From an uncultured delta proteobacterium (lineage in GTDB: Bacteria > Myxococcota > Myxococcia > Myxococcales > Myxococcaceae), in the NCBI GenBank assembly GCA_963796055.1, contig CAWCKH010000002.1, positions 160,001 to 224,000 of the forward strand: a stretch of DNA of 64,000 nucleotides, given 5' to 3'. Below, one piece after another: positions 1 through 64,000 of this stretch. Every line of letters starts with the position of its first letter. Position 1 is the stretch's first letter. The notes beneath the pieces are model-generated. The model ran no database searches. It worked only from the letters and a program-made list of their open reading frames with translations, and was not told where the DNA came from. Made by a program: the position numbers and the translations under genes.

Positions 1-52
1 CGTCCCTGGCGCGCCAGGACCGATCGACCCGAGGCGGCTGGAGGAGTCCGAC

Positions 53-979
53 ATGTGCTGGTCGGGAGAGGCTTCGCTCGGAGTGGCCGCGGTCGGCGTG
101 GCGGGCTCGCTCTGGGCGCGGCGTCGAGGTGCGCCCCTCGGGCGCTGGGCAACCCTCCTCTACTTCACCGGCATGGAGCTCCTGCAGGCGCTCACCTACA
201 CGGTGATCGACCGCTGCGGACTTCCCTTCAACGTCTGGCTGACCCGGGTCAGCTACGTCCACATCTGCCTGCAGCCCTTCTTCATCAACTTGCTGGCGCT
301 CTCCTTCGTCTCGCCGGAGATGGCCAGAAGAGCACGACCGTTCGTCCTGCTCGTCTGTTCGGCCGGGGCCCTGGTCATGCTCTCCAAGTTCTTCGTCCCC
401 TCCCCCGACTGGGCCTGCAGTCCGGCCACGGTCTCGGTCTGCGGTTCGGACACCTGCAGCTACCACGGGGAGTGGCACATCGCCTGGCGGCTCTACCTCT
501 CCGGGCTGGACAACAACTTCTATGTGTACTGGTTGCCGGCCTTCGCCCTTCCGCTCCTCTACGGCTCCTGGCGCTGGACGCTGTACCACGCGCTGGTGGG
601 GCCGTTCGCCGCCTTCTTCCTGAGCTCCAACAAGGACGAGATCGTCGCAATCTGGTGCCTGACCTCGATCGGTTTCCTTCTCGCGATCCACGTGCCGGTG
701 CTGGAGCACTGGCTGGAGTCGCCACGCCGGATTCGCGGGGCAGCCCACGGCGAGGGGTGGCTCCGGACGCTGGCGGGCGGCTTTGCGGGCACCGCTGCGT
801 TCATCGGGGGCTACCTGCTCCTGCGCGTCCTCCGAGGAAGCGTCGTGCTCGATCCACGGCTCAGCATCGCGCTCTGCCTCGCCGCGGCGGTCCTGGCGAT
901 CCACTTCGCCGGCCGCGCCAGGGCGGCATCGAGACACGAGCGACGGGACTGGGCACCGGCGCTGCGGGATCCCGCTTGA
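53..979 (+). CDS. Multi-TM membrane protein, DUF5765-like
   Basis: N-terminus MCWSGEAS plus motifs MELLQA, YVHICLQP, CSYHGEWHIAW and IWCL; several hydrophobic helices; GGAG RBS upstream. Confidence 0.7.
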   Translation: MCWSGEASLGVAAVGVAGSLWARRRGAPLGRWATLLYFTGMELLQALTYTVIDRCGLPFNVWLTRVSYVHICLQPFFINLLALSFVSPEMARRARPFVLLVCSAGALVMLSKFFVPSPDWACSPATVSVCGSDTCSYHGEWHIAWRLYLSGLDNNFYVYWLPAFALPLLYGSWRWTLYHALVGPFAAFFLSSNKDEIVAIWCLTSIGFLLAIHVPVLEHWLESPRRIRGAAHGEGWLRTLAGGFAGTAAFIGGYLLLRVLRGSVVLDPRLSIALCLAAAVLAIHFAGRARAASRHERRDWAPALRDPA

Positions 980-1055
980 GCGCCGGGGCTCGCTCCGGCG
1001 GCCTCTTGCCACCCTCCCCCACCGGGGATATCCAGTCCCGCCTCGAGGAGGATCG

Positions 1056-2222
1056 ATGACCCCGCCGGATCACCGCCAGGCAGTCGCCCGGACCCGCGAG
1101 ATCGCCGAGGCGACGATCTCCCCTGCAGCACACGAGCTCGACAGGGCAGGGAGCTTCCCCGCCGCCGCCGTTGCCGCGCTCGGAGAGGCCGGACTGCTGG
1201 CCCTCAACGTCCCCACCAGCTTCGGTGGGTCCGGCCTCGGCCCACGCGCCTTCGCGGAGGTCAACGCCATCCTCGCCGAGGCGGACCCGTCGGTGGCGAT
1301 GGTGTACATGATGCACGTCTGCGCCAGCGAGGTGGTCGTCGCCGGCGCCAGGACGACCCGGAGCCCGGTCTTTGAGACGGCGCTCGCGGACATGGCCCGA
1401 GGCAAGCACCTGACCACCCTGGCCTTCAGCGAGGCCGGGTCGCGGAGTCATTTCTGGGCGCCCCTCTCCAGGGCCTCCCGTGGCGCGGGCGGCGTTCGGC
1501 TGAACGCCAAGAAGTCCTGGGTCACCAGCGCCGGAGTCGCAGACAGCTACGTGGTCACGACCCTCTCGCCCGAGGCGAAGGGCCCCACGGACTCGACGCT
1601 GTACCTCGTGCCGAAGTCCGCGACCGGGATGCGCGTCACCGCGCCATGGGACGGCCTGGGGCTGCGCGCGACCGCATCGTCTCCCATGACCCTCGAGGCG
1701 GTGGAGGTGAGCGACGACCGCCGGCTCACCGAGGAGGGCGGTGGCTTCGCCGCCAAGCTGAACGTCGTCCTGCCCTGGTTCAATCTGGCCAGCGCCACCG
1801 TTTCGCTCGGAATCTGCAGGGCGGTGGTGGCAGCGACCGTCACTCATCTGAAGACGAGCAAGTTCGAGCATCTGGGCAACACCTCGCTCGGCGAGGCGCT
1901 TCCCACGCTGCGCCAGATGCTGGCCCAGATGCAGATCGACACCGACGGCCTCGCGCACCGGATCGACGAGTGCGTACGCGCGCTCGAGAGCCCTGGCCCG
2001 GAGACGATGCTTCGCGTCCTGGAGGTGAAGGCCGCTGCCGGGGAGACCGCGATCCGGGTGACCTCCAGCGCGATGCACGCCTGCGGTGGCGCTGCCTTCT
2101 CCAGGCACACCTCCATCGAGCGCTACTTTCGCGATGCCCACGCCGGCTCGGTCATGGCGCCAACCGTGGACGTCCTGCGCGAGTTCATCGGCAAGTCGCT
2201 CCTCGGCATCCCGCTGTTCTGA
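1056..2222 (+). CDS. Acyl-CoA dehydrogenase family protein (Rv1679/FadE16-like)
   Basis: Motifs TTLAFSEAGSRS, LNAKKSWVTS, WDGLGLRATAS, ACGGAAFS, IERYFRDA; GAGGAGG RBS before ATG 1056. Confidence 0.9.
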   Translation: MTPPDHRQAVARTREIAEATISPAAHELDRAGSFPAAAVAALGEAGLLALNVPTSFGGSGLGPRAFAEVNAILAEADPSVAMVYMMHVCASEVVVAGARTTRSPVFETALADMARGKHLTTLAFSEAGSRSHFWAPLSRASRGAGGVRLNAKKSWVTSAGVADSYVVTTLSPEAKGPTDSTLYLVPKSATGMRVTAPWDGLGLRATASSPMTLEAVEVSDDRRLTEEGGGFAAKLNVVLPWFNLASATVSLGICRAVVAATVTHLKTSKFEHLGNTSLGEALPTLRQMLAQMQIDTDGLAHRIDECVRALESPGPETMLRVLEVKAAAGETAIRVTSSAMHACGGAAFSRHTSIERYFRDAHAGSVMAPTVDVLREFIGKSLLGIPLF

Positions 2223-2233
2223 ACACGCTGCCC

Positions 2234-3055
2234 ATGCTCGAGACCATCACCGTCGGCGCCGTGGCGTACGATCCGAAGGTCGTCGGGATCTGGGAGGGCA
2301 TGCGGAAGTACTTCCGCGATGACGCCAGGATCCCGGTCGAGGTCGTGCTGTACCTAAGTTACGAGGCACAGGTCGCCGCGCTGCTTGCTGGGCGCATCGA
2401 CATCGCCTGGAACACCAACCTCGCCTATCTGCAGTGCGACCACCTCAGCCGGGGGGCGTGCAACCCACTGGCAATGCGGGACACCGACCTCGCGTGGTGG
2501 ACCGAAATCGTGGTTCGCACCGGGGCCGGCATCGGCCAGCTGTCGGACCTCCGCGGAAAGCGGGTTGCGCTCGGGAGCCGTGACAGCGGGCACGCAGCGA
2601 TACTTCCGGTCCACTTCCTCGCCCAGGCAGGGCTGGTCGAGGGCCGGGACTACCAGTCGCTCCGCTTCGACACCGACCTCGGGAAGCATGGAGACACCGG
2701 GACGAGCGAGGTCGACGTGCTCAGGGCCGTCCTCAGCGGCGAGGCCGATGCGGGCGCGGTGGGCAGCCCCTTCTGGGCGGGCGTCCACTCGGGTCAGCTG
2801 GTCCCGACCGGAGCCGTCAAGTCCATCTGGTCGTCTCCGCACTACCACCACTGCATGTTCACCGCTCGGGTCGGGCTTCCTACCGAGGACGCGACGCGCT
2901 TCACCGACGCACTCTTCGGGATGAACGGCGTGCCGCGGCTGCGGCCCATCCTCGATGCCGAGGGGCTCAAGGAGTGGGTGCCCCCGCGCACCGAGGGGTA
3001 CGGCTCGCTCCGCGAGGCGGCGCTCCGGCAAGGCTTCTTCGCACGGTCGGGCTGA
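2234..3055 (+). CDS. PhnD/phosphonate-type substrate-binding-fold protein without signal peptide (Rv1680-like)
   Basis: Motifs GAVAYDPKVV, YEAQVAALLAGRIDIAWN, LSDLRGKRVALGS, GEADAGAV; no N-terminal signal peptide; no permease or ATPase genes nearby. Confidence 0.8.
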   Translation: MLETITVGAVAYDPKVVGIWEGMRKYFRDDARIPVEVVLYLSYEAQVAALLAGRIDIAWNTNLAYLQCDHLSRGACNPLAMRDTDLAWWTEIVVRTGAGIGQLSDLRGKRVALGSRDSGHAAILPVHFLAQAGLVEGRDYQSLRFDTDLGKHGDTGTSEVDVLRAVLSGEADAGAVGSPFWAGVHSGQLVPTGAVKSIWSSPHYHHCMFTARVGLPTEDATRFTDALFGMNGVPRLRPILDAEGLKEWVPPRTEGYGSLREAALRQGFFARSG

Positions 3056-4087
3056 ATGGGATCCCAGCACCGGGCGGTCGAGGTTCGAGCGGGCGCGAAG
3101 GATTTTTCCACCGGCCTGCTGAATGACCTGCTCGCTGCGTTCCAGGGCCTCGCCGACGGCGACCTCCTCACGCTGCACGGCCCTGGTCGTCTCGGACCCG
3201 ACCTCGACCGCTGGGCTCGCTTCACCGGGAACGCCATCGTCGAGGTGAGCGCCGAAGGCGAGACGAGCCGATTCCTCCTCCGCAAGGGCGCGCCGCGCTC
3301 GTACGAGGAGGCGCCGGTCATCGGTTCGCGACTCTGGCTCTACTCCAACTTCGACTGCAACCTCGCCTGTGACTACTGCTGTGTGCGCTCCTCCCCGCGG
3401 GCAGAACCCAGGGCGCTCTCGCTCGAGGACGTCCAGCGCGCAGCCGCCGAGGCGCCCGGTGCCGGGGTCCGGGAGCTCTTCGTCACTGGCGGCGAGCCGT
3501 TTCTCCGGTCGGACATCGCCGAGGTGCTCCTGGCCTGTGCGCGGGCTCTCCCGACGACCGTGCTGACCAACGGGCTTCTCTTTGCCGGAAGGCGCCGGAT
3601 TGCCCTCCGCGAGATCCCGCGCGACCGCATCGTCTTGCAGATCAGCCTCGACAGCCCCACCCCCGCACTCCACGACCGGCATCGCGGAGAGGGAACCTGG
3701 GAGAAGACCCGGGCCGGGATCGCCATCGCCCGCGAGGAAGGATTCCGCGTCCGGCTGGCCGCGACCGTCGCTGACGCTCAGGCCGAGCAGGCGTTCCGGG
3801 CGTTCGTCGAGAGAGAGGGCATCGTCGAGGAAGACTGCGTTCTGCGTCGCGTCGCGCTGCGGGGCTTCGCCGAGGAGGGGGTGGCCCTGTCGCGGTCGGA
3901 CCTGGTGCCGGAGGTGACGCTCACCCGGGCAGGCATCTACTGGCACCCGGTCGGGGCGACGGATCAGGACTTCTTCGTCACCGCGCGGTCCTTCCCGCTC
4001 GTCGAGGCGATCGAGGCAGTGAGGCTCGCCTTCGCCGACGAGCGCCGCTTCGCCACCTCGCTGGCCAGCGTGTTCCGGTGCGCCTAG
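3056..4087 (+). CDS. Radical SAM protein with N-terminal TusA/SirA-like domain (Rv1681-like)
   Basis: CNLACDYC (CX3CX2C), TGGEP, LTNG, QISLD, HDRHRGEG; first ~75 aa resemble TusA (GDLLTL..DLDRWARFTGNAIV..RFLLRKG). Confidence 0.85.
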   Translation: MGSQHRAVEVRAGAKDFSTGLLNDLLAAFQGLADGDLLTLHGPGRLGPDLDRWARFTGNAIVEVSAEGETSRFLLRKGAPRSYEEAPVIGSRLWLYSNFDCNLACDYCCVRSSPRAEPRALSLEDVQRAAAEAPGAGVRELFVTGGEPFLRSDIAEVLLACARALPTTVLTNGLLFAGRRRIALREIPRDRIVLQISLDSPTPALHDRHRGEGTWEKTRAGIAIAREEGFRVRLAATVADAQAEQAFRAFVEREGIVEEDCVLRRVALRGFAEEGVALSRSDLVPEVTLTRAGIYWHPVGATDQDFFVTARSFPLVEAIEAVRLAFADERRFATSLASVFRCA

Positions 4088-4132
4088 CTCGTTTCGGTTG
4101 TAGAAGCCGAAAGAAGTGAAAGGAGGGCTCCT

Positions 4133-4615
4133 TTGGACGACCATGCAACGGAGACGCTCGGGGTTTCCCGCGGGCGTGCGCTGGCGGTACTGCGTGTGGC
4201 GCTAGGGGCGCTGTTCGTCTGGGTCTTCTTCGAGAACCTGGGAAAGGGCGCCTACACACCTGCGGGGTACAAGGGAGTCATCGACTACTACGTGAAGAAT
4301 GGCCACTCGCCCGCGATCTGGAAGGCGCTCATCTCGGTGGCCGCAGCCAACGCGCGCATCGTCGCGCCACTGCAGGCCATGACGGAGCTCGGGTTCGGGG
4401 TGCTCCTGGTGATGGGCACCGCCACCCGCGTGGTCGCCGCCGCCGCCGGAGCGTTCCTTTTCACCCTCTGGGTATCGGAGCTCGGCACCGCCTGGATCTG
4501 GGAGCTGGCCATTCCCGTCGTCCTCGCATTCTGTCTCGCCTGGGCGCGGGCCGGACGCACCTGGGGCGTGGACGCCGTGCTGACACGTCGGAATCCAGGG
4601 TGGCGTCTCGGATGA
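4133..4615 (+). CDS. DoxX/DoxD-family membrane protein
   Basis: LAVLRVALGALF, ELGFGVLLVMG, AGRTWGVDA; 4 TM helices; AGGAGG RBS before TTG. Confidence 0.75.
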   Translation: MDDHATETLGVSRGRALAVLRVALGALFVWVFFENLGKGAYTPAGYKGVIDYYVKNGHSPAIWKALISVAAANARIVAPLQAMTELGFGVLLVMGTATRVVAAAAGAFLFTLWVSELGTAWIWELAIPVVLAFCLAWARAGRTWGVDAVLTRRNPGWRLG

Positions 4616-5340
4616 GCTCGACGGGGATGCGCGTCAGCGTCGTCATCCCCACGTACAACGAGGCCGGCTCGATCGCGCGCGTCCTGGACGACATCCCCGC
4701 GTCGCTGGTCACCGAGGTGCTGCTGGTCGATGCAGGCTCGACCGACGGGACGCGCGAGATCGCCGCTGCACGTGGCGCCCGCGTGATCGTCGAGCCTCGC
4801 CGCGGGTACGGTCGCGCCTGCCTGACCGGCCTCGCCGCGGCCAACGACCCCGAGACCGTCGTGTTCCTCGACGGGGATTACAGTGACCGGCCTGCCGAGC
4901 TGGGCCGCCTGCTCGACCCGATCCGGGCAGGCAACGCAGACATCGTCCTCGGTTCGCGGCTGGCGGGCGGCCTCGTGGCCGGCGCGATGCCCTGGCACGC
5001 CGTGTTCGGAAACCGCCTCGCGGCGACCCTGATCCGATGGCTGTACGGCATCTCGCTGACCGATCTCGGGCCGTTCCGGGCCGCGCGCTGCGAGGTGCTG
5101 CGGGCGCTCGAGCTGCGCGAGATGACCTACGGCTGGGCGGTCGAGCTGGTGACGCGCGGTGCGATGCGGGGATATCGGGTGATGGAGGTCCCGGTCAGCT
5201 ACCATCCGCGCATCGGTGTCTCGAAGATCAGCGGAACGTTGCGAGGCTCGACCGGCGCCGCCTGGTGCATCATGACGGGCATCGTGAAGAACCGGCTGCG
5301 TGCCGCGACGAGTCCGGCCGAACCGGGACAGGCGACATGA
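4612..5340 (+). CDS. Glycosyltransferase family 2 (DPM-synthase-like)
   Basis: VSVVIPTYNE, VDAGSTDGT, GYGRA, FLDGD (DXD), ADIVLGSR, EVPVSY; ATGA overlap with the upstream gene. Confidence 0.9.
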   Translation: MSSTGMRVSVVIPTYNEAGSIARVLDDIPASLVTEVLLVDAGSTDGTREIAAARGARVIVEPRRGYGRACLTGLAAANDPETVVFLDGDYSDRPAELGRLLDPIRAGNADIVLGSRLAGGLVAGAMPWHAVFGNRLAATLIRWLYGISLTDLGPFRAARCEVLRALELREMTYGWAVELVTRGAMRGYRVMEVPVSYHPRIGVSKISGTLRGSTGAAWCIMTGIVKNRLRAATSPAEPGQAT

Positions 5341-6059
5341 GCCGTCGCGGGCCCGATCACCGAACGGAAGGCGCCCGCGGCGCGGTGGTGGTCATGGCGA
5401 AAGCTCCCCGGGAAGGTTTCGTGAAGACGAGACTGACCGGCGCGTACCCGGCGCGCGACGTCGTCCAGCTCGCCGACTGCATGCTGCGCGATACCCTGGC
5501 GCTGGTCCAGCAGCTTCCTCGCGTCCACGTGGCCGTGATGTGCCCCTCCGAAGACGTGGGCGCCGTCGAGGCCCGATTGCCAGCGGGCATCCACGTCGTC
5601 GGCCAGCGCGGCAACGGCCTCGCGGCTGGGCTCGTTTCCGCCTTCGAACGCTTCATCCCGAACTTCCGCCGCGTCGTCGCCGTCGACAGCGACAGTCCGC
5701 AGCTGCCACTGGCGTGCCTCGAGTCGGCATTCGACCTTCTCGAGAAGAACGAGGTGGTGGTGGGACCGACCGAGGACGGCGGCTACTATCTCGTCGGCGC
5801 GTCGGCGATGCACCCACGCCTCTTCGAGCTGGCGCCGCTCGGCACCGGCAACGCTCGCGATGCCCTCGTCGGGAACGCGCGTGCGCTTGGATTGTCGGTG
5901 GCCTTCACCGAGACCGGGTACGACGTCGACGACCCGGCGGACCTGCGCCGGCTCGCCGCCGAGCTGCGCATCGAACCCGCGCGAGCGCCCCGCACCGCCG
6001 CGCTGCTCGCGTCGTGGCGACCAGGCTCGGACGCTCACGACGACGAGCGCACCGGATGA
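5337..6059 (+). CDS. DUF2064 / TIGR04282-type (rSAM/selenodomain-associated, CofC-like) transferase
   Basis: MAKAP..GFVKTRL, DSDSPQL, VVGPTEDGGYYLVG, DVDDPADL; ATGA overlap. Confidence 0.85.
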   Translation: MSRRGPDHRTEGARGAVVVMAKAPREGFVKTRLTGAYPARDVVQLADCMLRDTLALVQQLPRVHVAVMCPSEDVGAVEARLPAGIHVVGQRGNGLAAGLVSAFERFIPNFRRVVAVDSDSPQLPLACLESAFDLLEKNEVVVGPTEDGGYYLVGASAMHPRLFELAPLGTGNARDALVGNARALGLSVAFTETGYDVDDPADLRRLAAELRIEPARAPRTAALLASWRPGSDAHDDERTG

Positions 6060-6072
6060 GGTGACGACGCCG

Positions 6073-7359
6073 ATGCGCGTCAGCGTTGGAAGATGGGCCG
6101 GAGGCGGCCTCCTCGGCCTTGCGCTCCTGACCTTCGGTCTGGTTCGACCCGACGACGGCTCGGCCCCATTCTTCGTCCTGCTCGCACTGGCGGCGGTCGG
6201 CTACCTCGCAACGCTGTATCAGGTCGCGAACGGGCTGTGGCCTTCCGGGCGCACGTTGATCGTCTGCGCCGCGCTGGCTCTGGCCTGGCGCGTCCCCATG
6301 CTGCTCGCGCCTCCTGAACCCGCCGCTGACCTTCGCCGCTACATCTGGGACGCCCACCTCCTCCGCGCAGGCCTCAGCCCCTATGCGGTGGTTCCAGCCG
6401 ACCCGACGTTCGCGCACCTGCGGACCGGCGAGAACTGGCCCTTGAACAATTCCGACGTGCCGAGTCCCTATCCTCCGGGCGCGCAGCTCTTCTTCCTCGC
6501 CGCGACGATGCTCGGCGAGTCGGCGCGAGCCATCAAGCTGGCCGCCCTCCTGTGCGACGCACTCCTGGCGCTCGTCGTCTGGCGATCGCTCGTGGTCGCC
6601 GGCGCGAATCCGGGCTGGGTGCTCGCGTATCTCTGGAGCCCTCTCGTTTCGCTCGAGGTCGCCCGTCACGGGCACCTCGACGTGGTCGGCGCGCTCCTGG
6701 TCGCCTTCGCTGCGTTCGCGCTCGCGCGCGGCCGGGCGCTGGTCGGCAGCGTCGCCTTCGCGCTGTCAGTCGCGGTGAAGCCTCTGCCGTTCGTTCTCTT
6801 GCCGCTACTCTGGCGCCGCGTCTCGGTCCGGCACGTCGTCGCCGGAGTCACCGTGCTGCTGGCCCTCTACCTGCCCTTCTGGGACCGCCGCCACCTGCCC
6901 ATCGGGTCCGTCCCGGAGGTGGTCGACCGCTTTCGCTTCAACGGGCCCATCTTCTCGGTGGTCGCAGCGCTCGCAGGCCCTGCGGCGGCGACGGGGTTCG
7001 CGGTCGCCGCCGGGCTGGCGGTCGCGGTCTGGGCACGCCGCCGGCTCTCGCTGGCGTCGCCTCAGGCGTGGGCATGGCCGATGGCGGCGACGCTCCTGGG
7101 TGCGCCGCTGGTGTACCCCTGGTACCTCGTCTGGCTCGCGCCGTTTCTCGTCACGCCGCAGACCATGCCGCTGACGATCTGGACGATCTCGATCCTCGGC
7201 ACCTACGTCGTCTGGAAGCTCGTCGGCGTCCCCTGGGCGGTGCCGGCCTGGGCACTCGTGGTCGAGTACGGAGCGCTGCTCGGAGCTGCTCTGTGGCTGT
7301 GGCGAAGAACAGGCCGGCTCACTTCGCCTCCATCCAGGCATCTGACCCCGCCAGCTTGA
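6073..7359 (+). CDS. Polytopic GT-C fold membrane glycosyltransferase (GT87/DUF2029-like)
   Basis: DLRRYIWD..AGLSPY..P, SPYPPGAQLFF, YLWSPLVSLE..GHLD, FRFNG, YPWY; about 10 TM helices; alternative GTG start at 6061. Confidence 0.8.
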   Translation: MRVSVGRWAGGGLLGLALLTFGLVRPDDGSAPFFVLLALAAVGYLATLYQVANGLWPSGRTLIVCAALALAWRVPMLLAPPEPAADLRRYIWDAHLLRAGLSPYAVVPADPTFAHLRTGENWPLNNSDVPSPYPPGAQLFFLAATMLGESARAIKLAALLCDALLALVVWRSLVVAGANPGWVLAYLWSPLVSLEVARHGHLDVVGALLVAFAAFALARGRALVGSVAFALSVAVKPLPFVLLPLLWRRVSVRHVVAGVTVLLALYLPFWDRRHLPIGSVPEVVDRFRFNGPIFSVVAALAGPAAATGFAVAAGLAVAVWARRRLSLASPQAWAWPMAATLLGAPLVYPWYLVWLAPFLVTPQTMPLTIWTISILGTYVVWKLVGVPWAVPAWALVVEYGALLGAALWLWRRTGRLTSPPSRHLTPPA

Positions 7360-8047
7360 CCGCCACGTTCGAGAGGGATTCCGTGAACGGGTGGCCGTCG
7401 GCCTTTCCGCGGTGCTGGGTCGAGACAAGCAAGGGTCCGGCCTTCTTGTAGCCCTCCCAGGTCGCCAGGACCACGCTCGGCTTCGCCGTTCCCCCGTGGT
7501 GAAATTCGAGCTCGTGAATCCGGTTGTCGGGAGCGGCGAAGATCGCCCAAGTGTCACCCGGCAAGTAGCCGCCGCTGGACGGATACTTCACCACGACCTT
7601 CCTGGCCTTGCCCTTCCCAAGCGGCAGCTTCTGCATGCCGGCATCCTCGATGGTCGCGCCGGTATCCCAGATGAGATGGAACGGAAACAGCAGCCAGTAC
7701 TGATCGTTGAAGAACCCGGGATCGACCATCTCCTTCACGAACGCGCTCTGGCTCGCAAGCTGCGAGCGCGAATACGTGATCTTGACGGGCTTGCCGGCAT
7801 TGTCTGGCCCGTCGTAGGTGATCGTGTCGGTCTTCGGCTCCCAGATCCACGAGCGGTGGAGCTTCAGCTTGCCCGCATCGAGGGTGAACGTGTAGCGGAT
7901 CGCCTCGACTTGATCCCACGCATCGATCCCGTAGGTCTTGGCAATCTGGTCGGCGATCGGCGGGCGCTGCTGCGCCGACGCAGGTGGTACGAGACAAAGC
8001 ACTCCGATCAACAGCGCACCGATCACCGAAACGCTGCTCGCTTTCAT
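7319..8047 (-). CDS. Secreted hypothetical protein
   Basis: Signal peptide MKASS...ASA|QQ; globular sequence with TYGIDAWDQVEAIRYTF and FFNDQYWLLFPFHL. Confidence 0.7.
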   Translation of the reverse strand: MKASSVSVIGALLIGVLCLVPPASAQQRPPIADQIAKTYGIDAWDQVEAIRYTFTLDAGKLKLHRSWIWEPKTDTITYDGPDNAGKPVKITYSRSQLASQSAFVKEMVDPGFFNDQYWLLFPFHLIWDTGATIEDAGMQKLPLGKGKARKVVVKYPSSGGYLPGDTWAIFAAPDNRIHELEFHHGGTAKPSVVLATWEGYKKAGPLLVSTQHRGKADGHPFTESLSNVAVKLAGSDAWMEAK

Positions 8048-8514
8048 CCTCGGTACCCTCCTGGACGACTCGGGAAAAGGTCCTTCGCCATTCACATCAC
8101 TGCCTGCACAACTCTCGAGCACCATCTCTCCCCAGCAGGCGTCATCCTGTACACACTCGGCTGCGTCATGGCAGACGATCCAGGCACGCGACTCGAGCGA
8201 TTCCCTCTAGCAGTAGGATTTCCTGCCTGGCACGCGCGTGCTCTACGTTCCGCGCGTCGGAAACGAGGCGGCCAGATGAAAGCGGCGCGAAGAATCGCGG
8301 CAGCGGTGCTGGTGGTCGGAAGCAGCGTGGCGGCAGCGGCAACGCGGCCGAGCTCGGCACGTACGTCGTCGAAAGAGGGAATTCACTCGTCGCGATCGTC
8401 AAGTGAGCGCCCAGTGAGGTGACCCTGGTCGTCGCCGCGGCCGTCTCTTCAGTGCTCGTCGCGTTGAGTTGGCCCTTGCCACGAGGCGGCCGACCCGGCA
8501 ACCCTGCATCCCGG

Positions 8515-9900
8515 ATGTCCTATCTCCGAGACGAGCCCGACTTCGACTTTCGTGTCCTCCTGCGGGGGCCTCGCCACAGCGAGCTGCTCGTGACGGGGCG
8601 GGAGGGCCGCTGGAAGCTGCCTCGCTTCGTCTCCGGCGAGCAGCACACGTCGGAGGTGGTGTTCGTCAACCGGACTGTCCGTCAGAGCCTGGGTCTCGAG
8701 GCGACCGTGCTCCGGTGCCTCTGGACCGACTTCGACGAGCCGCAAAACGTGGTGCGCATGCTCTATGTGCTGGAAGCGCACGGCGTGGGCTGGACACCGA
8801 GTGCCGTCGGCGGGGCCTGGTTGCCCGCCGATGTCTTGGTGCGCGACGGAGCCGAGGATCGCGACGTCGCCGCCGTCGTGGAAGCCTGGGCACGCGAATC
8901 GACGGACCGCCCGGTCATCCCGGACGGCCAGGAGTGGTTCGCTCCAGGCTGGTGGGACCGAATGCTAGGCTGGGCCCGCGAGCGGCTGCACCCCGTCCAC
9001 GTCGGCGCGGCCGAGCAGCTGCGGTCGTCGGAGTCTTCCTGCGTGGTGCGCCTGGAGACCGAGGAGGGAGCCGCCTTCGTGAAGGCAGTGGCGGCGAGCC
9101 TCGCGCGCGAGGTGGCGGTGACGGCCCGGCTGTCCCGCGTCCCCGCCAGCGCGGTCCCCCCGGTCCTCGCGGTGGATGTGCCGCAGCGCTGGATGCTCCT
9201 GCGCGGCGCGGCGGGGCGTCCCCTCGGCGACACCGGGGACCTCGCTGTCTGGGAGCGAGCGGCCGCTGCGTACGGACGCTTCCAGCTCGCTGCGGCCTCG
9301 AGCGTCGACGCGCTCGCCGGGGTGGGCTGCCCCACGTTGACCGCGGGGCAGCTGCAGGAGGACGTCCTCGAGGTCCTTGCCAGCGATGAAGCGATGCAGG
9401 CCGGGAGACCGGGCGGACTGGAGCCCGAGCAGGTGTCGCGTCTCAGGACGTTGAAGCCGCAGCTCCTGGCTGCAACCACCTCGCTCCACTCGAGCGCCCT
9501 GCCGGTCAGCGTCGATCACGAGGATCTCTGGCCCGAGAACGTGTTCTCCGCAGAGGACGGGTGCCAGGTCGTGGACTGGGAGGACGCCCGGATTGCCCAT
9601 CCCTTCCTGAGCCTCTTTCCGCTGCTCGCCGGTGCCCGCATGCAGAACACCTTTGCGGACCATGCCGCCGCGAGCGCCCGCATCCGGGACGCTTATCTGG
9701 AGGGCTTCGCGCGCTTCGCTCCCGCCGAAGCGCTGCGCCAGTTGTTCGGCGCGGCCCATGACCTGGCCGCGGTACGAATGGCCGCGACCTATCTGCGCGC
9801 GTCCCCGGCTATCCAGCGCGCCCATCCCTGGATGCGCGAGATGCCTGCGTTTTGCCTGCGGGCGCTGCTGGAGCGCCGGGACGGTGTGGAGGGCCCGTGA
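8515..9900 (+). CDS. Aminoglycoside-phosphotransferase/choline-kinase-fold protein with degenerate NUDIX-like N-terminus
   Basis: FVKA, HEDLWPEN (HxDxxxxN), VVDWED, AHPF; N-terminal LLV...WKLP. Confidence 0.7.
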   Translation: MSYLRDEPDFDFRVLLRGPRHSELLVTGREGRWKLPRFVSGEQHTSEVVFVNRTVRQSLGLEATVLRCLWTDFDEPQNVVRMLYVLEAHGVGWTPSAVGGAWLPADVLVRDGAEDRDVAAVVEAWARESTDRPVIPDGQEWFAPGWWDRMLGWARERLHPVHVGAAEQLRSSESSCVVRLETEEGAAFVKAVAASLAREVAVTARLSRVPASAVPPVLAVDVPQRWMLLRGAAGRPLGDTGDLAVWERAAAAYGRFQLAAASSVDALAGVGCPTLTAGQLQEDVLEVLASDEAMQAGRPGGLEPEQVSRLRTLKPQLLAATTSLHSSALPVSVDHEDLWPENVFSAEDGCQVVDWEDARIAHPFLSLFPLLAGARMQNTFADHAAASARIRDAYLEGFARFAPAEALRQLFGAAHDLAAVRMAATYLRASPAIQRAHPWMREMPAFCLRALLERRDGVEGP

Positions 9901-10475
9901 TCCAGGCGGGACCGGTGGAGCGCGAGGAGGAGCTGGAGCAGATCCTTTTCCTGCAGCGCGCGAATCTCCCTCGGCAGCTGAGCCCGGAGGAGATCGCGGC
10001 AGAGGGATTCGTCACCGTCGAGCACACGCTCGATCTCCTGAAGCGCATGCACGCAGTCGTTCCGAGCATCGTCGCTCGGGAGGGCGCCAGCCTCGCAGGG
10101 TACGCCCTGGTGATGCCCGTCGAGTGCCGCTCGCTCATCCCCATCCTCGAGCCGATGTTCCAGCGCCTCGATGTGCTGGGGATGACCGGGCAGCGATTCT
10201 ACGTGATGGGGCAGATCTGCGTGGACAAGCGCTGGCGCGGGAAGGGCGTCTTCGATCTTCTCTACCAGGCGCACCGCCGACATCTGCGGGCGAGATTCGA
10301 CTACTCGGTGACCGAGGTCGCGACGCGCAACACCCGCTCCATGCGCGCCCACGAGCGAGTCGGGTTCACCGTGATCGACCGATACCGCGACGCGACCGAC
10401 GAGTGGGCCTTGCTGCGTTGGGACTGGTCCGAGCGCTCGGTATTGGGTGCTCCTGACTGGCCGGAGTTTCGATGA
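9897..10475 (+). CDS. GNAT family N-acetyltransferase
   Basis: GQICVDKRWRGKGV (motif A) and NTRSMRAHERVGF; GTGA overlap with the upstream gene. Confidence 0.85.
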   Translation: MIQAGPVEREEELEQILFLQRANLPRQLSPEEIAAEGFVTVEHTLDLLKRMHAVVPSIVAREGASLAGYALVMPVECRSLIPILEPMFQRLDVLGMTGQRFYVMGQICVDKRWRGKGVFDLLYQAHRRHLRARFDYSVTEVATRNTRSMRAHERVGFTVIDRYRDATDEWALLRWDWSERSVLGAPDWPEFR

Positions 10476-10477
10476 AG

Positions 10478-10906
10478 CTAGTCAGCGCGCTTGCTGCTGG
10501 CTCGCCGGGGCTTCGGCTTGCTCTTGCCCTCGAGATTGAGCGCCACTGCAGCGCGGATGAGATCCTTTAAGGCCGCCTCATCGATCTTATCGCCTTCGCG
10601 GATGTCGATGGCGCGCCTGACATTCGCGTCGAGGCTGGAGTTGAATAGACGGGAAGGGTCCTTCAGCGCAGCTCCCTTGGAAAAGGTCATCTTGACGACG
10701 TCCTTGTAGGTCTCTCCCGTGCAGACGAGGCCGCCGTGGGACCAGACGGGAGTCCCCATCCACTTCCACTCTTCGACGATCTCGGGTTCTGCCTCGTGGA
10801 CGAGCTCACGCACTTTCGCGAGCGTCTTCCCGCGCCAGTCCCCAAGGTCCTTGATCTTCTTGTCGATGAATGCAGACGCAGACTCCACCGGGACGGGCCT
10901 TTTCAT
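10478..10906 (-). CDS. DUF1801 (YdhG-like) protein
   Basis: DWRGKTL, EEWKWMGTPVW, TFSKGAALKDP, RRAIDI; start at 10906 or 10927. Confidence 0.85.
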   Translation of the reverse strand: MKRPVPVESASAFIDKKIKDLGDWRGKTLAKVRELVHEAEPEIVEEWKWMGTPVWSHGGLVCTGETYKDVVKMTFSKGAALKDPSRLFNSSLDANVRRAIDIREGDKIDEAALKDLIRAAVALNLEGKSKPKPRRASSKRAD

Positions 10907-10974
10907 GTGCAGCTCCAAGTCTCGCACCTATCTTGGCTGCTGCGCCCAGGGCAAGGCTCAAGCGGGCAGAGCAG

Positions 10975-11079
10975 CCTCGCGAACCCGCGCTCGAGGAATG
11001 CCTCGCTCGTGAACGCCTCGGCGGGATGCGCGTAGGCGCGGCGCACATCCGCGTCGACGTGGAAAGCGCGCTCGTCCAT
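10975..11079 (-). pseudogene. Possible N-terminal scrap of a Rieske oxygenase alpha subunit (choline-monooxygenase-like)
   Basis: MDERAFHVDADVRRAYAHPAEAFTSEAFLER resembles the Rieske oxygenase N-terminus (LPaxxYtsxxfxerE); no Rieske motif follows. Confidence 0.35.
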
Positions 11080-11195
11080 CACGCCGCGCCGCGCGACGGG
11101 GGAGCGAGCCATCCCGGGAGCGCGGCCGCCTGCCGCACCCACGACGTGAGAGACTCGAACAACGTGGTCATCCTTGGGCCTGGCGTGCTCGACGG

Positions 11196-11636
11196 TCAGA
11201 CGCTCGCCGGCGTGGCCTGCAGGCGGCGCCAGGAGAAGTACGAGAGCCCCCAGAGTACGCCGGCACCGGCCGCCCAGCCCCACGCCTCCGGGCCATCCCC
11301 GACCGAGAGGTGCGCGGTGAGCGCCGAGGCGAGGTCGATGGCGAAGCCGGCGTAAGCCCATTCCCTGAGCCGCGCAGGCACCGGCGCAAGCAGCAGCGCC
11401 ACGCCGAAGAGCTTGGCCCACGAGAGCTCCACCCGGAAGTAGGCGGGGAAGCCGAGGTGGGTGAACGCCTCCGCCACCTGCGGTAGGCGCAGTTCCGCGT
11501 ACGCGGTGAAGCTCATGTGCAGGCAGAAGACCGCGGTGACGATCCAATAAACGATGGTCTCGGCTTTGGGGGTGGTCCTGGCGGCGACAAGGGCCGGCTT
11601 CTGCAGGGTCGATTCCACGGGGTTTCTTCCTTTCAC
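11196..11636 (-). CDS. DoxX-like family membrane protein
   Basis: YWIVT, FTHLGFPAYFRVELSWAK, LREWAYAGF, AHLSVGD. Confidence 0.85.
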   Translation of the reverse strand: MKGRNPVESTLQKPALVAARTTPKAETIVYWIVTAVFCLHMSFTAYAELRLPQVAEAFTHLGFPAYFRVELSWAKLFGVALLLAPVPARLREWAYAGFAIDLASALTAHLSVGDGPEAWGWAAGAGVLWGLSYFSWRRLQATPASV

Positions 11637-11663
11637 GCTTCAACGCTTCGGGGCGTTGGGCGG

Positions 11664-12209
11664 TCAACCGGGGGTTTCAACACCGAACTGCCTTGCGTAC
11701 TCGGCGACCAATCGCTGCCAGCCGCCGAACTTCATCGCGTCGCCGCCGACGATGCGTCCAATCGAGTCGCCCGCGAGGAACCGCTCGAGGACGTCGAAGC
11801 AGATGTGCCAGCCCGCGGCGCCCCACGAGATGAAGCCGCAATCGATGTTGTGCCGGAGCGTGAGCCGAGTGCCGCCGACTCCCAGCGGCTCCAGTTCCCA
11901 CCGGATGTCCTGTCCCCCCCAGCTGTACTCGAGCAGCCGAGGCGCCTCGGCCCGCCTCACGGTGCTCTCGGAGACCTGCGGCGTCGGCATCCCGACCGTG
12001 GAGAGCTTCACCGGCCCCACGGAGGCCAGGTTCCGATCGGCGTCGAACGGGGCCCATTCGGACAGGTGCGCAGGATCGGTCAGCGCCTGCCACACCTTCG
12101 CCGCGGGATGACGGAGCTCTCGGACGAGGATGAGCGTCCACCTCTCGCCTTGCTTCTGGACCTCGGCTCCGGCAGCGGGGCCGGGCACGTACTTTTCACG
12201 GTTGTTCAT
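11664..12209 (-). CDS. SRPBCC/AHSA1 ligand-binding domain protein
   Basis: RELRHPAAKVWQALTDPAHLSEW, PRLLEYSW, GTRLTLRH, AGWHICFD. Confidence 0.9.
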   Translation of the reverse strand: MNNREKYVPGPAAGAEVQKQGERWTLILVRELRHPAAKVWQALTDPAHLSEWAPFDADRNLASVGPVKLSTVGMPTPQVSESTVRRAEAPRLLEYSWGGQDIRWELEPLGVGGTRLTLRHNIDCGFISWGAAGWHICFDVLERFLAGDSIGRIVGGDAMKFGGWQRLVAEYARQFGVETPG

Positions 12210-12538
12210 CGGTTCCTTCCTTTCCTAGGTGCCTGCTCCATGCGATCGAGATGACGTTCGAGCGCATCCACGTGGGCCGTCCAGAAGCGCCGGAAAGGAG
12301 CGAGCCAGGCGTCGACCTCCATGAGCGGCTCGGGCCGGATCCGATAGACGCGCCGCTGGGCCTCGACGCGCGACTCCACGAAGCCTGCCTCGCGCAGCAC
12401 GCGGAGGTGCTTGGACACCGAAGTTTGAGGCATCCGCAGCCGGCGCTCGATCTCGCCGACGGATCGTTCCGACGACACCAGCATGCTGAGAATGGCCCGG
12501 CGGTTCGGCTCCGCGATGATCGCGAACGATGATTCCAC
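12206..12538 (-). CDS. ArsR/SmtB family transcriptional regulator
   Basis: FAIIAEPNRRAIL, VSKHLRVLREAGFV, QRRVYR; GTG start at 12538; 4-bp overlap with the SRPBCC gene. Confidence 0.9.
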   Translation of the reverse strand: MESSFAIIAEPNRRAILSMLVSSERSVGEIERRLRMPQTSVSKHLRVLREAGFVESRVEAQRRVYRIRPEPLMEVDAWLAPFRRFWTAHVDALERHLDRMEQAPRKGRNR

Positions 12539-12561
12539 GACGCCTATGTACTCACCCGCGC

Positions 12562-12581
12562 ATATGCCTGTCGCGGCATAT
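12562..12581. promoter_or_regulatory. Candidate ArsR operator (7-6-7 inverted repeat)
   Basis: ATATGCC-tgtcgc-GGCATAT, 24 bp upstream of the ArsR start. Confidence 0.55.
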
Positions 12582-12942
12582 TCTGGGATAGTGGCGCCGG
12601 TGCGGAGCTTCGAGAGGAACGCACGCTTGCCTGCCGGTCCATCAAGACGGGCACGGGAGCATGAGACCAAGGCCCCCTCGATCCAGGTCTGGCGAAACGC
12701 GAGGTCGGATCCGTGCCCTACGCCATCGTTCTGCCGCTGGGGGCCAGCGGCCTCCGCCTGGCCGCGACCTCAACGAGCACCAGGCTCTCCGGGACCGCTA
12801 CCGCTGGCTGGTCAAGCAGCTCGGGTTGAAGTCCGGTCTGACGCCGTGAAGGAGGCGCGGCCTCGTCCGGCCAGGACCGCCTGAAGCAGCGTGGGCGCGA
12901 GCGGGGGTTTGCGCTGATCCTGGAGCCCCAGGGGTTGAGTTC

Positions 12943-13250
12943 CTAGCGTACCTGCACCTGGCCGTCCGTCATCGGGACGAGCTGCAGCGGCGGCGCGGCC
13001 GTGCAAGGCGTCGCGTTGCCGATGAAGGAGAAACTGATGGCGTCGGGCGGGTCGTTCGCCGAGTCGCCGTTGTCCTGCACACGTGTGATCACCGGCAGGC
13101 CGGAGAGATCTACGCCGTTGAAGGTGCCCTGCTTGATGATGCCGCTGATCCAGGCCTGGTTGCCGGCGACGAACACGCAGTTCACCTCGACGTGGATGCC
13201 GCCGTCACCCTGGCCAAACTGATCGGTCCACTGGCCGGAGGCGTGGCCGT
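12943..13250 (-). pseudogene. 3' remnant of a secreted-type hypothetical protein
   Basis: Protein-like C-terminal ~100 aa (GIHVEVNCVFVAGNQAWISG..RVQDNG..PPDAIS); the upstream part of this frame is the antisense of other genes. Confidence 0.5.
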
Positions 13251-13578
13251 CGGTGACGTCATCTACAACCGTGTGCACCTCTACCTGTCCGAGTCGGACT
13301 CGGCCGGGCGTCGGGAATGGCTGCAAGCCATCGAGAAGGTGGCAGCGATGAGGCCGACTGCGGTCGTCGCTGGCCACAAGCGTCCCGGAATGACGGACGA
13401 CCCGCGGATCATCGGGGAGACCGCGCAATACATCCGCGATTTCGACCGGCTGGCCGAGAAGGCGACCGATGCCCGTCAGCTCTGGGACCGCATGAGGGAG
13501 CTCCACCCGAACCGGATGAATCCAGCCGCGCTCTGGAACTCCTGCATGGAGTTCCGGCGGCGGCCACAGCGAGCATGA
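13235..13578 (+). pseudogene. 3' remnant of MBL-fold metallo-hydrolase
   Basis: GDVIYNRVHLYL, EWLQAIE, VVAGHK, ETAQYIRDF; the N-terminal HxHxDH region is absent. Confidence 0.7.
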
Positions 13579-13639
13579 CCTCGCCCGGCCAAGCTCGCCC
13601 CGGGCTCCGAACTCCCCGCCTGCGCCTTCACGCTCGCCA

Positions 13640-13842
13640 GCTGCCACCTCGAGGGGAACACGTTGAGCTTCCGAGACCTGGCCGCGACCCTGAAGGCCTG
13701 TCGAAAGGGAATGGAGCAAGAGACCCGTTTCCTCGAGACCTTGGACAAGGTGCAGGCATACCGCATCGACAGCAGCCGTCTGGAGTTGCTTGACGCTGTC
13801 GGGGCAGTGCTCGCTCGCTTCGAGGCGGTGGACCTGCGCTGA
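13640..13842 (+). pseudogene. 3' remnant of META (HslJ-like) domain
   Basis: Translated by hand: LEGNTLSFRDLAATLKACRKGMEQETRFLETLDKVQAYRIDSSRLELLDAVGAVLARFEAVDLR*; N-terminal half absent. Confidence 0.7.
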
Positions 13843-14024
13843 GATGCGGGTGGCGCGGTAAAGCTTGCTGGCTCGGTCGGATGCTCCGGGGGGGAGCATC
13901 GAACAGCCCAGCGCGCTGGCTGCCAGGAGAGCGAGAGCGCATTTGATTGCTACGAATGAGGTGCACCTGGTTCGGAGCAACGAAGGAAGTGCTATCGCGC
14001 CTCGGATTGGACAGGAGGTTACGT

Positions 14025-14543
14025 ATGGGATTGTCAGACGCGTTGGGGCAGCTGTTGCAAAAGGTATCCGGAGGGTCGACATCCGAAACTGAGGTCCACT
14101 CCGCCTACGACCAGGTCGCCGGTACCGTCCCAGCGGGGACGCTCGCCGCTGGCCTCGCGCACGTCTTCAACTCGGACCAAACGCCGCCGTTCGAGCAGAT
14201 GCTGGGCGGGCTGTTCGAGCAGTCCGCGCCGGACCAGAAAGCGGGGCTACTCAACCAGATGATTGGTGCACTCGGACCCGGTGCGGCTCAGACGCTGGGC
14301 GGGACCGGCGCTCTGGCCGGCCTGGCCGGATTGCTCAAAGGCGGTGCGGCGGTGACCCCGCAGCAGGCGCAGGACGTCTCGCCCGAGCAGCTGCAGGTCC
14401 TGGCGAAGCAGGCCAGCCAGAAGAATCCCTCGATCGTGGACGCCGCGGCCGGTTTCTACGCACAGCACCCGCAGCTGGTGAAGGCCGTCGGAGCGGGGGC
14501 GTTGGCGCTACTCATGTCTCACATCTCGTCCAGCCGGAAGTGA
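14025..14543 (+). CDS. Conserved hypothetical protein (DUF937/YidB-like)
   Basis: AGGAGG RBS; motifs DQTPPFEQM, QKAGLLN, GFYAQHPQLVK. Confidence 0.65.
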   Translation: MGLSDALGQLLQKVSGGSTSETEVHSAYDQVAGTVPAGTLAAGLAHVFNSDQTPPFEQMLGGLFEQSAPDQKAGLLNQMIGALGPGAAQTLGGTGALAGLAGLLKGGAAVTPQQAQDVSPEQLQVLAKQASQKNPSIVDAAAGFYAQHPQLVKAVGAGALALLMSHISSSRK

Positions 14544-14546
14544 CGC

Positions 14547-14804
14547 ATGGGCTTCATCGCCTGGATCGTCGTGGGGTTGATCGCCGGGTGGGCCACCGGA
14601 AAGATCATGGGCGGCCCAGCTCACGGCGCGCTGATGGACATCATCATCGGGCTCCTCGGGGCGCTGGCTGGCGGCTTCATCATGAGCCTGGTCGGTTTCC
14701 GGGCCGAGGGCGGCATCATCTACACGACGCTGGTGGCCATCGCCGGAGCCGTCGTCCTGACATGGCTTTACCGGAAGGTCGCCCGCTCACGCGCCCCGGG
14801 CTGA
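14547..14804 (+). CDS. GlsB/YeaQ/YmgE (transglycosylase-associated) membrane protein
   Basis: MGFIAWIVVGLIAGWA, DIIIGLLGALAGG, AIAGAVVL. Confidence 0.9.
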   Translation: MGFIAWIVVGLIAGWATGKIMGGPAHGALMDIIIGLLGALAGGFIMSLVGFRAEGGIIYTTLVAIAGAVVLTWLYRKVARSRAPG

Positions 14805-14819
14805 CTCCGAGCCCGGAGC

Positions 14820-14868
14820 AAAAAAACGGGGCGCCGTGGGGAGGGGAGTGTGAACCCACGGCGCCCCG
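14820..14868 (-). terminator. Rho-independent terminator between convergent genes
   Basis: Perfect 14-bp stem CGGGGCGCCGTGGG / CCCACGGCGCCCCG followed by U7 on the minus strand. Confidence 0.75.
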
Positions 14869-14905
14869 CTGGCCTGCAGGATTGCAGGCCATCGTTAGCC
14901 AGACC

Positions 14906-15703
14906 TCAGCGGTCGCCGAGAACGTCGATCTCCGTGGTGTTGGGCCCCGTGATGGTGCCCCTCGTCGTGACGATGCGCCGGGTGATCGTGTGGTGGCCGG
15001 GAGCGAGCGGCTTGAAGAGGATGAAGTACGAGTCGATGGCGGCGGGCTGGAACATCCCGGTGATGCAGGAGTCGACGGTGCTTTGCAGGCTCAGGTCTCC
15101 CTTGAAGAACATCAGGTCGTGCGATGCGAAGTGGTACGGGAGAATGTCGTTCAACGGCTGGCCATCGAGCGTGACATCGATCTCCGCGATGTCTCCGTTC
15201 CCGGCAACGGCACCGGCCAGGAGGAAGTCGAACAGGCTCTGGCCCGGCGCAGGTTGGAAGGTCGGGTCAGGGCACGGATAGTCGTTCAGGACGCTCGACA
15301 GGGTGACCCCCACCGCCTTGCCATGCTCGACGGTGCAGGAGCGGCTGAGGTTCGTGCTCCCGACGGGAAGGGGAGGAACGAAGAACACCGGCCCACCCTG
15401 ACCGACGCTGCAATCCGAGGTCGGCGAGAGAAAGGGATTCTGGGCAGCGGGGATCGCCAGCACATATCGCCAGAAGTTCTCTGCCCACGTCTCCATGCTG
15501 GAGCCGAAGGGATGAGACTGCGCTGGGAACAGGGCCGGGTTCGGATTGCCCCCACGAGTCTCGGGCTCCGCGGCCTCCGAGCTGGTGCGCGACGTCTCTG
15601 CCTCGACTCGGTGACCAGCCAGCAGGAGCAACCCGAGGACTCCGACGAACGCCGCTCCGAGCGGAGTCCTGACCAACTTCCACATCACGTTCAGCTTCGC
15701 CAT
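14906..15703 (-). CDS. Secreted hypothetical protein
   Basis: GGAGG RBS; signal peptide; motifs WAENFWRY, DCSVGQGGPVFF, SRSCTV, KPLAPGHHTI. Confidence 0.75.
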   Translation of the reverse strand: MAKLNVMWKLVRTPLGAAFVGVLGLLLLAGHRVEAETSRTSSEAAEPETRGGNPNPALFPAQSHPFGSSMETWAENFWRYVLAIPAAQNPFLSPTSDCSVGQGGPVFFVPPLPVGSTNLSRSCTVEHGKAVGVTLSSVLNDYPCPDPTFQPAPGQSLFDFLLAGAVAGNGDIAEIDVTLDGQPLNDILPYHFASHDLMFFKGDLSLQSTVDSCITGMFQPAAIDSYFILFKPLAPGHHTITRRIVTTRGTITGPNTTEIDVLGDR

Positions 15704-15925
15704 TGTGCCACCTCCGGTGACACCGTACGGCCACGGCGACTGGCAGAAGTGACAAAGGAGGTCTAATTCCTGCCAATCATCCGGAGGGTCAGGAAACGGG
15801 GGAACCGACGGCGGGACGGACCGTCGCGCAGCGATCGAGGCCCTCCGGACGACGCTCCGACTCCTCGAGATTAAGCAGCCCCGGCCAGGAGCACGCCTTC
15901 TTCACCTTGGTGAGCATCGATTCCT

Positions 15926-17551
15926 TCAAATGCCCTGGACCTCCACGATGCGCCAGGGGCCGTTCGCGATGCGCTGAAGGACGCGGCGACGGTGAACGGT
16001 GAAGTGGTTGAAGGAGCGGTACTCGTCGTCGAAGCGGCCGAAGATGTCGAGGTAGGCGACGACCTGGTCCACCGAAGGCACGCCCACCTTCGCGTCTGCG
16101 TCGAACAGTCGCCGCACGGCGCTCACCCGATCGACGCGCACGTCATACACGTCTTTCATGATCACCCGACGCGCCGCCTCCCAAGCAGAATTCCACTCTC
16201 CCGTGCTTGGAATGCGCAGCGGCAAGAAGCTCGGGCGACCCCCGTCGTAGAGACCGGCTTCCCACGTCGCAAAGACGTCCCGAAACGCCTTCTCGTCGGC
16301 CCGCTTGATGGCCGCCACCATGAAGTCGAGGACTTCCGTAGGCGATGCGTCGTCCTTCAGGGCGCTCGCACCGATGGCGGTCATCTCCGATTCGGCGGCG
16401 AAAACCGGCTCGGCTTTCCGCAGGTCGACGAAGAATTCTCCATCCTCGCCGGCGCGCCCCGCAACCAGCTTCACCTGGTGCGCGGTCAGCGGCCGGTCGC
16501 GGAAAGTGATCATGGCGGGCATGGGCAGAATCTCCGCCATGAACTGGTAGCGCTCGCGGGTGCCCGGCTGCACGAGCGTCCCGAACCGGAACAGCGTCCG
16601 ATAGAAGGCGAGATACTCCGGCGACTCAGAGAGCCGCACGACATACGCGCCGTCGGACCCTCCGTCTGCGACCGCCCAGGTTTGACCCAGGTCGTTGACC
16701 ATGGTCGAAGGCGTGATCGATGGCAGCTCGACCCACCGGCCCGAAACCTCTGCCCGGGCGTGGATGTCCGGCGCCGGGAAAGTTGGGACCAGTTTCTCGG
16801 CACCTTCCTTCTTGAGCGCTTCCCACGCCTCCGCCGAGGCCTGCTTCGCTCTCTCCAGGCGTTTGGCGCCGAGCTCGCGGTAACTGAGGTCGACCGTGTC
16901 GAGCTTCTTCCCTCGCAAGGACTCGACCGTGCGCTGCCAATCGCCGTAGGTGCGCTCCGCGAAGTCCCCCGGATACTTCTTTCGAAGCATCTCGATGCGT
17001 TCGCCCTGACTCAGCATCTCCACGAGCTCGCTTCGCGTGTTGAGCGTGGCTCGCTCCCAGGAGCCGTCCAGGATCTGCGTCATCTTCCAGACGAGCTTCT
17101 CGTACCAGATGCTCCATGTGCCCGAGAAGCCGTCGCTCTCCAGCGTCGCCGGTCCACCCGGCGCCAGCGCGGATTTTCCTTCGGCGTCCTGATAGACCAG
17201 CTCGGGGACGAGCTTGGCCTCGATCTCGACCTCGCCGTCAGGGCGCCAGATCTTGAATCGCAACGCATCGCCGGCCTTGGCCCCACGCTTCTCCCACTCG
17301 TAGGACTCGCCCGGCTGGCCAGGAAGGCCCTGGAACTTGTTCGGCGCCATCCGTGGCTCCAGCGCCTCACCGTTCACGTGAGTGATGCGGTCGCCAATGC
17401 GAAGCCCCGTCGCCCTGAACGGTGACGACCACGCGATCCAGTTGACCGAGAGCCCCCTGGGCGCTTCTCCCCGCTCGAGCTCGGCGGTGGTGGAGAGGCC
17501 CGAGATGACCGAGCCCGTGTCGTGCGAGAGCGGCAACGCTGCGGGGCTCAT
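15926..17551 (-). CDS. Hypothetical protein with N-terminal PDZ-like domain
   Basis: GLSVNWIAWSSPFRATGLRIGDRITHVNGE...AKAGDALRFKIWR matches the PDZ pattern; 541-aa ORF; ATGA coupling with the upstream gene. Confidence 0.7.
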   Translation of the reverse strand: MSPAALPLSHDTGSVISGLSTTAELERGEAPRGLSVNWIAWSSPFRATGLRIGDRITHVNGEALEPRMAPNKFQGLPGQPGESYEWEKRGAKAGDALRFKIWRPDGEVEIEAKLVPELVYQDAEGKSALAPGGPATLESDGFSGTWSIWYEKLVWKMTQILDGSWERATLNTRSELVEMLSQGERIEMLRKKYPGDFAERTYGDWQRTVESLRGKKLDTVDLSYRELGAKRLERAKQASAEAWEALKKEGAEKLVPTFPAPDIHARAEVSGRWVELPSITPSTMVNDLGQTWAVADGGSDGAYVVRLSESPEYLAFYRTLFRFGTLVQPGTRERYQFMAEILPMPAMITFRDRPLTAHQVKLVAGRAGEDGEFFVDLRKAEPVFAAESEMTAIGASALKDDASPTEVLDFMVAAIKRADEKAFRDVFATWEAGLYDGGRPSFLPLRIPSTGEWNSAWEAARRVIMKDVYDVRVDRVSAVRRLFDADAKVGVPSVDQVVAYLDIFGRFDDEYRSFNHFTVHRRRVLQRIANGPWRIVEVQGI

Positions 17552-18903
17552 TCGCCGCCTCCTTTCGAGCTCCTGATCTTGTCCATCAGCGCCTTCTTCT
17601 TGTCTCGCAGGTACTGGCCAATCCAGTCGCGTACTCGGTCTTCTTTCGCTTCGGTGATGCCCTTGGCCAGCTCATCGAGCTCCGTCTTCCACACCAGGCG
17701 GAGTGCCTCTTTGTCGTCGTCGCTCAGCCCGTCGACGTTCACCTTCCAGCTGTTGTCGAAGTCCTGCAACGCGGCATCGAGCCGCCCGGGGAGGTTGAAG
17801 CGCTCGATGTCTTCCCAGGTGTGGAGGTTCTCGGACAGCTCGAGCAGCTCCTCGACCGTCTTGTCACCGACCGGGCCGACGAAGACGTCGCGGAACTGGC
17901 TCATGAAGTCTTCGTAGCCGTGCTTGAGCTCATCCATGAAAGGCTTGACCGCGTCGGCAGCAGCACGCGCGAGCAGCAGCGCATCTTTCTGCCCGCCGGA
18001 GGTGGGACATCCCGATGCAAGGGACTCGGCGTTCGCGGTCGTCTCGTTGTACTCGCGCGTCGCCGATTCATAGTTCGTTCGCTTGACGAACTCGCGAACG
18101 CTCTCCCGAATCTGCGTGAAGAGAACGACAAGGGTCTCCTCTTCCCGGTTCATCTGGCTCAGCGCCTCTACATAAGTGGAAATCCCCTTCTTGTAGGGCC
18201 CGAGCGCTTGCATGACGTGCTGAACCGCTGCCTTCGCGAGCTGCTTGACGACATCCTTCCAATCGTTGGGAGTCGCGTTTGGATCCAGCTTGACGTTCGA
18301 CGCTTTCTCCGCGAGCCAGCGCTGCTCCGCAATCACCTTCTCGACCGTTTCCTTGAAGAGATCCTGGATCTGCTTGGTGGTGCCGGCGACCTTGTCGTCG
18401 ATGGAGCGATCGCTGTCGCCCAGCGACTTCCACTTCGCCTCGAGCCGATCCGCCTCGACATCGAAGTTGATGGAGTTGAGAAGCGCCTGCGCCGACATCC
18501 GAGCCGGCGTCATCCGGCCGCACTGAGCGAAGAAGGCGGCCTCTTGAGTCGAGACCGTCTGGGCGAAGGCGCACAGCTCAGGAGCGACCGTCGTCGCGTC
18601 CTTCAAAGCGTCCATGATCTTCTTGGCGGCCTCCGCGCTGTTCTTGGCGTAGTACTCGGTCCACTTCGCCTGGTAGGCTTCCGGCGACGGAGAGGAAGAT
18701 TCCTCCTTCAGAATCGCGAGTGATTCCTGCAGCACCTCGTCTCGCCACTTCGAATACTTCTCCAGGTCGTTGGTGAAGCCGGTGTAGCGGGCCAGAACCT
18801 TCGCCTGGTCCGCGCCATGCTCCCCGGCCTTGGCGGTGTCCGTTGCCTCAGGTGTCCTGAGGCCCGACAAGATCTCTTCAATACGGGCGTTGTAGAGAAC
18901 CAT
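17548..18903 (-). CDS. Hypothetical all-helical/coiled-coil protein
   Basis: ~450-aa ORF rich in A/E/K/Q with few prolines; no recognisable motif; start at 18903 or 18921. Confidence 0.75.
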   Translation of the reverse strand: MVLYNARIEEILSGLRTPEATDTAKAGEHGADQAKVLARYTGFTNDLEKYSKWRDEVLQESLAILKEESSSPSPEAYQAKWTEYYAKNSAEAAKKIMDALKDATTVAPELCAFAQTVSTQEAAFFAQCGRMTPARMSAQALLNSINFDVEADRLEAKWKSLGDSDRSIDDKVAGTTKQIQDLFKETVEKVIAEQRWLAEKASNVKLDPNATPNDWKDVVKQLAKAAVQHVMQALGPYKKGISTYVEALSQMNREEETLVVLFTQIRESVREFVKRTNYESATREYNETTANAESLASGCPTSGGQKDALLLARAAADAVKPFMDELKHGYEDFMSQFRDVFVGPVGDKTVEELLELSENLHTWEDIERFNLPGRLDAALQDFDNSWKVNVDGLSDDDKEALRLVWKTELDELAKGITEAKEDRVRDWIGQYLRDKKKALMDKIRSSKGGGE

Positions 18904-19500
18904 GGCAAGCGACCTTCTCACCGGAGGTGCGGCGATGCACCGAGATGTGGGGGGAGAAAAGCAACCTGGCCCCGCTGTTCAGCGACAATCATCCGAGGAG
19001 GCGGACGAGCGCGTTGGGATCAGGGGTGACGGGCGGAGGAGCCGGACCAGCAGATCGCGTGCGCGGGTGCGCCAGGGCGAGGACTGCGCGCGATAGAGAC
19101 TCTGCATCGACACGACTCCCAGGACTCGGGCTGCGACCCAGGCCCTCCCGGTCCATGGATCCGGTCTCCAGCGGAGGACACCGGACCCCCGCCAGCGTTG
19201 CGTGTCCGGTGCCCCGCCCTTCGTCAGCGAAGGACCTCGAGCTGCTCCTGCGTGAGGCTCGTGTCCTCGCCCTGAAAGTCGATGGGATTCATCTCGGCCC
19301 ACCGCACCGAGCACGGGAAGCTCAGCGCGCGCGCTCCGTTGGAGCCAGTTACCGGAGAGGGGCTGGTGGCGGGACGCACAGTGGCCACTCGCGGCGATTT
19401 TCGAGACGCCCGGAGTCCGCCAGTTGCTGGGACAGCGGGACCACATCGATGAGCGATAGACGCTACGGCGGGCTCAATCGGCCCGTTGGTCGTTCGAGGT

Positions 19501-20334
19501 TCAGCGAAACGCGGCGAGCCAGGCAGCCACGGGGACGCACCCCGTGGCGACGGCGAGCAAAGCCTGAGCGGCCCGGTTCCGCAGCGGCGGCAGAAGCGAC
19601 ACCGTCGCGCCGGCCAGCACGCCGCAGAGAAATCCGCAGAGATGGCCAGTGAGGTCGGCGCGCTTCGACGTTCCCAGGAATGCAAGCAGAGCGAGCCCGC
19701 CACCCAGGGGGATCCAGGCACGGCGGTCGTGCCGAGGCAAGGCTGCGAGTGAGCCCACGGCACCGAAGGCGGCCGTCGAGGCCCCGATGGAGACGAAGTT
19801 TTGCCGCATGACCTCGGCGGCGGCGAGCGTACCTGCGGCGCCCGAGAGCAGCACCAGGGCGCTCGCCAGCCCCGGGCCGACGGAGCGTGCGAGCAGCGCC
19901 AAGAGGAGTCCGCCCAGCACGGCGTTGCCCGCGACGTGACCAGCGTCGCCGTGCAGGGTGAGCGCGGTGACTGCTCGCCAGTACTCGCCGCGTAGGATCG
20001 CAGCGGCGTCCGCGCTCCCCCGCTCGAACCAGGGTGAGCCGGCGGAGTCCGGACCCGTCCAGACGTACATCGCCAACAGTGCGAAAGAGAACACGAGACC
20101 GCAGGCAACCGCTCCCGCTGTGGAGTGGACTGGCTCAGGACGGCGTACTTCCAGCGGGTTCTCCCGCTCGAACGCAGCGACCACTGCCTCCGCACGCCCG
20201 GCGTCCTTGTCGTCAATGTGGATCGCCCAGAGCTCGTCTCCGAGGCGGCGCACCTCGTGGGCAATGCCCTCCTGGTCCAGGACCAGCGATAGGTCCATCG
20301 CGCGGCGGAAATCGCTGGAGAGGCGCAGGAGCAC
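19501..20334 (-). CDS. Rhomboid family intramembrane serine protease
   Basis: GEYWRAVTALTLHGDAGHVAGN, SIGASTA (GxS), GHLCGF; the apparent native ATG at 20349 is followed directly by TAG. Confidence 0.85.
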   Translation of the reverse strand: MLLRLSSDFRRAMDLSLVLDQEGIAHEVRRLGDELWAIHIDDKDAGRAEAVVAAFERENPLEVRRPEPVHSTAGAVACGLVFSFALLAMYVWTGPDSAGSPWFERGSADAAAILRGEYWRAVTALTLHGDAGHVAGNAVLGGLLLALLARSVGPGLASALVLLSGAAGTLAAAEVMRQNFVSIGASTAAFGAVGSLAALPRHDRRAWIPLGGGLALLAFLGTSKRADLTGHLCGFLCGVLAGATVSLLPPLRNRAAQALLAVATGCVPVAAWLAAFR

Positions 20335-20462
20335 GCGGGCAGCCTACATGGCGCGGTCCTTACAGGAGAGCGCCGCCGTGGCGGTCCTCTCCGTTTCCTC
20401 CAAGCAGCGCCGCGTGCTCGACCGCTCACTTGCGACCCAACGGTGAAGTGACTCCGCCGCGT

Positions 20463-20526
20463 GACTTGCAGGCGGCAGTGCGCGCGCTCGAGAGCCTTGG
20501 ACACGTTTAGGACGCACCCCGGTGTT
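20463..20526 (+). repeat. Copy of the integrase 3' end and arm-type repeat (direct repeat of 34138-34200)
   Basis: About 64 bp with 5 substitutions and 1 indel versus 34138-34200; encodes DLQAAVRALESLGHV* versus DLRAAVRALESLGHV*. Confidence 0.85.
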
Positions 20527-20806
20527 CCGCGCCCTGGTGAGAACGTCGCGCGGTCCCGCCTTCGTCCGGGTCTTGACCCCGACGAGGGTTGCGTAGGTGG
20601 CCTCGCCCTCCCCCGCCGACCCCCTTTGCAGGCCCAGACAGCGCAAAGCCGAAGCGCAGAGTACGTGCCGGGAAAGTGGACCGTGCATGTCCACGTCGAG
20701 GATGGCTACCATGCCAGTCAGAGCACCCCCAGCCGTCGTGGCTGGACTCTTGTAACCGAGTCTCCGGAGAACCCGAGGCGGTTCACAACTCATAAGGGAG
20801 CATGCT

Positions 20807-22564
20807 GTGGCAGAGCACTCTGAGCCGGCTCACATGGCGTCCCCCGCGCCTCCGGTATTGGTCGTCGTGGATTCGGATCGGCAGGACCGCATGGCGACTG
20901 AGTCGGCGCTGGTTCGCCGCTTCGAGCCGGACTACCGCGTGGTGACCGCCGACTCTTCGACGTCCGCGCAGGCGGCGTTGGAGCGGTTGGCGAGCCAGGG
21001 TGAGGACGTGGCGCTGATCGCCGCCGATTTGCGGCTGCCCGGTATGGACGGCCTGGCGTTCTTGGAGCGCGCGCAAGAGTTACATCGGGGTGCGAGTCGA
21101 GTGCTGTTGATAGCCATGGATCGCTATCACACCCGGATTCCCTTCACAGAGTTGGCGACATTGCAGCGAGCGACCGCGCTGGGCCGGATCGACTTCTGGA
21201 TTGTCAAGGGGTGGGTCACCCCGGAGGAGTGGCTGTATCCGCAGGTGCAAGAAGCGTTGAGCGCATGGACCATGACCCACCGACCGCATCACGTGGTGTA
21301 CCGCATCGTCGGTGAGCAGCGGGCACCGCGTAGCCACGCCCTGCGGGACGTGCTGAGCCGAAACGGCGTGCCGTTCGCTTTCTATCCTGTGGACTCACCG
21401 CAGGGACAACAGCTGCTGCGCGACTTTTCAGTTGACCCAGCACGGCTTCCGGCCCTGGTCAGCCACGACGGCACGGTGCTGCACAATCCGAGCTTCGCCG
21501 ACATTGCCGGCGCGCACGGTATCCAGGTACAGGCGGCCGCTGAGATCCATGACCTAGCGATCCTTGGTGCCGGACCGGCCGGGTTGGCAGCCGCCGTGTA
21601 TGGAGCCTCCGAAGGGTTGCACACCGTCGTCATCGAGCAGCTGGCCATTGGTGGCCAGGCCGGTACCAGCTCACTGATTCGCAACTATCTGGGCTTCCCG
21701 CGTGGCCTGAGCGGAGGTGACCTGGCACACCGGGCGTGGCAGCAGGCGGTGCTGTTCGGGGCCCAGTTTGCTTTCACCCACGGGGCCATCCGGTTGACAA
21801 CGACCGGGGGCCATCAGGTGATCACGCTCGACGACGAAAGCGAGGTCGTTTCCCGGGCGGTGATCATTGCGACGGGTGTGACGTACCGCCGCCTCAATAT
21901 TCCTACTCTGGACCGGTTCGTCGGCACAGGAGTGTTCTACGGCGCCGCCGGCGTGGAAGCGCCGGCGATGGCAGGGCAAGAGGTGTATGTCATTGGCGGG
22001 GCGAACTCGGCCGGCCAGACAGCCCTGCACCTCGCGAGGTTCGCCAACCGGGTTACATTGCTGGTCCGTGGGCAGTCACTGGCCGCCGGCATGTCCGACT
22101 ACCTAGTCAGGCAGCTGGAGGAGACCAAAAACGTCGAGGTCCGCCTAGAGACGCGCGTGGTCGACGGCCGCGGCAAGATCCACCTCGAAGCCCTCACGTT
22201 AGAGAATCTCCGCACTGGTCGACAGCAGGAGGTCCTAGCAACAGCCGTGTTCGTGCTCATCGGCGCGGAACCGCACACCGATTGGCTTCGCGATGTTGTG
22301 AAGCTCGACGAGCGTGGGTTCATCCTGACCGGCCGCGACATTCCGCAATCTGCATGGCCTGGACAACGGGCACCGCTGCCGTTCGAGACAAGTGTGGCCG
22401 GGGTGTTCGCAGCCGGGGACGTCCGTTTCGGGTCGGTCAAGCGTGTCGCCGGTGCCGTTGGCGAAGGATTGGTCACCGTGGGCTCGGTCCACCGATACCT
22501 TGCCGACGCGGTGGCCGGGACTCGCTCAGTGTCTTCGCAAACAGATCGAGATGCCCGAGTATGA
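20807..22564 (+). CDS. Receiver-domain-fused thioredoxin-reductase-like FAD oxidoreductase
   Basis: N-terminal receiver (VLVVVD..ADLRLPGMDGLAFL); GAGPAG, GGQAGTSS.IRNYLGFP, GGANSAGQ, GVFAAGDVR.GSVKRVA. Confidence 0.9.
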   Translation: MAEHSEPAHMASPAPPVLVVVDSDRQDRMATESALVRRFEPDYRVVTADSSTSAQAALERLASQGEDVALIAADLRLPGMDGLAFLERAQELHRGASRVLLIAMDRYHTRIPFTELATLQRATALGRIDFWIVKGWVTPEEWLYPQVQEALSAWTMTHRPHHVVYRIVGEQRAPRSHALRDVLSRNGVPFAFYPVDSPQGQQLLRDFSVDPARLPALVSHDGTVLHNPSFADIAGAHGIQVQAAAEIHDLAILGAGPAGLAAAVYGASEGLHTVVIEQLAIGGQAGTSSLIRNYLGFPRGLSGGDLAHRAWQQAVLFGAQFAFTHGAIRLTTTGGHQVITLDDESEVVSRAVIIATGVTYRRLNIPTLDRFVGTGVFYGAAGVEAPAMAGQEVYVIGGANSAGQTALHLARFANRVTLLVRGQSLAAGMSDYLVRQLEETKNVEVRLETRVVDGRGKIHLEALTLENLRTGRQQEVLATAVFVLIGAEPHTDWLRDVVKLDERGFILTGRDIPQSAWPGQRAPLPFETSVAGVFAAGDVRFGSVKRVAGAVGEGLVTVGSVHRYLADAVAGTRSVSSQTDRDARV

Positions 22565-22764
22565 CGCGCGGGGGTCTTGGAAACGAGGTTAGAAGCACCG
22601 AGCCGAGCCGGCGTGCGCGCCCCCGGGGACCCGGCTCACCCCACCTCGGCGAGCAGGCCCCTTGAACTGGAACAGTGCTCACGTTCGCGTCCGGCGGTCC
22701 CGGAGCCGAGGCACTCTCGCGAAACCATCCGACGGCACGGCCGGACTCACTTTGGTGTCGGTGC

Positions 22765-23073
22765 CTACTTCGGTGGAGGGGTCGTTCCGTGGGGCATCGT
22801 GCCTGCCTCCGAGCCCATCGCCCCGGGGCCCGTGCCGGCTCCCTGGCCGTCCATCATCCTCTGCCCGGAGCCCGTTCCCGGGTCGTGCATTGTCCCCTGC
22901 GCCCCCGTTCCCTGGTCGTGCATTGTCCCCTGACCCCCCGTTCCCTGGTCGTGCATTGTCCCCTGACCCATACCGCCACCCTGCTGCTGTGGCGTCGGCG
23001 CGGGTGGACATCCGAGAAGGGCTAGAGTGCCGGCGAGAACGGCGGCAATGAACAGCGTCTGACGTGTCTTCAT
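22765..23073 (-). CDS. Small Gly/Met/His-repeat lipoprotein
   Basis: Lipobox LALLGC; three GQGTMHDQGTG-type repeats; GGAG RBS; downstream of the CopB-type gene on the same strand. Confidence 0.7.
   Translation of the reverse strand: MKTRQTLFIAAVLAGTLALLGCPPAPTPQQQGGGMGQGTMHDQGTGGQGTMHDQGTGAQGTMHDPGTGSGQRMMDGQGAGTGPGAMGSEAGTMPHGTTPPPK
22872..22969. repeat. 33-bp coding tandem repeat, 3 copies
   Basis: Unit approximately CCGTTCCCTGGTCGTGCATTGTCCCCTGACCCC. Confidence 0.85.
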
Positions 23074-23497
23074 GGCTCTCTCCTGCTGGTAGATGCGACT
23101 GCGCTCCACCGCTTCCAATGCGAGTGGGCGGAACCGGTCCGCTGTCCCTGGTCTGACGGTCTCAGCGGTCGAATCCCAACGAGCTCGAGCTCGTCGGCTG
23201 GCAGCCTGGTCCTCTCGCTAAATCCGGGTCGAGCGCGGTAGGACGCCGAAGACACCGGGCTTCGAGTGTATGACCGCATACGGGGCGCGCCAGGACGACT
23301 GTGAGTGCGTCTCAGACCGTGAACAGGTCCGCACTTCCCAACGCCTGACTGACTCATTAGGACGAGCTCAGAACCTGCGCACCCGGACTGCCTGCCCGCG
23401 CAAACCGTGCGTGGGCTGGGGCCCTGGCTTGGTGCTGAGTCCTCCTTCTCCCGCGCGCCGACGTCGCGACCTATCGGCAGCGGTCGCCCTATGGGCT

Positions 23498-25548
23498 CTA
23501 CAGCCGAACCCGCCTTAGAAGCTGAGCGTTCAACGCGACGATGACGGTGCTCGCCGACATGAGCACTGCCCCGACCGCGGGATGCAGCACAATCCCCCAC
23601 GGCGCGAGGACACCTGCCGCGAGCGGAATGGCGACGACGTTGTAGCCGGCCGCCCACAACAGGTTCTCAATCATCTTCCGGTAAGTCGCGCGGCTGAGGA
23701 TGACGATGCGGGGCACGTCGCGCGGGTCGCTCCGGACCAGAACCACGTCTCCCGCCTCCACCGCGACCTCGGTACCGGCACCCATGGCGATGCCGACGTC
23801 CGCTGTCGCGAGGGCGGGAGCGTCTTGACCCCATCGCCGACCCTGGCCACCCTTTCCCCTTGTCGCTTGAGCTCGGCAATCGTCTCCGCCTTTCGGTCGG
23901 GGAGCACCTCCGCGTGCACGGTATCGACACCGACTTCGCGGGCGACCGCCTCTGCGACGGCTCGTGAATCTCCGGTCAGCATGGCCACGTGAATCGACAT
24001 CGCCTTCAGCCGAGCCACTGCCTCGCGCGATTCGGGCCTGGTCGCATCCGCCACGGCCAGGGCTGCCACGACATGCCCGTCGACGACGAGAAAGACGACC
24101 GCCTGTCCACGGGTCGCGACCTCTTCCGAAAACGTCTTGAGTTGGGGCGGCAGGGTGACGCCGAGCCGGAGCAAGAGATTCGGACCGCCCACCATCCATT
24201 CACGCCCCTCCACTGACGCCCGGACGCCCTGGCCAGCGATTGCCTGGAAGGAGGTGGCGGCGGGGACTTGAAGGCCCCGCTCTTCGGCAGAACGAACCAC
24301 CGCCCTGGCGATGGAGTGCTCTGAGTCGCGTTCGACCGCCGCTGCGACCCGGAGCGCGTCCTCCTCGGAGGTGCCGCTGACGGTTCGGATGCCGACCACT
24401 CGATGCTCGCCGAGCGTCAGGGTTCCGGTCTTGTCGAAGACGACTACATCGAGTTGGCGAGCGTCCTCGAGGCCGCGACGCTCCCGGATGAGCAGCCCGG
24501 AGCGCGCCCCGACCGTCGTGGAGATGGCAATGACGAGCGGGATGGCCAGACCGAGGGCGTGCGGGCAGGCGATGACCAGCACGGTGACTACCCGCTCGAC
24601 GACGACCGCCCCCGGTGCCCTCAGGGCTAGCCAGACGACCGCGGTCACGATTGCCGAGGCCACCGCGACGATGGTGAGTAGGAGCGCCGCGCGGTCTGCG
24701 AGGGCCTGGGCGCGTGAGCGAGAGGTCTGCGCCGTCTCGACGAGTCGCATGATCCGCGCCAGCGTCGTTCCCTCGCCTGTGCCGGTCACCTGGACACGAA
24801 GAGAGCCAGCACCATTGACGGTCCCGGCTACCACCCGGTCACCGTCGCGCTTCACTGGACGGGACTCGCCGGTGATCATCGACTCGTCGGCCATACTCTC
24901 GCCCGACTTCACCACCCCGTCCGCCGGGACCCGTGCTCCCGGTCGAACGAGGACCAGGTCCCCGTCCCTCAGCGCGGAGAGCGGGATTTCTTCCTCCCGG
25001 TCAGCGGCGATGCGAACGACCGTGGCGGGCAGGAGCCTCGCCAATGCCTTCAACGCGCCCTGCGCCTGGACGATGGACCGCATTTCGATCCAGTGGCCAA
25101 GGAGCATCACGGTCACCAGGGTCGCCAGCTCCTCCCAGAGCGGCGTCCCGGGATAGCCGGCCGTCACCACCACGCTGAAGACAAAGGCGACGGCGATCGC
25201 CAGGGCAATGAGGGTCATCATTCCGGGGAGGCGGCTGCGAATCTCGCGAATCGCGCCCTGGAGGAAAGGCCGTCCGCCGTAGAGGAACACCAGCGTGCCG
25301 AGCACCGGAGGAATGAACGCCGAACCCGGAAACACCGGCGGCTCCCAGCCGAGTGCCGAGGGGAGCATGTGACCCCACGCCAGTATCGGGATGGTGAGTC
25401 CCACGCTCACGAAGAACCGGCGCCGGAACATCTCCACGCTGTGGCCGGCGTGGCGCTCGTGCCCTCCGTCCTCATGCACGACAGGCGCAAAAGGGGTGCC
25501 TGCCGCTGCGGTCATTTGTGGTGCGTGATGGTCATGATGACCGGTCAT
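23498..25548 (-). pseudogene. copB: Copper-translocating P1B-3 type ATPase, frameshifted by a 1-nt deletion near 23825
   Basis: His-rich N-terminus, [13 protein letters not shown] (CPH), DKTGT, YN and MSAS motifs; GDGVNDAPAL is split as gtc-aa-gac-gct and continues as [15 protein letters not shown] in ORF 23498..24199. Confidence 0.85.
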
Positions 25549-25866
25549 TACTTCCTCCGGGGCCACCCCTCACCAGGACGGCGAATTGAGCTTGCGACTC
25601 CAGCCGTCGAGACGAAAGTCCGGGCACGCCTGTTGTCAGGTCCTCCATTGCGAGTTGGTGTGCACCCTCGGCATCTGCACCGAGGTCCTGGTCGCGACGT
25701 CGCCCTGGGCTCGTCTGCGCTCCGGAGCTACGCTGCGGATGTTTCGAGAATTCAGGCGTGGATCCGGATGTTCCAGATTCAACTGGAGACGGAGCGTCGG
25801 TTCTGCACGGAATCGACGCGCTTGTCGGATCCGTGTTTCGGCGGGTCAGAAAAGGAGCAACTGGAG

Positions 25867-26829
25867 ATGCGTACCCAACCTCGTTCGCTGCATCCCTCCC
25901 TCTCCGCCACCCTCCTCCTGACAGCCGCGCTGGGCGCTGGCGGAACGGTGGCCCTGGGTTGTCAGCGGAGCAACGGCCAGCCCTCGATCGGGCCCGCCAC
26001 CCCGACGGTCTCTCCGCCGGCGAGCACCGCGGCAGGCTCGATGCAATCGACCTCGATGGCTCAAGCCGCCGATGGGGGCACTGCTGCCAGCGAAGCAGCC
26101 ACCTACGCGGAGCTCGAGGGCCTCTACAGGGAGCTCGCCGGCACGGGGGCCTCGCCCAAGGAGCCGTGGGCAAGCCTGGCGCGCCAGATGGCCGAGATGC
26201 ACCAGCTGATGGTGAGCGGCCGCCCGATGGGCGGGCCGGGGACGATGGGCGGCCCCGGAATGATGGGCGGGCAGGGAATGGGCGGGCGACACGGCGCGAC
26301 GATGGGCGGCCGCGGCATGATGTGGCAGCGCTCGTGCGCCCTCGACACCTGGAATCGAGGCATGGCCACGTTGAGTCAGAAGAGCGGCGAGGCGGCGCGT
26401 TCCGCCGGCGATACCAAACTCGCCGAAAAGCTTGGCGCCGTCGCCAAGAAGCACTCGGAGCTCGCCGAGCAGGTCGGCGGCCAGCCCGCCGCTCCCGCCA
26501 CCGAGACGGGCCAAGACGGCAGCGCGATCTTCGCCGCGGCCTGCTCGCCCTGCCATCGCCCCCAGGGGGAAGGGGTGCCGGGCGTCTTTCCTTCCCTTCG
26601 AGGTGATCCAGTGGTCCTCGGGTCTGATGAACGCCTGATCAAGACCGTGCTCGGAGGCCTCAATGGCCCGCTCGCAGTCGGCGCGCAGCACTACTACGGT
26701 GTGATGCCGGCGTTCGGCGATCGTCTCGACGACCGAGCACTCGCGGCCGTGCTCACCTACGTCAGGGGTGCGTGGGGAAACAGCGCGCCGCCGGTTACCG
26801 CTGAACGGGTGGCCGCGCTACGGAAGTAA
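25867..26829 (+). CDS. Met/Gly-rich c-type cytochrome lipoprotein
   Basis: Lipobox VALGC; GGPGMMGG tract; heme motif CSPCH; GVFPSL, MPAF, LTYVRGAWGN. Confidence 0.85.
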   Translation: MRTQPRSLHPSLSATLLLTAALGAGGTVALGCQRSNGQPSIGPATPTVSPPASTAAGSMQSTSMAQAADGGTAASEAATYAELEGLYRELAGTGASPKEPWASLARQMAEMHQLMVSGRPMGGPGTMGGPGMMGGQGMGGRHGATMGGRGMMWQRSCALDTWNRGMATLSQKSGEAARSAGDTKLAEKLGAVAKKHSELAEQVGGQPAAPATETGQDGSAIFAAACSPCHRPQGEGVPGVFPSLRGDPVVLGSDERLIKTVLGGLNGPLAVGAQHYYGVMPAFGDRLDDRALAAVLTYVRGAWGNSAPPVTAERVAALRK

Positions 26830-27276
26830 ATCGTCTCGGAGGAGACCTCGTGCGGAGTTGTCACCGGCATCCCCTCGCACGGGAAGGGCCCTGTTGTGCC
26901 GCGGCAGCCCCGCGCCGAAGCGCGACGGCCGCGGCCCCGACGTCGAGTCGGTCGAACGCCGGCGCGGGAGACGGACCGAGGCCGGCGCGGTGGGCCGAGC
27001 ACGAGCGGCGCCGCTGGACCCGCTGGTGGCCCGGCCCGCCCGTCGCGCCGTCCCACTCGCTAGGGCAACACGCACTTGGCCGCGCGCAAGAAATGCGCTC
27101 TCGTCTTCTGCATTCCACGGAATCGATCGACCCATTGAAGCGTTTGACGATTGAAGCGCGGCGGGTTCTCGCAGCACGCACGTCGGCCGCTCCGAGTGAT
27201 ACAAGGCACCCGGGGCGGGCACGTGGACGGCCAACGACGTGTCCACGCTCCGCCGCCTGGAAGATGGGGTGGCGCC

Positions 27277-27501
27277 ATGCACTGGTGGAACGATGGGGGT
27301 GGATTCGGGGGCTGGATGGGATTCGGATGGATCTTCGGCGTAGCGCTGGTCGCTGTCGTCTTCTGGGTGCTCTTCAAGTCCGTGCGCAGTGGATCGAGCG
27401 ACTCACCTGAATCACCAGAACAAATCCTCAAGCGCCGGTATGCGAAGGGTGAGATCGACCGCGAGACTTATCAACGGATGATGAGTGAGCTCAGAGGCTG
27501 A
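27277..27501 (+). CDS. SHOCT domain membrane protein
   Basis: MHWW..GWMGFGWIF TM segment; PEQILKRRYAKGEIDRETY. Confidence 0.85.
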   Translation: MHWWNDGGGFGGWMGFGWIFGVALVAVVFWVLFKSVRSGSSDSPESPEQILKRRYAKGEIDRETYQRMMSELRG

Positions 27502-27582
27502 GCGGGTGAGCAACTTCAGCGAGCCCCCTGAACGAACGGAGCCGCTGGTCCATCGGGTCAGTCGCCCCCATCGCTCGGCGAG

Positions 27583-28206
27583 TCAGTGCCCGGGTCCCGG
27601 CCGGCCCCCTCCCCAATTCCAGCCCCCAGGGGGCCCGCCTTCGCGGCGCCACTGATCAAGCTGGTTGCGCTGTTCCGGGGTGAGAACGGCCCGCGCTTGG
27701 TTCGTTGCCTGAACGTGGGCCTCGAGCATCTCCTGGCGAAGCTTGCTCGTGTGGGCGTAGACCGCTCCGATTGCTTTGGGATCGGGTTCGCTTGCCGAGG
27801 AGAGGTCACGCAACTTGGCCTCGTCGTCCTGGATCTGGCCCATGATCGCCCAGTGCTTCTTCCGGAGCGCATCGGCGATGCCGTTGATCTTCGTGCGCTG
27901 GGCATCCGAGAGGTTAAGCATCCAGATCGGCCCCATCCCGTAGCCGCCCATCATCCCAGGGCCCATTCCGTAGCCTCCGTAGCCGCCCATCATCCCGGGG
28001 CCCATTCCGTAGCCTCCGTAGCCACCCATCATCCCGGGGCCGCCCATCATCTCGGGTCCCATCCCGTAGCCTCCGTAGCCGCCCATCATCCCGGGGCCCA
28101 TCCCGTAGCTGCCCTGGCCCGCATCTCCTTGGGCCAGCACTGCTCCCGGGCTCACCAGGGCCGCGGCTCCGAGGAAGGCCATCAACGAGGTAGCAAGACG
28201 TCTCAT
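27583..28206 (-). CDS. Spy/CpxP/ZraP-like periplasmic protein with GGYGMGPGMM repeats
   Basis: Signal peptide; LNLSDAQ and VLTPEQR (LTxxQ motifs); Met/Tyr/Gly repeats. Confidence 0.85.
   Translation of the reverse strand: MRRLATSLMAFLGAAALVSPGAVLAQGDAGQGSYGMGPGMMGGYGGYGMGPEMMGGPGMMGGYGGYGMGPGMMGGYGGYGMGPGMMGGYGMGPIWMLNLSDAQRTKINGIADALRKKHWAIMGQIQDDEAKLRDLSSASEPDPKAIGAVYAHTSKLRQEMLEAHVQATNQARAVLTPEQRNQLDQWRREGGPPGGWNWGGGRPGPGH
27930..28110. repeat. Imperfect 39-bp coding repeat (GGYGGYGMGPGMM)
   Basis: Repeated CCGTAGCCGCCCATCATCCCGGGGCCCAT units. Confidence 0.8.
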
Positions 28207-28814
28207 CTCTCTCTCCTTCGGGCTCGAGTTTCCCGTGGCGGAGCGGGGAACCTCACGGGCCGGAGAGGCCCGTGGCAAATCGAGACGCTCACACCTTTGG
28301 CCTCAGCAAGACAAGCCCCTCGGCCCTCGCAAGGGCGCTGTCGGTCGGTTGTCCAGGACTGGACTCGACCGCGTGCTGGCGACCCGGTGGCGGGACGGAG
28401 TACCCAGGCATACGAGCCGCGCCCAACGATCTCACCACGTCCCAACCGCGTCTTCCGCGCCCCAGCGCGCCGCTGGGCGGGCGTGCGTGGCCCGAGTCAA
28501 TCGATGAACTGACACGTCCCGACGATGGGTCACGATCCTCGTCTCGAACACGCTCGGCACGGCACTTGGGGATTTCGTGGCGACGGATGCTGGGCTGGGT
28601 TTCGAGGGCGGAGCTCTCGTATTCGCCGGGCCGATCCTCGATCGGAATGATGAGGAGGTGGGGGGCGGTTCTGATGTTTCGTCCGAAGTCTTGGACGTTG
28701 GCGGGGCGGGCGCCCTGAGCCAGAGCGGAGATCCGGCAGGAGACCAGCACCGGTGCGGGACGCACGCTGTCACGTGTGGCGGGATGTGCCTCAGCACGCA
28801 CTGAGTCTAGGAAC

Positions 28815-30106
28815 CTATGGGAGCGAAATCGCCAGCTCCTCGGCGCCGAGAGTTGGATCTGCTCGCGCCACCACGCGGACCGACTCTCGAACTTTCTCGA
28901 GAACGAGCGGAAGGTCGGTCCTGCGATCGACGTAATGGCCGACCTCGTCGAGCGACGCAGGCCATGTGCCCCGGGTGTCATGCACAGCCCAGAGGCCAAG
29001 CCCGGACCGCAACAGCTCCAAGTCCGTTTCCAGCCTCCGCACCCGACGGAAGAGCTGGACCCAGCGCTCAATCCCTCCCGGGGAGTCATCCACGTCGGCG
29101 AGTCGCCAGAAGAACGGCGCCTCCCCCATCGCGCGGAGCGCTGGGTCGGCAAGCGCCGGAGAGGAATCGACGACTTCGATCGCGTGAGCTGAGACAAGGC
29201 ATTGCTCCCTGCCGGCGGCCCGGCTGAAGAGAGTTCGCCTGACCTTGTGCAACCAGCTCCCGGTGTCCTGTTGCTGTCCGGCGGTCCGCATCAGGTGAAT
29301 CGCCCCGGGCGGCAGCTGCGCCCGGGACTCCTCGCTCCAGTATCTGGCGAAGAAGGCAACCTGCGCGAACACCAGTTCCTGCTCTAGCGTATGCGCCAGG
29401 GTTGGCCATCCACTCTGGAGCGCTCTAACTGCAGAATAGAGTTCCTGCCGATGCGCCGGCGTCGCCTGTCGAGCAGTGTCCAGGCAAAGCGCTCGGGTCC
29501 GCGTTCCCCAGGCCGCCGCAACCATCCGCCCCAGAAGACTCGTCCCGGCAGAGGCCCGGAGAAGCCCCAAGAGCCCGATGCAGGTCTCGACCGCGCGGGA
29601 GGTGTCGCCTGATTCAAGTGATGCCCGTCCGCGGATGAGGCCGAGTCGAACACTGGTCTGGAGGTTCAGCGTTGACGGCTGGAGTCGCCAATCGTCGAAG
29701 ATGGACCAGAGCTGGAAGCTCGGCGGGAGTCGGTTCGCGCTTCCCCGAGCGGCGAAGAGAAGGGTCTTCAGCTCCGGTTCGAGATGCTGGGCCGCCTCCA
29801 CGAGCTCCGGCGCGGTCGCCACGGGAGCACGGCCCTCCACCACCGCGGCAAACCGGGGACCGTTCTCGGCTGAGGGACTGCCCCGTTGAACAGGGTCCAA
29901 ACGGCGGGATCCAGCGCAGCCAGCCCCGGGTTCTCCACGTTGAGCGGTGCCGCAGGTGGCTGCGGGGCCACCGCGAGCTCACCGGCGCGCCGGACCGCCC
30001 AAGCTTCACAGCCTGCACCGTCGTGGGTCGGTGGAAGTCGAACGGCCAGGAGAATGGCAAGGAGTCCCCCCACGGAACGTGAGTGTACCTCAGCCGTCGC
30101 ATCCAC
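28815..30106 (-). CDS. Hypothetical membrane-anchored protein, probably frameshifted near 29880
   Basis: N-terminal hydrophobic segment in ORF 29768..30106; protein-like body in ORF 28815..29900; the frames join at a G4 run. Confidence 0.45.
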
Positions 30107-30185
30107 GCCCGTGAACGGCTTCGGACGAGGCCCCCATCTCTCTGCTCTTGGGCGAACCGGGCAGCGCCTGCATGATACTGGATGC

Positions 30186-30794
30186 GTGGACCAGGACTTC
30201 GAGTTGTTCGGGGAGCTAGGCGCTGTCGTTCCGCCGACCGAAGTTCAAATGTCGGGGACCTGGTCGGCGCGGACGCGGCGGCAGTACGCGTCGCGGGAAC
30301 AAATGGGCACGGGCGAGGGCCCGTACGTCGAGATTGTGGACTGGATCTGGGAAGGGATTTTCGCCAGCGTCGCGCCGTTCGACGAAATCGCAGTCCTGGC
30401 CGCCAGGAACACCCTGTGCTGGGCGAAGTCGCAGCCGCCGCTGGCTCAGGCCCCGGTGAGCGTCGCGGCATCAGCCTGCGCAGGCACCCCGATTTCTGTT
30501 TCCTTCACCGGCGCGTTCCACGGCGCGTACCCACCGTCCGTTCCCGTGGAGATCAGCGAGGAGCCGCCCAAGGCCTGCGTCCTCGGGGCATCGCAGACCA
30601 CGATGGGCACGCTGCACGTCGTGGCGCAGCTAGGACGTGCCGCGTTTGGGGTCGTTCTCCTACCAGCCTCAGCCGTGAAAGTTGGGCGCAACCGCCTGTG
30701 GCAGCTCCGCGAGCCGTTGGCTTCGACACTCGGTCCAGAGCTGCAACGGCTGCTGATGGGTGGCCGGAGCGGTGAACTCGAACTCAAGGACTGA
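30186..30794 (+). CDS. Hypothetical protein
   Basis: 3' part of ORF 29886..30794 has normal protein composition; start uncertain (GTG 30186). Confidence 0.4.
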   Translation: MDQDFELFGELGAVVPPTEVQMSGTWSARTRRQYASREQMGTGEGPYVEIVDWIWEGIFASVAPFDEIAVLAARNTLCWAKSQPPLAQAPVSVAASACAGTPISVSFTGAFHGAYPPSVPVEISEEPPKACVLGASQTTMGTLHVVAQLGRAAFGVVLLPASAVKVGRNRLWQLREPLASTLGPELQRLLMGGRSGELELKD

Positions 30795-30929
30795 ACGTCC
30801 GACGAAGCGAGGAGCGGACCGTGCGGTGGTGCGGCTCAAAGCGGCACTCGGCGGCGGTCTGAATATGACCGGTCGAGACAGGATCGGCGATCAAGCCCGC
30901 CTCGACTCCGTCCCCCCGGGGGCCGACGG

Positions 30930-32069
30930 TCAGGGTAGCGGGACGATGCGGTCGAGGCGATTACGGCCGTCCTCGACGAAGTACAGCCCATCCGGGGCAA
31001 GCACCATCGCCGTCACAAACGACAGGTCGCGCGCGAGCGGCACAGCGATCCCGGTGGCGAGGTCGTAGCGGTAGAGGCTCTGCGGCGGAGCGGGATTGGG
31101 GCCGAACTCAGCGGGGAACGTGGCGAAGTACACCGTTCCTGTAGCGACCGCTCCGGCGACGACCGGGAGGTCCGTTGCGAGCAGCAGCTCCTTGGGGCCG
31201 CCATCCCTGGCGACCCGTGAGAGCGTCCCGCCATCGCCGAACCGGTCTCCCGAACCCCAGTACACGAAGTGCTCATCGACCCCGAGCACGTACGCAACCT
31301 GCTCCGCAGGGGCGAGGGTGAGGACGTTCCCGTCGAAGTCGAAGCGCACGATGTCCGCGAAGAAGCCCCCTGCGTACGGGAGCACGGAGGCGAAACCTTC
31401 TGGCCCGTCGACTGCCATGGAGAAGACGCCGCCGCCGACCGGGAAGTCGCGCCAGGGACCGCCGCCGTCCGTCTGCCAGAGATGGACACCTCGCGAGTCC
31501 CCGACCACCAGGGTGTTGCCCGCTATCCTGAGCACCGAGCTGGTGCCGCTCGCAGTTCCGATCGGTCCTGCGGCCCCGGTCTCTCGAACGAGACGGTGGA
31601 CGTAGCCGTCGACAGCCGTCCAGTACACGCCGGCGTCGTCGAGCGCGAGCGAGATGGGTTCATCGTAGAGGTTGTCTCGCGCCCAGATCTCGCGCGTAAC
31701 CCCGGTGTCGAGCGCCGTGTCGTAGATGGCGAAATACATCGCCCAGAAGAGATGGGTGCCATCGACCGCGAGCGCCCAGGCGCCCGCGTCCGGGGCCGCG
31801 GAGAGCACGGCCCCGTTTGCGCCGCCGTCCACGGCTCGCCAAGACAGGACGAAGGTCGGCAACCCGGCATCCTGGGGTGGACCCGAGTCCTGACCCGCGT
31901 CCGGTACGTGTTGCTCTCCCGAGCAGCCGAGGACGGTCGCGATCCCGAGCGTCAGGGCTAGGCCTGCGAGTCTCGCTCGGGACCTCGGCCGCGAATCGTT
32001 GTTGCCCGCTGCGCGGACGCCACGTAGAGCCCGGACAAGCTTGTTGAGCTCGGTCACTGTGTGGTGCAC
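30930..32069 (-). CDS. Beta-propeller-repeat lipoprotein (DUF5050-like)
   Basis: Lipobox VLGC; repeats ALAVDGTHLFW, LALDDAGVYW, LGVDEHFVYW, VLAPDGLYF; start uncertain. Confidence 0.75.
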   Translation of the reverse strand: MHHTVTELNKLVRALRGVRAAGNNDSRPRSRARLAGLALTLGIATVLGCSGEQHVPDAGQDSGPPQDAGLPTFVLSWRAVDGGANGAVLSAAPDAGAWALAVDGTHLFWAMYFAIYDTALDTGVTREIWARDNLYDEPISLALDDAGVYWTAVDGYVHRLVRETGAAGPIGTASGTSSVLRIAGNTLVVGDSRGVHLWQTDGGGPWRDFPVGGGVFSMAVDGPEGFASVLPYAGGFFADIVRFDFDGNVLTLAPAEQVAYVLGVDEHFVYWGSGDRFGDGGTLSRVARDGGPKELLLATDLPVVAGAVATGTVYFATFPAEFGPNPAPPQSLYRYDLATGIAVPLARDLSFVTAMVLAPDGLYFVEDGRNRLDRIVPLP

Positions 32070-32446
32070 GTGAAGGCGCCCCCGTCACACGTTCCGGCCA
32101 CGCACTGCCCGCCCCAGCATTCCGCGTCCACGGAACACGGAACACCGGCGTCCTTTCGACTGACGCAGCTGGGCGGGCCTGCATCCACTGAGCAGTAGCT
32201 CCCCTGGTTGCAGAAAATGGCCCCGCAGCTCGGTCCGGGCGCGAAGCAGGGTCCCTCCGGGTCAGAGCTGCTGCTGCAGCCGACCAGGCTAAGGCCGCAC
32301 ATGGCGACAGCCCAGATGGAAGCCAGGGCGGGCCGCACCCCCACGCTCAACGGACGAGGGGCTGCAGGGGCGATTCGTGGAGCACCTCCCCCTGTCTTCG
32401 TCGCATCGCCGACCACCGCCGGATGCGCGCCTCGGCAAGGCCTCAC
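32054..32446 (-). CDS. Small Cys-rich lipoprotein
   Basis: Lipobox SLVGC; about 10 Cys in the mature part (CSVDAECWGGQCVAGTC); start uncertain. Confidence 0.6.
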   Translation of the reverse strand: MRPCRGAHPAVVGDATKTGGGAPRIAPAAPRPLSVGVRPALASIWAVAMCGLSLVGCSSSSDPEGPCFAPGPSCGAIFCNQGSYCSVDAGPPSCVSRKDAGVPCSVDAECWGGQCVAGTCDGGAFTCTTQ

Positions 32447-32866
32447 GGCGAGCCCCCCTAACTCCTGTCCCGACTGGAGAAGAGCACGGCGGCGGCGCGC
32501 GATCTACGTGTGTCACTCGCACTCCATGCCGTGTTCTCGAGGCGAAGAGGCAGGGCGGTCGCCGCAACTCTGACGAGGCTGGACGGCCACGCACCTTCGA
32601 CGAAGCTCAGCGCGGCCGGAAGGCCGTCAAGAGCAGCCTCTCTCAGATCGTCCGCCCACCGCCTGACCCCGTCTCGCGGCTCGGACGGGTACGCGCGTGC
32701 TCGCGAGGGACGTCGCCGGGCCTGAGCGTTGCACGAGACCCGTGGACCCGGATGCCTTCCAGGAGGGCTTCCGGCTCAAGGGACCACGCGAGACGTGCGT
32801 CACGGGCGGGGGAATTGGTCCCGGTTGGTTCCAATCGATCCGGGGCTGCTCATCCGGAGCGGGAGC

Positions 32867-33095
32867 ATGCACCGGAGCACCACCGAGTCCTCGACGACGT
32901 CCCCATCCACCCCCCTGGCTGAGCGCGCCGAAGGCGACGCGCTACCTGCGCCTGCCGTCCGTTCGCGCGCTGTACCAGGCCGTCCGTCGCGGTTGGGTCC
33001 CGGCGCACCGGTTCGGCCCGCGCCAGCTCCGCTTTCACCGCCTCGAGCTCGACCAGGTCCTCGGCGCTCCGGGCGGCCGCATCGCCGCGCGGTAG
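32867..33095 (+). CDS. HTH excisionase-like protein with apparent +1 frameshift in a C6 run
   Basis: WLSAPKATRYLRLPSVRALYQAVRRGWVPAHRFG..LRF..ELD matches the xis/HTH_17 pattern; lies directly upstream of the integrase; ATG 32867 is out of frame by one C. Confidence 0.7.
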
Positions 33096-33132
33096 AGTCC
33101 AGCCACGACGCCCGCCTGCCCAAGGAGAACGA

Positions 33133-34185
33133 ATGGGCGTCACGCGGTACCAGGCAGATGGACAGACGTGGTGGCGGGTGGACGCGTGGGTCGTCGATCG
33201 CGACGGCCGACACGTTCGCTTCCGCCAGAAGCGCATCCCCACGAAGGAGCAGGCCTTGGCGGTCGCGGCGAAGGCGAGGACGGAGTCGTTCGAGGGAACC
33301 TTCCTCGGCCGGCGTCGTCTGCCGCGACACACCGTCGCCGAGCTCTGGAAGTCATACGCTCCCGCTGCCGAGCGGGACAACGACTCGTGGGCGACGGACC
33401 AGGGCCGAGCGAAGCACCTGCTCCGGCACCTTGGCACGATGCAGGCAGACCGGCTCACGCTGAAGGAAGTCGACGCGTACCGGGACACGCGGCTGAAAGC
33501 GCGGACGAAGCGCGGCACTCCGCCGACGCCAGCGACGCTCGATCGCGAGGTCGAGCTGCTCAAGCGGCTGCTCGGCTACGCGTTCAAGTCCGGTGAGCTG
33601 AAGGACCACCCGCTCCGCGGCGTCCAGCTCCTCCGGAAGCCGAACGTTCGGCGGATGGTGCTCGACGAGCACGGGTTCCAGCGGCTCTTCGCAGCGGCGG
33701 AAGAGGCGCTCCGGCCCATCCTCCTCGTCGCCTTCGACACCGGCATGCGCAAGGAGGAGCTCCTCGCGCTCCGCTGGGAGCAGGTGGACCTCGATGCGAG
33801 CACCATCACCCTCGCGCCCGAGGACACGAAGACGGACGAGCCCCGGCTGATCGTCCTCACCGCACGCGCGAAAGAGGCGCTCGGGACGCTCCACTCACCG
33901 AAGGCGACCGGCTTCGTCTTTGTGAACCCGCGGACGAGGACGCGCTGGGTGGACGTGAAGAAGCGCTTCCGCCGAGCAGTCGAGGCAGCAGGCCTCCACG
34001 GCCTCTGGTTTCACGACCTGCGGCGGAGCTTCATCACCCGGGCGCGCAGATTGGGCGTCCCGGAGTCGGTCGTCATGCGGATGAGCGGGCACCGCACGCG
34101 CGCGGTGTTTGAGCGGTACAACATCGTCGACACCCAGGACCTGCGGGCGGCAGTGCGCGCGCTCGAAAGTCTTGGACACGTTTAG
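33133..34185 (+). CDS. Tyrosine recombinase/phage-type integrase
   Basis: Catalytic set DTGMRKEELL, K, FHDLRRS, MSGHRT..RY; N-terminal arm-binding-like domain; AAGGAG RBS. Confidence 0.95.
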   Translation: MGVTRYQADGQTWWRVDAWVVDRDGRHVRFRQKRIPTKEQALAVAAKARTESFEGTFLGRRRLPRHTVAELWKSYAPAAERDNDSWATDQGRAKHLLRHLGTMQADRLTLKEVDAYRDTRLKARTKRGTPPTPATLDREVELLKRLLGYAFKSGELKDHPLRGVQLLRKPNVRRMVLDEHGFQRLFAAAEEALRPILLVAFDTGMRKEELLALRWEQVDLDASTITLAPEDTKTDEPRLIVLTARAKEALGTLHSPKATGFVFVNPRTRTRWVDVKKRFRRAVEAAGLHGLWFHDLRRSFITRARRLGVPESVVMRMSGHRTRAVFERYNIVDTQDLRAAVRALESLGHV

Positions 34186-34265
34186 GACACACCCGGTGTT
34201 TTTGGCCCCAGAAACACCAAAGCCCCACCACCGTAAGGGTCGGTAGGGCTTCGGCATTTTCGGAG

Positions 34266-34286
34266 TTGCGGGGGCGGGATTCGAAC
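34266..34286 (-). mobile_element. att core: 3' fragment of tRNA-Met (T-arm and acceptor)
   Basis: Reverse complement GTTCGAATCCCGCCCCCGCAA, 80 bp after the integrase stop; 19/21 identical to 53005-53025. Confidence 0.75.
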
Positions 34287-35219
34287 GACAAAGCAGACCC
34301 GTCCTCTCCTTCGTGGCGGACATCGCCCGAGACCGCGGGGCCTCAGATCCAGAGAGCTTCGTCCGTGTTCGCGCTCCCCGCCCCGCAGCCTGAGGACTTG
34401 CGAGCGCCCGTCGTCGCGCCATCGCGGCGGGCCCTTCCGAAGCTCCGGCCGTTCCCCCCTGGCCTGAGCCCGTGCGGCCGGCGCCCTTCGAGCTGTGGCC
34501 CCGGGCGGAGGCGTCCAGCGATGACGCCCGCCGCAGCGCCTTCGCCGAGCAGTTCGCCGAGCTGGAAGCCCGCCGGGTCGAGCGCCGCGTGGAGCGCCGG
34601 GTCAGCGGCCGGGCCCGCCGCATCGCCAGGGAGATCCGCGGGCTGTTCCAGGAAGCCAGTCACCTGCGGCGGCCGTAGCGCTGGGAGGGCTGGGGGACGG
34701 CAGCAGCTCCCCTCCTCAGCGAGGGGAATTGGTCTTGTACTGCGGAAACGGCCCATCGCTACTCCTCTTCCTTGACGTCCAAGCCTTGTTTTCCAAACGG
34801 CCCAGAATCTCTGCTTGCCGAGTCGGATGAAATAGAATCCGTGATCCGATTTCTCGACGTGCAGCCAGTCCCCCAGAAGGACCTCGTCGACCTCGCCGGA
34901 GTCGGTGGTCTGTATCCGCCAGTCCATCCGGTTGTTCGGAACGTTGGCTGTTGGTCGAGGACCGTTCCCCGCCAAGGTCCGCTACCTCCTCAGCGAGGTC
35001 CGAGTGGACGGTCCAGGCTTCGCTGCCGATGCGTCGAGTCGCCCGGAACCTCAGGTCACCGAGGGTAATCACTGATGAACCTGCCAGCTACTCCGCATAC
35101 CCAGCGGCGCGTCGGCAAGGCCGTGAGCTGGACACCACCACCAGCAGTTTGAACGGGGCCCGCGACGGCCTCCATGTGACTGGACGGCACGTGCAGCGCG
35201 GACCCGCCGTGGCTTTGCC

Positions 35220-35310
35220 ACCGTGTCTCGAAGCGAGTGAGCGCATCCAGAGACAAATCGACCAGCCAGTCGCCGATTTGAAGCTGCGCTGACGAGGCCC
35301 CGAGGTTCAT
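35220..35310 (-). pseudogene. N-terminal remnant of a wHTH-TPR regulator paralog
   Basis: MNLGASSAQLQIGDWLVDLSLDALTRFETR versus MDVRASRARLWIGDWLVDPSLDELHRGETR at 41762. Confidence 0.8.
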
Positions 35311-35343
35311 TCGGGCGCACCTAAGTGCTTGGAAGCTCAATGG

Positions 35344-35381
35344 TGAGGAAAGGCTTAGAAATCCGCAAGACGTCCGTGAGG
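35344..35381 (+). promoter_or_regulatory. 11-bp-periodic direct-repeat operator candidate, copy 1
   Basis: TGAGG, TTAGA, CAAGA, TGAGG at 35344, 35355, 35366, 35377; conserved in the second copy at 41691-41728. Confidence 0.55.
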
Positions 35382-35459
35382 ACTCGCCGCGGCTGCGAGG
35401 TGTTCACTCGCCGCCGGCAAAGTGCTCATCGGCGCAACACGTCACGGCGGAGAACTTCC

Positions 35460-38400
35460 ATGATTCGAGCATCTGTCGCGAGTCCAGTGCTCATGCTGCT
35501 GTTGCTGGCGTCGGCTGGCTGCACCTCGAGTGGCAGCAACGCCGGGTCCGGCGGCGCGCCAACGTGGTCGAAGTCCTACGGCGGGGAGGGCGACGATCAG
35601 GCAAGTGCCGTCATCGCCACGGCGGACGGCAACTATCTCTTCGTCGGCACGTGGAACGGCGAGGGGGCCGGCACGGCCCTGTCCGACGAAAATGAGGTCG
35701 ACGGCGACCTCTGGGTCGTGAAGCTCGACACGCTCGGCAACGTCATCTGGCAAAACGCCTATGGCGTGCGCCGCACGAGCGGGCCGATTGGCGCCACGCA
35801 GACGATTGCTGCCGTGCGTGAATCTGCCGATGGCTCGATTTGGCTGGCGGGAACGCGCAGCGCCAATCCCTCGCCCCGGGGTGATGCGCGCGCCGATATC
35901 GTCGTCATGCGGCTTGCCGCCGACCGGCGGCCGCTGTGCACAACAGTAGTCGATAGCGGCCCCTATCCCGGCAATTCGTTCTACTACCCTGGAGATACCG
36001 CAGACGACACTGGGTACGACATCTGGCCGACGAGCGACGGAGGCGCGGTGGTTGCCGGCTGGACAACAGCGATCGCGCGCGACGGCAATACGGCCTACCC
36101 CATACGCGCGCCGTACGTGTTCAAGGTTTCCGGCACGTGCGGCGTCGCCTGGACCCGTCACGTGCGCGATGACGAGATGCGCTACGTGAGTGAGCAGCCG
36201 TCGCAGCTCCTCGTGCGCGAAGCGAGCGACCACGGCGCAGTCATGGCGCTCAATACGCGGGTGCGGCCAGCCGGCAGCGGCAGCGCCAGTCCTGAGTTGC
36301 GCCTCGCCCGCTTCGATGCCGGCGGCGCTGTCCTGTGGTCGCAATCCTTTGACGAGGCGGTTGCGCTGCGCGACCTGATCCAGATCGATGGCGACCTGGA
36401 CGGGGCGGACGACGACGCCTTCGTGCTCGTGGGCAGCAGCGCCGGGCGTGGGCTGATCATGCGCATCGACGACGATGGCAATGGCGGCGCGTCCGAGGCA
36501 TGGGCCACGAGACTCGATGACGCGAGCGTGCTGAACGCGGTGATCCAGAAATGTCATCGGCAAGCGAGTGGAGAGCGCATCTGCAACTATCGGACAGTGG
36601 GCGCGAGCTCGACGGGCAACGGGTACGCTGCGTTCGTTTACGACGATGGCGGGGAGGCCTATTCGCGGGAGTTTCCGGAGTTGGGACCCGCCACGGATAT
36701 TCGCCTGCGGCAGGACGGTCCCTCGGCACTCTTCATCTACTTCGATATCGTCGGGGCGCGCCATCGCGGCGGCTGGATTGCCACTGTCAACAACATCCTC
36801 GGCGATGTGAGCGATCCGGTGCTGCGCAATGTGCGGCTCATCGACTACGCTCCGGACAGGATAGAGTACACACCGAGCCAGAGTCTGCTCGACATAAGCG
36901 CAACGACCGTCTCTCGGTTGGCGACGGACGGCTCCCTCGAGTGGTCGCAGACCTTCGACTCAACCACTGAACGCCGCGTCGAGCGGGCGTACTTCGTCGA
37001 ACAAACGGACGACAATGGCAACGGGCGACTCGATTCCAGCGACGGCTACCTCGTCGCCGGCGAGAGCACTTCCGACAACGCCGACCCGAGCGCGCGCGGC
37101 GCAACCTGGCTCATCAAGCTCGACGCGAACGGCGGTCTTGCCTGGCAGCGCCTTCTGGAAGATTTCACGTCCTGCGGCACGCGCTACCAGCCGGCGGAGG
37201 CTGTCGCCGCGGTCGCGAGCCGCGGCTATGTCGTCGCGGGCTTCGATGGCCAGACCCTGCGGCTCGCCGCGCTCGATCCGAATGGTGACGTGCGCGCGAC
37301 CACGACACCGCTCGTCGGTCTGGTAGAGCGGCAATATTTCTGCGACGTGCGGGTATCCAGTCTCGTTCGGACCCTGGACGAGGGATTCGCGCTCGCCATT
37401 GACCTGCCTCCGGGGGGCGTTCTGCTCAAGCTCGATGCCAATGCGCAGCCTGTCTGGCGCAAACGCCTCAAGCTGCGTCCCTCGACCGTGCGTGAATTGT
37501 CCGACGGTGCGCTGGTTGTAGCCGGTTCGGTCGGTGCGCTCAATGACCCTGAGATCCAGAAATTCACGTCCGCTGGCGATCTCACGTGGAGCCGGGACTA
37601 TGGATTTGGCATTTCGGTCTTCGCCGACAACGTTCGACTCTCCCCGCTCGCCAACGGCGATCTGTACGTCGCGGTGACACAAATGGACGGCTCGCCGGGC
37701 GGGACACCCGCCGACCTTGCAAGTCAGGGTTTTTGGAACACGCTCCTGTGGAAGACCGACGCCAACGGCGACGTGCGCTGGGGCCGCATCTACGGCGCCG
37801 CGCAGGATGAGCACGTGCTTGCGATCGCGACGTCGCCCGACGAGGGTGCGATCGTCGCGGGACGCTCGTTGTCGTTCGGTGATCGCAGCGAAGCGTGGCT
37901 GCTTCGCGTGGGCCCCGACGGCATGGTCACCGAGGGTTGTAACGCGCTGCGCGCGGCGTCGGCTGCCGTCAGCGCGATCCCCGTGTCCGCACTCGTCTCC
38001 AACTACACGCCGCAGCTGCGGCCCGAGGACATGCACACGCTGGCGCTCACCTCGCGCACGACGCAGGCGCCACGGTTCGCCCCGCAGTCGCTCGTGGTGG
38101 CGCGACAGTGCGAGGGCAATGCGCGGACGGACTCCGGTCCGCCCGCGGTGCGTCGCACCTTTCGCCTCACAGTCGCGCAGGGCAACGCCGCCACGTCCGG
38201 CGTCGTGACGAGCACGCCGTCGGGCATCGTGTGCGGGACGGCGGAAGAGGGCGGCGGCTTTTGCTCGCATGACTTTGTCGCCGACTCGACGGTCTTTCTC
38301 AAGGTCGATCCCGCCGATCTTCCGCGGCTGCGCAGCTGGGGCGGGTGCGACCGCATCACCGTCGGCCAATGTGAGGTCTTCATGGGCTCGGATCGGGAAG

Positions 38401-40097
38401 TCGTGACTACCTTTCTCGACCCCAATGCACCGTCCATTCGCATCACGAGCGTGCTCGGACTTGGACGCGTGACCGACGGCTCCGAGCTCAGCTGTCGCAC
38501 GGGGCTCACCGGCAACTGCAGCGCGATATACAGCCCCGACCAGGTCGTGACGCTTACCGCCGAGCCCGACCCCGGCGAGTACTTCATCAGCTGGGGACGC
38601 GACTGCAGCGCCGCCGGAAGCGCGCGCTCGACACAGTTCGCGATCGGCTCGAGTCGCGTGTGTTCGGCGGAGTTCAGCGGCGCTACGGTTGGCTCGCCTA
38701 GAGTCACGATCACCGCAGTCGAGCCGCAGTTCCTGTTTGGTTCGGTCACGAGCACGCCGGTCGGAATCGTCTGTGGCTACGCCGGCGTTGATTGCAGCGG
38801 CACGTTCACGGTCGGCACGCGCGTACGGCTCGAAGCGGTGGCGGTTGCGCCGAACTTCGAGTTCGAGCGATTCCTCTGCAATCAGGCGGGCATCGGGAGC
38901 GCGCGAGTGATCGAGGTTCCGTTGCTCGAGGATCTCAACTGCGTCGCGCGCTTCAGCGCCGACGTGTCCCGACTCGAGGTGCTGCTGCGCTCGGATGATC
39001 CCTACACAGTCATCGGTCGCGTTTACAGCACGCCGGCAGGTTTGGATTGCAACGCCGACTGCGATCGGCCATTCACCCGTGGCCAGCTGGTGACGTTGCG
39101 CGCGGAGCCCGCGGTCGGTCGCTTGCTCACGAGTTGGGACGGATGTGACGGTGTGCGTCCCGACCCGCAGAACGGCGCGGGTCCGCCGGTGTGCGACGTG
39201 CTCCTCGACCGAGCGCGTTCGGTGGTGGCGTTCTTCAACCGTGTCATGACCAACCGCCACGCCCTCGTGGTCGAGTTCGAGGCCGGCAGCGCCGACGGAG
39301 CGGTGACCACGAATCGGTCACTGGGTTCGAACATCAGCTGCACGCCCGCGGGTGGCGTGTGCGACGCGCTCTATGTCAATGGCGACGAAGCCGTGCTGTA
39401 TGTCGTGCCGGCGGTGGGCAATACGCTTGCCGCGAGCTCGGGCTGCGATCAGCTTGTGCCGGCACAGCCTGCGCTGCCGGCGCAATGCCATGTGCTGATG
39501 ACCGCCTCTCGCGTCGTGCGCTTGCGCTTCTCGCAGTTCGACGCGCCGCCGGTGCCCAACTTCGTGTTCTCGCCTGGCGCGCCAACTGTGAACCAGACGG
39601 TGAGCTTCGATGCGACCGGCAGCACGGACGACAACAACGGCATCGTGTCCTACAACTGGGATTTCGAGGACGATGGCGTCTTCGACGCGAGCGGCGTGAC
39701 GACGTCGTTCACCTACACGGCCGTGGGTAACTACACCGTGCGGCTGCGGGTGTCGGATACGCTCGGACGCACGGTCGATACGACCCGCGTCGTCGCACTC
39801 GGATCACCGGGCGGCGGCTCGACGCTCACCCTGACGATCCGCGGCAATGGCAATGGCGTCGTCGCGATCGCGCCCGAGCAGTCGGCTTGCTCGTACTCGG
39901 GCAACTTCGGCCCGACGACTTGCTCGTGGCTGTACCCGACCGGCACGGCGGTCACGTTGACGGCAACGGCGTACACCGGTTACGTCGTCGGTGACTGGGT
40001 CCACTGCGATGCGCTCAGCCCGGACGGGCGGCAGTGCTTCGTGAATCTCTCGGCGAACCGATCGGTCGAAGTGTTCATCCTGCGACCTTCGCCATAG
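35460..40097 (+). CDS. Giant surface lipoprotein: beta-propeller repeats, about six InlB B-repeat-like Cys domains and a PKD domain
   Basis: Lipobox LASAGC; WSKSYGG and WGRIYGA propeller repeats; TSTPxGIxC...W.GC repeats; PKD motif VSFDATGSTD..SYNWDF..GNYTVRLRVSD. Confidence 0.85.
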   Translation: MIRASVASPVLMLLLLASAGCTSSGSNAGSGGAPTWSKSYGGEGDDQASAVIATADGNYLFVGTWNGEGAGTALSDENEVDGDLWVVKLDTLGNVIWQNAYGVRRTSGPIGATQTIAAVRESADGSIWLAGTRSANPSPRGDARADIVVMRLAADRRPLCTTVVDSGPYPGNSFYYPGDTADDTGYDIWPTSDGGAVVAGWTTAIARDGNTAYPIRAPYVFKVSGTCGVAWTRHVRDDEMRYVSEQPSQLLVREASDHGAVMALNTRVRPAGSGSASPELRLARFDAGGAVLWSQSFDEAVALRDLIQIDGDLDGADDDAFVLVGSSAGRGLIMRIDDDGNGGASEAWATRLDDASVLNAVIQKCHRQASGERICNYRTVGASSTGNGYAAFVYDDGGEAYSREFPELGPATDIRLRQDGPSALFIYFDIVGARHRGGWIATVNNILGDVSDPVLRNVRLIDYAPDRIEYTPSQSLLDISATTVSRLATDGSLEWSQTFDSTTERRVERAYFVEQTDDNGNGRLDSSDGYLVAGESTSDNADPSARGATWLIKLDANGGLAWQRLLEDFTSCGTRYQPAEAVAAVASRGYVVAGFDGQTLRLAALDPNGDVRATTTPLVGLVERQYFCDVRVSSLVRTLDEGFALAIDLPPGGVLLKLDANAQPVWRKRLKLRPSTVRELSDGALVVAGSVGALNDPEIQKFTSAGDLTWSRDYGFGISVFADNVRLSPLANGDLYVAVTQMDGSPGGTPADLASQGFWNTLLWKTDANGDVRWGRIYGAAQDEHVLAIATSPDEGAIVAGRSLSFGDRSEAWLLRVGPDGMVTEGCNALRAASAAVSAIPVSALVSNYTPQLRPEDMHTLALTSRTTQAPRFAPQSLVVARQCEGNARTDSGPPAVRRTFRLTVAQGNAATSGVVTSTPSGIVCGTAEEGGGFCSHDFVADSTVFLKVDPADLPRLRSWGGCDRITVGQCEVFMGSDREVVTTFLDPNAPSIRITSVLGLGRVTDGSELSCRTGLTGNCSAIYSPDQVVTLTAEPDPGEYFISWGRDCSAAGSARSTQFAIGSSRVCSAEFSGATVGSPRVTITAVEPQFLFGSVTSTPVGIVCGYAGVDCSGTFTVGTRVRLEAVAVAPNFEFERFLCNQAGIGSARVIEVPLLEDLNCVARFSADVSRLEVLLRSDDPYTVIGRVYSTPAGLDCNADCDRPFTRGQLVTLRAEPAVGRLLTSWDGCDGVRPDPQNGAGPPVCDVLLDRARSVVAFFNRVMTNRHALVVEFEAGSADGAVTTNRSLGSNISCTPAGGVCDALYVNGDEAVLYVVPAVGNTLAASSGCDQLVPAQPALPAQCHVLMTASRVVRLRFSQFDAPPVPNFVFSPGAPTVNQTVSFDATGSTDDNNGIVSYNWDFEDDGVFDASGVTTSFTYTAVGNYTVRLRVSDTLGRTVDTTRVVALGSPGGGSTLTLTIRGNGNGVVAIAPEQSACSYSGNFGPTTCSWLYPTGTAVTLTATAYTGYVVGDWVHCDALSPDGRQCFVNLSANRSVEVFILRPSP

Positions 40098-40178
40098 GCA
40101 ATTGCGGCTTCTTACACCCTCTCCCCCGTCCTCAGGGGGGAGGGTAGCGAGAGAGCCGACGAGAGGCGCCTGGCGACG

Positions 40179-40355
40179 TGACCTGCCCCCCGAAAACTGG
40201 ACCAGCCGAAGCGGGATTCCTCCAATGAGGGTCCGGAGGACGGGATGGGCAGGAAGTCGCAGTTCACGCAGGAGCAGATCATCCGAGCGCTCCAGGAGGT
40301 CGACGCCGGAGCGAAGCCGGAAGAGGTGTGCCGTCGCGGTGTCTCCGACACGACG
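40179..40355 (+). mobile_element. IS3-family (IS407-like) left-end remnant
   Basis: Terminal TGACCTGCCCCCCGAAAACTGGACC, then truncated OrfA MGRKSQFTQEQIIRALQEVDAGAKPEEVCRRGVSDTT. Confidence 0.75.
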
Positions 40356-40507
40356 CCGGCAATCTCCAGGAGCATCGGATACTGATCGAAGCGCCGGGTG
40401 ATCGCCTCGTCGCCACCTTCGCTGCTCGAGCACCCGCCAGCGGCAGCGAGAAGCGAAAAGCCAACGACGGTGGTTCGGGCCCAGGCTGGAGCGCTCGCGT
40501 CCTTCAT
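40356..40507 (-). pseudogene. Lipoprotein gene truncated by the IS remnant
   Basis: GGAGG RBS; MKDAS...LLAAAGGC lipobox; runs into the IS3 remnant after about 50 codons. Confidence 0.55.
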
Positions 40508-40860
40508 GGTCGACCTCCGTGTTCCGTTTCGATTGCCCGGGTCCGCCGCAGGTGTCGTCGCGCCCACTCGCCTCCACCCGGGTCGGCTCGAGGGGTCGTC
40601 AGGATCGGCGCGCTCGGACCGCGGCACCTCGGCGAGGGTCTGTCAGCCGCGACCACCGGTCGCACCGGCACGAAAACGACCACCACCACGTCGCCCGTCG
40701 GGAGCACAGCGGTCGGCGGCGGCGCACCCGGTGCTGGCGATGAGGCCAGCCACCCGACGACGAGAGCGCCCGACCCAGCGAGGACGCCGAATGCCGCTGG
40801 CAACATCCACCGCTGCACGAGCCCCGCGGCCCGTGGCCCGATTTCCGCGAAGGTGCTCAT
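40504..40860 (-). CDS. Small hypothetical membrane protein
   Basis: One TM segment; stop overlaps the ATG of the next gene. Confidence 0.4.
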   Translation of the reverse strand: MSTFAEIGPRAAGLVQRWMLPAAFGVLAGSGALVVGWLASSPAPGAPPPTAVLPTGDVVVVVFVPVRPVVAADRPSPRCRGPSAPILTTPRADPGGGEWARRHLRRTRAIETEHGGRP

Positions 40861-40877
40861 GGGCGAAGCGGCCCCTT

Positions 40878-41606
40878 CTAGAAGCCGGTGCAGGCGAGGG
40901 AATAGGACGGCGGGCCGTTCAGGACGACGATCGGGTTGTCGGGGCCCTGCCACGCCGCTGCCGTCACCGTGCAGGTCGTCGTCGGGTGCGCGTCACCGAC
41001 GGTGGCGCTCACGGCGACCGTCGTGCCAATCGTCGTGGGGATCTGGACGGACGGCGATTGCATGGGGGCCACGTTCGACAACGTCTGCCCGTTCACGACG
41101 AAGCTGGCCGTCAGCCCGGAGCCGTTGTAGATGTTGATCGCGTTGGTCTCCGCTGAGGTGTGCTCGAACCTCGCGGTGACCTGGAACCCGACGTCGGGGC
41201 CTGCACTGAAATCGAGGATGCAGACTGGCCCGGACACCTGGCTGCAACCTGTCCAGCCGCTGAAGACGCTGCCAGGATCGGCTTGGGCAACAAGGCGGAA
41301 CGACCCTCCGCCGCCGGCGTCGGAGAAGGTGTGGCTGCAGGCCAAGGGGTACGAGGGGTTGGGGACGTGGCCCCCCGAGCTGGAGGGGAGGACGCAGTTG
41401 ATGCGAACGGTGCTGATGTCCTCGGCCACCACGGTTCCGCTTCCCGCTCCAAGGCCCTGGACCGTGACCGTGACCTGCTGGAACGCCGGGTCGCATTCGT
41501 CAAACTCGGGGTCGCAAAAGGGGTCGTCGCCTGAGCAACCGAGCGCGAGGAACGTCGAGAAAAACGCCAGGTTGAGCACGGATCGGACCGCAGGAGATGT
41601 GGACAT
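40878..41606 (-). CDS. Lipoprotein with InlB B-repeat-like domain
   Basis: Lipobox LALGC; VTVTVQGLGAGSGTV..INC..GSVFSGWTGC..C..VTARF. Confidence 0.8.
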   Translation of the reverse strand: MSTSPAVRSVLNLAFFSTFLALGCSGDDPFCDPEFDECDPAFQQVTVTVQGLGAGSGTVVAEDISTVRINCVLPSSSGGHVPNPSYPLACSHTFSDAGGGGSFRLVAQADPGSVFSGWTGCSQVSGPVCILDFSAGPDVGFQVTARFEHTSAETNAINIYNGSGLTASFVVNGQTLSNVAPMQSPSVQIPTTIGTTVAVSATVGDAHPTTTCTVTAAAWQGPDNPIVVLNGPPSYSLACTGF

Positions 41607-41690
41607 GGGAGTCCTCGCAGAGGGGTGAGAGGCGTTGGGGTGAGCGGCGGTGCTCACCGACGAAGCGTGTCGCCCCCGGCCGGAGTCAGT

Positions 41691-41728
41691 CCTCAGGGCT
41701 CACTTGCGATTCTCTAATCTTTTCCTCA
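41691..41728 (-). promoter_or_regulatory. 11-bp-periodic direct-repeat operator candidate, copy 2
   Basis: Minus strand TGAGG, TTAGA, CAAGT, TGAGG at exact 11-bp spacing between divergent genes. Confidence 0.55.
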
Positions 41729-41761
41729 CCATCGAGCTTTCAAGCACTTGGGTGCGTCGGT

Positions 41762-44080
41762 ATGGACGTCAGGGCCTCGCGAGCACGGCTTTGGATCGGC
41801 GACTGGCTGGTCGATCCGTCCCTGGACGAGCTCCATCGCGGCGAGACGCGGGTCAAGCTCGAGCCGCGGAAAATGCAGCTGCTGATGGCGCTGGCCCGGA
41901 GGCCGAACGAGCTGGTGACCACGGAGGAGCTGCTCGACACAGTTTGGGCCGGGGTCGTCGTCTCGCAGAGTTCCGTGTACCAGAGCATCGCTGAGCTCCG
42001 GAAGACGCTGGGGGATCACGCGGAAGCGCCCACCTTCATTGCCACCGTGCCTCGAAAGGGCTACCGGCTGGTTGCGGCGGTGAGCGCTCCCACCGCTGCG
42101 GACCTGCACCCCTCCCACGCCGTCGCGAGCGCTCCGGCTCCTCCCCCCGAACCGCCGCCCGGTTCGAATTCCGACGCCCCACCGGTCCAGACCGTCGCGG
42201 TGGATCGCCGCTGGGTCATCGGCGTGGGGGCAGCGGCGGTCACGGTGGCGGCGGGCGGAGCGCTCCGATGGTGGTGGCGGGCACGGCCTCACCCCAACCC
42301 TTCAAAGCTGGCCATCGCGGTCCTCCCCTTCGAGGACATCTCTCCGGGCGGTGTCGAGCAACCCATCGCCGACGGCCTGGCGGGCGAGGTGATCGCCGTG
42401 CTCACGCGCCACGAGCAGGTCCGCGTGTCTGCGCCCACCTCGGCGTTCCAGTTCCGCCACACGGCGCTGCCCCTCGCGGAGATCGGGCGGCAACTCGGGG
42501 TCACCCACGTCCTCGATGGGGAGGTCTTCCGGACGAAGGAGCGAGTGAGGCTCACCGTCCGGCTCCGGGCCGTGGCCGACGATGAGGTGGTGTGGCACGA
42601 CGCGCTCCAGGAGCCGCTCGACGCGATGAGCGGTCTTCCGCTCAGGGTGGCGCAGGGCGCACTCGAGGCGCTCCATGCCCCGGCCATGGGTGCATTGCCT
42701 CCGGCGCCTTCCGCGCGGGCGTTCGAGCTGTACCTGAGCGGGCGCCATTTCATGCAGGCGCGCACGCAGGAATCGATCCGCAAGGCCCGGGATTACTTCC
42801 AGCGCGCCGTCGACACCGACCCGAGCTTTGCCCTGGGCTACACCGCGCTCGCCCACAGCTGGATCGCCGAGTACCAGTACGGCTCGGGGCTCACCGTCAG
42901 GGACATGGACGCGCGCGCCCAGCCGCTGCTCGACCGAGCGTTCACACTGCAGCCAGAGCTCCCGGAAGCGCTCGCGACGCAGGGGCACCTGAAGACCAAC
43001 CTCAACCGTCCCGACGAGGCCCGACCGTTCCTCAAGGCCGCCGTCGCCGCACAGCCGCAGAGCGCCACCGCCCACCTCTGGCTTGGGATCAACGAGGCCA
43101 CCGACGGGTTTCCGAGAGAAGCGCTGGAGAGTTACCGGCGCGCGGCGGAGCTCAACCCGCTTCAGTTCATCGTGCACGCGCGCTCCGGGCTGGAGTCGAT
43201 GAATGCCGGCCTGTACGAGGAGGCAACCCGGCACTACACCCGAGCCGTCGAGCTGGCACCGCACCATCCGAACACCCACTGGGGGTTCGGGCTGATCGGC
43301 TGGGCGCGCGGCCGGCTCGATGACGCGGTCCGGGGTTACTTACGGGCGCTGCAGGCCGAATCCCGCCGTGAGGATCTCTGGACACAGCTCGGCTGGATCT
43401 ACCTCGACCTCGGGATGCCACAGGAGGCTCGGGCGGCATTCGCCCAGGCCATCGCGCTCGCCGGGTCCGTGGCCCAACCCCAGGCCGCGCTCGGGCGGGC
43501 CTTCGTCGTCGAGGAGGATCTGCCGGGGCTGGCGCGCTACCTCGACGATCTCAAGTTCCCGCCGACCGGCACCCGCGACGTGGAGATCGACACCGCTGTC
43601 ATCTTCGCCGTCCTCGGCCGAACCCACGCCGCCCGGAGGGCGCTCACCTCGGCGGTCGGGCCGATGCTCGCGGACCCGATCCCGCTCTACGGTTGGTGGC
43701 AGACCTGCTTCGGCCAGCACATCTTCATCGACGTGGCGACGGTCTACACCTGGCTCGGCGAGCCGGACCGGGCGAGGCCGTTCCTGGAGCAGGCAGAGGC
43801 CTACGTCGACCGGTACGAGCGCCAGGGCAACGTCTGGCACGCGATCGGCTACCACAAAGGGCGCATCGCCGCGCTGCGTGGCGACCAGGCCACGGCGCTG
43901 GCACAGCTCGAGAAGGCCGTGGACATGGGCTGGCGACGGGGCTGGTGGCTGAAGGTCGACCCGGCCCTGGCCGGACTGCGGTCCTCCCCCCGCTTTCAGA
44001 GGGTGCTCGAGCGCATCGGCACCGAGACCCGCGCGCAGCGCGAGCACCTCGCCGCCGACCCAGGCGCTCGCGTCCCCTGA
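41762..44080 (+). CDS. CadC/ToxR-type winged-helix regulator with TM segment, TolB-like domain and TPRs
   Basis: LEPRKMQLLMALA..LLDTVW..YQSIAELRKTLGD..IATVPRKGYRL; IAVLPF; many TPRs; C-terminal DPALAGLRSSPRF. Confidence 0.9.
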   Translation: MDVRASRARLWIGDWLVDPSLDELHRGETRVKLEPRKMQLLMALARRPNELVTTEELLDTVWAGVVVSQSSVYQSIAELRKTLGDHAEAPTFIATVPRKGYRLVAAVSAPTAADLHPSHAVASAPAPPPEPPPGSNSDAPPVQTVAVDRRWVIGVGAAAVTVAAGGALRWWWRARPHPNPSKLAIAVLPFEDISPGGVEQPIADGLAGEVIAVLTRHEQVRVSAPTSAFQFRHTALPLAEIGRQLGVTHVLDGEVFRTKERVRLTVRLRAVADDEVVWHDALQEPLDAMSGLPLRVAQGALEALHAPAMGALPPAPSARAFELYLSGRHFMQARTQESIRKARDYFQRAVDTDPSFALGYTALAHSWIAEYQYGSGLTVRDMDARAQPLLDRAFTLQPELPEALATQGHLKTNLNRPDEARPFLKAAVAAQPQSATAHLWLGINEATDGFPREALESYRRAAELNPLQFIVHARSGLESMNAGLYEEATRHYTRAVELAPHHPNTHWGFGLIGWARGRLDDAVRGYLRALQAESRREDLWTQLGWIYLDLGMPQEARAAFAQAIALAGSVAQPQAALGRAFVVEEDLPGLARYLDDLKFPPTGTRDVEIDTAVIFAVLGRTHAARRALTSAVGPMLADPIPLYGWWQTCFGQHIFIDVATVYTWLGEPDRARPFLEQAEAYVDRYERQGNVWHAIGYHKGRIAALRGDQATALAQLEKAVDMGWRRGWWLKVDPALAGLRSSPRFQRVLERIGTETRAQREHLAADPGARVP

Positions 44081-44194
44081 GTGGACCAGGGCATCGGGTT
44101 CCGGTGTGCGGAGCATGGAGGTCCGGAGTACGTCCGAGGTCGACTTCGTCGTTCCTGAGGGCAGCCAGGGCCCTCGTTTTCTGCGGAGGACCCC

Positions 44195-44325
44195 TCATCT
44201 GGCCTCGACGGCCGCCGGTGAGCGCTTCCGCCGCACGGCGGGTGGGTTGCGGTACGAATCGCCCTCGATGACCAGGACGTGAGCGTGGTGGAGCAGTCGG
44301 TCCATGGCGGCGCTGGAGAGCAGAA
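44195..44325 (-). pseudogene. istB: IS21 IstB helper ATPase C-terminal remnant
   Basis: LLSSAAMDRLLHHAHVLVIEGDSYR. Confidence 0.8.
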
Positions 44326-44389
44326 GGTGTGGCGTCAGCTCCGTCGAGAGGGCGAGGTCGTCGCCCGATGCACTGTCGAGCGGCTGATG
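44323..44389 (+). pseudogene. IS3-family (IS51-group-like) OrfB scrap
   Basis: KVWRQLRREGEVVARCTVERLM. Confidence 0.7.
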
Positions 44390-44429
44390 AGCTTCCCCTG
44401 GTTTCGTGGACACCTGAGGAGAGGTGTAC

Positions 44430-44735
44430 ATGTCCACGATGGCGAGGCGAGCACGGCGGAAGTTCACCCCGGAGTTCAAGGCTGAGACCGTCAAGTTGGT
44501 GCGGGAGAGCGGAAAGACGGTCGGCCAGGTCGCCCAGGAGCTGGATTTGACCGAGACGGCGCTCCGGTACTGGGTGCGGCAAGCCGAAATCGACGAGGGG
44601 AAAGGCCCGGAGGGGGCGATGACGACCGCGGAGAAGGAGGAACTCACCCGGCTCCGCCGAGAGAACCGCACGCTGCGGATGGAGCGTGACCTGCTAAAAA
44701 AATGGGCTGCCTTCTTCGCCAAGGAGAGCAAGTGA
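44430..44735 (+). CDS. IS3 transposase OrfA
   Basis: RRKFTPEFKAETVKLV, HTH, EELTRLRRENRTLRMERDLLKK. Confidence 0.95.
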   Translation: MSTMARRARRKFTPEFKAETVKLVRESGKTVGQVAQELDLTETALRYWVRQAEIDEGKGPEGAMTTAEKEELTRLRRENRTLRMERDLLKKWAAFFAKESK

Positions 44736-45613
44736 AGTTTGCTCGGGTGGAGGCGGAGAAGGCGCAAGAGCCGAGTGCGTCCGTGGCCAGCATGTGCAGG
44801 CTCCTGGGCGTTTCACGGGCTGGCTACTACGCCTGGCGTCGACGAGCAGAGTCACCGCGTACGCGGAGCAACCGCGAGCTGACGGTGCACATCGCCGCCA
44901 TCCAAGAGGAAAGCCGAAGGACGTACGGCAGCCCCCGTGTCCACGCCGAGCTCCGTTTCCGAGGCCGCGCCGTCGGCCTTCACCGCGTCGAGCGGCTCAT
45001 GCGTGCGGCAGGCATCCGTGCTCGGCGAAAGCGCCGCTTCGTGCGGACGACCACGCCGGATGCTTCGCTGCCAGTTGCCCCGAACGTCCTGGACCGGGAC
45101 TTCCAGGCACACTTGCCGAACCGCGTCTGGAGCACCGACATCACCTACGTACCAACGCGCGAGGGCTGGCTCTACCTGGCCGTCGTCGAGGATCTCTTCA
45201 GCCGGCGAATCGTCGGCTGGGCCACCGCGACGTCGCTCGAGCGCACGCTGCCGCTCGAGGCACTGGGGATGGCGTTGGCGCTCCGCGTCCCTGCCGCGGG
45301 CCTGCTCCACCACTCCGACCGGGGCAGCCAGTACGCCAGCTTCGACTACCAGAAGGTGCTTGAGCTGCACGGCCTCCGCTGCAGCATGAGCAGGCGCGGC
45401 AACTGCCTGGACAACGCTTCGGTCGAGAGCTTCTTCGGGACGCTGAAGAACGAGCACGTGCACCAGTGCGACTTCGAATCGGTCGCCGCCGCACGGGCCG
45501 GAATCATCGACTACATCGAGAACTTCTACAATTCACGCCGGCGCCACTCGGCGCTCGGCTACCGGACGCCCATGGAGTACGAAGCGGAGACCCGACGCGC
45601 TGCGGCGGCTTAA
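44732..45613 (+). CDS. IS3 transposase OrfB (DDE)
   Basis: YGSPRV, WSTDITY, DLFSRRIVGW, HHSDRGSQY, DNASVESFFGTLK. Confidence 0.95.
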   Translation: MKFARVEAEKAQEPSASVASMCRLLGVSRAGYYAWRRRAESPRTRSNRELTVHIAAIQEESRRTYGSPRVHAELRFRGRAVGLHRVERLMRAAGIRARRKRRFVRTTTPDASLPVAPNVLDRDFQAHLPNRVWSTDITYVPTREGWLYLAVVEDLFSRRIVGWATATSLERTLPLEALGMALALRVPAAGLLHHSDRGSQYASFDYQKVLELHGLRCSMSRRGNCLDNASVESFFGTLKNEHVHQCDFESVAAARAGIIDYIENFYNSRRRHSALGYRTPMEYEAETRRAAAA

Positions 45614-45789
45614 CCCAACCGTCCACCGAATCGGGGGAAGCTCAGACTTCCTTGCCCGAAGAGAGCCCGAACGCTCCGGAGATTGAACGGTGGCTCGTGG
45701 ACGCGAGGCTCCGCTGGCTCGAAGGACGGAGCCGCCCGCGGTAGACGAGACCTGGCTCTGCCTACCGGGGGTCCAGCGGTTGCCTCCGC

Positions 45790-46010
45790 CCCCGCCACCC
45801 GCCGCCCCATCCCCTGGGCCGAGCTCCTCCGGCGGACGTTCCAGACGGACGTCCTCACCTGCCCGCGCTGCGGAGGCACACGGCGCGTCGTGGCCGTCGT
45901 CCTCCGTTCCACCACCGCCCAGGCCATCCTCGAGCACCTCAGGCTTCCCTCCAGGCCTCTCCCGCTCGCCCCGGCCACCTCTCTCCCCGCCCCAGCTCGG
46001 CTTCTGGTAA
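45790..46010 (+). pseudogene. IS91-family transposase 3' remnant, copy 1
   Basis: WAELLRRTFQTDVLTCPRCGGTRRVVAV..AILEHLRLP..APATSPPQL. Confidence 0.75.
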
Positions 46011-46207
46011 GCGCGACGGGTCGTGGTCCGCTATCGGTCGGTTCAAGGTCATCAGGGTGCTCGATGACCGCTCGCCGCTGGAGGACGCGACCCGAGACCC
46101 GCATCTGGTCGGCACCTACGCGACCCTGCCACTCGTCCAGGGCGTGGCTGCGTACGTGGTCAGCAACGAGAGCGGCGCGCCGAAAAAGAACCGGCCCTGA
46201 GAAGTCC

Positions 46208-46510
46208 CTATTGCCGGTCCATGCGGTAGTAGACGGGCAGCGGTCCACCGTCGAGGGTCTGCTGCTGCTCGACCATATCGATGTGGTTGAGCGATGGGGA
46301 CGCGGTAACGGTCATCGTGTAGCGCGTCTCAAACCCCCCATCAGGGAGGAGGGGACCACGCGCAAAGGCCCCCCCTAGCGCTGGCCCAGCGACGGTTCCA
46401 ATGGTGCCAAGGTCATTGGCGTCCATCCCGTATGAGACCTGCAGCACGCCTATTACCCGCCCGCCCGGCGCATTCTCGAGTTCCAACCTCGCAAAGCTCC
46501 CTTGGCCGTT
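46208..46510 (-). CDS. Hypothetical protein or 3' fragment
   Basis: Protein-like C-terminal ~95 aa; no clear start. Confidence 0.3.
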   Translation of the reverse strand, partial: NGQGSFARLELENAPGGRVIGVLQVSYGMDANDLGTIGTVAGPALGGAFARGPLLPDGGFETRYTMTVTASPSLNHIDMVEQQQTLDGGPLPVYYRMDRQ

Positions 46511-46577
46511 AGGCTGGACACGACACGGCCCCCCCCAACAATCTAGGCACACTACCGGCTCCGCGGCGGGGCCGCGA

Positions 46578-47054
46578 TCACGGGGTGCAGATTTGTCCGA
46601 AGTACTCGCCCTGGACGTGGAACTCGGCGTCGAGGCTGCCGACGAGCTGGAGGTACCCGCTTGCGCCAGCCCAGCGATCCACGCCGCCGGTGATGATGAG
46701 CAGCGCGGCCTGCCGACCGGTGACGTTCGGCGCCGGCAGCTGGATGGTGCCGTAGTCACGCGCCGTGACTGTTCCGCCAAGCTTGGGCGAGACGACGCTC
46801 TCGCCCGTGTAGAACGTGACCTGCGGGTCACCGCTCGGCACGAACCCGGTGGCAGTGAAGCGGTACGTCCCCTGGATGCCGCCGATGAGCTCGCCGGCGG
46901 TGCAGAGGCCCACAACCGAGGCGCAGTCGTTGGCCGGTACCGGCGTCGACGTGTAGAAGCCGTGCACCGGCTTGCACTCGCCGGCGCGGGCGGATGTTGA
47001 AACGGCGCCGAGGGCGAGCACGAGCGCGGCGCGGGCCAGAAGGGTCATTCTCAT
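46578..47054 (-). CDS. Secreted hypothetical beta-barrel-like protein
   Basis: GGAGG RBS; signal peptide ending ARA|GE; ITGGVDRWAGASG (dirigent/AOC-like pattern). Confidence 0.75.
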   Translation of the reverse strand: MRMTLLARAALVLALGAVSTSARAGECKPVHGFYTSTPVPANDCASVVGLCTAGELIGGIQGTYRFTATGFVPSGDPQVTFYTGESVVSPKLGGTVTARDYGTIQLPAPNVTGRQAALLIITGGVDRWAGASGYLQLVGSLDAEFHVQGEYFGQICTP

Positions 47055-47432
47055 TGTGGACCTCCGGTGGGTCCGGGAACGGTACCACCGCGCGCCTGGG
47101 CAGCCCTCGGACGATGAAGCGCCGGTTCGATGGCAGCGGTCACGCCTGCGCGACGCCCGGTGTGCACATTCCCAGGGCAATGGCCATCGGGTTTCTCCTG
47201 GGCCGCCATCATCCGGGCACCCCTCGCCTCTCGCGCTCGCCGCACCCCCCGCCCTTCTCTGCGCGCGGTGGATTGCCGAGTTCGAGCGGCGCACCGCTCG
47301 GCGCATCGTCCCTGTAAACCCTGGGTGACCCGCGCTGGTCCCCCTGGCCCGAGAATCCGAAGCGCGCCCCCGCTTCGGCCGCGCCGAAGAAGCGCGGCAA
47401 GCGTTAGGCGCGCCAAGCGTAGGGAGCATTGT

Positions 47433-47924
47433 ATGCGGCTTCGCCGTGCAGCGCTGGGCAGCGCTCTGTTCTTCCTGGTCGCCCCAGGCGTCGTCGTCGG
47501 TCTCGTTCCGTGGTGGTTGACCCACTGGGTGGCGCAACCGACCATGTTGATCCTCCGCTTCTTCGGGGCGCTCCTGCTCGTCCTCGCGCTGCCCGTCCTG
47601 GTGGCCGCCTTCGTCCGGTTCGTGCGCGACGGGCTGGGCACGCCGGCACCGGTCGCTCCGACCGAGCACCTGGTGGTCAGCGGAGCGTACCGCCACGTGC
47701 GGAATCCCATGTACCTGGCCGTCCTCGGGGCCATCGCCGGCCAGGCGCTGCTGCTCGGGCAGCCGGGGCTCCTCGCGTATGCAGCGGGGGTCGCGGTGCT
47801 GGTGGCGAGCTTCGTGCGCCTCTACGAGGAGCCGGCGCTCCGGCGGCAGTTCGGGGCCGACTACGAGGCGTACCGGCGCGCCGTGCCTGGGTGGTGGCCC
47901 CGGCTGCGGCCCTGGAGCGGGTGA
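47433..47924 (+). CDS. Isoprenylcysteine carboxyl/PEMT-type methyltransferase family membrane protein
   Basis: GTPAP, LVVSGAYRHVRNPMY, EEPALRRQFGADYEAYRRAVP. Confidence 0.9.
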   Translation: MRLRRAALGSALFFLVAPGVVVGLVPWWLTHWVAQPTMLILRFFGALLLVLALPVLVAAFVRFVRDGLGTPAPVAPTEHLVVSGAYRHVRNPMYLAVLGAIAGQALLLGQPGLLAYAAGVAVLVASFVRLYEEPALRRQFGADYEAYRRAVPGWWPRLRPWSG

Positions 47925-48094
47925 GTCAGGGCTCCTCTACGCCGGCTTCCCCCAGGCTCTGCGGTCGCTCCAGCCACCTCCCCGCCGCAGCTCGGCGTCT
48001 AGTGAGTGCCGTCCCCCCCTCGCTGGCTGAAGCGACACGCCCCACCTGGTCCGCGGCCCGAAAACCCAGTGTGTTTGTCCTTGGATCTAGTTAA

Positions 48095-49017
48095 TTAGTA
48101 GTCCCAGCAGCCGAGACACGGGTCGGTGGGATCGATCGACACCACCACCGACGCGCTCGCGGAGCCGCCGGCACCGGCGCATGTCAGCGTGTACGTCTGG
48201 TTCGGCACGGTGATCGGCACGCTGAGCTCCGTACCGGACGTGGGGCGACTTCCAGACCAGGTCGGGGTGCCAAAGTAATCGATGCCCGATGCCGTACAGG
48301 ACGTCGCATTCGTGCTTGACCATTGCAGCGTAGACTGTCCGAACGCCGGCAGGTTGATCGCAGGATTGGCAGAGATCGTCACGGTAGGAGCAGCTGGGGA
48401 ACTGACCATCACGGTAACGGATTGGGACGCCGAGCCACCCACTCCGTTGCAGGTGATCGTGTACGTGCGGTTCGCGGTCAGCGCGCCGGTGCTCGCCGAG
48501 CCGGCGGTAGCCTGAGCTCCGGACCAGGCGCCGGAGGCGGTGCACGAGGTCGCGTTCGTGCTCGACCAGGTCACCGTCGAGCTTGCGCCATAGGCCACCG
48601 ACGTCGGGCTGGCCGAGATCGCTACCGTCGGCGGGGGCAGCGCACCGACAGTCACGGTCACCGACGCGCTTGTCGCGCCGCCTGCGCCGGTGCACGTCAG
48701 CGTAAACGTGCTGTCCTGGCTCAGCGCCCCAGTGCTTGCGGTGCCTGCGATCGCTTGGCTTCCTGACCAGGCACGCGAAGCAGTGCAGGACGTCGCGTTC
48801 GTGCTCAACCACGTGAGCGTCGAGCTTCCTTGCGCAGGGACCACCATGGGGGTCGCAGAGATCAACACGCCGGGGGTTGGGCCACCGCGGGGTTAGGGTC
48901 TTCCGCCTGCCCGTCGCCGCCGCAGCCTGTCGCGGCAACGCCGAGGATTCCGACAAACGCGAGGAGCCCTCTGATCCTCATCCAACTGCACTCGGCCCGG
49001 TCGGTGCTCGTCTTCAT
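48095..49017 (-). CDS. Ser/Thr-rich Ig-like repeat lipoprotein with frameshift near 48885
   Basis: Three ST(L/V)xWxSTNATSCTAS..WSG..(F/Y)TxTCxGxGG repeats; the signal/lipobox (VAATGC) from ATG 49017 is one base out of frame. Confidence 0.75.
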
Positions 49018-49180
49018 GGCATTTGCTCCACATCCGGAGAGGCCGTCATCCGGCTGAGGTCAGGTTGCACCGGCGATGCCGTGGCTAAGGTCCTGGACTC
49101 ATTGGATATCCATTCAATCCAGGTTGCTCGGGACGAGATGGTCCGAGGGTCTTTGTTGGCCGGCACGCAACGACGACGAA

Positions 49181-49349
49181 TGCTCAAGCGGACCTTCCAG
49201 ACCGACGTCCTCACCTGGCGGCGCTGCGGAGGCACCCGCGTCGTGGCCGTCGTCCTCCGCTCCGCCACCGCGAGAGGCCAGCCTCACCCGGAGCGCGCCT
49301 CCAGGCCCCTCGCCCCGGCAACCTCCCCGCCCAGCTCGGCCTCTGGTGA
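49181..49349 (+). pseudogene. IS91-family transposase 3' remnant, copy 2
   Basis: LKRTFQTDVLTWRRCGGTRVVAVVLRSATA..PLAPATSPP; DNA similar to 45830-46010. Confidence 0.75.
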
Positions 49350-49529
49350 GTGCCGTCCGAGGTTCGAGACTTCCTCAGCCTGACGATGGGCCTGGGACCG
49401 GTCTACCCTCTGGACGGGAGCACCCCCGCCGAGCGCCTCCTGCCTTCGTCGTCCTGTCCCGCTCCGGCACGACCACCCAGTCCCCTACCCGGTCTCCGAC
49501 CCGAACGCCCGGTTTGTTCTTCTTTGGAT

Positions 49530-49714
49530 CCGGCGTGCAGCCAGATGCGCAGCCGTTCGAGCTTCGCCAGCGTTTCCCGCGCTGCGTCCTCGGGGAGGTC
49601 GGTCCCCAGGAGGAAGTGCGGGGAGCGAAGCTCGCGCCAGCCCTGGACGGGCGGAGGGTGTGGGCCGTGCGCGCACCCGAGGATCAGCAGCGCGGCGAGG
49701 AAGGACGGGCGCAT
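49530..49714 (-). pseudogene. N-terminal scrap of a myxobacterial lipoprotein (DUF1570-like)
   Basis: MRPSFLAALLILGC..WRELRSPHFLLGTDLPEDAARETLAKLERLR, then degenerates. Confidence 0.5.
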
Positions 49715-49848
49715 CCGACCCTGGACGCTACCGGACGGGCGCCGGCGCCCGAGGACCTCTGCTGCGGACGCGCTCGAGATCGCCGTCAGACCGCGCCGCG
49801 GACGGCTGCGAGCGAGACCGGGGTCGGCACGCCGGCTCCGCCAGTAGG

Positions 49849-50397
49849 TCACGGCCGGGTCGAGGGCTGGCACGCTCCGGTGATCCGCTCTCGCTCCTGG
49901 ACCAATGCCCGGAGGTCGGCGGGCGCCGGATCGTCCGGCAGCACGTCGATGATGGGCGCGATGAAGAGTTTGATCTCGTCGACCAGGCCGGCCCTGAAGG
50001 CGTGCGACGCGAGTTCGTGACCACCGATCACGAGATCCTGCGTCGCTCGCAACTTCATGTCGCGAACGGCGTCGGCGTCGAACGTCGGCTCGAGTCGCGC
50101 CATCGGCATCGAGAGCCGCTTCAGCGTCTTCGAGTAGATGACCTTCTCCGCCGCTCGCCACGTGCTGCCAAAGTCGCGCGCCCACGGCGGATCGGATTCG
50201 GACGCACCGAACTGGTTCCAGACCAGCATCGTCTCGTACATGCGCCTGCCGTAGAGATACGTGCCGGTCGGACGCAGCGCATCGTTGACGAACTTCTGGC
50301 TGGCTTCGTCCTGCGCCGTGAAGTCGATCTTGCCCTGTGCGTCTTCGACATATCCGTCGAGAGACCGCGTCGCGAAATAGATGAGCTTCGCCGTCAT
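49849..50397 (-). CDS. Dihydrofolate reductase/RibD C-terminal family protein with apparently replaced C-terminus
   Basis: SLDGYV, LYGRRMYETM, KVIYSKTL, GGHELA, GLVDE; the usual xGGG and final strands are missing after APII. Confidence 0.75.
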   Translation of the reverse strand: MTAKLIYFATRSLDGYVEDAQGKIDFTAQDEASQKFVNDALRPTGTYLYGRRMYETMLVWNQFGASESDPPWARDFGSTWRAAEKVIYSKTLKRLSMPMARLEPTFDADAVRDMKLRATQDLVIGGHELASHAFRAGLVDEIKLFIAPIIDVLPDDPAPADLRALVQERERITGACQPSTRP

Positions 50398-50570
50398 GTC
50401 GCAGATTCCTTTCGTGTCGTTGCCATGGACAAGTGCTCGCCGAGGCGGTCGAACACTTGCATCGCCCCTTCGCGCGCCATCGGAGACCAGCGCTTCGCCG
50501 CCGGGTGAGACGCGGCATCGGGTGGGAGCACGCGGTGCGCCACCGTGACTTTCGTTCCGCCGCCTAGCGG
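50394..50570 (-). pseudogene. SRPBCC C-terminal scrap
   Basis: GGGTKVTVAHR...EGAMQVFDRLGEHL; ATGA-coupled to the DHFR-like gene. Confidence 0.45.
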
Positions 50571-50869
50571 TGCTTCGGCAACTGGGTCTTCGCCCGCCAG
50601 AGGGCCGCGCTGCGCGAGGGGAAGCCCGACGTCCCTGTCGAGCACGGAAAGCTGGCCCGGCTTCCCGGAACCGTCGGCCGCTTCCAGTTCGTCTGCACGC
50701 CAAGGTGTCGGCTCCGCGTGTCCTCTCCGCGAGCCGCCGCTCGGGCGTTGCGCTCGTCTCACGAATGAGGCTGTTCCGCGGTCCAGCCAATCCCTGGCGT
50801 TTCTACAGGCTACCACGGCCAAGCGCGCCTCCACTCACCTGATTGCGGTGCCTTGAGGCGCAACCTTCC

Positions 50870-50884
50870 TGGCACCCACCTTGC
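50870..50884 (+). promoter_or_regulatory. Sigma54 (-24/-12) promoter
   Basis: TGGCACCCACCTTGC fits TGGCAC-N5-TTGC; 50 bp upstream of the sigma factor ATG. Confidence 0.7.
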
Positions 50885-50933
50885 TCATCCCCCTGGAGTG
50901 TCGCAACCACGCGCTTCCAGGGAGACTTCCAGA

Positions 50934-51815
50934 ATGCAGCTCGCCTCCGAGCACTCCTCAACTCCTGACTCGCTCCCGCGCTACCTCTCCGAAATCAACC
51001 GCTACTCCATCCTGAAGGTCGAGGAGGAGCAGAAGCTCGCCCGGCAGTTCGCAAAGGGAGACCTCCAGGCCGGTCACCGCCTCGTCACCGCGAACCTCCG
51101 CTTCGTGGTGAAGGTGGCTTACGAGTACCGCTCGTACGGCATCCGCATGTCCGACCTCATCCAGGAGGGGAACATCGGGCTGATGAAGGCGGTGCAGAAG
51201 TTCGACGCCGACAAGGGCATTCGCCTCATCTCCTACGCGGTCTGGTGGATCCGCGCGTTCATCCAGAACTACGTCCTGAAGTCCTGGTCCCTGGTGAAGC
51301 TCGGGACCACCCAGGCGCAGCGGAAGCTGTTCTTCAGCCTGGCCCGCACGCGCCGCGAGCTGGAGAGGTACAACGTCACCGACACCGCCATCCCGGTCGA
51401 GGAAATTGCCCAGCGGATGAGGGTCAAGCCCGCCGAAGTCCGCGAGATGGACCAGCGGATGGGCGGGCGCGACCTCTCCCTGGATGCGCCGATGGGCGAG
51501 GACGGCAGCTCGACCCACGTCGACTTCGTGGCCTCCTCCGCCCAGGGCCAGGATGACGAGGTTGCCGACAAGCAGCAGGCGACACTCATCAACTCCGGCG
51601 TCCGCACCGCGCTGACCCGGCTCGACCCCCGCGAGCGGTTCATCATCGAGCAGCGGGCGATGACCGAGCCGCCGATGACGCTCAAGGAGCTGGGCGAGCA
51701 CTTCGGGTTCAGCCGCGAGCGCGCCCGCCAGCTGGAGATTCGCGCCAAGGACAAGCTCAAGTGTGAGCTCGCCGCGCTGATGGCCGAGGTGCAGCCGGAC
51801 GAGGCCGCGGCCTAG
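50934..51815 (+). CDS. rpoH: RNA polymerase sigma factor, sigma-32/RpoH family
   Basis: [34 protein letters not shown], RpoH box [17 protein letters not shown]. Confidence 0.9.
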
Positions 51816-52341
51816 TTCTCCCTTCTCAGGTGTCGCACCACGGGCCCGGTGCCGGCAGACTGCCGCCCGGGCCCGTTGTCTTTCCGGTCTCGCCGTCTGA
51901 AGCGTCCGCCTCGTCGCTAGCCTCTCGCTCGATGAGCACTGGAGATCCACGCAACCGCCCCCGCGTCGTCCGTCAGCCCGCCCTCTTCTTCCGGCGTGAC
52001 GACCTCGGACTGGCGCGGGGCAGTAGCCAGCACTGAAGCCTCCGCGGAGACTTACTTTCGGAAGGAGTGCTCGTGCTCTGGGACACCTTCGAGGAGTTCC
52101 CTTGCGCCGCTTCATGCGAGAGCCGGAAACGGCGCTTCGCAGGGTGGAGGACGGTACGCCATCGCCCTGAAGAAACGAGGTTTTGAGCGTGCTGCTCTCG
52201 TTTCCGCGACGAATAGGATCGTCTGAGACTCGAGAGGTACGAAGTCCTGGAGCGCTTCAGGCAGAGGATGCGACGGGCCTGCGAGGACCCGATACTCCCC
52301 TTGGTAGGCGCGTTCCGCGGGCGTTGCGCAGCTCAGGCGAG

Positions 52342-52497
52342 TCAGGGGGTCCGTCTGCCCTGCAAGAGGCGGACGACGAGCACCACCACCGCGACCACCA
52401 GGAGCAGATGAATGAGGCCGCTGGTGATGTGGAAGGCGAAGTAGCCGCCGAGCCAGAGAATGACGAGGACGATGACGAGAATGGTCAACAAGTCCAT
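52342..52497 (-). CDS. lmo0937/DUF5670-family small membrane protein (51 aa, not in the ORF track)
   Basis: MDLLTILVIVLVILWLGGYFAFHITSGLIHLLLVVAVVVLVVRLLQGRRTP; AGGAG RBS. Confidence 0.85.
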   Translation of the reverse strand: MDLLTILVIVLVILWLGGYFAFHITSGLIHLLLVVAVVVLVVRLLQGRRTP

Positions 52498-52629
52498 TGG
52501 GTCTCCTGTTCGTCCGTTCGGTGGTGCATCTCACTCGGAAGCCACGGCGCTCGACAACCTGCCAATCCGTGGTCCCTAGGGCAAGCGGATCGGCTCTCCC
52601 GCGTTCATGCGGACCGCCCCTGCTCAGCG

Positions 52630-53050
<421 letters not shown>

Positions 53051-53165
53051 GGATCGCCAATCGGGCAGGCGGGCGTCATCAAGTGGGTTTTCCAATAACC
53101 TTGAGGACTTCTCCGACCGAGACGTGCTCGGGATTCCACGCGGGGAGCCTCGATTCCCCGCGAGT

Positions 53166-53184
53166 TTGGACACGTCTAGGACAC
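53166..53184 (+). repeat. Third copy of the GGACAC-N5-GGACAC arm-type motif
   Basis: TTGGACACGTCTAGGACAC versus TTGGACACGTTTAGGACAC at 34172. Confidence 0.7.
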
Positions 53185-53274
53185 GATTCGACGAAGTGCA
53201 GTTCAGGTGACCGCCAAGTCCAGGTACCCGGCGCGGGTCATCCGGAGCGCCGGAACCGAGCGACGGGGCTGGAC

Positions 53275-53540
53275 CGTGCTCGGAGCAACCGCGAGCTGAC
53301 GGTGCAGATTGTCGCCATCCACGGTGTCTGCGGCACCGTCCTCCCTGCGTCCCTAAGGCCCAGCGGGCGACCTTCCCACGCCGCAGCACCACCCAAGGAG
53401 AGCGACCTACCTACGGCAGCCCCCGCGTCCATGCCGAGCCGTGTTTTTGAGGCCGTGCCATCGGTCTCGACCGCGTCGGCTCATGCGCGCGGCAGGGTAT
53501 CCGTGCTCGGCGTAAACGCCGCTTCGTGCGGACGACGACA
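53275..53540 (+). pseudogene. Degenerate copy of IS3 orfB
   Basis: CGGAGCAACCGCGAGCTGACGGTGCA, TACGGCAGCCCCCG and CGCCGCTTCGTGCGGACGAC shared with 44863-45050. Confidence 0.75.
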
Positions 53541-53851
53541 TCCGACGCACGGGGCAATCGGACCGCGTCGTCCGGCGTACCGGGGGCTTGGCATTTCGCT
53601 GCCTCGTGGTGGCAGACGGGCGCGGTTTCAAACAGAACGCTCGCTCTCACCCTCCGGAGCGGGATGGCGACGTGCGCCAGGAGAAGGGCCAGGGATGGAT
53701 GCGCATGGGTGGGCGCACCCTGACGCCGGAGCGTCCAGGCGGCCAGACGGTGAACGCGAGCACTTGTCGTCCCGGCGGGCACGGAGCGCGCAGCTTGCGT
53801 GGATCCCCGCGCTGCTTAGCTAGGCAGAGGCAATTATCGCGAGGTCACACC

Positions 53852-54319
53852 ATGACGACGAGATTCCTGGTTCCCATCGCCCTGTCGTTCTCGGTAGCGA
53901 CGGGACTTGCGCACGCCCAGGCGCCGAGCGCGCCGAGTCAGCCGCAGTCCCAGCACACGCCGAGTTCCGCCGCTCCTCCCCCGATCGCCGGCAGGACAGT
54001 CCTCGGCGTGACCGTCGCCGAGAACGAGGCGCTCGCCGTCGGCTACCGCGTCTCCAGGATGCTCCATGCGGACGTCCGGAACGACAAGAATGAGAAGATC
54101 GGGAAGGTGGACGACCTAATCGTCAAGCCCGACGGAACGATTACTATCGCCGTCATCGATGTCGGAGGCTTCCTGGGCCTCGGCACTCACCGGGTCGCCG
54201 TTCCGGTCGACCAGTTCTCCGAGGTGAAGCCGCACCTGGTCCTCCCGGGAGCGACCAAGGACGCGCTGAAGGCCCTTCCCCCCTTCGAGTACGCGAAGGA
54301 CAGCAAGAAAAGCACCTAA
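53852..54319 (+). CDS. Secreted PRC-barrel domain protein
   Basis: Signal peptide; VRNDKNEKIGKVDDLIV..AVIDVGGFLGLG..VAVP. Confidence 0.9.
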   Translation: MTTRFLVPIALSFSVATGLAHAQAPSAPSQPQSQHTPSSAAPPPIAGRTVLGVTVAENEALAVGYRVSRMLHADVRNDKNEKIGKVDDLIVKPDGTITIAVIDVGGFLGLGTHRVAVPVDQFSEVKPHLVLPGATKDALKALPPFEYAKDSKKST

Positions 54320-54695
54320 GTTAGCTTGGCGCGAGCAGACCCTCTTCAGGGGCCGGTGTGTCTCCCCAGTCCTCGGCCTGGAGCGCGTGGCAAATGGGAA
54401 GCTCGATGAGGCAACAGCGGGCGCGCGCGCCCCTGGCCCGCAGTCAGAAGATTCCCGAGGTGACTCATCGTCAGCACGAGCAGCCCGGGAGGAGCAGCCC
54501 GAGCGGATAGCCAGAAACGCCCATCGCCGGGCCGATGAATGCGTGTGAGGCGATGGCGCTTCGTGGCCAGCGAGCCATTTGCAGGCCCGGCGCCAGCGGA
54601 CAACAGTGCGCTGCGCGTCGCGCAATCGCGGCCGACGTCCCCCGGGTGAGGTTGGCGGCGGAGCGGGCCATCCGTCGAGCACCTGCGGCCCCGCC

Positions 54696-55136
54696 TCAGC
54701 GGTGACGCCGGCGGAAGTGCTCGGTGAGCTCGTGGGGGGAGAGCCGCGACAGGTCCTCGGTGATCTCCTCGGCGATGGCCGCCTCGACCCGCTTGGGGAG
54801 CTCCTTCCGGAGCATTCCCATCAGCTCAGGCGGAGCAATCAGCACCAGGCGATTGAAGAGCTGCCCGTCGAACCGCTGCGCCAGCTCCGTCGCGAGGTGC
54901 TTCGCGAAACGATCTGCCTCGAGCTTGTGGCGGCCGTGGGGATCGTCCTCCACGTTCGGACCGTACTTGGTCCCAGCGTTCGGGAACTTCCGGTACTCAC
55001 GGAGATCGCGATCGTGCATCCGACCTTCGGGATGTTCCACCACCTCCACCGGGTTCCATCGACCGGTCTCCGCGTCGATCCGGAGCAGCTGCGCCCGCGC
55101 CGCATCCGCGACCACGGCCATCGTCATCTCGCTCAT
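54696..55136 (-). CDS. Host-attachment (baeRF/AtsE-like) family protein
   Basis: VVADAARA, RFAKHLA, RLVLIAPPELMGMLRKEL, EDLS; GGAGG RBS. Confidence 0.85.
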   Translation of the reverse strand: MSEMTMAVVADAARAQLLRIDAETGRWNPVEVVEHPEGRMHDRDLREYRKFPNAGTKYGPNVEDDPHGRHKLEADRFAKHLATELAQRFDGQLFNRLVLIAPPELMGMLRKELPKRVEAAIAEEITEDLSRLSPHELTEHFRRRHR

Positions 55137-55517
55137 CCGCCGGCCCTCCTCTTCCACAAAATGAGCAGACGCGTCCTCGCCGGCAGCGACCAAGCCGATA
55201 GCCGCTGGCCAGAGGCTCGTTGTCGGACCGAGTGCATTTCTGCCTGCGGTTCTGCCCCCGCGATCGGGAACCCAACCGGCGAGATCCTGCATCGGTTCTC
55301 GCGCCCCGAGAGCCGAGCGGGCCAGGTCACCGCTGCACGGCGCGATGCACAGCTCCCGGTGCTCTTCTTCGTCGGTCGAAGCTGCCGGCTCTCCGCCAAC
55401 TCGTCGAAACACGGCTGACGGTTCGATGAGCAACGGCCGGGCGGTGGACCAGCGCAGAATGCGAGAACAACCACCGCCCGTCTCTGTCCGCCGCAGGCCG
55501 GCAGTTGAGGACGTCGG

Positions 55518-56015
55518 CTACGCCTTGGCCTTGTTCTCGCCCTCGGTTGCACCCTTCAGCTGGACACGCTTGGCCTGCACCTCCGGCTTCTTGGGGATGA
55601 CGACGTTCAGCACACCATCCTTGAGTTCGGCATTGATGTGATCCACGTCGATCCCTTCTGGCAGCGTGAACGAGCGCAAGAAGGCCCCGTAGCTGCGTTC
55701 CAGAGCGTAGAACGTGTCTCCCTCGTCCCTCTTCTCCTCCTGCCGCTGTCCGGAGATCGTCAGCCGGTTGCCGGTTACCGAGATGTCAACATCGCTCTCT
55801 TTGAGCCCAGGAAGATCCGCCTTGAAGACATACGAATCCTTCGTCTCCTTGACCTCAAAGGAAGGCACGAAGCCCGCCGTCTCGGTACCCAACATGCCGG
55901 GGGACAATTCTCGGAAGGGGTCCCACTGCATGAAGCCGCGCATCAGCTCCAGCGGGTCGAGCCCTGTGCGGCTGAGGGCCCGCTCGGGGTCGTGCTGCCG
56001 TCGAATGATGGCCAT
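55518..56015 (-). CDS. Hsp20/alpha-crystallin small heat shock protein
   Basis: PSFEVKETKDSYVFKADLPG, ERSYGAFLRSFTLP, AELKDGVL. Confidence 0.95.
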   Translation of the reverse strand: MAIIRRQHDPERALSRTGLDPLELMRGFMQWDPFRELSPGMLGTETAGFVPSFEVKETKDSYVFKADLPGLKESDVDISVTGNRLTISGQRQEEKRDEGDTFYALERSYGAFLRSFTLPEGIDVDHINAELKDGVLNVVIPKKPEVQAKRVQLKGATEGENKAKA

Positions 56016-56343
56016 TTCCTCAAACCTCCTTCGTTCGATCAATCGCAAGGACAGCCGAGACGGATTCCCCGGAACTCCTCACGAACGGTGCCTACGCCGA
56101 AGACATCTGCACGGCGCGGCGCCGTGTCAAATGGACTCTCGGACTCGCTCTTCATGAGTGGATCCGCTCAGCCGCTCGCTTCTTCGATCCCAACCCGACG
56201 CGGTAGGCGCACGCCCGAGGCATCGCTTCCCAGCACGCCCTGTGGGAAGTCCTGGGCAGGCACTCTCGGGTGGTTGGCTTCTCCAGGAATGTTACTGGGC
56301 GGCGAACCAGCCAACGCTCGGCAGCGGATGCTTCACGGTCACC

Positions 56344-57807
56344 TCATTGCGGAACAGAAGGCCGAGCGTAATCGGTGACCAGATTGCCGAGAATCTTCAC
56401 CGCGCCGTCCTGCCGCTCCGACCAGCGCTCGCCAAACCCGACCCGGATGAAGTTCCCGTACCCCGGACGCCTGGAGAACATCGCACCGGGCGCCAGGCCG
56501 ACGCCGAGATTCCGAGCGCGCCGTCGCAGCTCGATCCCATCGATAGCCTCCGGCAGTCTGACCCAGAGCACGCACCCGCCGGCGGGAGGAAAGATCCTGG
56601 CCTCCGGAGGGAGCGCCCGCCGGAGCGCCTCGACCATCAGCGCCGATTGCCCGCTCAGGTCTCTTCGAAGCCGGCGGAGATGCGGTCCGTAGCCACCTCC
56701 GATCAGATACTCGACGACGGCAGCCTGATTGAGCGCCCCGGTGAGCCCCCCGCTGGACATCTTCAGCTGCTCGAGCTTCACCCGGTAGCGCCCCGCCGCA
56801 ATCCAGGCCACCCCACAGGCGGGGGAGAGGGTCTTCGCGAAGGTTCCCGCGTGGAGCACCTGACCGAGCGCATCGAACGCCTTGGCCGGCCGAGGGGGGC
56901 GACTCGAGAACCAGAGCTCGCCATCGCTGTCCTCCTCGACGAGCGGCACGCCGTCCCGTGCGAGGAGCTCGACCAGCCGTTTCTTTTCGGCTTCGGACAT
57001 GGTCGTCCCAACCGGATCGCGACAGCTGGTCATCATCACACAGGCGTGGATCCGATTGCTGGCCAGCGCGTCCTCGATGGCGTCGAGATCGACCTTTCCC
57101 TCGTCGAGCACCGGCACGGCAAGGGAACGGCGCTCCGTGGTCCGGAGCGCCTGGAGTATCTGCGGGCAGCTGGGCGCCTCGATGAGCACGCGGTCCCCGC
57201 GTCCGGTGACCGCCGCAAGCGCGAGGCTGAGGCTCTCCTGCGCACCGGAGGTGATGAGGATCTCCTCGGGCGAGACCTCAGTCCCCAACTGCAGATAGTG
57301 CAGGGAGATGAGCCGGCGGAGATCGGCATTGCCCGGCGGCCGCCCGGAGAGCCCCATCCGCTCCGAGAAGTGCCGGCCCGCCTTGGCGGCGGCCCTCGCT
57401 TCCTCCGCCCAAGGATAGAACGAGGCGCCCGGGTTCTCCGAGCCCAAGGCCACCAGCTCTGGCCGATGTGCGTCCTCCCGGACGTCGAGCCAGAGGTCGT
57501 GGACCTCGTTCCCGCGCTCGTCGGCACGCACCTGGCGTGTGCGCTGGGACTGAGCGTGCGTCAGTCCGAGAGGCCGGACATACCACCCGGAGCGAGTGCG
57601 CGCCTCGACGAGCCCGTCGGTCTCCAGCTGCTCGTAGGCGCGCTGGACCGTCGTGACGCTCGTCCGGTGGGCTCGACTCGCCTGTCGAACGGACGGCAAC
57701 CGCTCGCCTGGGCGGAGCACGGCCTGATCGATCAGTCGTCGGAGCTCCGCCGCGATCTGCTCATGGCGCGTCACGGGACGGTCAACGACTGTCGCCTGGG
57801 AAATCAT
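56344..57807 (-). CDS. GntR/MocR-family PLP-dependent regulator
   Basis: LRPGERLPSVR..TVQRAYEQLE..GWYV; ITSGAQE, VEED, GTFAKTLSP. Confidence 0.9.
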   Translation of the reverse strand: MISQATVVDRPVTRHEQIAAELRRLIDQAVLRPGERLPSVRQASRAHRTSVTTVQRAYEQLETDGLVEARTRSGWYVRPLGLTHAQSQRTRQVRADERGNEVHDLWLDVREDAHRPELVALGSENPGASFYPWAEEARAAAKAGRHFSERMGLSGRPPGNADLRRLISLHYLQLGTEVSPEEILITSGAQESLSLALAAVTGRGDRVLIEAPSCPQILQALRTTERRSLAVPVLDEGKVDLDAIEDALASNRIHACVMMTSCRDPVGTTMSEAEKKRLVELLARDGVPLVEEDSDGELWFSSRPPRPAKAFDALGQVLHAGTFAKTLSPACGVAWIAAGRYRVKLEQLKMSSGGLTGALNQAAVVEYLIGGGYGPHLRRLRRDLSGQSALMVEALRRALPPEARIFPPAGGCVLWVRLPEAIDGIELRRRARNLGVGLAPGAMFSRRPGYGNFIRVGFGERWSERQDGAVKILGNLVTDYARPSVPQ

Positions 57808-57898
57808 GACATCTGCCTCTCGGCTCCCGAGCCGTAGACCAGCACAGTCCCCGTGACAACCCGTCCTCCCGGAAAGCGTCCGGCGTAGGAGCAAGGCA

Positions 57899-58552
57899 AT
57901 GAAGACCGACGAAGAGATCAGGAGAGATGTCGAGGACGAGCTCCGCTGGGACCCGGACGTCGACCCGACGGACATCGCCGTCGCCGTCAAGAACGGCGTC
58001 GTCACCCTCACGGGATTCGTCAAGAGCTACACACACAAGTACGAGGCCGAGACGGACGCCAAGCGCGTCGCCGGCGTCTCCGGAGTCGCAAACGAGATCC
58101 AGGTGCGGCTGCCGGACGTGGATCTTCGCCCGGATCCGGAGATCGCTCGCGACGCGGTGGCAGCCCTGAAGAGCGCGCTCCCGTTCTCCTGGGAGCGGAT
58201 CAAGGTCATCGTCCGCTCCGGGTGGATCACGCTCGAGGGCGACGTCGACTGGAACTTCCAGCGCGAGGCAGCCGAGAAGGCGGTCCGCAACGTCAAGGGC
58301 GCACTGGGAGTGATCAACTCCCTCGTGCTGAAGCCCGCCGTCAAGCCGGGTGAGGTGAGGAAGCAGATCGAGGAGGCCTTCCGGAGGAGCGCACTGGTCG
58401 ACGCCAGCCGGGTCCGGGTGGAGTCCATCGGAAGCGAGGTGATCCTGTCGGGAACCGTCCGCTCCTGGGCCGAGCGTGAAGAGGCGGAGCGCGCGGCCTG
58501 GGCCGCGCCTGGCGTGACCAAGGTCGACAACCGCATCACCGTGAAGCTCTGA
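57899..58552 (+). CDS. Triple BON-domain (OsmY-like) protein
   Basis: Three repeats: GVVTLTG, GWITLEG, SEVILSG...V.N.I.V. Confidence 0.95.
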   Translation: MKTDEEIRRDVEDELRWDPDVDPTDIAVAVKNGVVTLTGFVKSYTHKYEAETDAKRVAGVSGVANEIQVRLPDVDLRPDPEIARDAVAALKSALPFSWERIKVIVRSGWITLEGDVDWNFQREAAEKAVRNVKGALGVINSLVLKPAVKPGEVRKQIEEAFRRSALVDASRVRVESIGSEVILSGTVRSWAEREEAERAAWAAPGVTKVDNRITVKL

Positions 58553-58575
58553 GCAGAGGGCGGGACCATCCCCAC

Positions 58576-59178
58576 ATGCGCGCAACGTCCGATCTCGATC
58601 CGGCGGAGGAGATGCTCGGCGAGGACCTCGCCCGGAACTGGTGGGCCTTCGCCCTCCGGGCCGTCCTTTCCCTCGCGGTTGGAGTCATCGCCCTCGTCCT
58701 GCCTGGCCCGACCCTCGCCGCGCTGGTGCTCCTCGTCGGAGCCTATCTGGTGGTGGAGGGAGTCCTGTCCCTGGTGGCCGCCCTGCGGGCGGCTCGGCGA
58801 AAGCGCAGGTGGGGAGCACTCGTGGCCAAGGGAGTCGTCGATCTGGCCGCGGGAGTCCTCACCTTCTTCCTGCCGGCGCTCACCTTGCTAGGCCTCGTCT
58901 ACCTGCTCGGCGTCTGGGCCGTCTTCACCGGCGTCCTGGAGATCATCGCCGGGACCGCCCTGACGCGCGGGGGAGCGCTGGCGATCATCGCCGGGGTCCT
59001 CTCCGTGCTCCTCGGGATCTTCATGTTCATCGTGCCCATCGCAGGCGCATTGGTCCTCGCCTTCTGGTTCGGGATCTACGAGCTCGCCTTCGGGGTCTCG
59101 ATGCTGATGCTTGCCGTTTCCCTTCGCCGCAGGGCACCGCAGAGCCGCCCGCTCCGGCCGGAGCCGCGTCATGCCTGA
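58576..59178 (+). CDS. HdeD/DUF308 family membrane protein
   Basis: NWWAFALRA, GVWAVFTGVLEI, AGVLSVLLG; 6 TM helices. Confidence 0.9.
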   Translation: MRATSDLDPAEEMLGEDLARNWWAFALRAVLSLAVGVIALVLPGPTLAALVLLVGAYLVVEGVLSLVAALRAARRKRRWGALVAKGVVDLAAGVLTFFLPALTLLGLVYLLGVWAVFTGVLEIIAGTALTRGGALAIIAGVLSVLLGIFMFIVPIAGALVLAFWFGIYELAFGVSMLMLAVSLRRRAPQSRPLRPEPRHA

Positions 59179-59773
59179 GGGCTCGCCTGGTGACCGCAAC
59201 CGCCGGGCCCGCACCGTGCTCATCGTCGACGATGATCTCGACGTACTGGAGGGCCTGGCGGAGATCGTCAGCGAGCACGAGCGCAGTCCCCTCGTGGCAA
59301 TGAACGGGCGTGACGCCCTGGAAGTTCTCTCCCGGGTGGACGGACCGTGTCTCATCCTCCTCGACCTGTTCATGCCGGTGATGGACGGGTTCCAGCTCCT
59401 CCGGGCGCTGGAGCGCTACCAGGCTCCGGAGGACTACCCGGTGGTGGTGATGACCGCCTCGAACGCGGCAACCCCGATTCACGCCAGTGTCGTGGCCCGG
59501 CTGAACAGGCCGTGCCCGCTGCAGGATCTCCTCTGGGTCCTGGACCATCTGGCGCCCTGGAACCGAGTGAGTCGCCGCATCGACGCGGACGGCTGGAATG
59601 AAGGAGACCCGCACGTCCCGGAGCCGCCCATCCGGACGGTAAGTCCAAGGAAGAACAACCCGGGATTTCAGTCAGGAGTCCGCTCAGGGCTCCCACGGGA
59701 CGCGGAGTGTGGCACGGGACCTCGATTCCCTGCGGAGTCAGGCCTCTGGCAGGCCCGTCGCCCGGGCCAGTGA
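59171..59773 (+). CDS. Response regulator receiver protein
   Basis: VLIVDDD, NGRDAL, LILLDLFMPVMDG, VVVMTA; the conserved KP reads RP. Confidence 0.8.
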   Translation: MPEGSPGDRNRRARTVLIVDDDLDVLEGLAEIVSEHERSPLVAMNGRDALEVLSRVDGPCLILLDLFMPVMDGFQLLRALERYQAPEDYPVVVMTASNAATPIHASVVARLNRPCPLQDLLWVLDHLAPWNRVSRRIDADGWNEGDPHVPEPPIRTVSPRKNNPGFQSGVRSGLPRDAECGTGPRFPAESGLWQARRPGQ

Positions 59774-59794
59774 GTTTCAGACGCTGGACGGCAC

Positions 59795-59995
59795 TCAGCA
59801 GAGGATGAGCTGCGGCGGGGAGGTGGCCGGGGCGAGGGGTAGTGGCCTGGAGGGGAGCCGGAGGTGCTCGAGGATGGCCCGGGGCAGTGGAGGAGTGTGA
59901 AGGAAGACGGCGACCACGCGGCGAGTGCTACCGCAGCGTGCGCAGTGGAGGACGTTGGCACCGAACGTCCTGCGGAGGAGCTCGGCCCAGGGGAC
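59795..59995 (-). pseudogene. IS91-family transposase 3' remnant, copy 3
   Basis: Minus strand AELLRRTFGANVLHCARCGSTRRVVAV..AILEHLRLPSRPLPLAPATSPPQL. Confidence 0.75.
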
Positions 59996-60169
59996 GGGGC
60001 ACCGGGGACGGTTCTCGCGGTGGAGGGTGAGGGCGGGGCGTCAGTGTGGCCCGAAGCACGGGGAACCGCCAGAACGACGCAGTGAGGTCCTCAGGATTCT
60101 CGCCTGCTGCCATGCTTCTCCACTCGCCGCGGCCGACTCCACCGCGTCTTAAGGGTGGCTTCAATTCGG

Positions 60170-60553
60170 AGGGGAGCGAGATACGTACAACTTCGTGCTG
60201 GGGGTGCTCCGCTCGGGCCTGCGCTGGCCCTATGGTGACAAGCGCTGCGTGGTGATGACCCATCGGCCGGCCGAGGGGCGACACGGAGAGACCGCGTTTT
60301 CTGGAAAGCCCGGGGCACTGCTCGAGGAGCTGGGCACGCAGGGCGCTCAACACGTCTACGTCGACGGCGGCGTGGTGAACCGCAGCTTCCTGGCCTGCAG
60401 GCTGCTCGATCAGATCACGGTGTCGGTGGTATCGGGACAGGGATTCCCCTCTTCGGCGGAGTCGCGCTCGAGTCGGGCCCGGTGCTCGAGCAGGCCACGT
60501 CGTTCGAGAATGGAATCGCCCAGCTGCGCTACCGGGTGCAAACCTCGCCCTGA
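60170..60553 (+). pseudogene. DHFR-family pseudogene (5'-truncated, frameshifted)
   Basis: TY..WPYGDK..HVYVDGG..LLDQITVSVV, then in a shifted frame GTGIPLFG..SFENGIAQLRY. Confidence 0.75.
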
Positions 60554-60581
60554 GTCGGACGCGGGGCTGGTGGTCAGCGCC

Positions 60582-61094
60582 TCAGCGAACCGGCTTCGCC
60601 GCGTCGGGCGGAGAAGGCCGGAGCCCCAGGCGCCGGCCCTCTCCGTTCCGGAGCAGCCAGTAGGTGACCCCCAGCGCCAGCAGTGCCACCGCGAGGCCGA
60701 GGATGGTCGAGGCCGGGACCAGGTTTAGGTCGAGGATGATGAACTTTCGCGTCAGGGCCAGCAGCGCGATCAGGATCACCGTCCTCACCTGGATGATCCC
60801 GTTGGGGCGCGCCGAGGCGTGGACGATGCTGTGGCTGAACTCGAGCGCGATGAGGACGGTCATGATCGCCCCGAACACCGTCTGGAAGACCTCGTGTTCG
60901 AGTGGGTTGAGTGCCTGGACCAGCAGGAGCCGGACCACATCGGAGACCAGCCGGAACGAGGCCACGCAGACGATGAGGCCGATCGTCGCCGCGAGCACCC
61001 AGGTGATGAGCTGCTCGAACCGGCCGTAGAGGGATAGTGCCCTCCACTCATCGCGGGTGATCTCCCAGCCCTGCCTAGGGCCCTCGCCGTTCAT
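60582..61094 (-). CDS. PsiE-family (phosphate-starvation-inducible) membrane protein
   Basis: FGAIMTVLIALEFSHS, LIALLALTRKFIILD. Confidence 0.85.
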   Translation of the reverse strand: MNGEGPRQGWEITRDEWRALSLYGRFEQLITWVLAATIGLIVCVASFRLVSDVVRLLLVQALNPLEHEVFQTVFGAIMTVLIALEFSHSIVHASARPNGIIQVRTVILIALLALTRKFIILDLNLVPASTILGLAVALLALGVTYWLLRNGEGRRLGLRPSPPDAAKPVR

Positions 61095-61210
61095 CGTCAG
61101 CGCACCCCTCCCCGCGACTGTGGCGTTTCCATCACTGATCCCCACTCGTTTCAAGTCCGCCGAAGCTGCTCTTTTCTGAAAAGCCTCACCGGGAGCAGAG
61201 TCGCCGCGCC

Positions 61211-62899
61211 ATGACTATGGCCCAGGCCGTCAGCGACGTCGTCCCGGACATTCCGCTGGACCGCCGGGAGATCGTCTACCCCAGGATGACTCCAGCGCAG
61301 CTGGCCCGGATAGCTTCCTACGGAGCCCGCCGGGAGGTTCGTGCCGGAGAAGAGGTCTACCGGCAGGGAGACGAGCACGTTCACCTCTTCGTCGTGGTGA
61401 AGGGACAGCTGGACGTCGTCAGGCCCGGCCTCGATGGCGAACAGCTCATCGTCACCTGCGAGCCAGGCGAGTTCACCGGGGAGGTCAACCTCCTCTCCGG
61501 ACGCCGTTCTCTGGTGACCGGGCGCATGCGAACCGATGGGGAGCTGCTGGACGTCCCGCCCCCGGGATTGCGGCGGCTGGTCGTCGCCGACGCGGAGCTG
61601 AGCGAGCTCCTGATGCGGACCTTCATCCTTCGCCGGGTCCTCCTCATCACCCGCCGGCTGGGAGACGTGGTGCTGGTGGGCTCACGGCGCAACCCCGGCA
61701 CGCTCCAGCTGATGGAATTCCTGACCCGGAACGGCCACCCCTACGGATACCTCGACGTGGAGGAGGATCCGGCCGCCCAGAGCCTCCTCGACCAGTTCGG
61801 AGTGACGTCGAAGAACATCCCGGTCCTGATCTGGCGCGGGACCCGGGCGCTGCGCAACCCCACCGACGAGGCGGTGGCAGATCTCCTGGGGTTCAATGCC
61901 GGAGTGGACGTCGCCGGGGTCCGGGACGTCCTGGTGGTTGGCGCCGGCCCGGCAGGCCTCTCCGCGGCGGTCTATGCGGCGAGCGAAGGGCTCCAGGTCC
62001 TGGTGGTGGAAGCGCACGCCCCGGGTGGCCAGGCAGGCTCGAGCTCCCGGATCGAGAACTACCTGGGCTTTCCCACGGGGATCTCCGGCACCGCGCTGGC
62101 GGAACGGGCCTTCACCCAAGCTCAGAAGTTCGGGGCGGACATCGGGATCTCCCGGGTGGCCGAGCACCTCGAATGCTCGGCGCGGCCCTACACCATCACC
62201 CTGAGGAACGGGGATCGCCTCAGGGCGCGCACCGTGATCGTGGCGTCCGGTGCGCGATACCGGAAGCTCGACCTCCCCCATCGCGAGCGGTTCGACAACG
62301 CCGGCATCTACTACGGAGCGACCTTCGTCGAGGCCCAGCTCTGCGCCGGCGAGGAGGTGGCGGTGGTCGGGGGCGGCAACTCGGCTGGCCAGGCCGCGGC
62401 GTACCTCGCCACCATCGCCCACCACGTGCACATGCTGGTCCGGGGCGAGAACCTGTCCCAGACCATGTCCCGCTATCTGATCGAGCGCATCGAGGAGGAC
62501 CCGCGCATCACCGTCCACACCTGCACGGTGATCGAGGCCCTCATCGGCGAGACGACCCTCGAGCGCGTCCGGTGGCGGAACTTGAAGACCGAAGAGGTCG
62601 AGGAACGCCCCATTCGCCTCGTCTTCTGCATGACCGGCGCGGAACCGAACACCGGCTGGCTCGCCGGCTGCGTGGCCATGGACGACAAGGGCTTCGTGAA
62701 GACCGGACATGATCTGAGGCCCGACGAGCTGGAGAAGGCAGCTTGGCCACTGGAGCGGGCGCCGTATCTCCTGGAGACCTCGCGGCCGGGAGTCTTCGCC
62801 GTCGGCGACGTCCGGTCGGGCAACGTCAAGCGGGTCGCCTCGGCCGTCGGCGAGGGCGGTATCTGCGTTCAGCTGGTCCACAAGGCCCTGCTCGGCTGA
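61211..62899 (+). CDS. cNMP-binding-domain thioredoxin-reductase-like FAD oxidoreductase
   Basis: cNMP domain (YRQGD..GEFTGE); GAGPAG, SSRIENYLGFP, GGGNSAGQ, GDVRSGNVKRVA. Confidence 0.9.
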   Translation: MTMAQAVSDVVPDIPLDRREIVYPRMTPAQLARIASYGARREVRAGEEVYRQGDEHVHLFVVVKGQLDVVRPGLDGEQLIVTCEPGEFTGEVNLLSGRRSLVTGRMRTDGELLDVPPPGLRRLVVADAELSELLMRTFILRRVLLITRRLGDVVLVGSRRNPGTLQLMEFLTRNGHPYGYLDVEEDPAAQSLLDQFGVTSKNIPVLIWRGTRALRNPTDEAVADLLGFNAGVDVAGVRDVLVVGAGPAGLSAAVYAASEGLQVLVVEAHAPGGQAGSSSRIENYLGFPTGISGTALAERAFTQAQKFGADIGISRVAEHLECSARPYTITLRNGDRLRARTVIVASGARYRKLDLPHRERFDNAGIYYGATFVEAQLCAGEEVAVVGGGNSAGQAAAYLATIAHHVHMLVRGENLSQTMSRYLIERIEEDPRITVHTCTVIEALIGETTLERVRWRNLKTEEVEERPIRLVFCMTGAEPNTGWLAGCVAMDDKGFVKTGHDLRPDELEKAAWPLERAPYLLETSRPGVFAVGDVRSGNVKRVASAVGEGGICVQLVHKALLG

Positions 62900-62954
62900 A
62901 CCGTCACTCCCCCGGAGAATCCCAGGGGGACGCCGGTGGAGCCGCGTCGCGCGG

Positions 62955-63086
62955 TCGCCGCTCTCCGTACGTCTTCTGCCACGACGACGGACGGCCCTAC
63001 ACGCACTCGAAAGTGAAGGACGTGGTGCCGAACGCCTGCCGCCGCGCGGGGCTGGGGAAACGGCTGACCACGCATGGACTTGATAA
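62955..63086 (+). pseudogene. Tyrosine integrase internal scrap
   Basis: SPYVFCHDDGRPYT..NACRRAGLGKRLTTHGL, truncated at the HxLR motif. Confidence 0.65.
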
Positions 63087-63402
63087 GTGACTTTCAGCTC
63101 CTGGCCATGAAGGAACGGTCGAGCATGTAACCGCCGGCCGTTCATCGATTCGAACGGGCGGGCAGCACGCGCTCAGACGTCGACGCTGGCGCTCAGCGAG
63201 AGGTGCGTGGGGCTGCCACCACGAAATAGCCGACGCCCGGAGGCCCCGGCGAGGCCCAGTAGCTCGCGCGTCCCTCTGTCGCCTGTACGAACAAGGCCGT
63301 GCGCAAGGACGGGCACGCGCTCGAGTGGACTGTTTCACCAGTGCTCGCTTTACAGCCGTCAGCAGCCGGGTGTACGGCCCCGCGGAACACCCGGGTGCGA
63401 CC

Positions 63403-64000
63403 TTGATCCCGATCCGCGACACGATCCCGCACCGCCGCGCCCCAGTGATGACCTGGGCAATCATCGCGGTGAACGCCCTGGTCTTCCTCTATGAGCTGAG
63501 CTTGTCGCCGGACCAGCTCGAGGCCCTCATCTACCGCTTCGGCATCGTTCCGGCCCGCTACGGCCACCCGGACTGGGCCAACTGGGCGGGCCTGCAGGTC
63601 GACGACTACTGGCCGTTCTTGACCTGCATGTTCCTGCACGGGGGCTGGGCGCACATCATCGGCAACATGTGGACGCTGTGGATCTTCGGAGACAACGTCG
63701 AGGACCTGATGGGCCCGGTGCGGTTCCTGTTCTTCTATCTGCTCGCCGGACTGGTGGCGGGGCTGACGCACTACTTCCTGAACCTCCAGTCGACGCTCCC
63801 GACCGTGGGCGCATCGGGTGCCATCGCCGGCGTGCTAGGCGCCTACTTCGTCCGCTTTCCGCGCTCGCAGATCATCGTGGTGCTGCCCATCCTCTTCTTC
63901 CCCTTCTTCTTCGAGGTTCCCGCTTTCCTGTATCTGTTCTTCTGGTTCCTCAGCCAGATCTTCGGCGGGACGCTTGCCGGCCTGTCGTCCTCGGAGGTGG
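63403..64000 (+). CDS. Rhomboid family protease (runs off the window end)
   Basis: (M)IPIRDTIP, MFLHGGWAHIIGNMWTLWIFGDNVED, VGASGAIAGVLGAY. Confidence 0.9.
   Translation, partial: MIPIRDTIPHRRAPVMTWAIIAVNALVFLYELSLSPDQLEALIYRFGIVPARYGHPDWANWAGLQVDDYWPFLTCMFLHGGWAHIIGNMWTLWIFGDNVEDLMGPVRFLFFYLLAGLVAGLTHYFLNLQSTLPTVGASGAIAGVLGAYFVRFPRSQIIVVLPILFFPFFFEVPAFLYLFFWFLSQIFGGTLAGLSSSEV

Follow-up and report, generated by a model that had tools for sequence, protein, structure and literature searches.

A radical SAM gene cluster related to Rv1678–Rv1681 in an uncultured myxobacterium: a possible methylthioxylose-like envelope-capping pathway

The window, a stretch of 64,000 nucleotides from an uncultured soil myxobacterium, contains a gene cluster in which a radical SAM enzyme and three companion proteins are joined to a nucleotidyltransferase-like protein and two glycosyltransferases. 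We tentatively favour, with confidence somewhat short of even, a pathway resembling methylthioxylose (MTX) capping of the envelope, in which the radical SAM tetrad would feed a heteroatom-bearing pentose to the DUF2064, GT2 and GT-C proteins. The genes, their families, their linkage, a Cys/TGA exchange in the radical SAM family and its hairpin are established here directly. The carrier half, predicted to load polyprenyl phosphate and transfer the sugar, is well supported by homology, while we infer the chemistry of the tetrad and the heteroatom, with sulfur ranked before arsenic and arsenic before selenium. New here are the Cys/TGA exchange and the grouping of the GT2 with the MtxS-position enzyme of a mycobacterial MTX-type cluster.

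Organization of the gene cluster

Seven plus-strand ORFs were confirmed with the spacing originally predicted. They encode an Rv1679/FadE16-type ACAD-fold flavoprotein (1056-2222), an Rv1680-type cytoplasmic protein of the PhnD/PtxB fold (2234-3055), an Rv1681-family radical SAM enzyme (3056-4087), a DoxX/DoxD-like membrane protein (4133-4615, TTG start uncertain), a single-domain GT2 (4612-5340), a DUF2064/TIGR04282 CofC-like putative nucleotidyltransferase (5337-6059) and a GT-C fold membrane glycosyltransferase (6061-7359). The intergenic gaps are, in order, 11, 0, 45, -4, -4 and 1 bp, the last becoming 13 bp if the GT-C gene starts at the ATG at 6073. HMM assignment matched the ACAD, SBP-like, radical SAM, DoxX, GT2 and DUF2064 families, and the host genome holds only one copy of each cluster gene.

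The locus is a cluster and not the conserved seven-gene operon that had been proposed. Among 80 related loci, the best-scoring of 513 and with kin included, the exact gene order of the window recurs in two, both close kin; a block lies on the opposite strand in 44 of 50 loci, and the transferase block is inverted in a close relative. An eighth, convergent gene (7319-8047, minus strand), missed by the original prediction, overlaps the GT-C stop. Its LolA-fold product is encoded in 35 of the 80 loci, and the gene belongs to the cluster. The DUF5765 gene upstream (53-979) was not found in any of the 80.

Counterparts of the mycobacterial cassette

The first three genes had been matched to Rv1679, Rv1680 and Rv1681 of M. 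tuberculosis, and this correspondence stands. The flavoprotein carries ACAD Pfam domains, and its best NCBIfam is NF049984 (Rv1679) at 407 bits, under the cut-off of 600 and ahead of the next family by 285 bits; it is 49% identical to a copy passing NCBI's Rv1679 cut-off. The SBP-like protein carries a Phosphonate-bd domain, scores 310 bits against NF049985 (Rv1680), under the cut-off of 400, and is 48% identical to a copy passing the Rv1680 cut-off. The radical SAM enzyme scores 414 bits against NF049973, above its cut-off of 380.

Alignment to solved ACADs speaks against an ordinary dehydrogenase: VMAPT stands in place of IYEGT, the C-terminal motif that usually supplies the catalytic Glu (MCAD position), and does not vary among the 19 members aligned. 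After Rv1679, the best-scoring named families for this protein are SfnB and 3-sulfinopropanoyl-CoA desulfinase. The PhnD-fold protein has no signal peptide, as predicted, and begins with the domain's first strand. It keeps the oxyanion-pocket residues Y43, S118 and H152, and its invariant Cys207 (codon 2852-2854) aligns with the cap tyrosine that lies over the ligand in the PhnD/PtxB-fold pocket (PMC5700983). The equivalent of the arsenite-binding Cys106 of AioX is absent, with Thr61 at that position when aligned through PhnD Gly65.

The membrane protein exceeds the DoxX Pfam cut-off (27.9 versus 23.6) and resembles the N-domain of the Rv1678-type membrane protein by HHalign (97.1%, E 6e-11). 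Direct pairwise BLAST of these two proteins gave no match, and the DoxX protein did not match NF049986, which models the C-terminal part. On this profile similarity, the gene is the Rv1678 counterpart. All four components of the Rv1678-Rv1679 (FadE16)-Rv1680-Rv1681 cassette are present in the window, with motifs common to both and the same ACAD-SBP-radical SAM order. The window differs in that its ACAD and SBP fall below the NCBI cut-offs, its membrane gene is shorter and placed after the radical SAM gene, and transferases and a LolA-fold gene are added. A literature search for the function of the mycobacterial cassette found none.

The radical SAM enzyme and its C-terminal Cys/Sec

The radical SAM enzyme has a CxxxCxxC motif at residues 101-108, no SPASM domain and a flexible tail ending F-R-C-A-stop. 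The predicted TusA-like domain was recovered as a fold (residues 4-78; Z 10.8, rmsd 2.5, 74 residues aligned to E. coli TusA, 3lvj_C), but a sulfur carrier role was not: where TusA has its persulfide cysteine, the window's enzyme has Phe, as do 64 of 87 long forms, and no Cys was seen in the shown N-termini of the other 23.

The family ends in Cys-x-stop. The tail Cys is present in 84 of the 87 long forms, including the window (penultimate Cys342, codon 4079-4081, plus strand), while among the shorter relatives TGA-x-stop stands at the same position in 75 of 93, most with a SECIS-like hairpin. The in-frame UGA aligns with the Cys of homologues, and TGA forms are interspersed with Cys forms in close clades. 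Scored by our own rule, modelled on the bacterial consensus, a SECIS-like hairpin follows the UGA in 64 of 70 TGA forms; the rule also accepts 12 of 92 Cys forms and 416 of 3500 shuffled sequences. The selA gene was found in 12 of 14 TGA-form genomes, yet also in 103 of 151 background genomes. Several partner genes carry an in-frame TGA as well. The shorter relatives, and not the window's own gene, therefore likely constitute an unlisted selenoprotein family. To the 119 entries of a 2026 review this would add two partner candidates and what is likely a third family of radical SAM selenoproteins. The C-terminal Cys/Sec also lends sequence support to the heteroatom handling proposed originally for S, Se, As or P; nothing was found in favour of phosphorus.

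Linkage of the cassette to the transferases

A link between the triad and the GT2, DUF2064 and GT-C genes had been predicted, and neighbourhood analysis recovered it in seven phyla. DUF2064 is present in 56 of the 80 best loci, and where 7 kb of flank was available on both sides it occurs in 38 of 43 loci, with all three transferases in 30. In an unbiased draw of 201 Acidobacteriota, all three full-length carriers have their sole DUF2064 no more than 3.5 kb away. As many as 84 of these genomes have DUF2064 and only 3 the radical SAM enzyme, on which the transferases thus do not depend. The linkage recurs in many gene orders, with distant transferase subfamilies (34-45% in L009), and in Cys clades as well as Sec clades. 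Unrelated families serve as the GT-C component: GT87-like in the window, DUF2079 in L014 and L082. For most actinobacterial tetrads, the surrounding 10 kb hold no transferase (2 of 10 have DUF2064), and a DUF2064 match was absent in 3 of 18 genomes tested, which are incomplete.

Within the tetrad, ACAD (present in 14 of 75) and SBP (present in 11 of 75) are missing from most Sec-form loci and are therefore accessory. DoxX is the steadiest partner, found in 36 of 43 long-form loci and 28 of 36 larger Sec-form loci. The gene most often co-oriented with DUF2064 is the radical SAM gene (39 of 50), not ACAD or SBP. Of 180 loci, 18 have a phosphorylase next to DUF2064 and GT2, 12 an epimerase and 6 both.

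Transferases and comparison with MTX capping

Profile search and phylogeny place the GT2 in the polyprenyl-phosphate glycosyltransferase type. The GT-C protein is MptA/B- or GT87-like, with a conserved Asp90 in the first loop; the GT87 Pfam score is only 21.3, under the cut-off of 25, and all 30 of its Atlas feature matches are MptA/B- or GT87-type GT-C clusters (0.99). The eighth gene encodes a secreted protein of predicted LolA/LolB/LprG fold (pLDDT 88.6), whose top Foldseek matches all belong to the LolA superfamily (E 3e-6 to 1e-5, TM about 0.45); judging from the model, it is likely a lipid or glycolipid carrier. The original scheme of activation by DUF2064, loading by GT2 and transfer by GT-C fits these families.

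The MTX pathway, which the original prediction did not name, is a closer model than the arsenosugar cluster. MtxS (Rv0539), a GT2, is the source of the MTX lipid donor, from which MtxT (Rv0541c) transfers MTX (PMC8780516, PMC12088412). A genome that is mycobacterial by gene content (G536) carries a fabH-menA-MTAP-epimerase-membrane-GT2-DUF2064 series with a convergent membrane gene, and this MTX-type set lies 10-18 kb from a cassette passing all three Rv1679-81 cut-offs. An MTX locus with MTAP Rv0535, epimerase Rv0536 and DUF2064 Rv0540 was reportedly described by Angala et al. in 2017. The GT2 of G536, which we take from synteny to be at the MtxS position (no curated model exists for MtxS), is 41% identical to the window GT2. 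It nests among radical-SAM-linked GT2s (SH-aLRT 98), and the group sister to it contains the window GT2, separate from the paralogues of the host (support 83), the supports being SH-aLRT only and from quick searches.

The cluster and MTX capping of lipoarabinomannan (LAM) have in common the logic of GT2, DUF2064 and membrane transferase, as well as what appears to be a related GT2. The window GT-C, however, comes from another family and does not resemble the protein at the MtxT position (HHalign 0.85%), so the acceptor would differ from that of the MTX pathway; LAM is not expected in a myxobacterium. MTAP and epimerase genes adjoin many relatives of the cluster, but there is no phosphorylase or epimerase within the window's cluster, and the host copies are unlinked: both lie on contig C3 and score 288 and 428 bits with profiles built from the clusters. 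Unlike MTX capping, the cluster has a dedicated radical SAM module attached.

Proposed pathway

The SBP-fold protein, with its Cys at the pocket cap, would bind or present a small sulfur species, whose oxidation state may be set by the Glu-less ACAD-fold flavoprotein, and the DoxX protein may recycle thiol or selenol via the quinone pool. A heteroatom held on the C-terminal Cys/Sec of the radical SAM enzyme, with sulfur the best candidate, would be coupled there to the 5'-deoxyadenosyl radical. Sulfur is favoured by Cys-bearing TusA and DsrE, each found in 14 of 75 Sec-form loci, by AhpD/CMD in 11, by the thiol-redox genes surrounding one cassette (L206), and by the SfnB and 3-sulfinopropanoyl-CoA desulfinase families that rank next for the ACAD. 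Radical substitution at the tail-bound heteroatom would give 5'-X-5'-deoxyadenosine, following the precedents of ArsS, which adenosylates a heteroatom (PMC13598754), and ArsL, whose C-terminal Cys motif binds the substrate heteroatom (10.1101/2024.02.01.577332). Phosphorolysis, suggested by co-located MTAP/PNP genes and in the host perhaps performed by the unlinked MTAP, would yield 5-X-ribose-1-phosphate, from which DUF2064, to judge from its family, would make an NDP-sugar that the unlinked epimerase on C3 may invert. By homology and family, the GT2 would form a polyprenyl-phospho-sugar and the GT-C protein would transfer the sugar, outside the membrane, to an envelope or surface glycan; the fold of the LolA-like protein suggests that it may carry the acceptor or the product. 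Several points count against this pathway: the transferases occur without the radical SAM enzyme, most actinobacterial tetrads lack nearby transferases, the window's cluster has no phosphorylase or epimerase, MTA is a product of ordinary metabolism, and the M. tuberculosis MTX genes reportedly sufficed without Rv1678-81.

Alternative explanations

Arsenic could instead be the heteroatom, with the enzyme replacing ArsS and the product an arsenosugar-capped glycan or lipid, which we consider unlikely. The original analogy with arsenosugar clusters (ArsS, ArsM, TIGR04282, TIGR04283) survives for TIGR04282 (139 bits, cut-off 134) and fails for TIGR04283 (GT2 at 48.6 bits, cut-off 182). A radical SAM (seleno)protein with C-terminal Cys/Sec adjoining TIGR04282 is common to both, and phosphorylase, phosphoesterase and ArsM-like partners also lie beside relatives of the window's cluster, whereas the window enzyme is not ArsS and ACAD, SBP and DoxX are extra. 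The host lacks ArsS (TIGR04167, best 27.8 bits versus a cut-off of 300) and ArsM (best 53 bits versus 263) in a genome that is 98.5% complete. Outside the family, the closest relatives found were radical SAM-ArsM fusions (L196, L197), one adjoining DUF2064, and ArsM-like genes whose known Sec site carries a UGA adjoin 6 of 75 Sec-form loci. Of 64 genomes with the radical SAM family, 5 have ArsS (2 of the 24 from Acidobacteriota), compared with 44 of the 84 Acidobacteriota that bear DUF2064, as if ArsS and the Rv1681-type enzyme fill one slot, but this depletion may reflect lineage. ArsL, with its RCCLKC tail, provides a precedent for a conserved tail cysteine outside the cluster motif; however, it has three tail Cys where the window's family has one Cys/Sec, it transfers an aminocarboxypropyl group, and no match to its family was among the 25 matches listed. 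A Cys capping the oxyanion pocket would suit As(III), but the SBP has Thr61 in place of the AioX cysteine. A scan of 73 unlabelled neighbours gave one ArsB-like/CitMHS match and no ArsR, ArsC or Acr3 at E 1e-12.

It is rather unlikely that the tetrad acts as a module for thiol/redox chemistry or detoxification, for example by repairing or oxidizing a thioether cap (MTX to sulfoxide and back), and accompanies the capping genes without building the sugar. The steadiness of DoxX is consistent with such a module, as is a transferase-free cassette (L206) amid Prx, AhpD, deiodinase-like, Grx, CcdA and Dsb genes, and the host's unlinked MTAP and epimerase would complete an MTX route. A radical SAM enzyme would nevertheless be an odd tool for redox repair, and its frequent co-orientation with DUF2064 also speaks against this reading.

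Selenium as the heteroatom, giving a methylseleno- or other seleno-pentose cap, is quite improbable. A putative selenate transporter (TIGR04553, 349 bits, cut-off 250) lies upstream of one Sec form (L013), in-frame TGA occurs in several partners, and the host encodes SelD and SelA. Sec in enzymes is, however, usually a catalytic substitute for Cys and does not point to a selenium product; no selA match came from 3 of the 15 genomes that have a non-TGA form, G536 among them, and selD was seen in none of the clusters. Two unrelated modules brought together by chance or shared mobility, as the commonness of DUF2064 and the often opposite strands of the blocks might suggest, are very improbable and largely refuted by the recurrence of the link across phyla, gene orders, transferase subfamilies and both Cys and Sec clades.

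Wider distribution

Under the MTX-like capping pathway, the uncharacterised Rv1678-Rv1681 cassette gains a concrete candidate chemistry and a mutable residue, the tail Cys/Sec, and is tied to a known capping logic. The distribution of the cluster suggests thio-pentose-type envelope caps, so far studied in mycobacteria, across soil Acidobacteriota, Alphaproteobacteria, Myxococcota and others. Carriers that are cultured and non-pathogenic include Bradyrhizobium valentinum LmjM3, B. centrolobii BR 10245 and Nonomuraea mangrovi. With low confidence, we extend this to the Rv1681 family as a whole, as unlisted radical SAM selenoproteins whose Sec/Cys heteroatom arm would forge 5'-thio-, 5'-seleno- or 5'-arseno-adenosine and feed widespread heteroatom-pentose envelope caps. 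If so, mycobacterial MTX and cyanobacterial arsenosugars would be two ends of one class of caps, and soil versions would bear a selenium- or arsenic-containing sugar on the cell surface.

Gene content and family assignment

The seven open reading frames of the cluster (window 1056-7359, + strand) were recovered where the original prediction had placed them, separated by 11, 0, 45, -4, -4 and 1 bp, with a flat GC content of about 0.70. All seven are single copy in the host genome (5.5 Mb, 98.5% complete), for which a Myxococcaceae MAG was the closest named relative in the GTDB scan. In profile searches, the ACAD-fold protein was nearest to NF049984 (Rv1679; 407 bits, under the cut-off of 600) and the PhnD-fold substrate-binding protein (SBP) to NF049985 (Rv1680; 310 bits, under the cut-off of 400), while the radical SAM protein is a member of NF049973 (Rv1681; 414 bits, over the cut-off of 380). 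The fourth gene encodes a DoxX family protein that corresponds to the Rv1678-type membrane protein (HHalign 97.1%); the two are joined by profiles only, and pairwise BLAST between them gave no match. The whole Rv1678-Rv1681-type tetrad is therefore present in the window.

Among the transferases, GT2 comes closest to polyprenyl-phosphate glycosyltransferases, scoring 133 for AglJ and 106 for dolichyl-phosphate hexose transferase, each below cut-off, and the DUF2064 protein belongs to TIGR04282 (139 bits, cut-off 134). GT-C matches GT87 weakly and is placed by Atlas with MptA/B-type GT-C proteins; a sequence search for it found no solved relative. The component families of the cluster carry NCBIfam names with no function assigned, and our literature search found no paper treating two of Rv1679, Rv1680 and Rv1681 together.

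A convergent eighth gene (7319-8047) recurs in 35 of the 80 best related loci (of 513), and its model (pLDDT 88.6) matches the structures of LolA, LolB and LprG. The promoter and terminator scan detected no promoter-like site and terminator-like sites at chance level, a result with no bearing on co-transcription. Upstream by 76 bp on the same strand, a DUF5765 membrane protein (53-979, +) was rejected as a member, not being conserved beside the cluster. The cluster is followed by an aminoglycoside-phosphotransferase-like gene (8419-9900, +) and a GNAT-like gene (9852-10475, +), both assigned by eye and neither seen as a recurring neighbour.

Linkage of the tetrad and the transferases

Scanning GTDB genomes yielded 513 loci with a relative, and the best 80, chosen by similarity with kin included, were analysed. 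DUF2064 was present in 56 of these 80, GT2 in 47 and GT-C of the window's type in 43. In the subset of 43 loci flanked by 7 kb on each side, these numbers were 38, 33 and 31, respectively, with all three transferases in 30. The predicted joining of the two gene sets was borne out across phyla, in Acidobacteriota, Pseudomonadota, Verrucomicrobiota, Gemmatimonadota, Myxococcota, Dormibacterota and Actinomycetota. Of 201 Acidobacteriota genomes drawn evenly, 3 have the full-length enzyme, each with its sole DUF2064 at most 3.5 kb away (3/3), and DUF2064 itself occurred in 84 (including one unpublished genome, G728); the tetrad therefore goes with the transferases, and not the converse. Actinobacteria are the exception, with DUF2064 inside the locus in 2/10 and somewhere in the genome in 15/18 tested, mostly genomes without a nearby copy.

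The co-directional order described in the original prediction is not conserved. Only 6 of 50 loci having ACAD, SBP and DUF2064 carry them all on the radical SAM strand, and the exact order of the window was found in L015 and L017 only, among the related loci examined. In genome G205, the transferase block is inverted.

The radical SAM enzyme and its predicted selenocysteine form

The model of the radical SAM enzyme (pLDDT 89.8) comprises an N-terminal domain of TusA fold (Z 10.8), a SPASM-free core and a tail modelled with low confidence that ends in FRCA. Fold searches with this model found no solved structure closely related to it, the matches being of generic SPASM/twitch and viperin type. 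Sulfur relay through the TusA-like domain was rejected because the carrier cysteine is absent. The tail was surveyed in 180 loci (80 genome, 80 metagenome, 17 actinobacterial and 3 further, with a few duplicates). A tail Cys followed by at most two residues was observed in 84 of the 87 long forms. The 93 shorter forms had TGA at that position and a second stop within three codons in 75 cases, Cys in 12 and open or other ends in 6; among distinct TGA ends, 67/70 encode one small residue and a stop after the TGA.

Hairpins were sought with our own rule, modelled on the bacterial SECIS consensus (stem of at least 5 pairs, G-first loop, 15-23 nt past the TGA). This rule was satisfied by 64/70 TGA ends, compared with 12/92 Cys forms and 416/3500 shuffles; a looser rule gave 56/70, 29/92 and 478/1400. 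In a quick tree, Cys and TGA forms are interleaved in close clades (L160/L162/L164 and L102/L104/L106). Because of the TGA/Cys exchange in the tail, the hairpin and this interleaving, the Rv1681-type relatives likely constitute, on sequence grounds, a new selenoprotein family. Table 1 of PMC13188914 lists TIGR04167 and TrsS as its only radical SAM selenoproteins; relative to that table, to which the claim is limited, the family is new. The presence of selA (12/14 TGA-form genomes, against 103/151 background genomes, four of them unpublished) does not discriminate, selA being common in the background as well. The host carries selA and a SelD gene with an in-frame TGA (G000:C4:58620-59549), and its cluster enzyme nonetheless uses Cys.

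ACAD and substrate-binding protein

In the ACAD, an invariant VMAPT replaces IYEGT, which makes ordinary acyl-CoA dehydrogenation unlikely. Behind NF049984, the best-scoring families with a name are SfnB and a desulfinase. The SBP lacks a signal peptide, as anticipated, and retains equivalents of PtxB Y55, S130 and H160. It has an invariant Cys207 at the position of PtxB Y208 and PhnD Y206, residues described as the ligand cap (PMC5700983). AioX-type arsenite binding was rejected because the SBP has no equivalent of AioX Cys106 (PMC5908839). Among 75 Sec-form loci, many on short contigs, ACAD was found in 14 and SBP in 11; both are accessory among Sec forms.

Comparison with the methylthioxylose system

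An MTAP/PNP phosphorylase accompanied DUF2064 and GT2 in 18 of the 180 loci, an NDP-sugar epimerase in 12 and both in 6. The methylthioxylose (MTX) cluster of M. tuberculosis, reportedly described by Angala and co-workers in 2017, is said to have the same gene set as these relatives. The lipid donor of MTX is described as the product of MtxS (Rv0539), and MtxT (Rv0541c) as the enzyme that moves MTX onto LAM (PMC8780516, PMC12088412). In G536, a genome mycobacterial by gene content, fabH, menA, MTAP, epimerase, a membrane gene, GT2, DUF2064 and a convergent membrane gene lie 10-18 kb from a cassette passing the Rv1679, Rv1680 and Rv1681 cut-offs. Its GT2 is 41% identical to that of the window and, in a quick 44-row tree, is nested among radical-SAM-linked GT2s (SH-aLRT 98) and, together with the window's group (92), is separate from the host paralogues (83). 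The GT-C of the window is unrelated to the protein that occupies the MtxT position in G536. Contig C3 of the host carries an MTAP, unlinked to the cluster, and an epimerase of the cluster type.

Proposed route and alternatives

In the proposed route, a heteroatom bound to the Cys/Sec of the tail would undergo radical substitution to yield a 5'-thio-substituted adenosine, from which a phosphorylase would remove adenine. DUF2064 would activate the resulting sugar, GT2 would load it onto polyprenyl phosphate and GT-C would transfer it to an envelope acceptor, with DoxX possibly recycling thiols and the LolA-fold protein carrying lipid. The carrier half taken alone is probable; the route as a whole, though the likeliest of the readings, is tentative, at somewhat below an even chance. 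The identity of the heteroatom and the roles of ACAD and SBP we infer. Read from the sequences, the cluster would represent a pathway that is both conserved and widespread, with a mechanism open to test, and likely a new selenoprotein family.

Arsenic as the heteroatom is rather unlikely. It has precedents in ArsS, described as adenosylating dimethylarsenite (PMC13598754), and ArsL, described as binding arsenite via a C-terminal Cys motif (10.1101/2024.02.01.577332), and the nearest outside relatives found for the radical SAM family are ArsM fusions, but the host genome lacks ArsS and ArsM. ArsS occurs in 44 of the 84 DUF2064-bearing Acidobacteriota (all ArsS-bearing genomes of the even draw fall here) versus 5/64 genomes having the Rv1681-type family, which favours arsenic, whereas a Pfam scan covering 73 proteins that had no label (72 of 108 neighbour clusters and one from L206) gave one ArsB-like match and no other arsenic-resistance family. 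The position of ArsS in the quick radical SAM tree was set aside because its branch is very long. That the tetrad serves in redox or repair is likewise unlikely, and selenium as the heteroatom is quite improbable. Chance co-location of the genes deserves hardly any credence.

Variants at related loci

Radical SAM/SPASM-ArsM fusions, with NF049973 as best radical SAM family, were observed at L196:2051-5503 and L197:5469-7958; the former has DUF2064 and a MerA-like gene next to it, and its genome lacks ArsS. Directly 3' of the Sec-form gene in L104-L136, 16 motif matches (e.g. L108:2477, L117:8879) mark a small protein with an Lrp/AsnC ligand domain, in which an in-frame TGA is conserved (SLGN-U-xTTGI) and followed by a hairpin; no Cys form was seen in these loci. 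A UroD/MtaA-CmuA-like methyltransferase has an in-frame TGA in 8 loci (L140, L151, L159, L160, L163, L165, L171, L173) and Cys in 1, and is another candidate selenoprotein. Both candidates are absent from Table 1 of PMC13188914.

A second, SPASM-bearing radical SAM gene lies between GT-C and GT2 in 16 of the best 80 loci of 513 (L016, L035, L038, L042, L046, L051-L053, L079 and others), and probably performs a step of sugar tailoring that the window lacks. In an actinobacterial form (L166, L167, L168, L180-L183), the radical SAM domain is fused to a metallophosphoesterase, and MTAP, DUF2064, a distinct GT2 and a flavin monooxygenase frequently accompany it. In Mycolicibacterium vanbaalenii, a plasmid-borne Rv1678-81 cassette adjoins a TrsS-like radical SAM gene (L206:14577-16945; 336 bits, cut-off 490) and a DVU_1556-like methyltransferase. 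A DinB-family gene replaces the SBP-fold gene as the ACAD partner in L108, L117, L123, L124, L138 and L142, and a NUDIX hydrolase was observed in 12/75 Sec-form loci.
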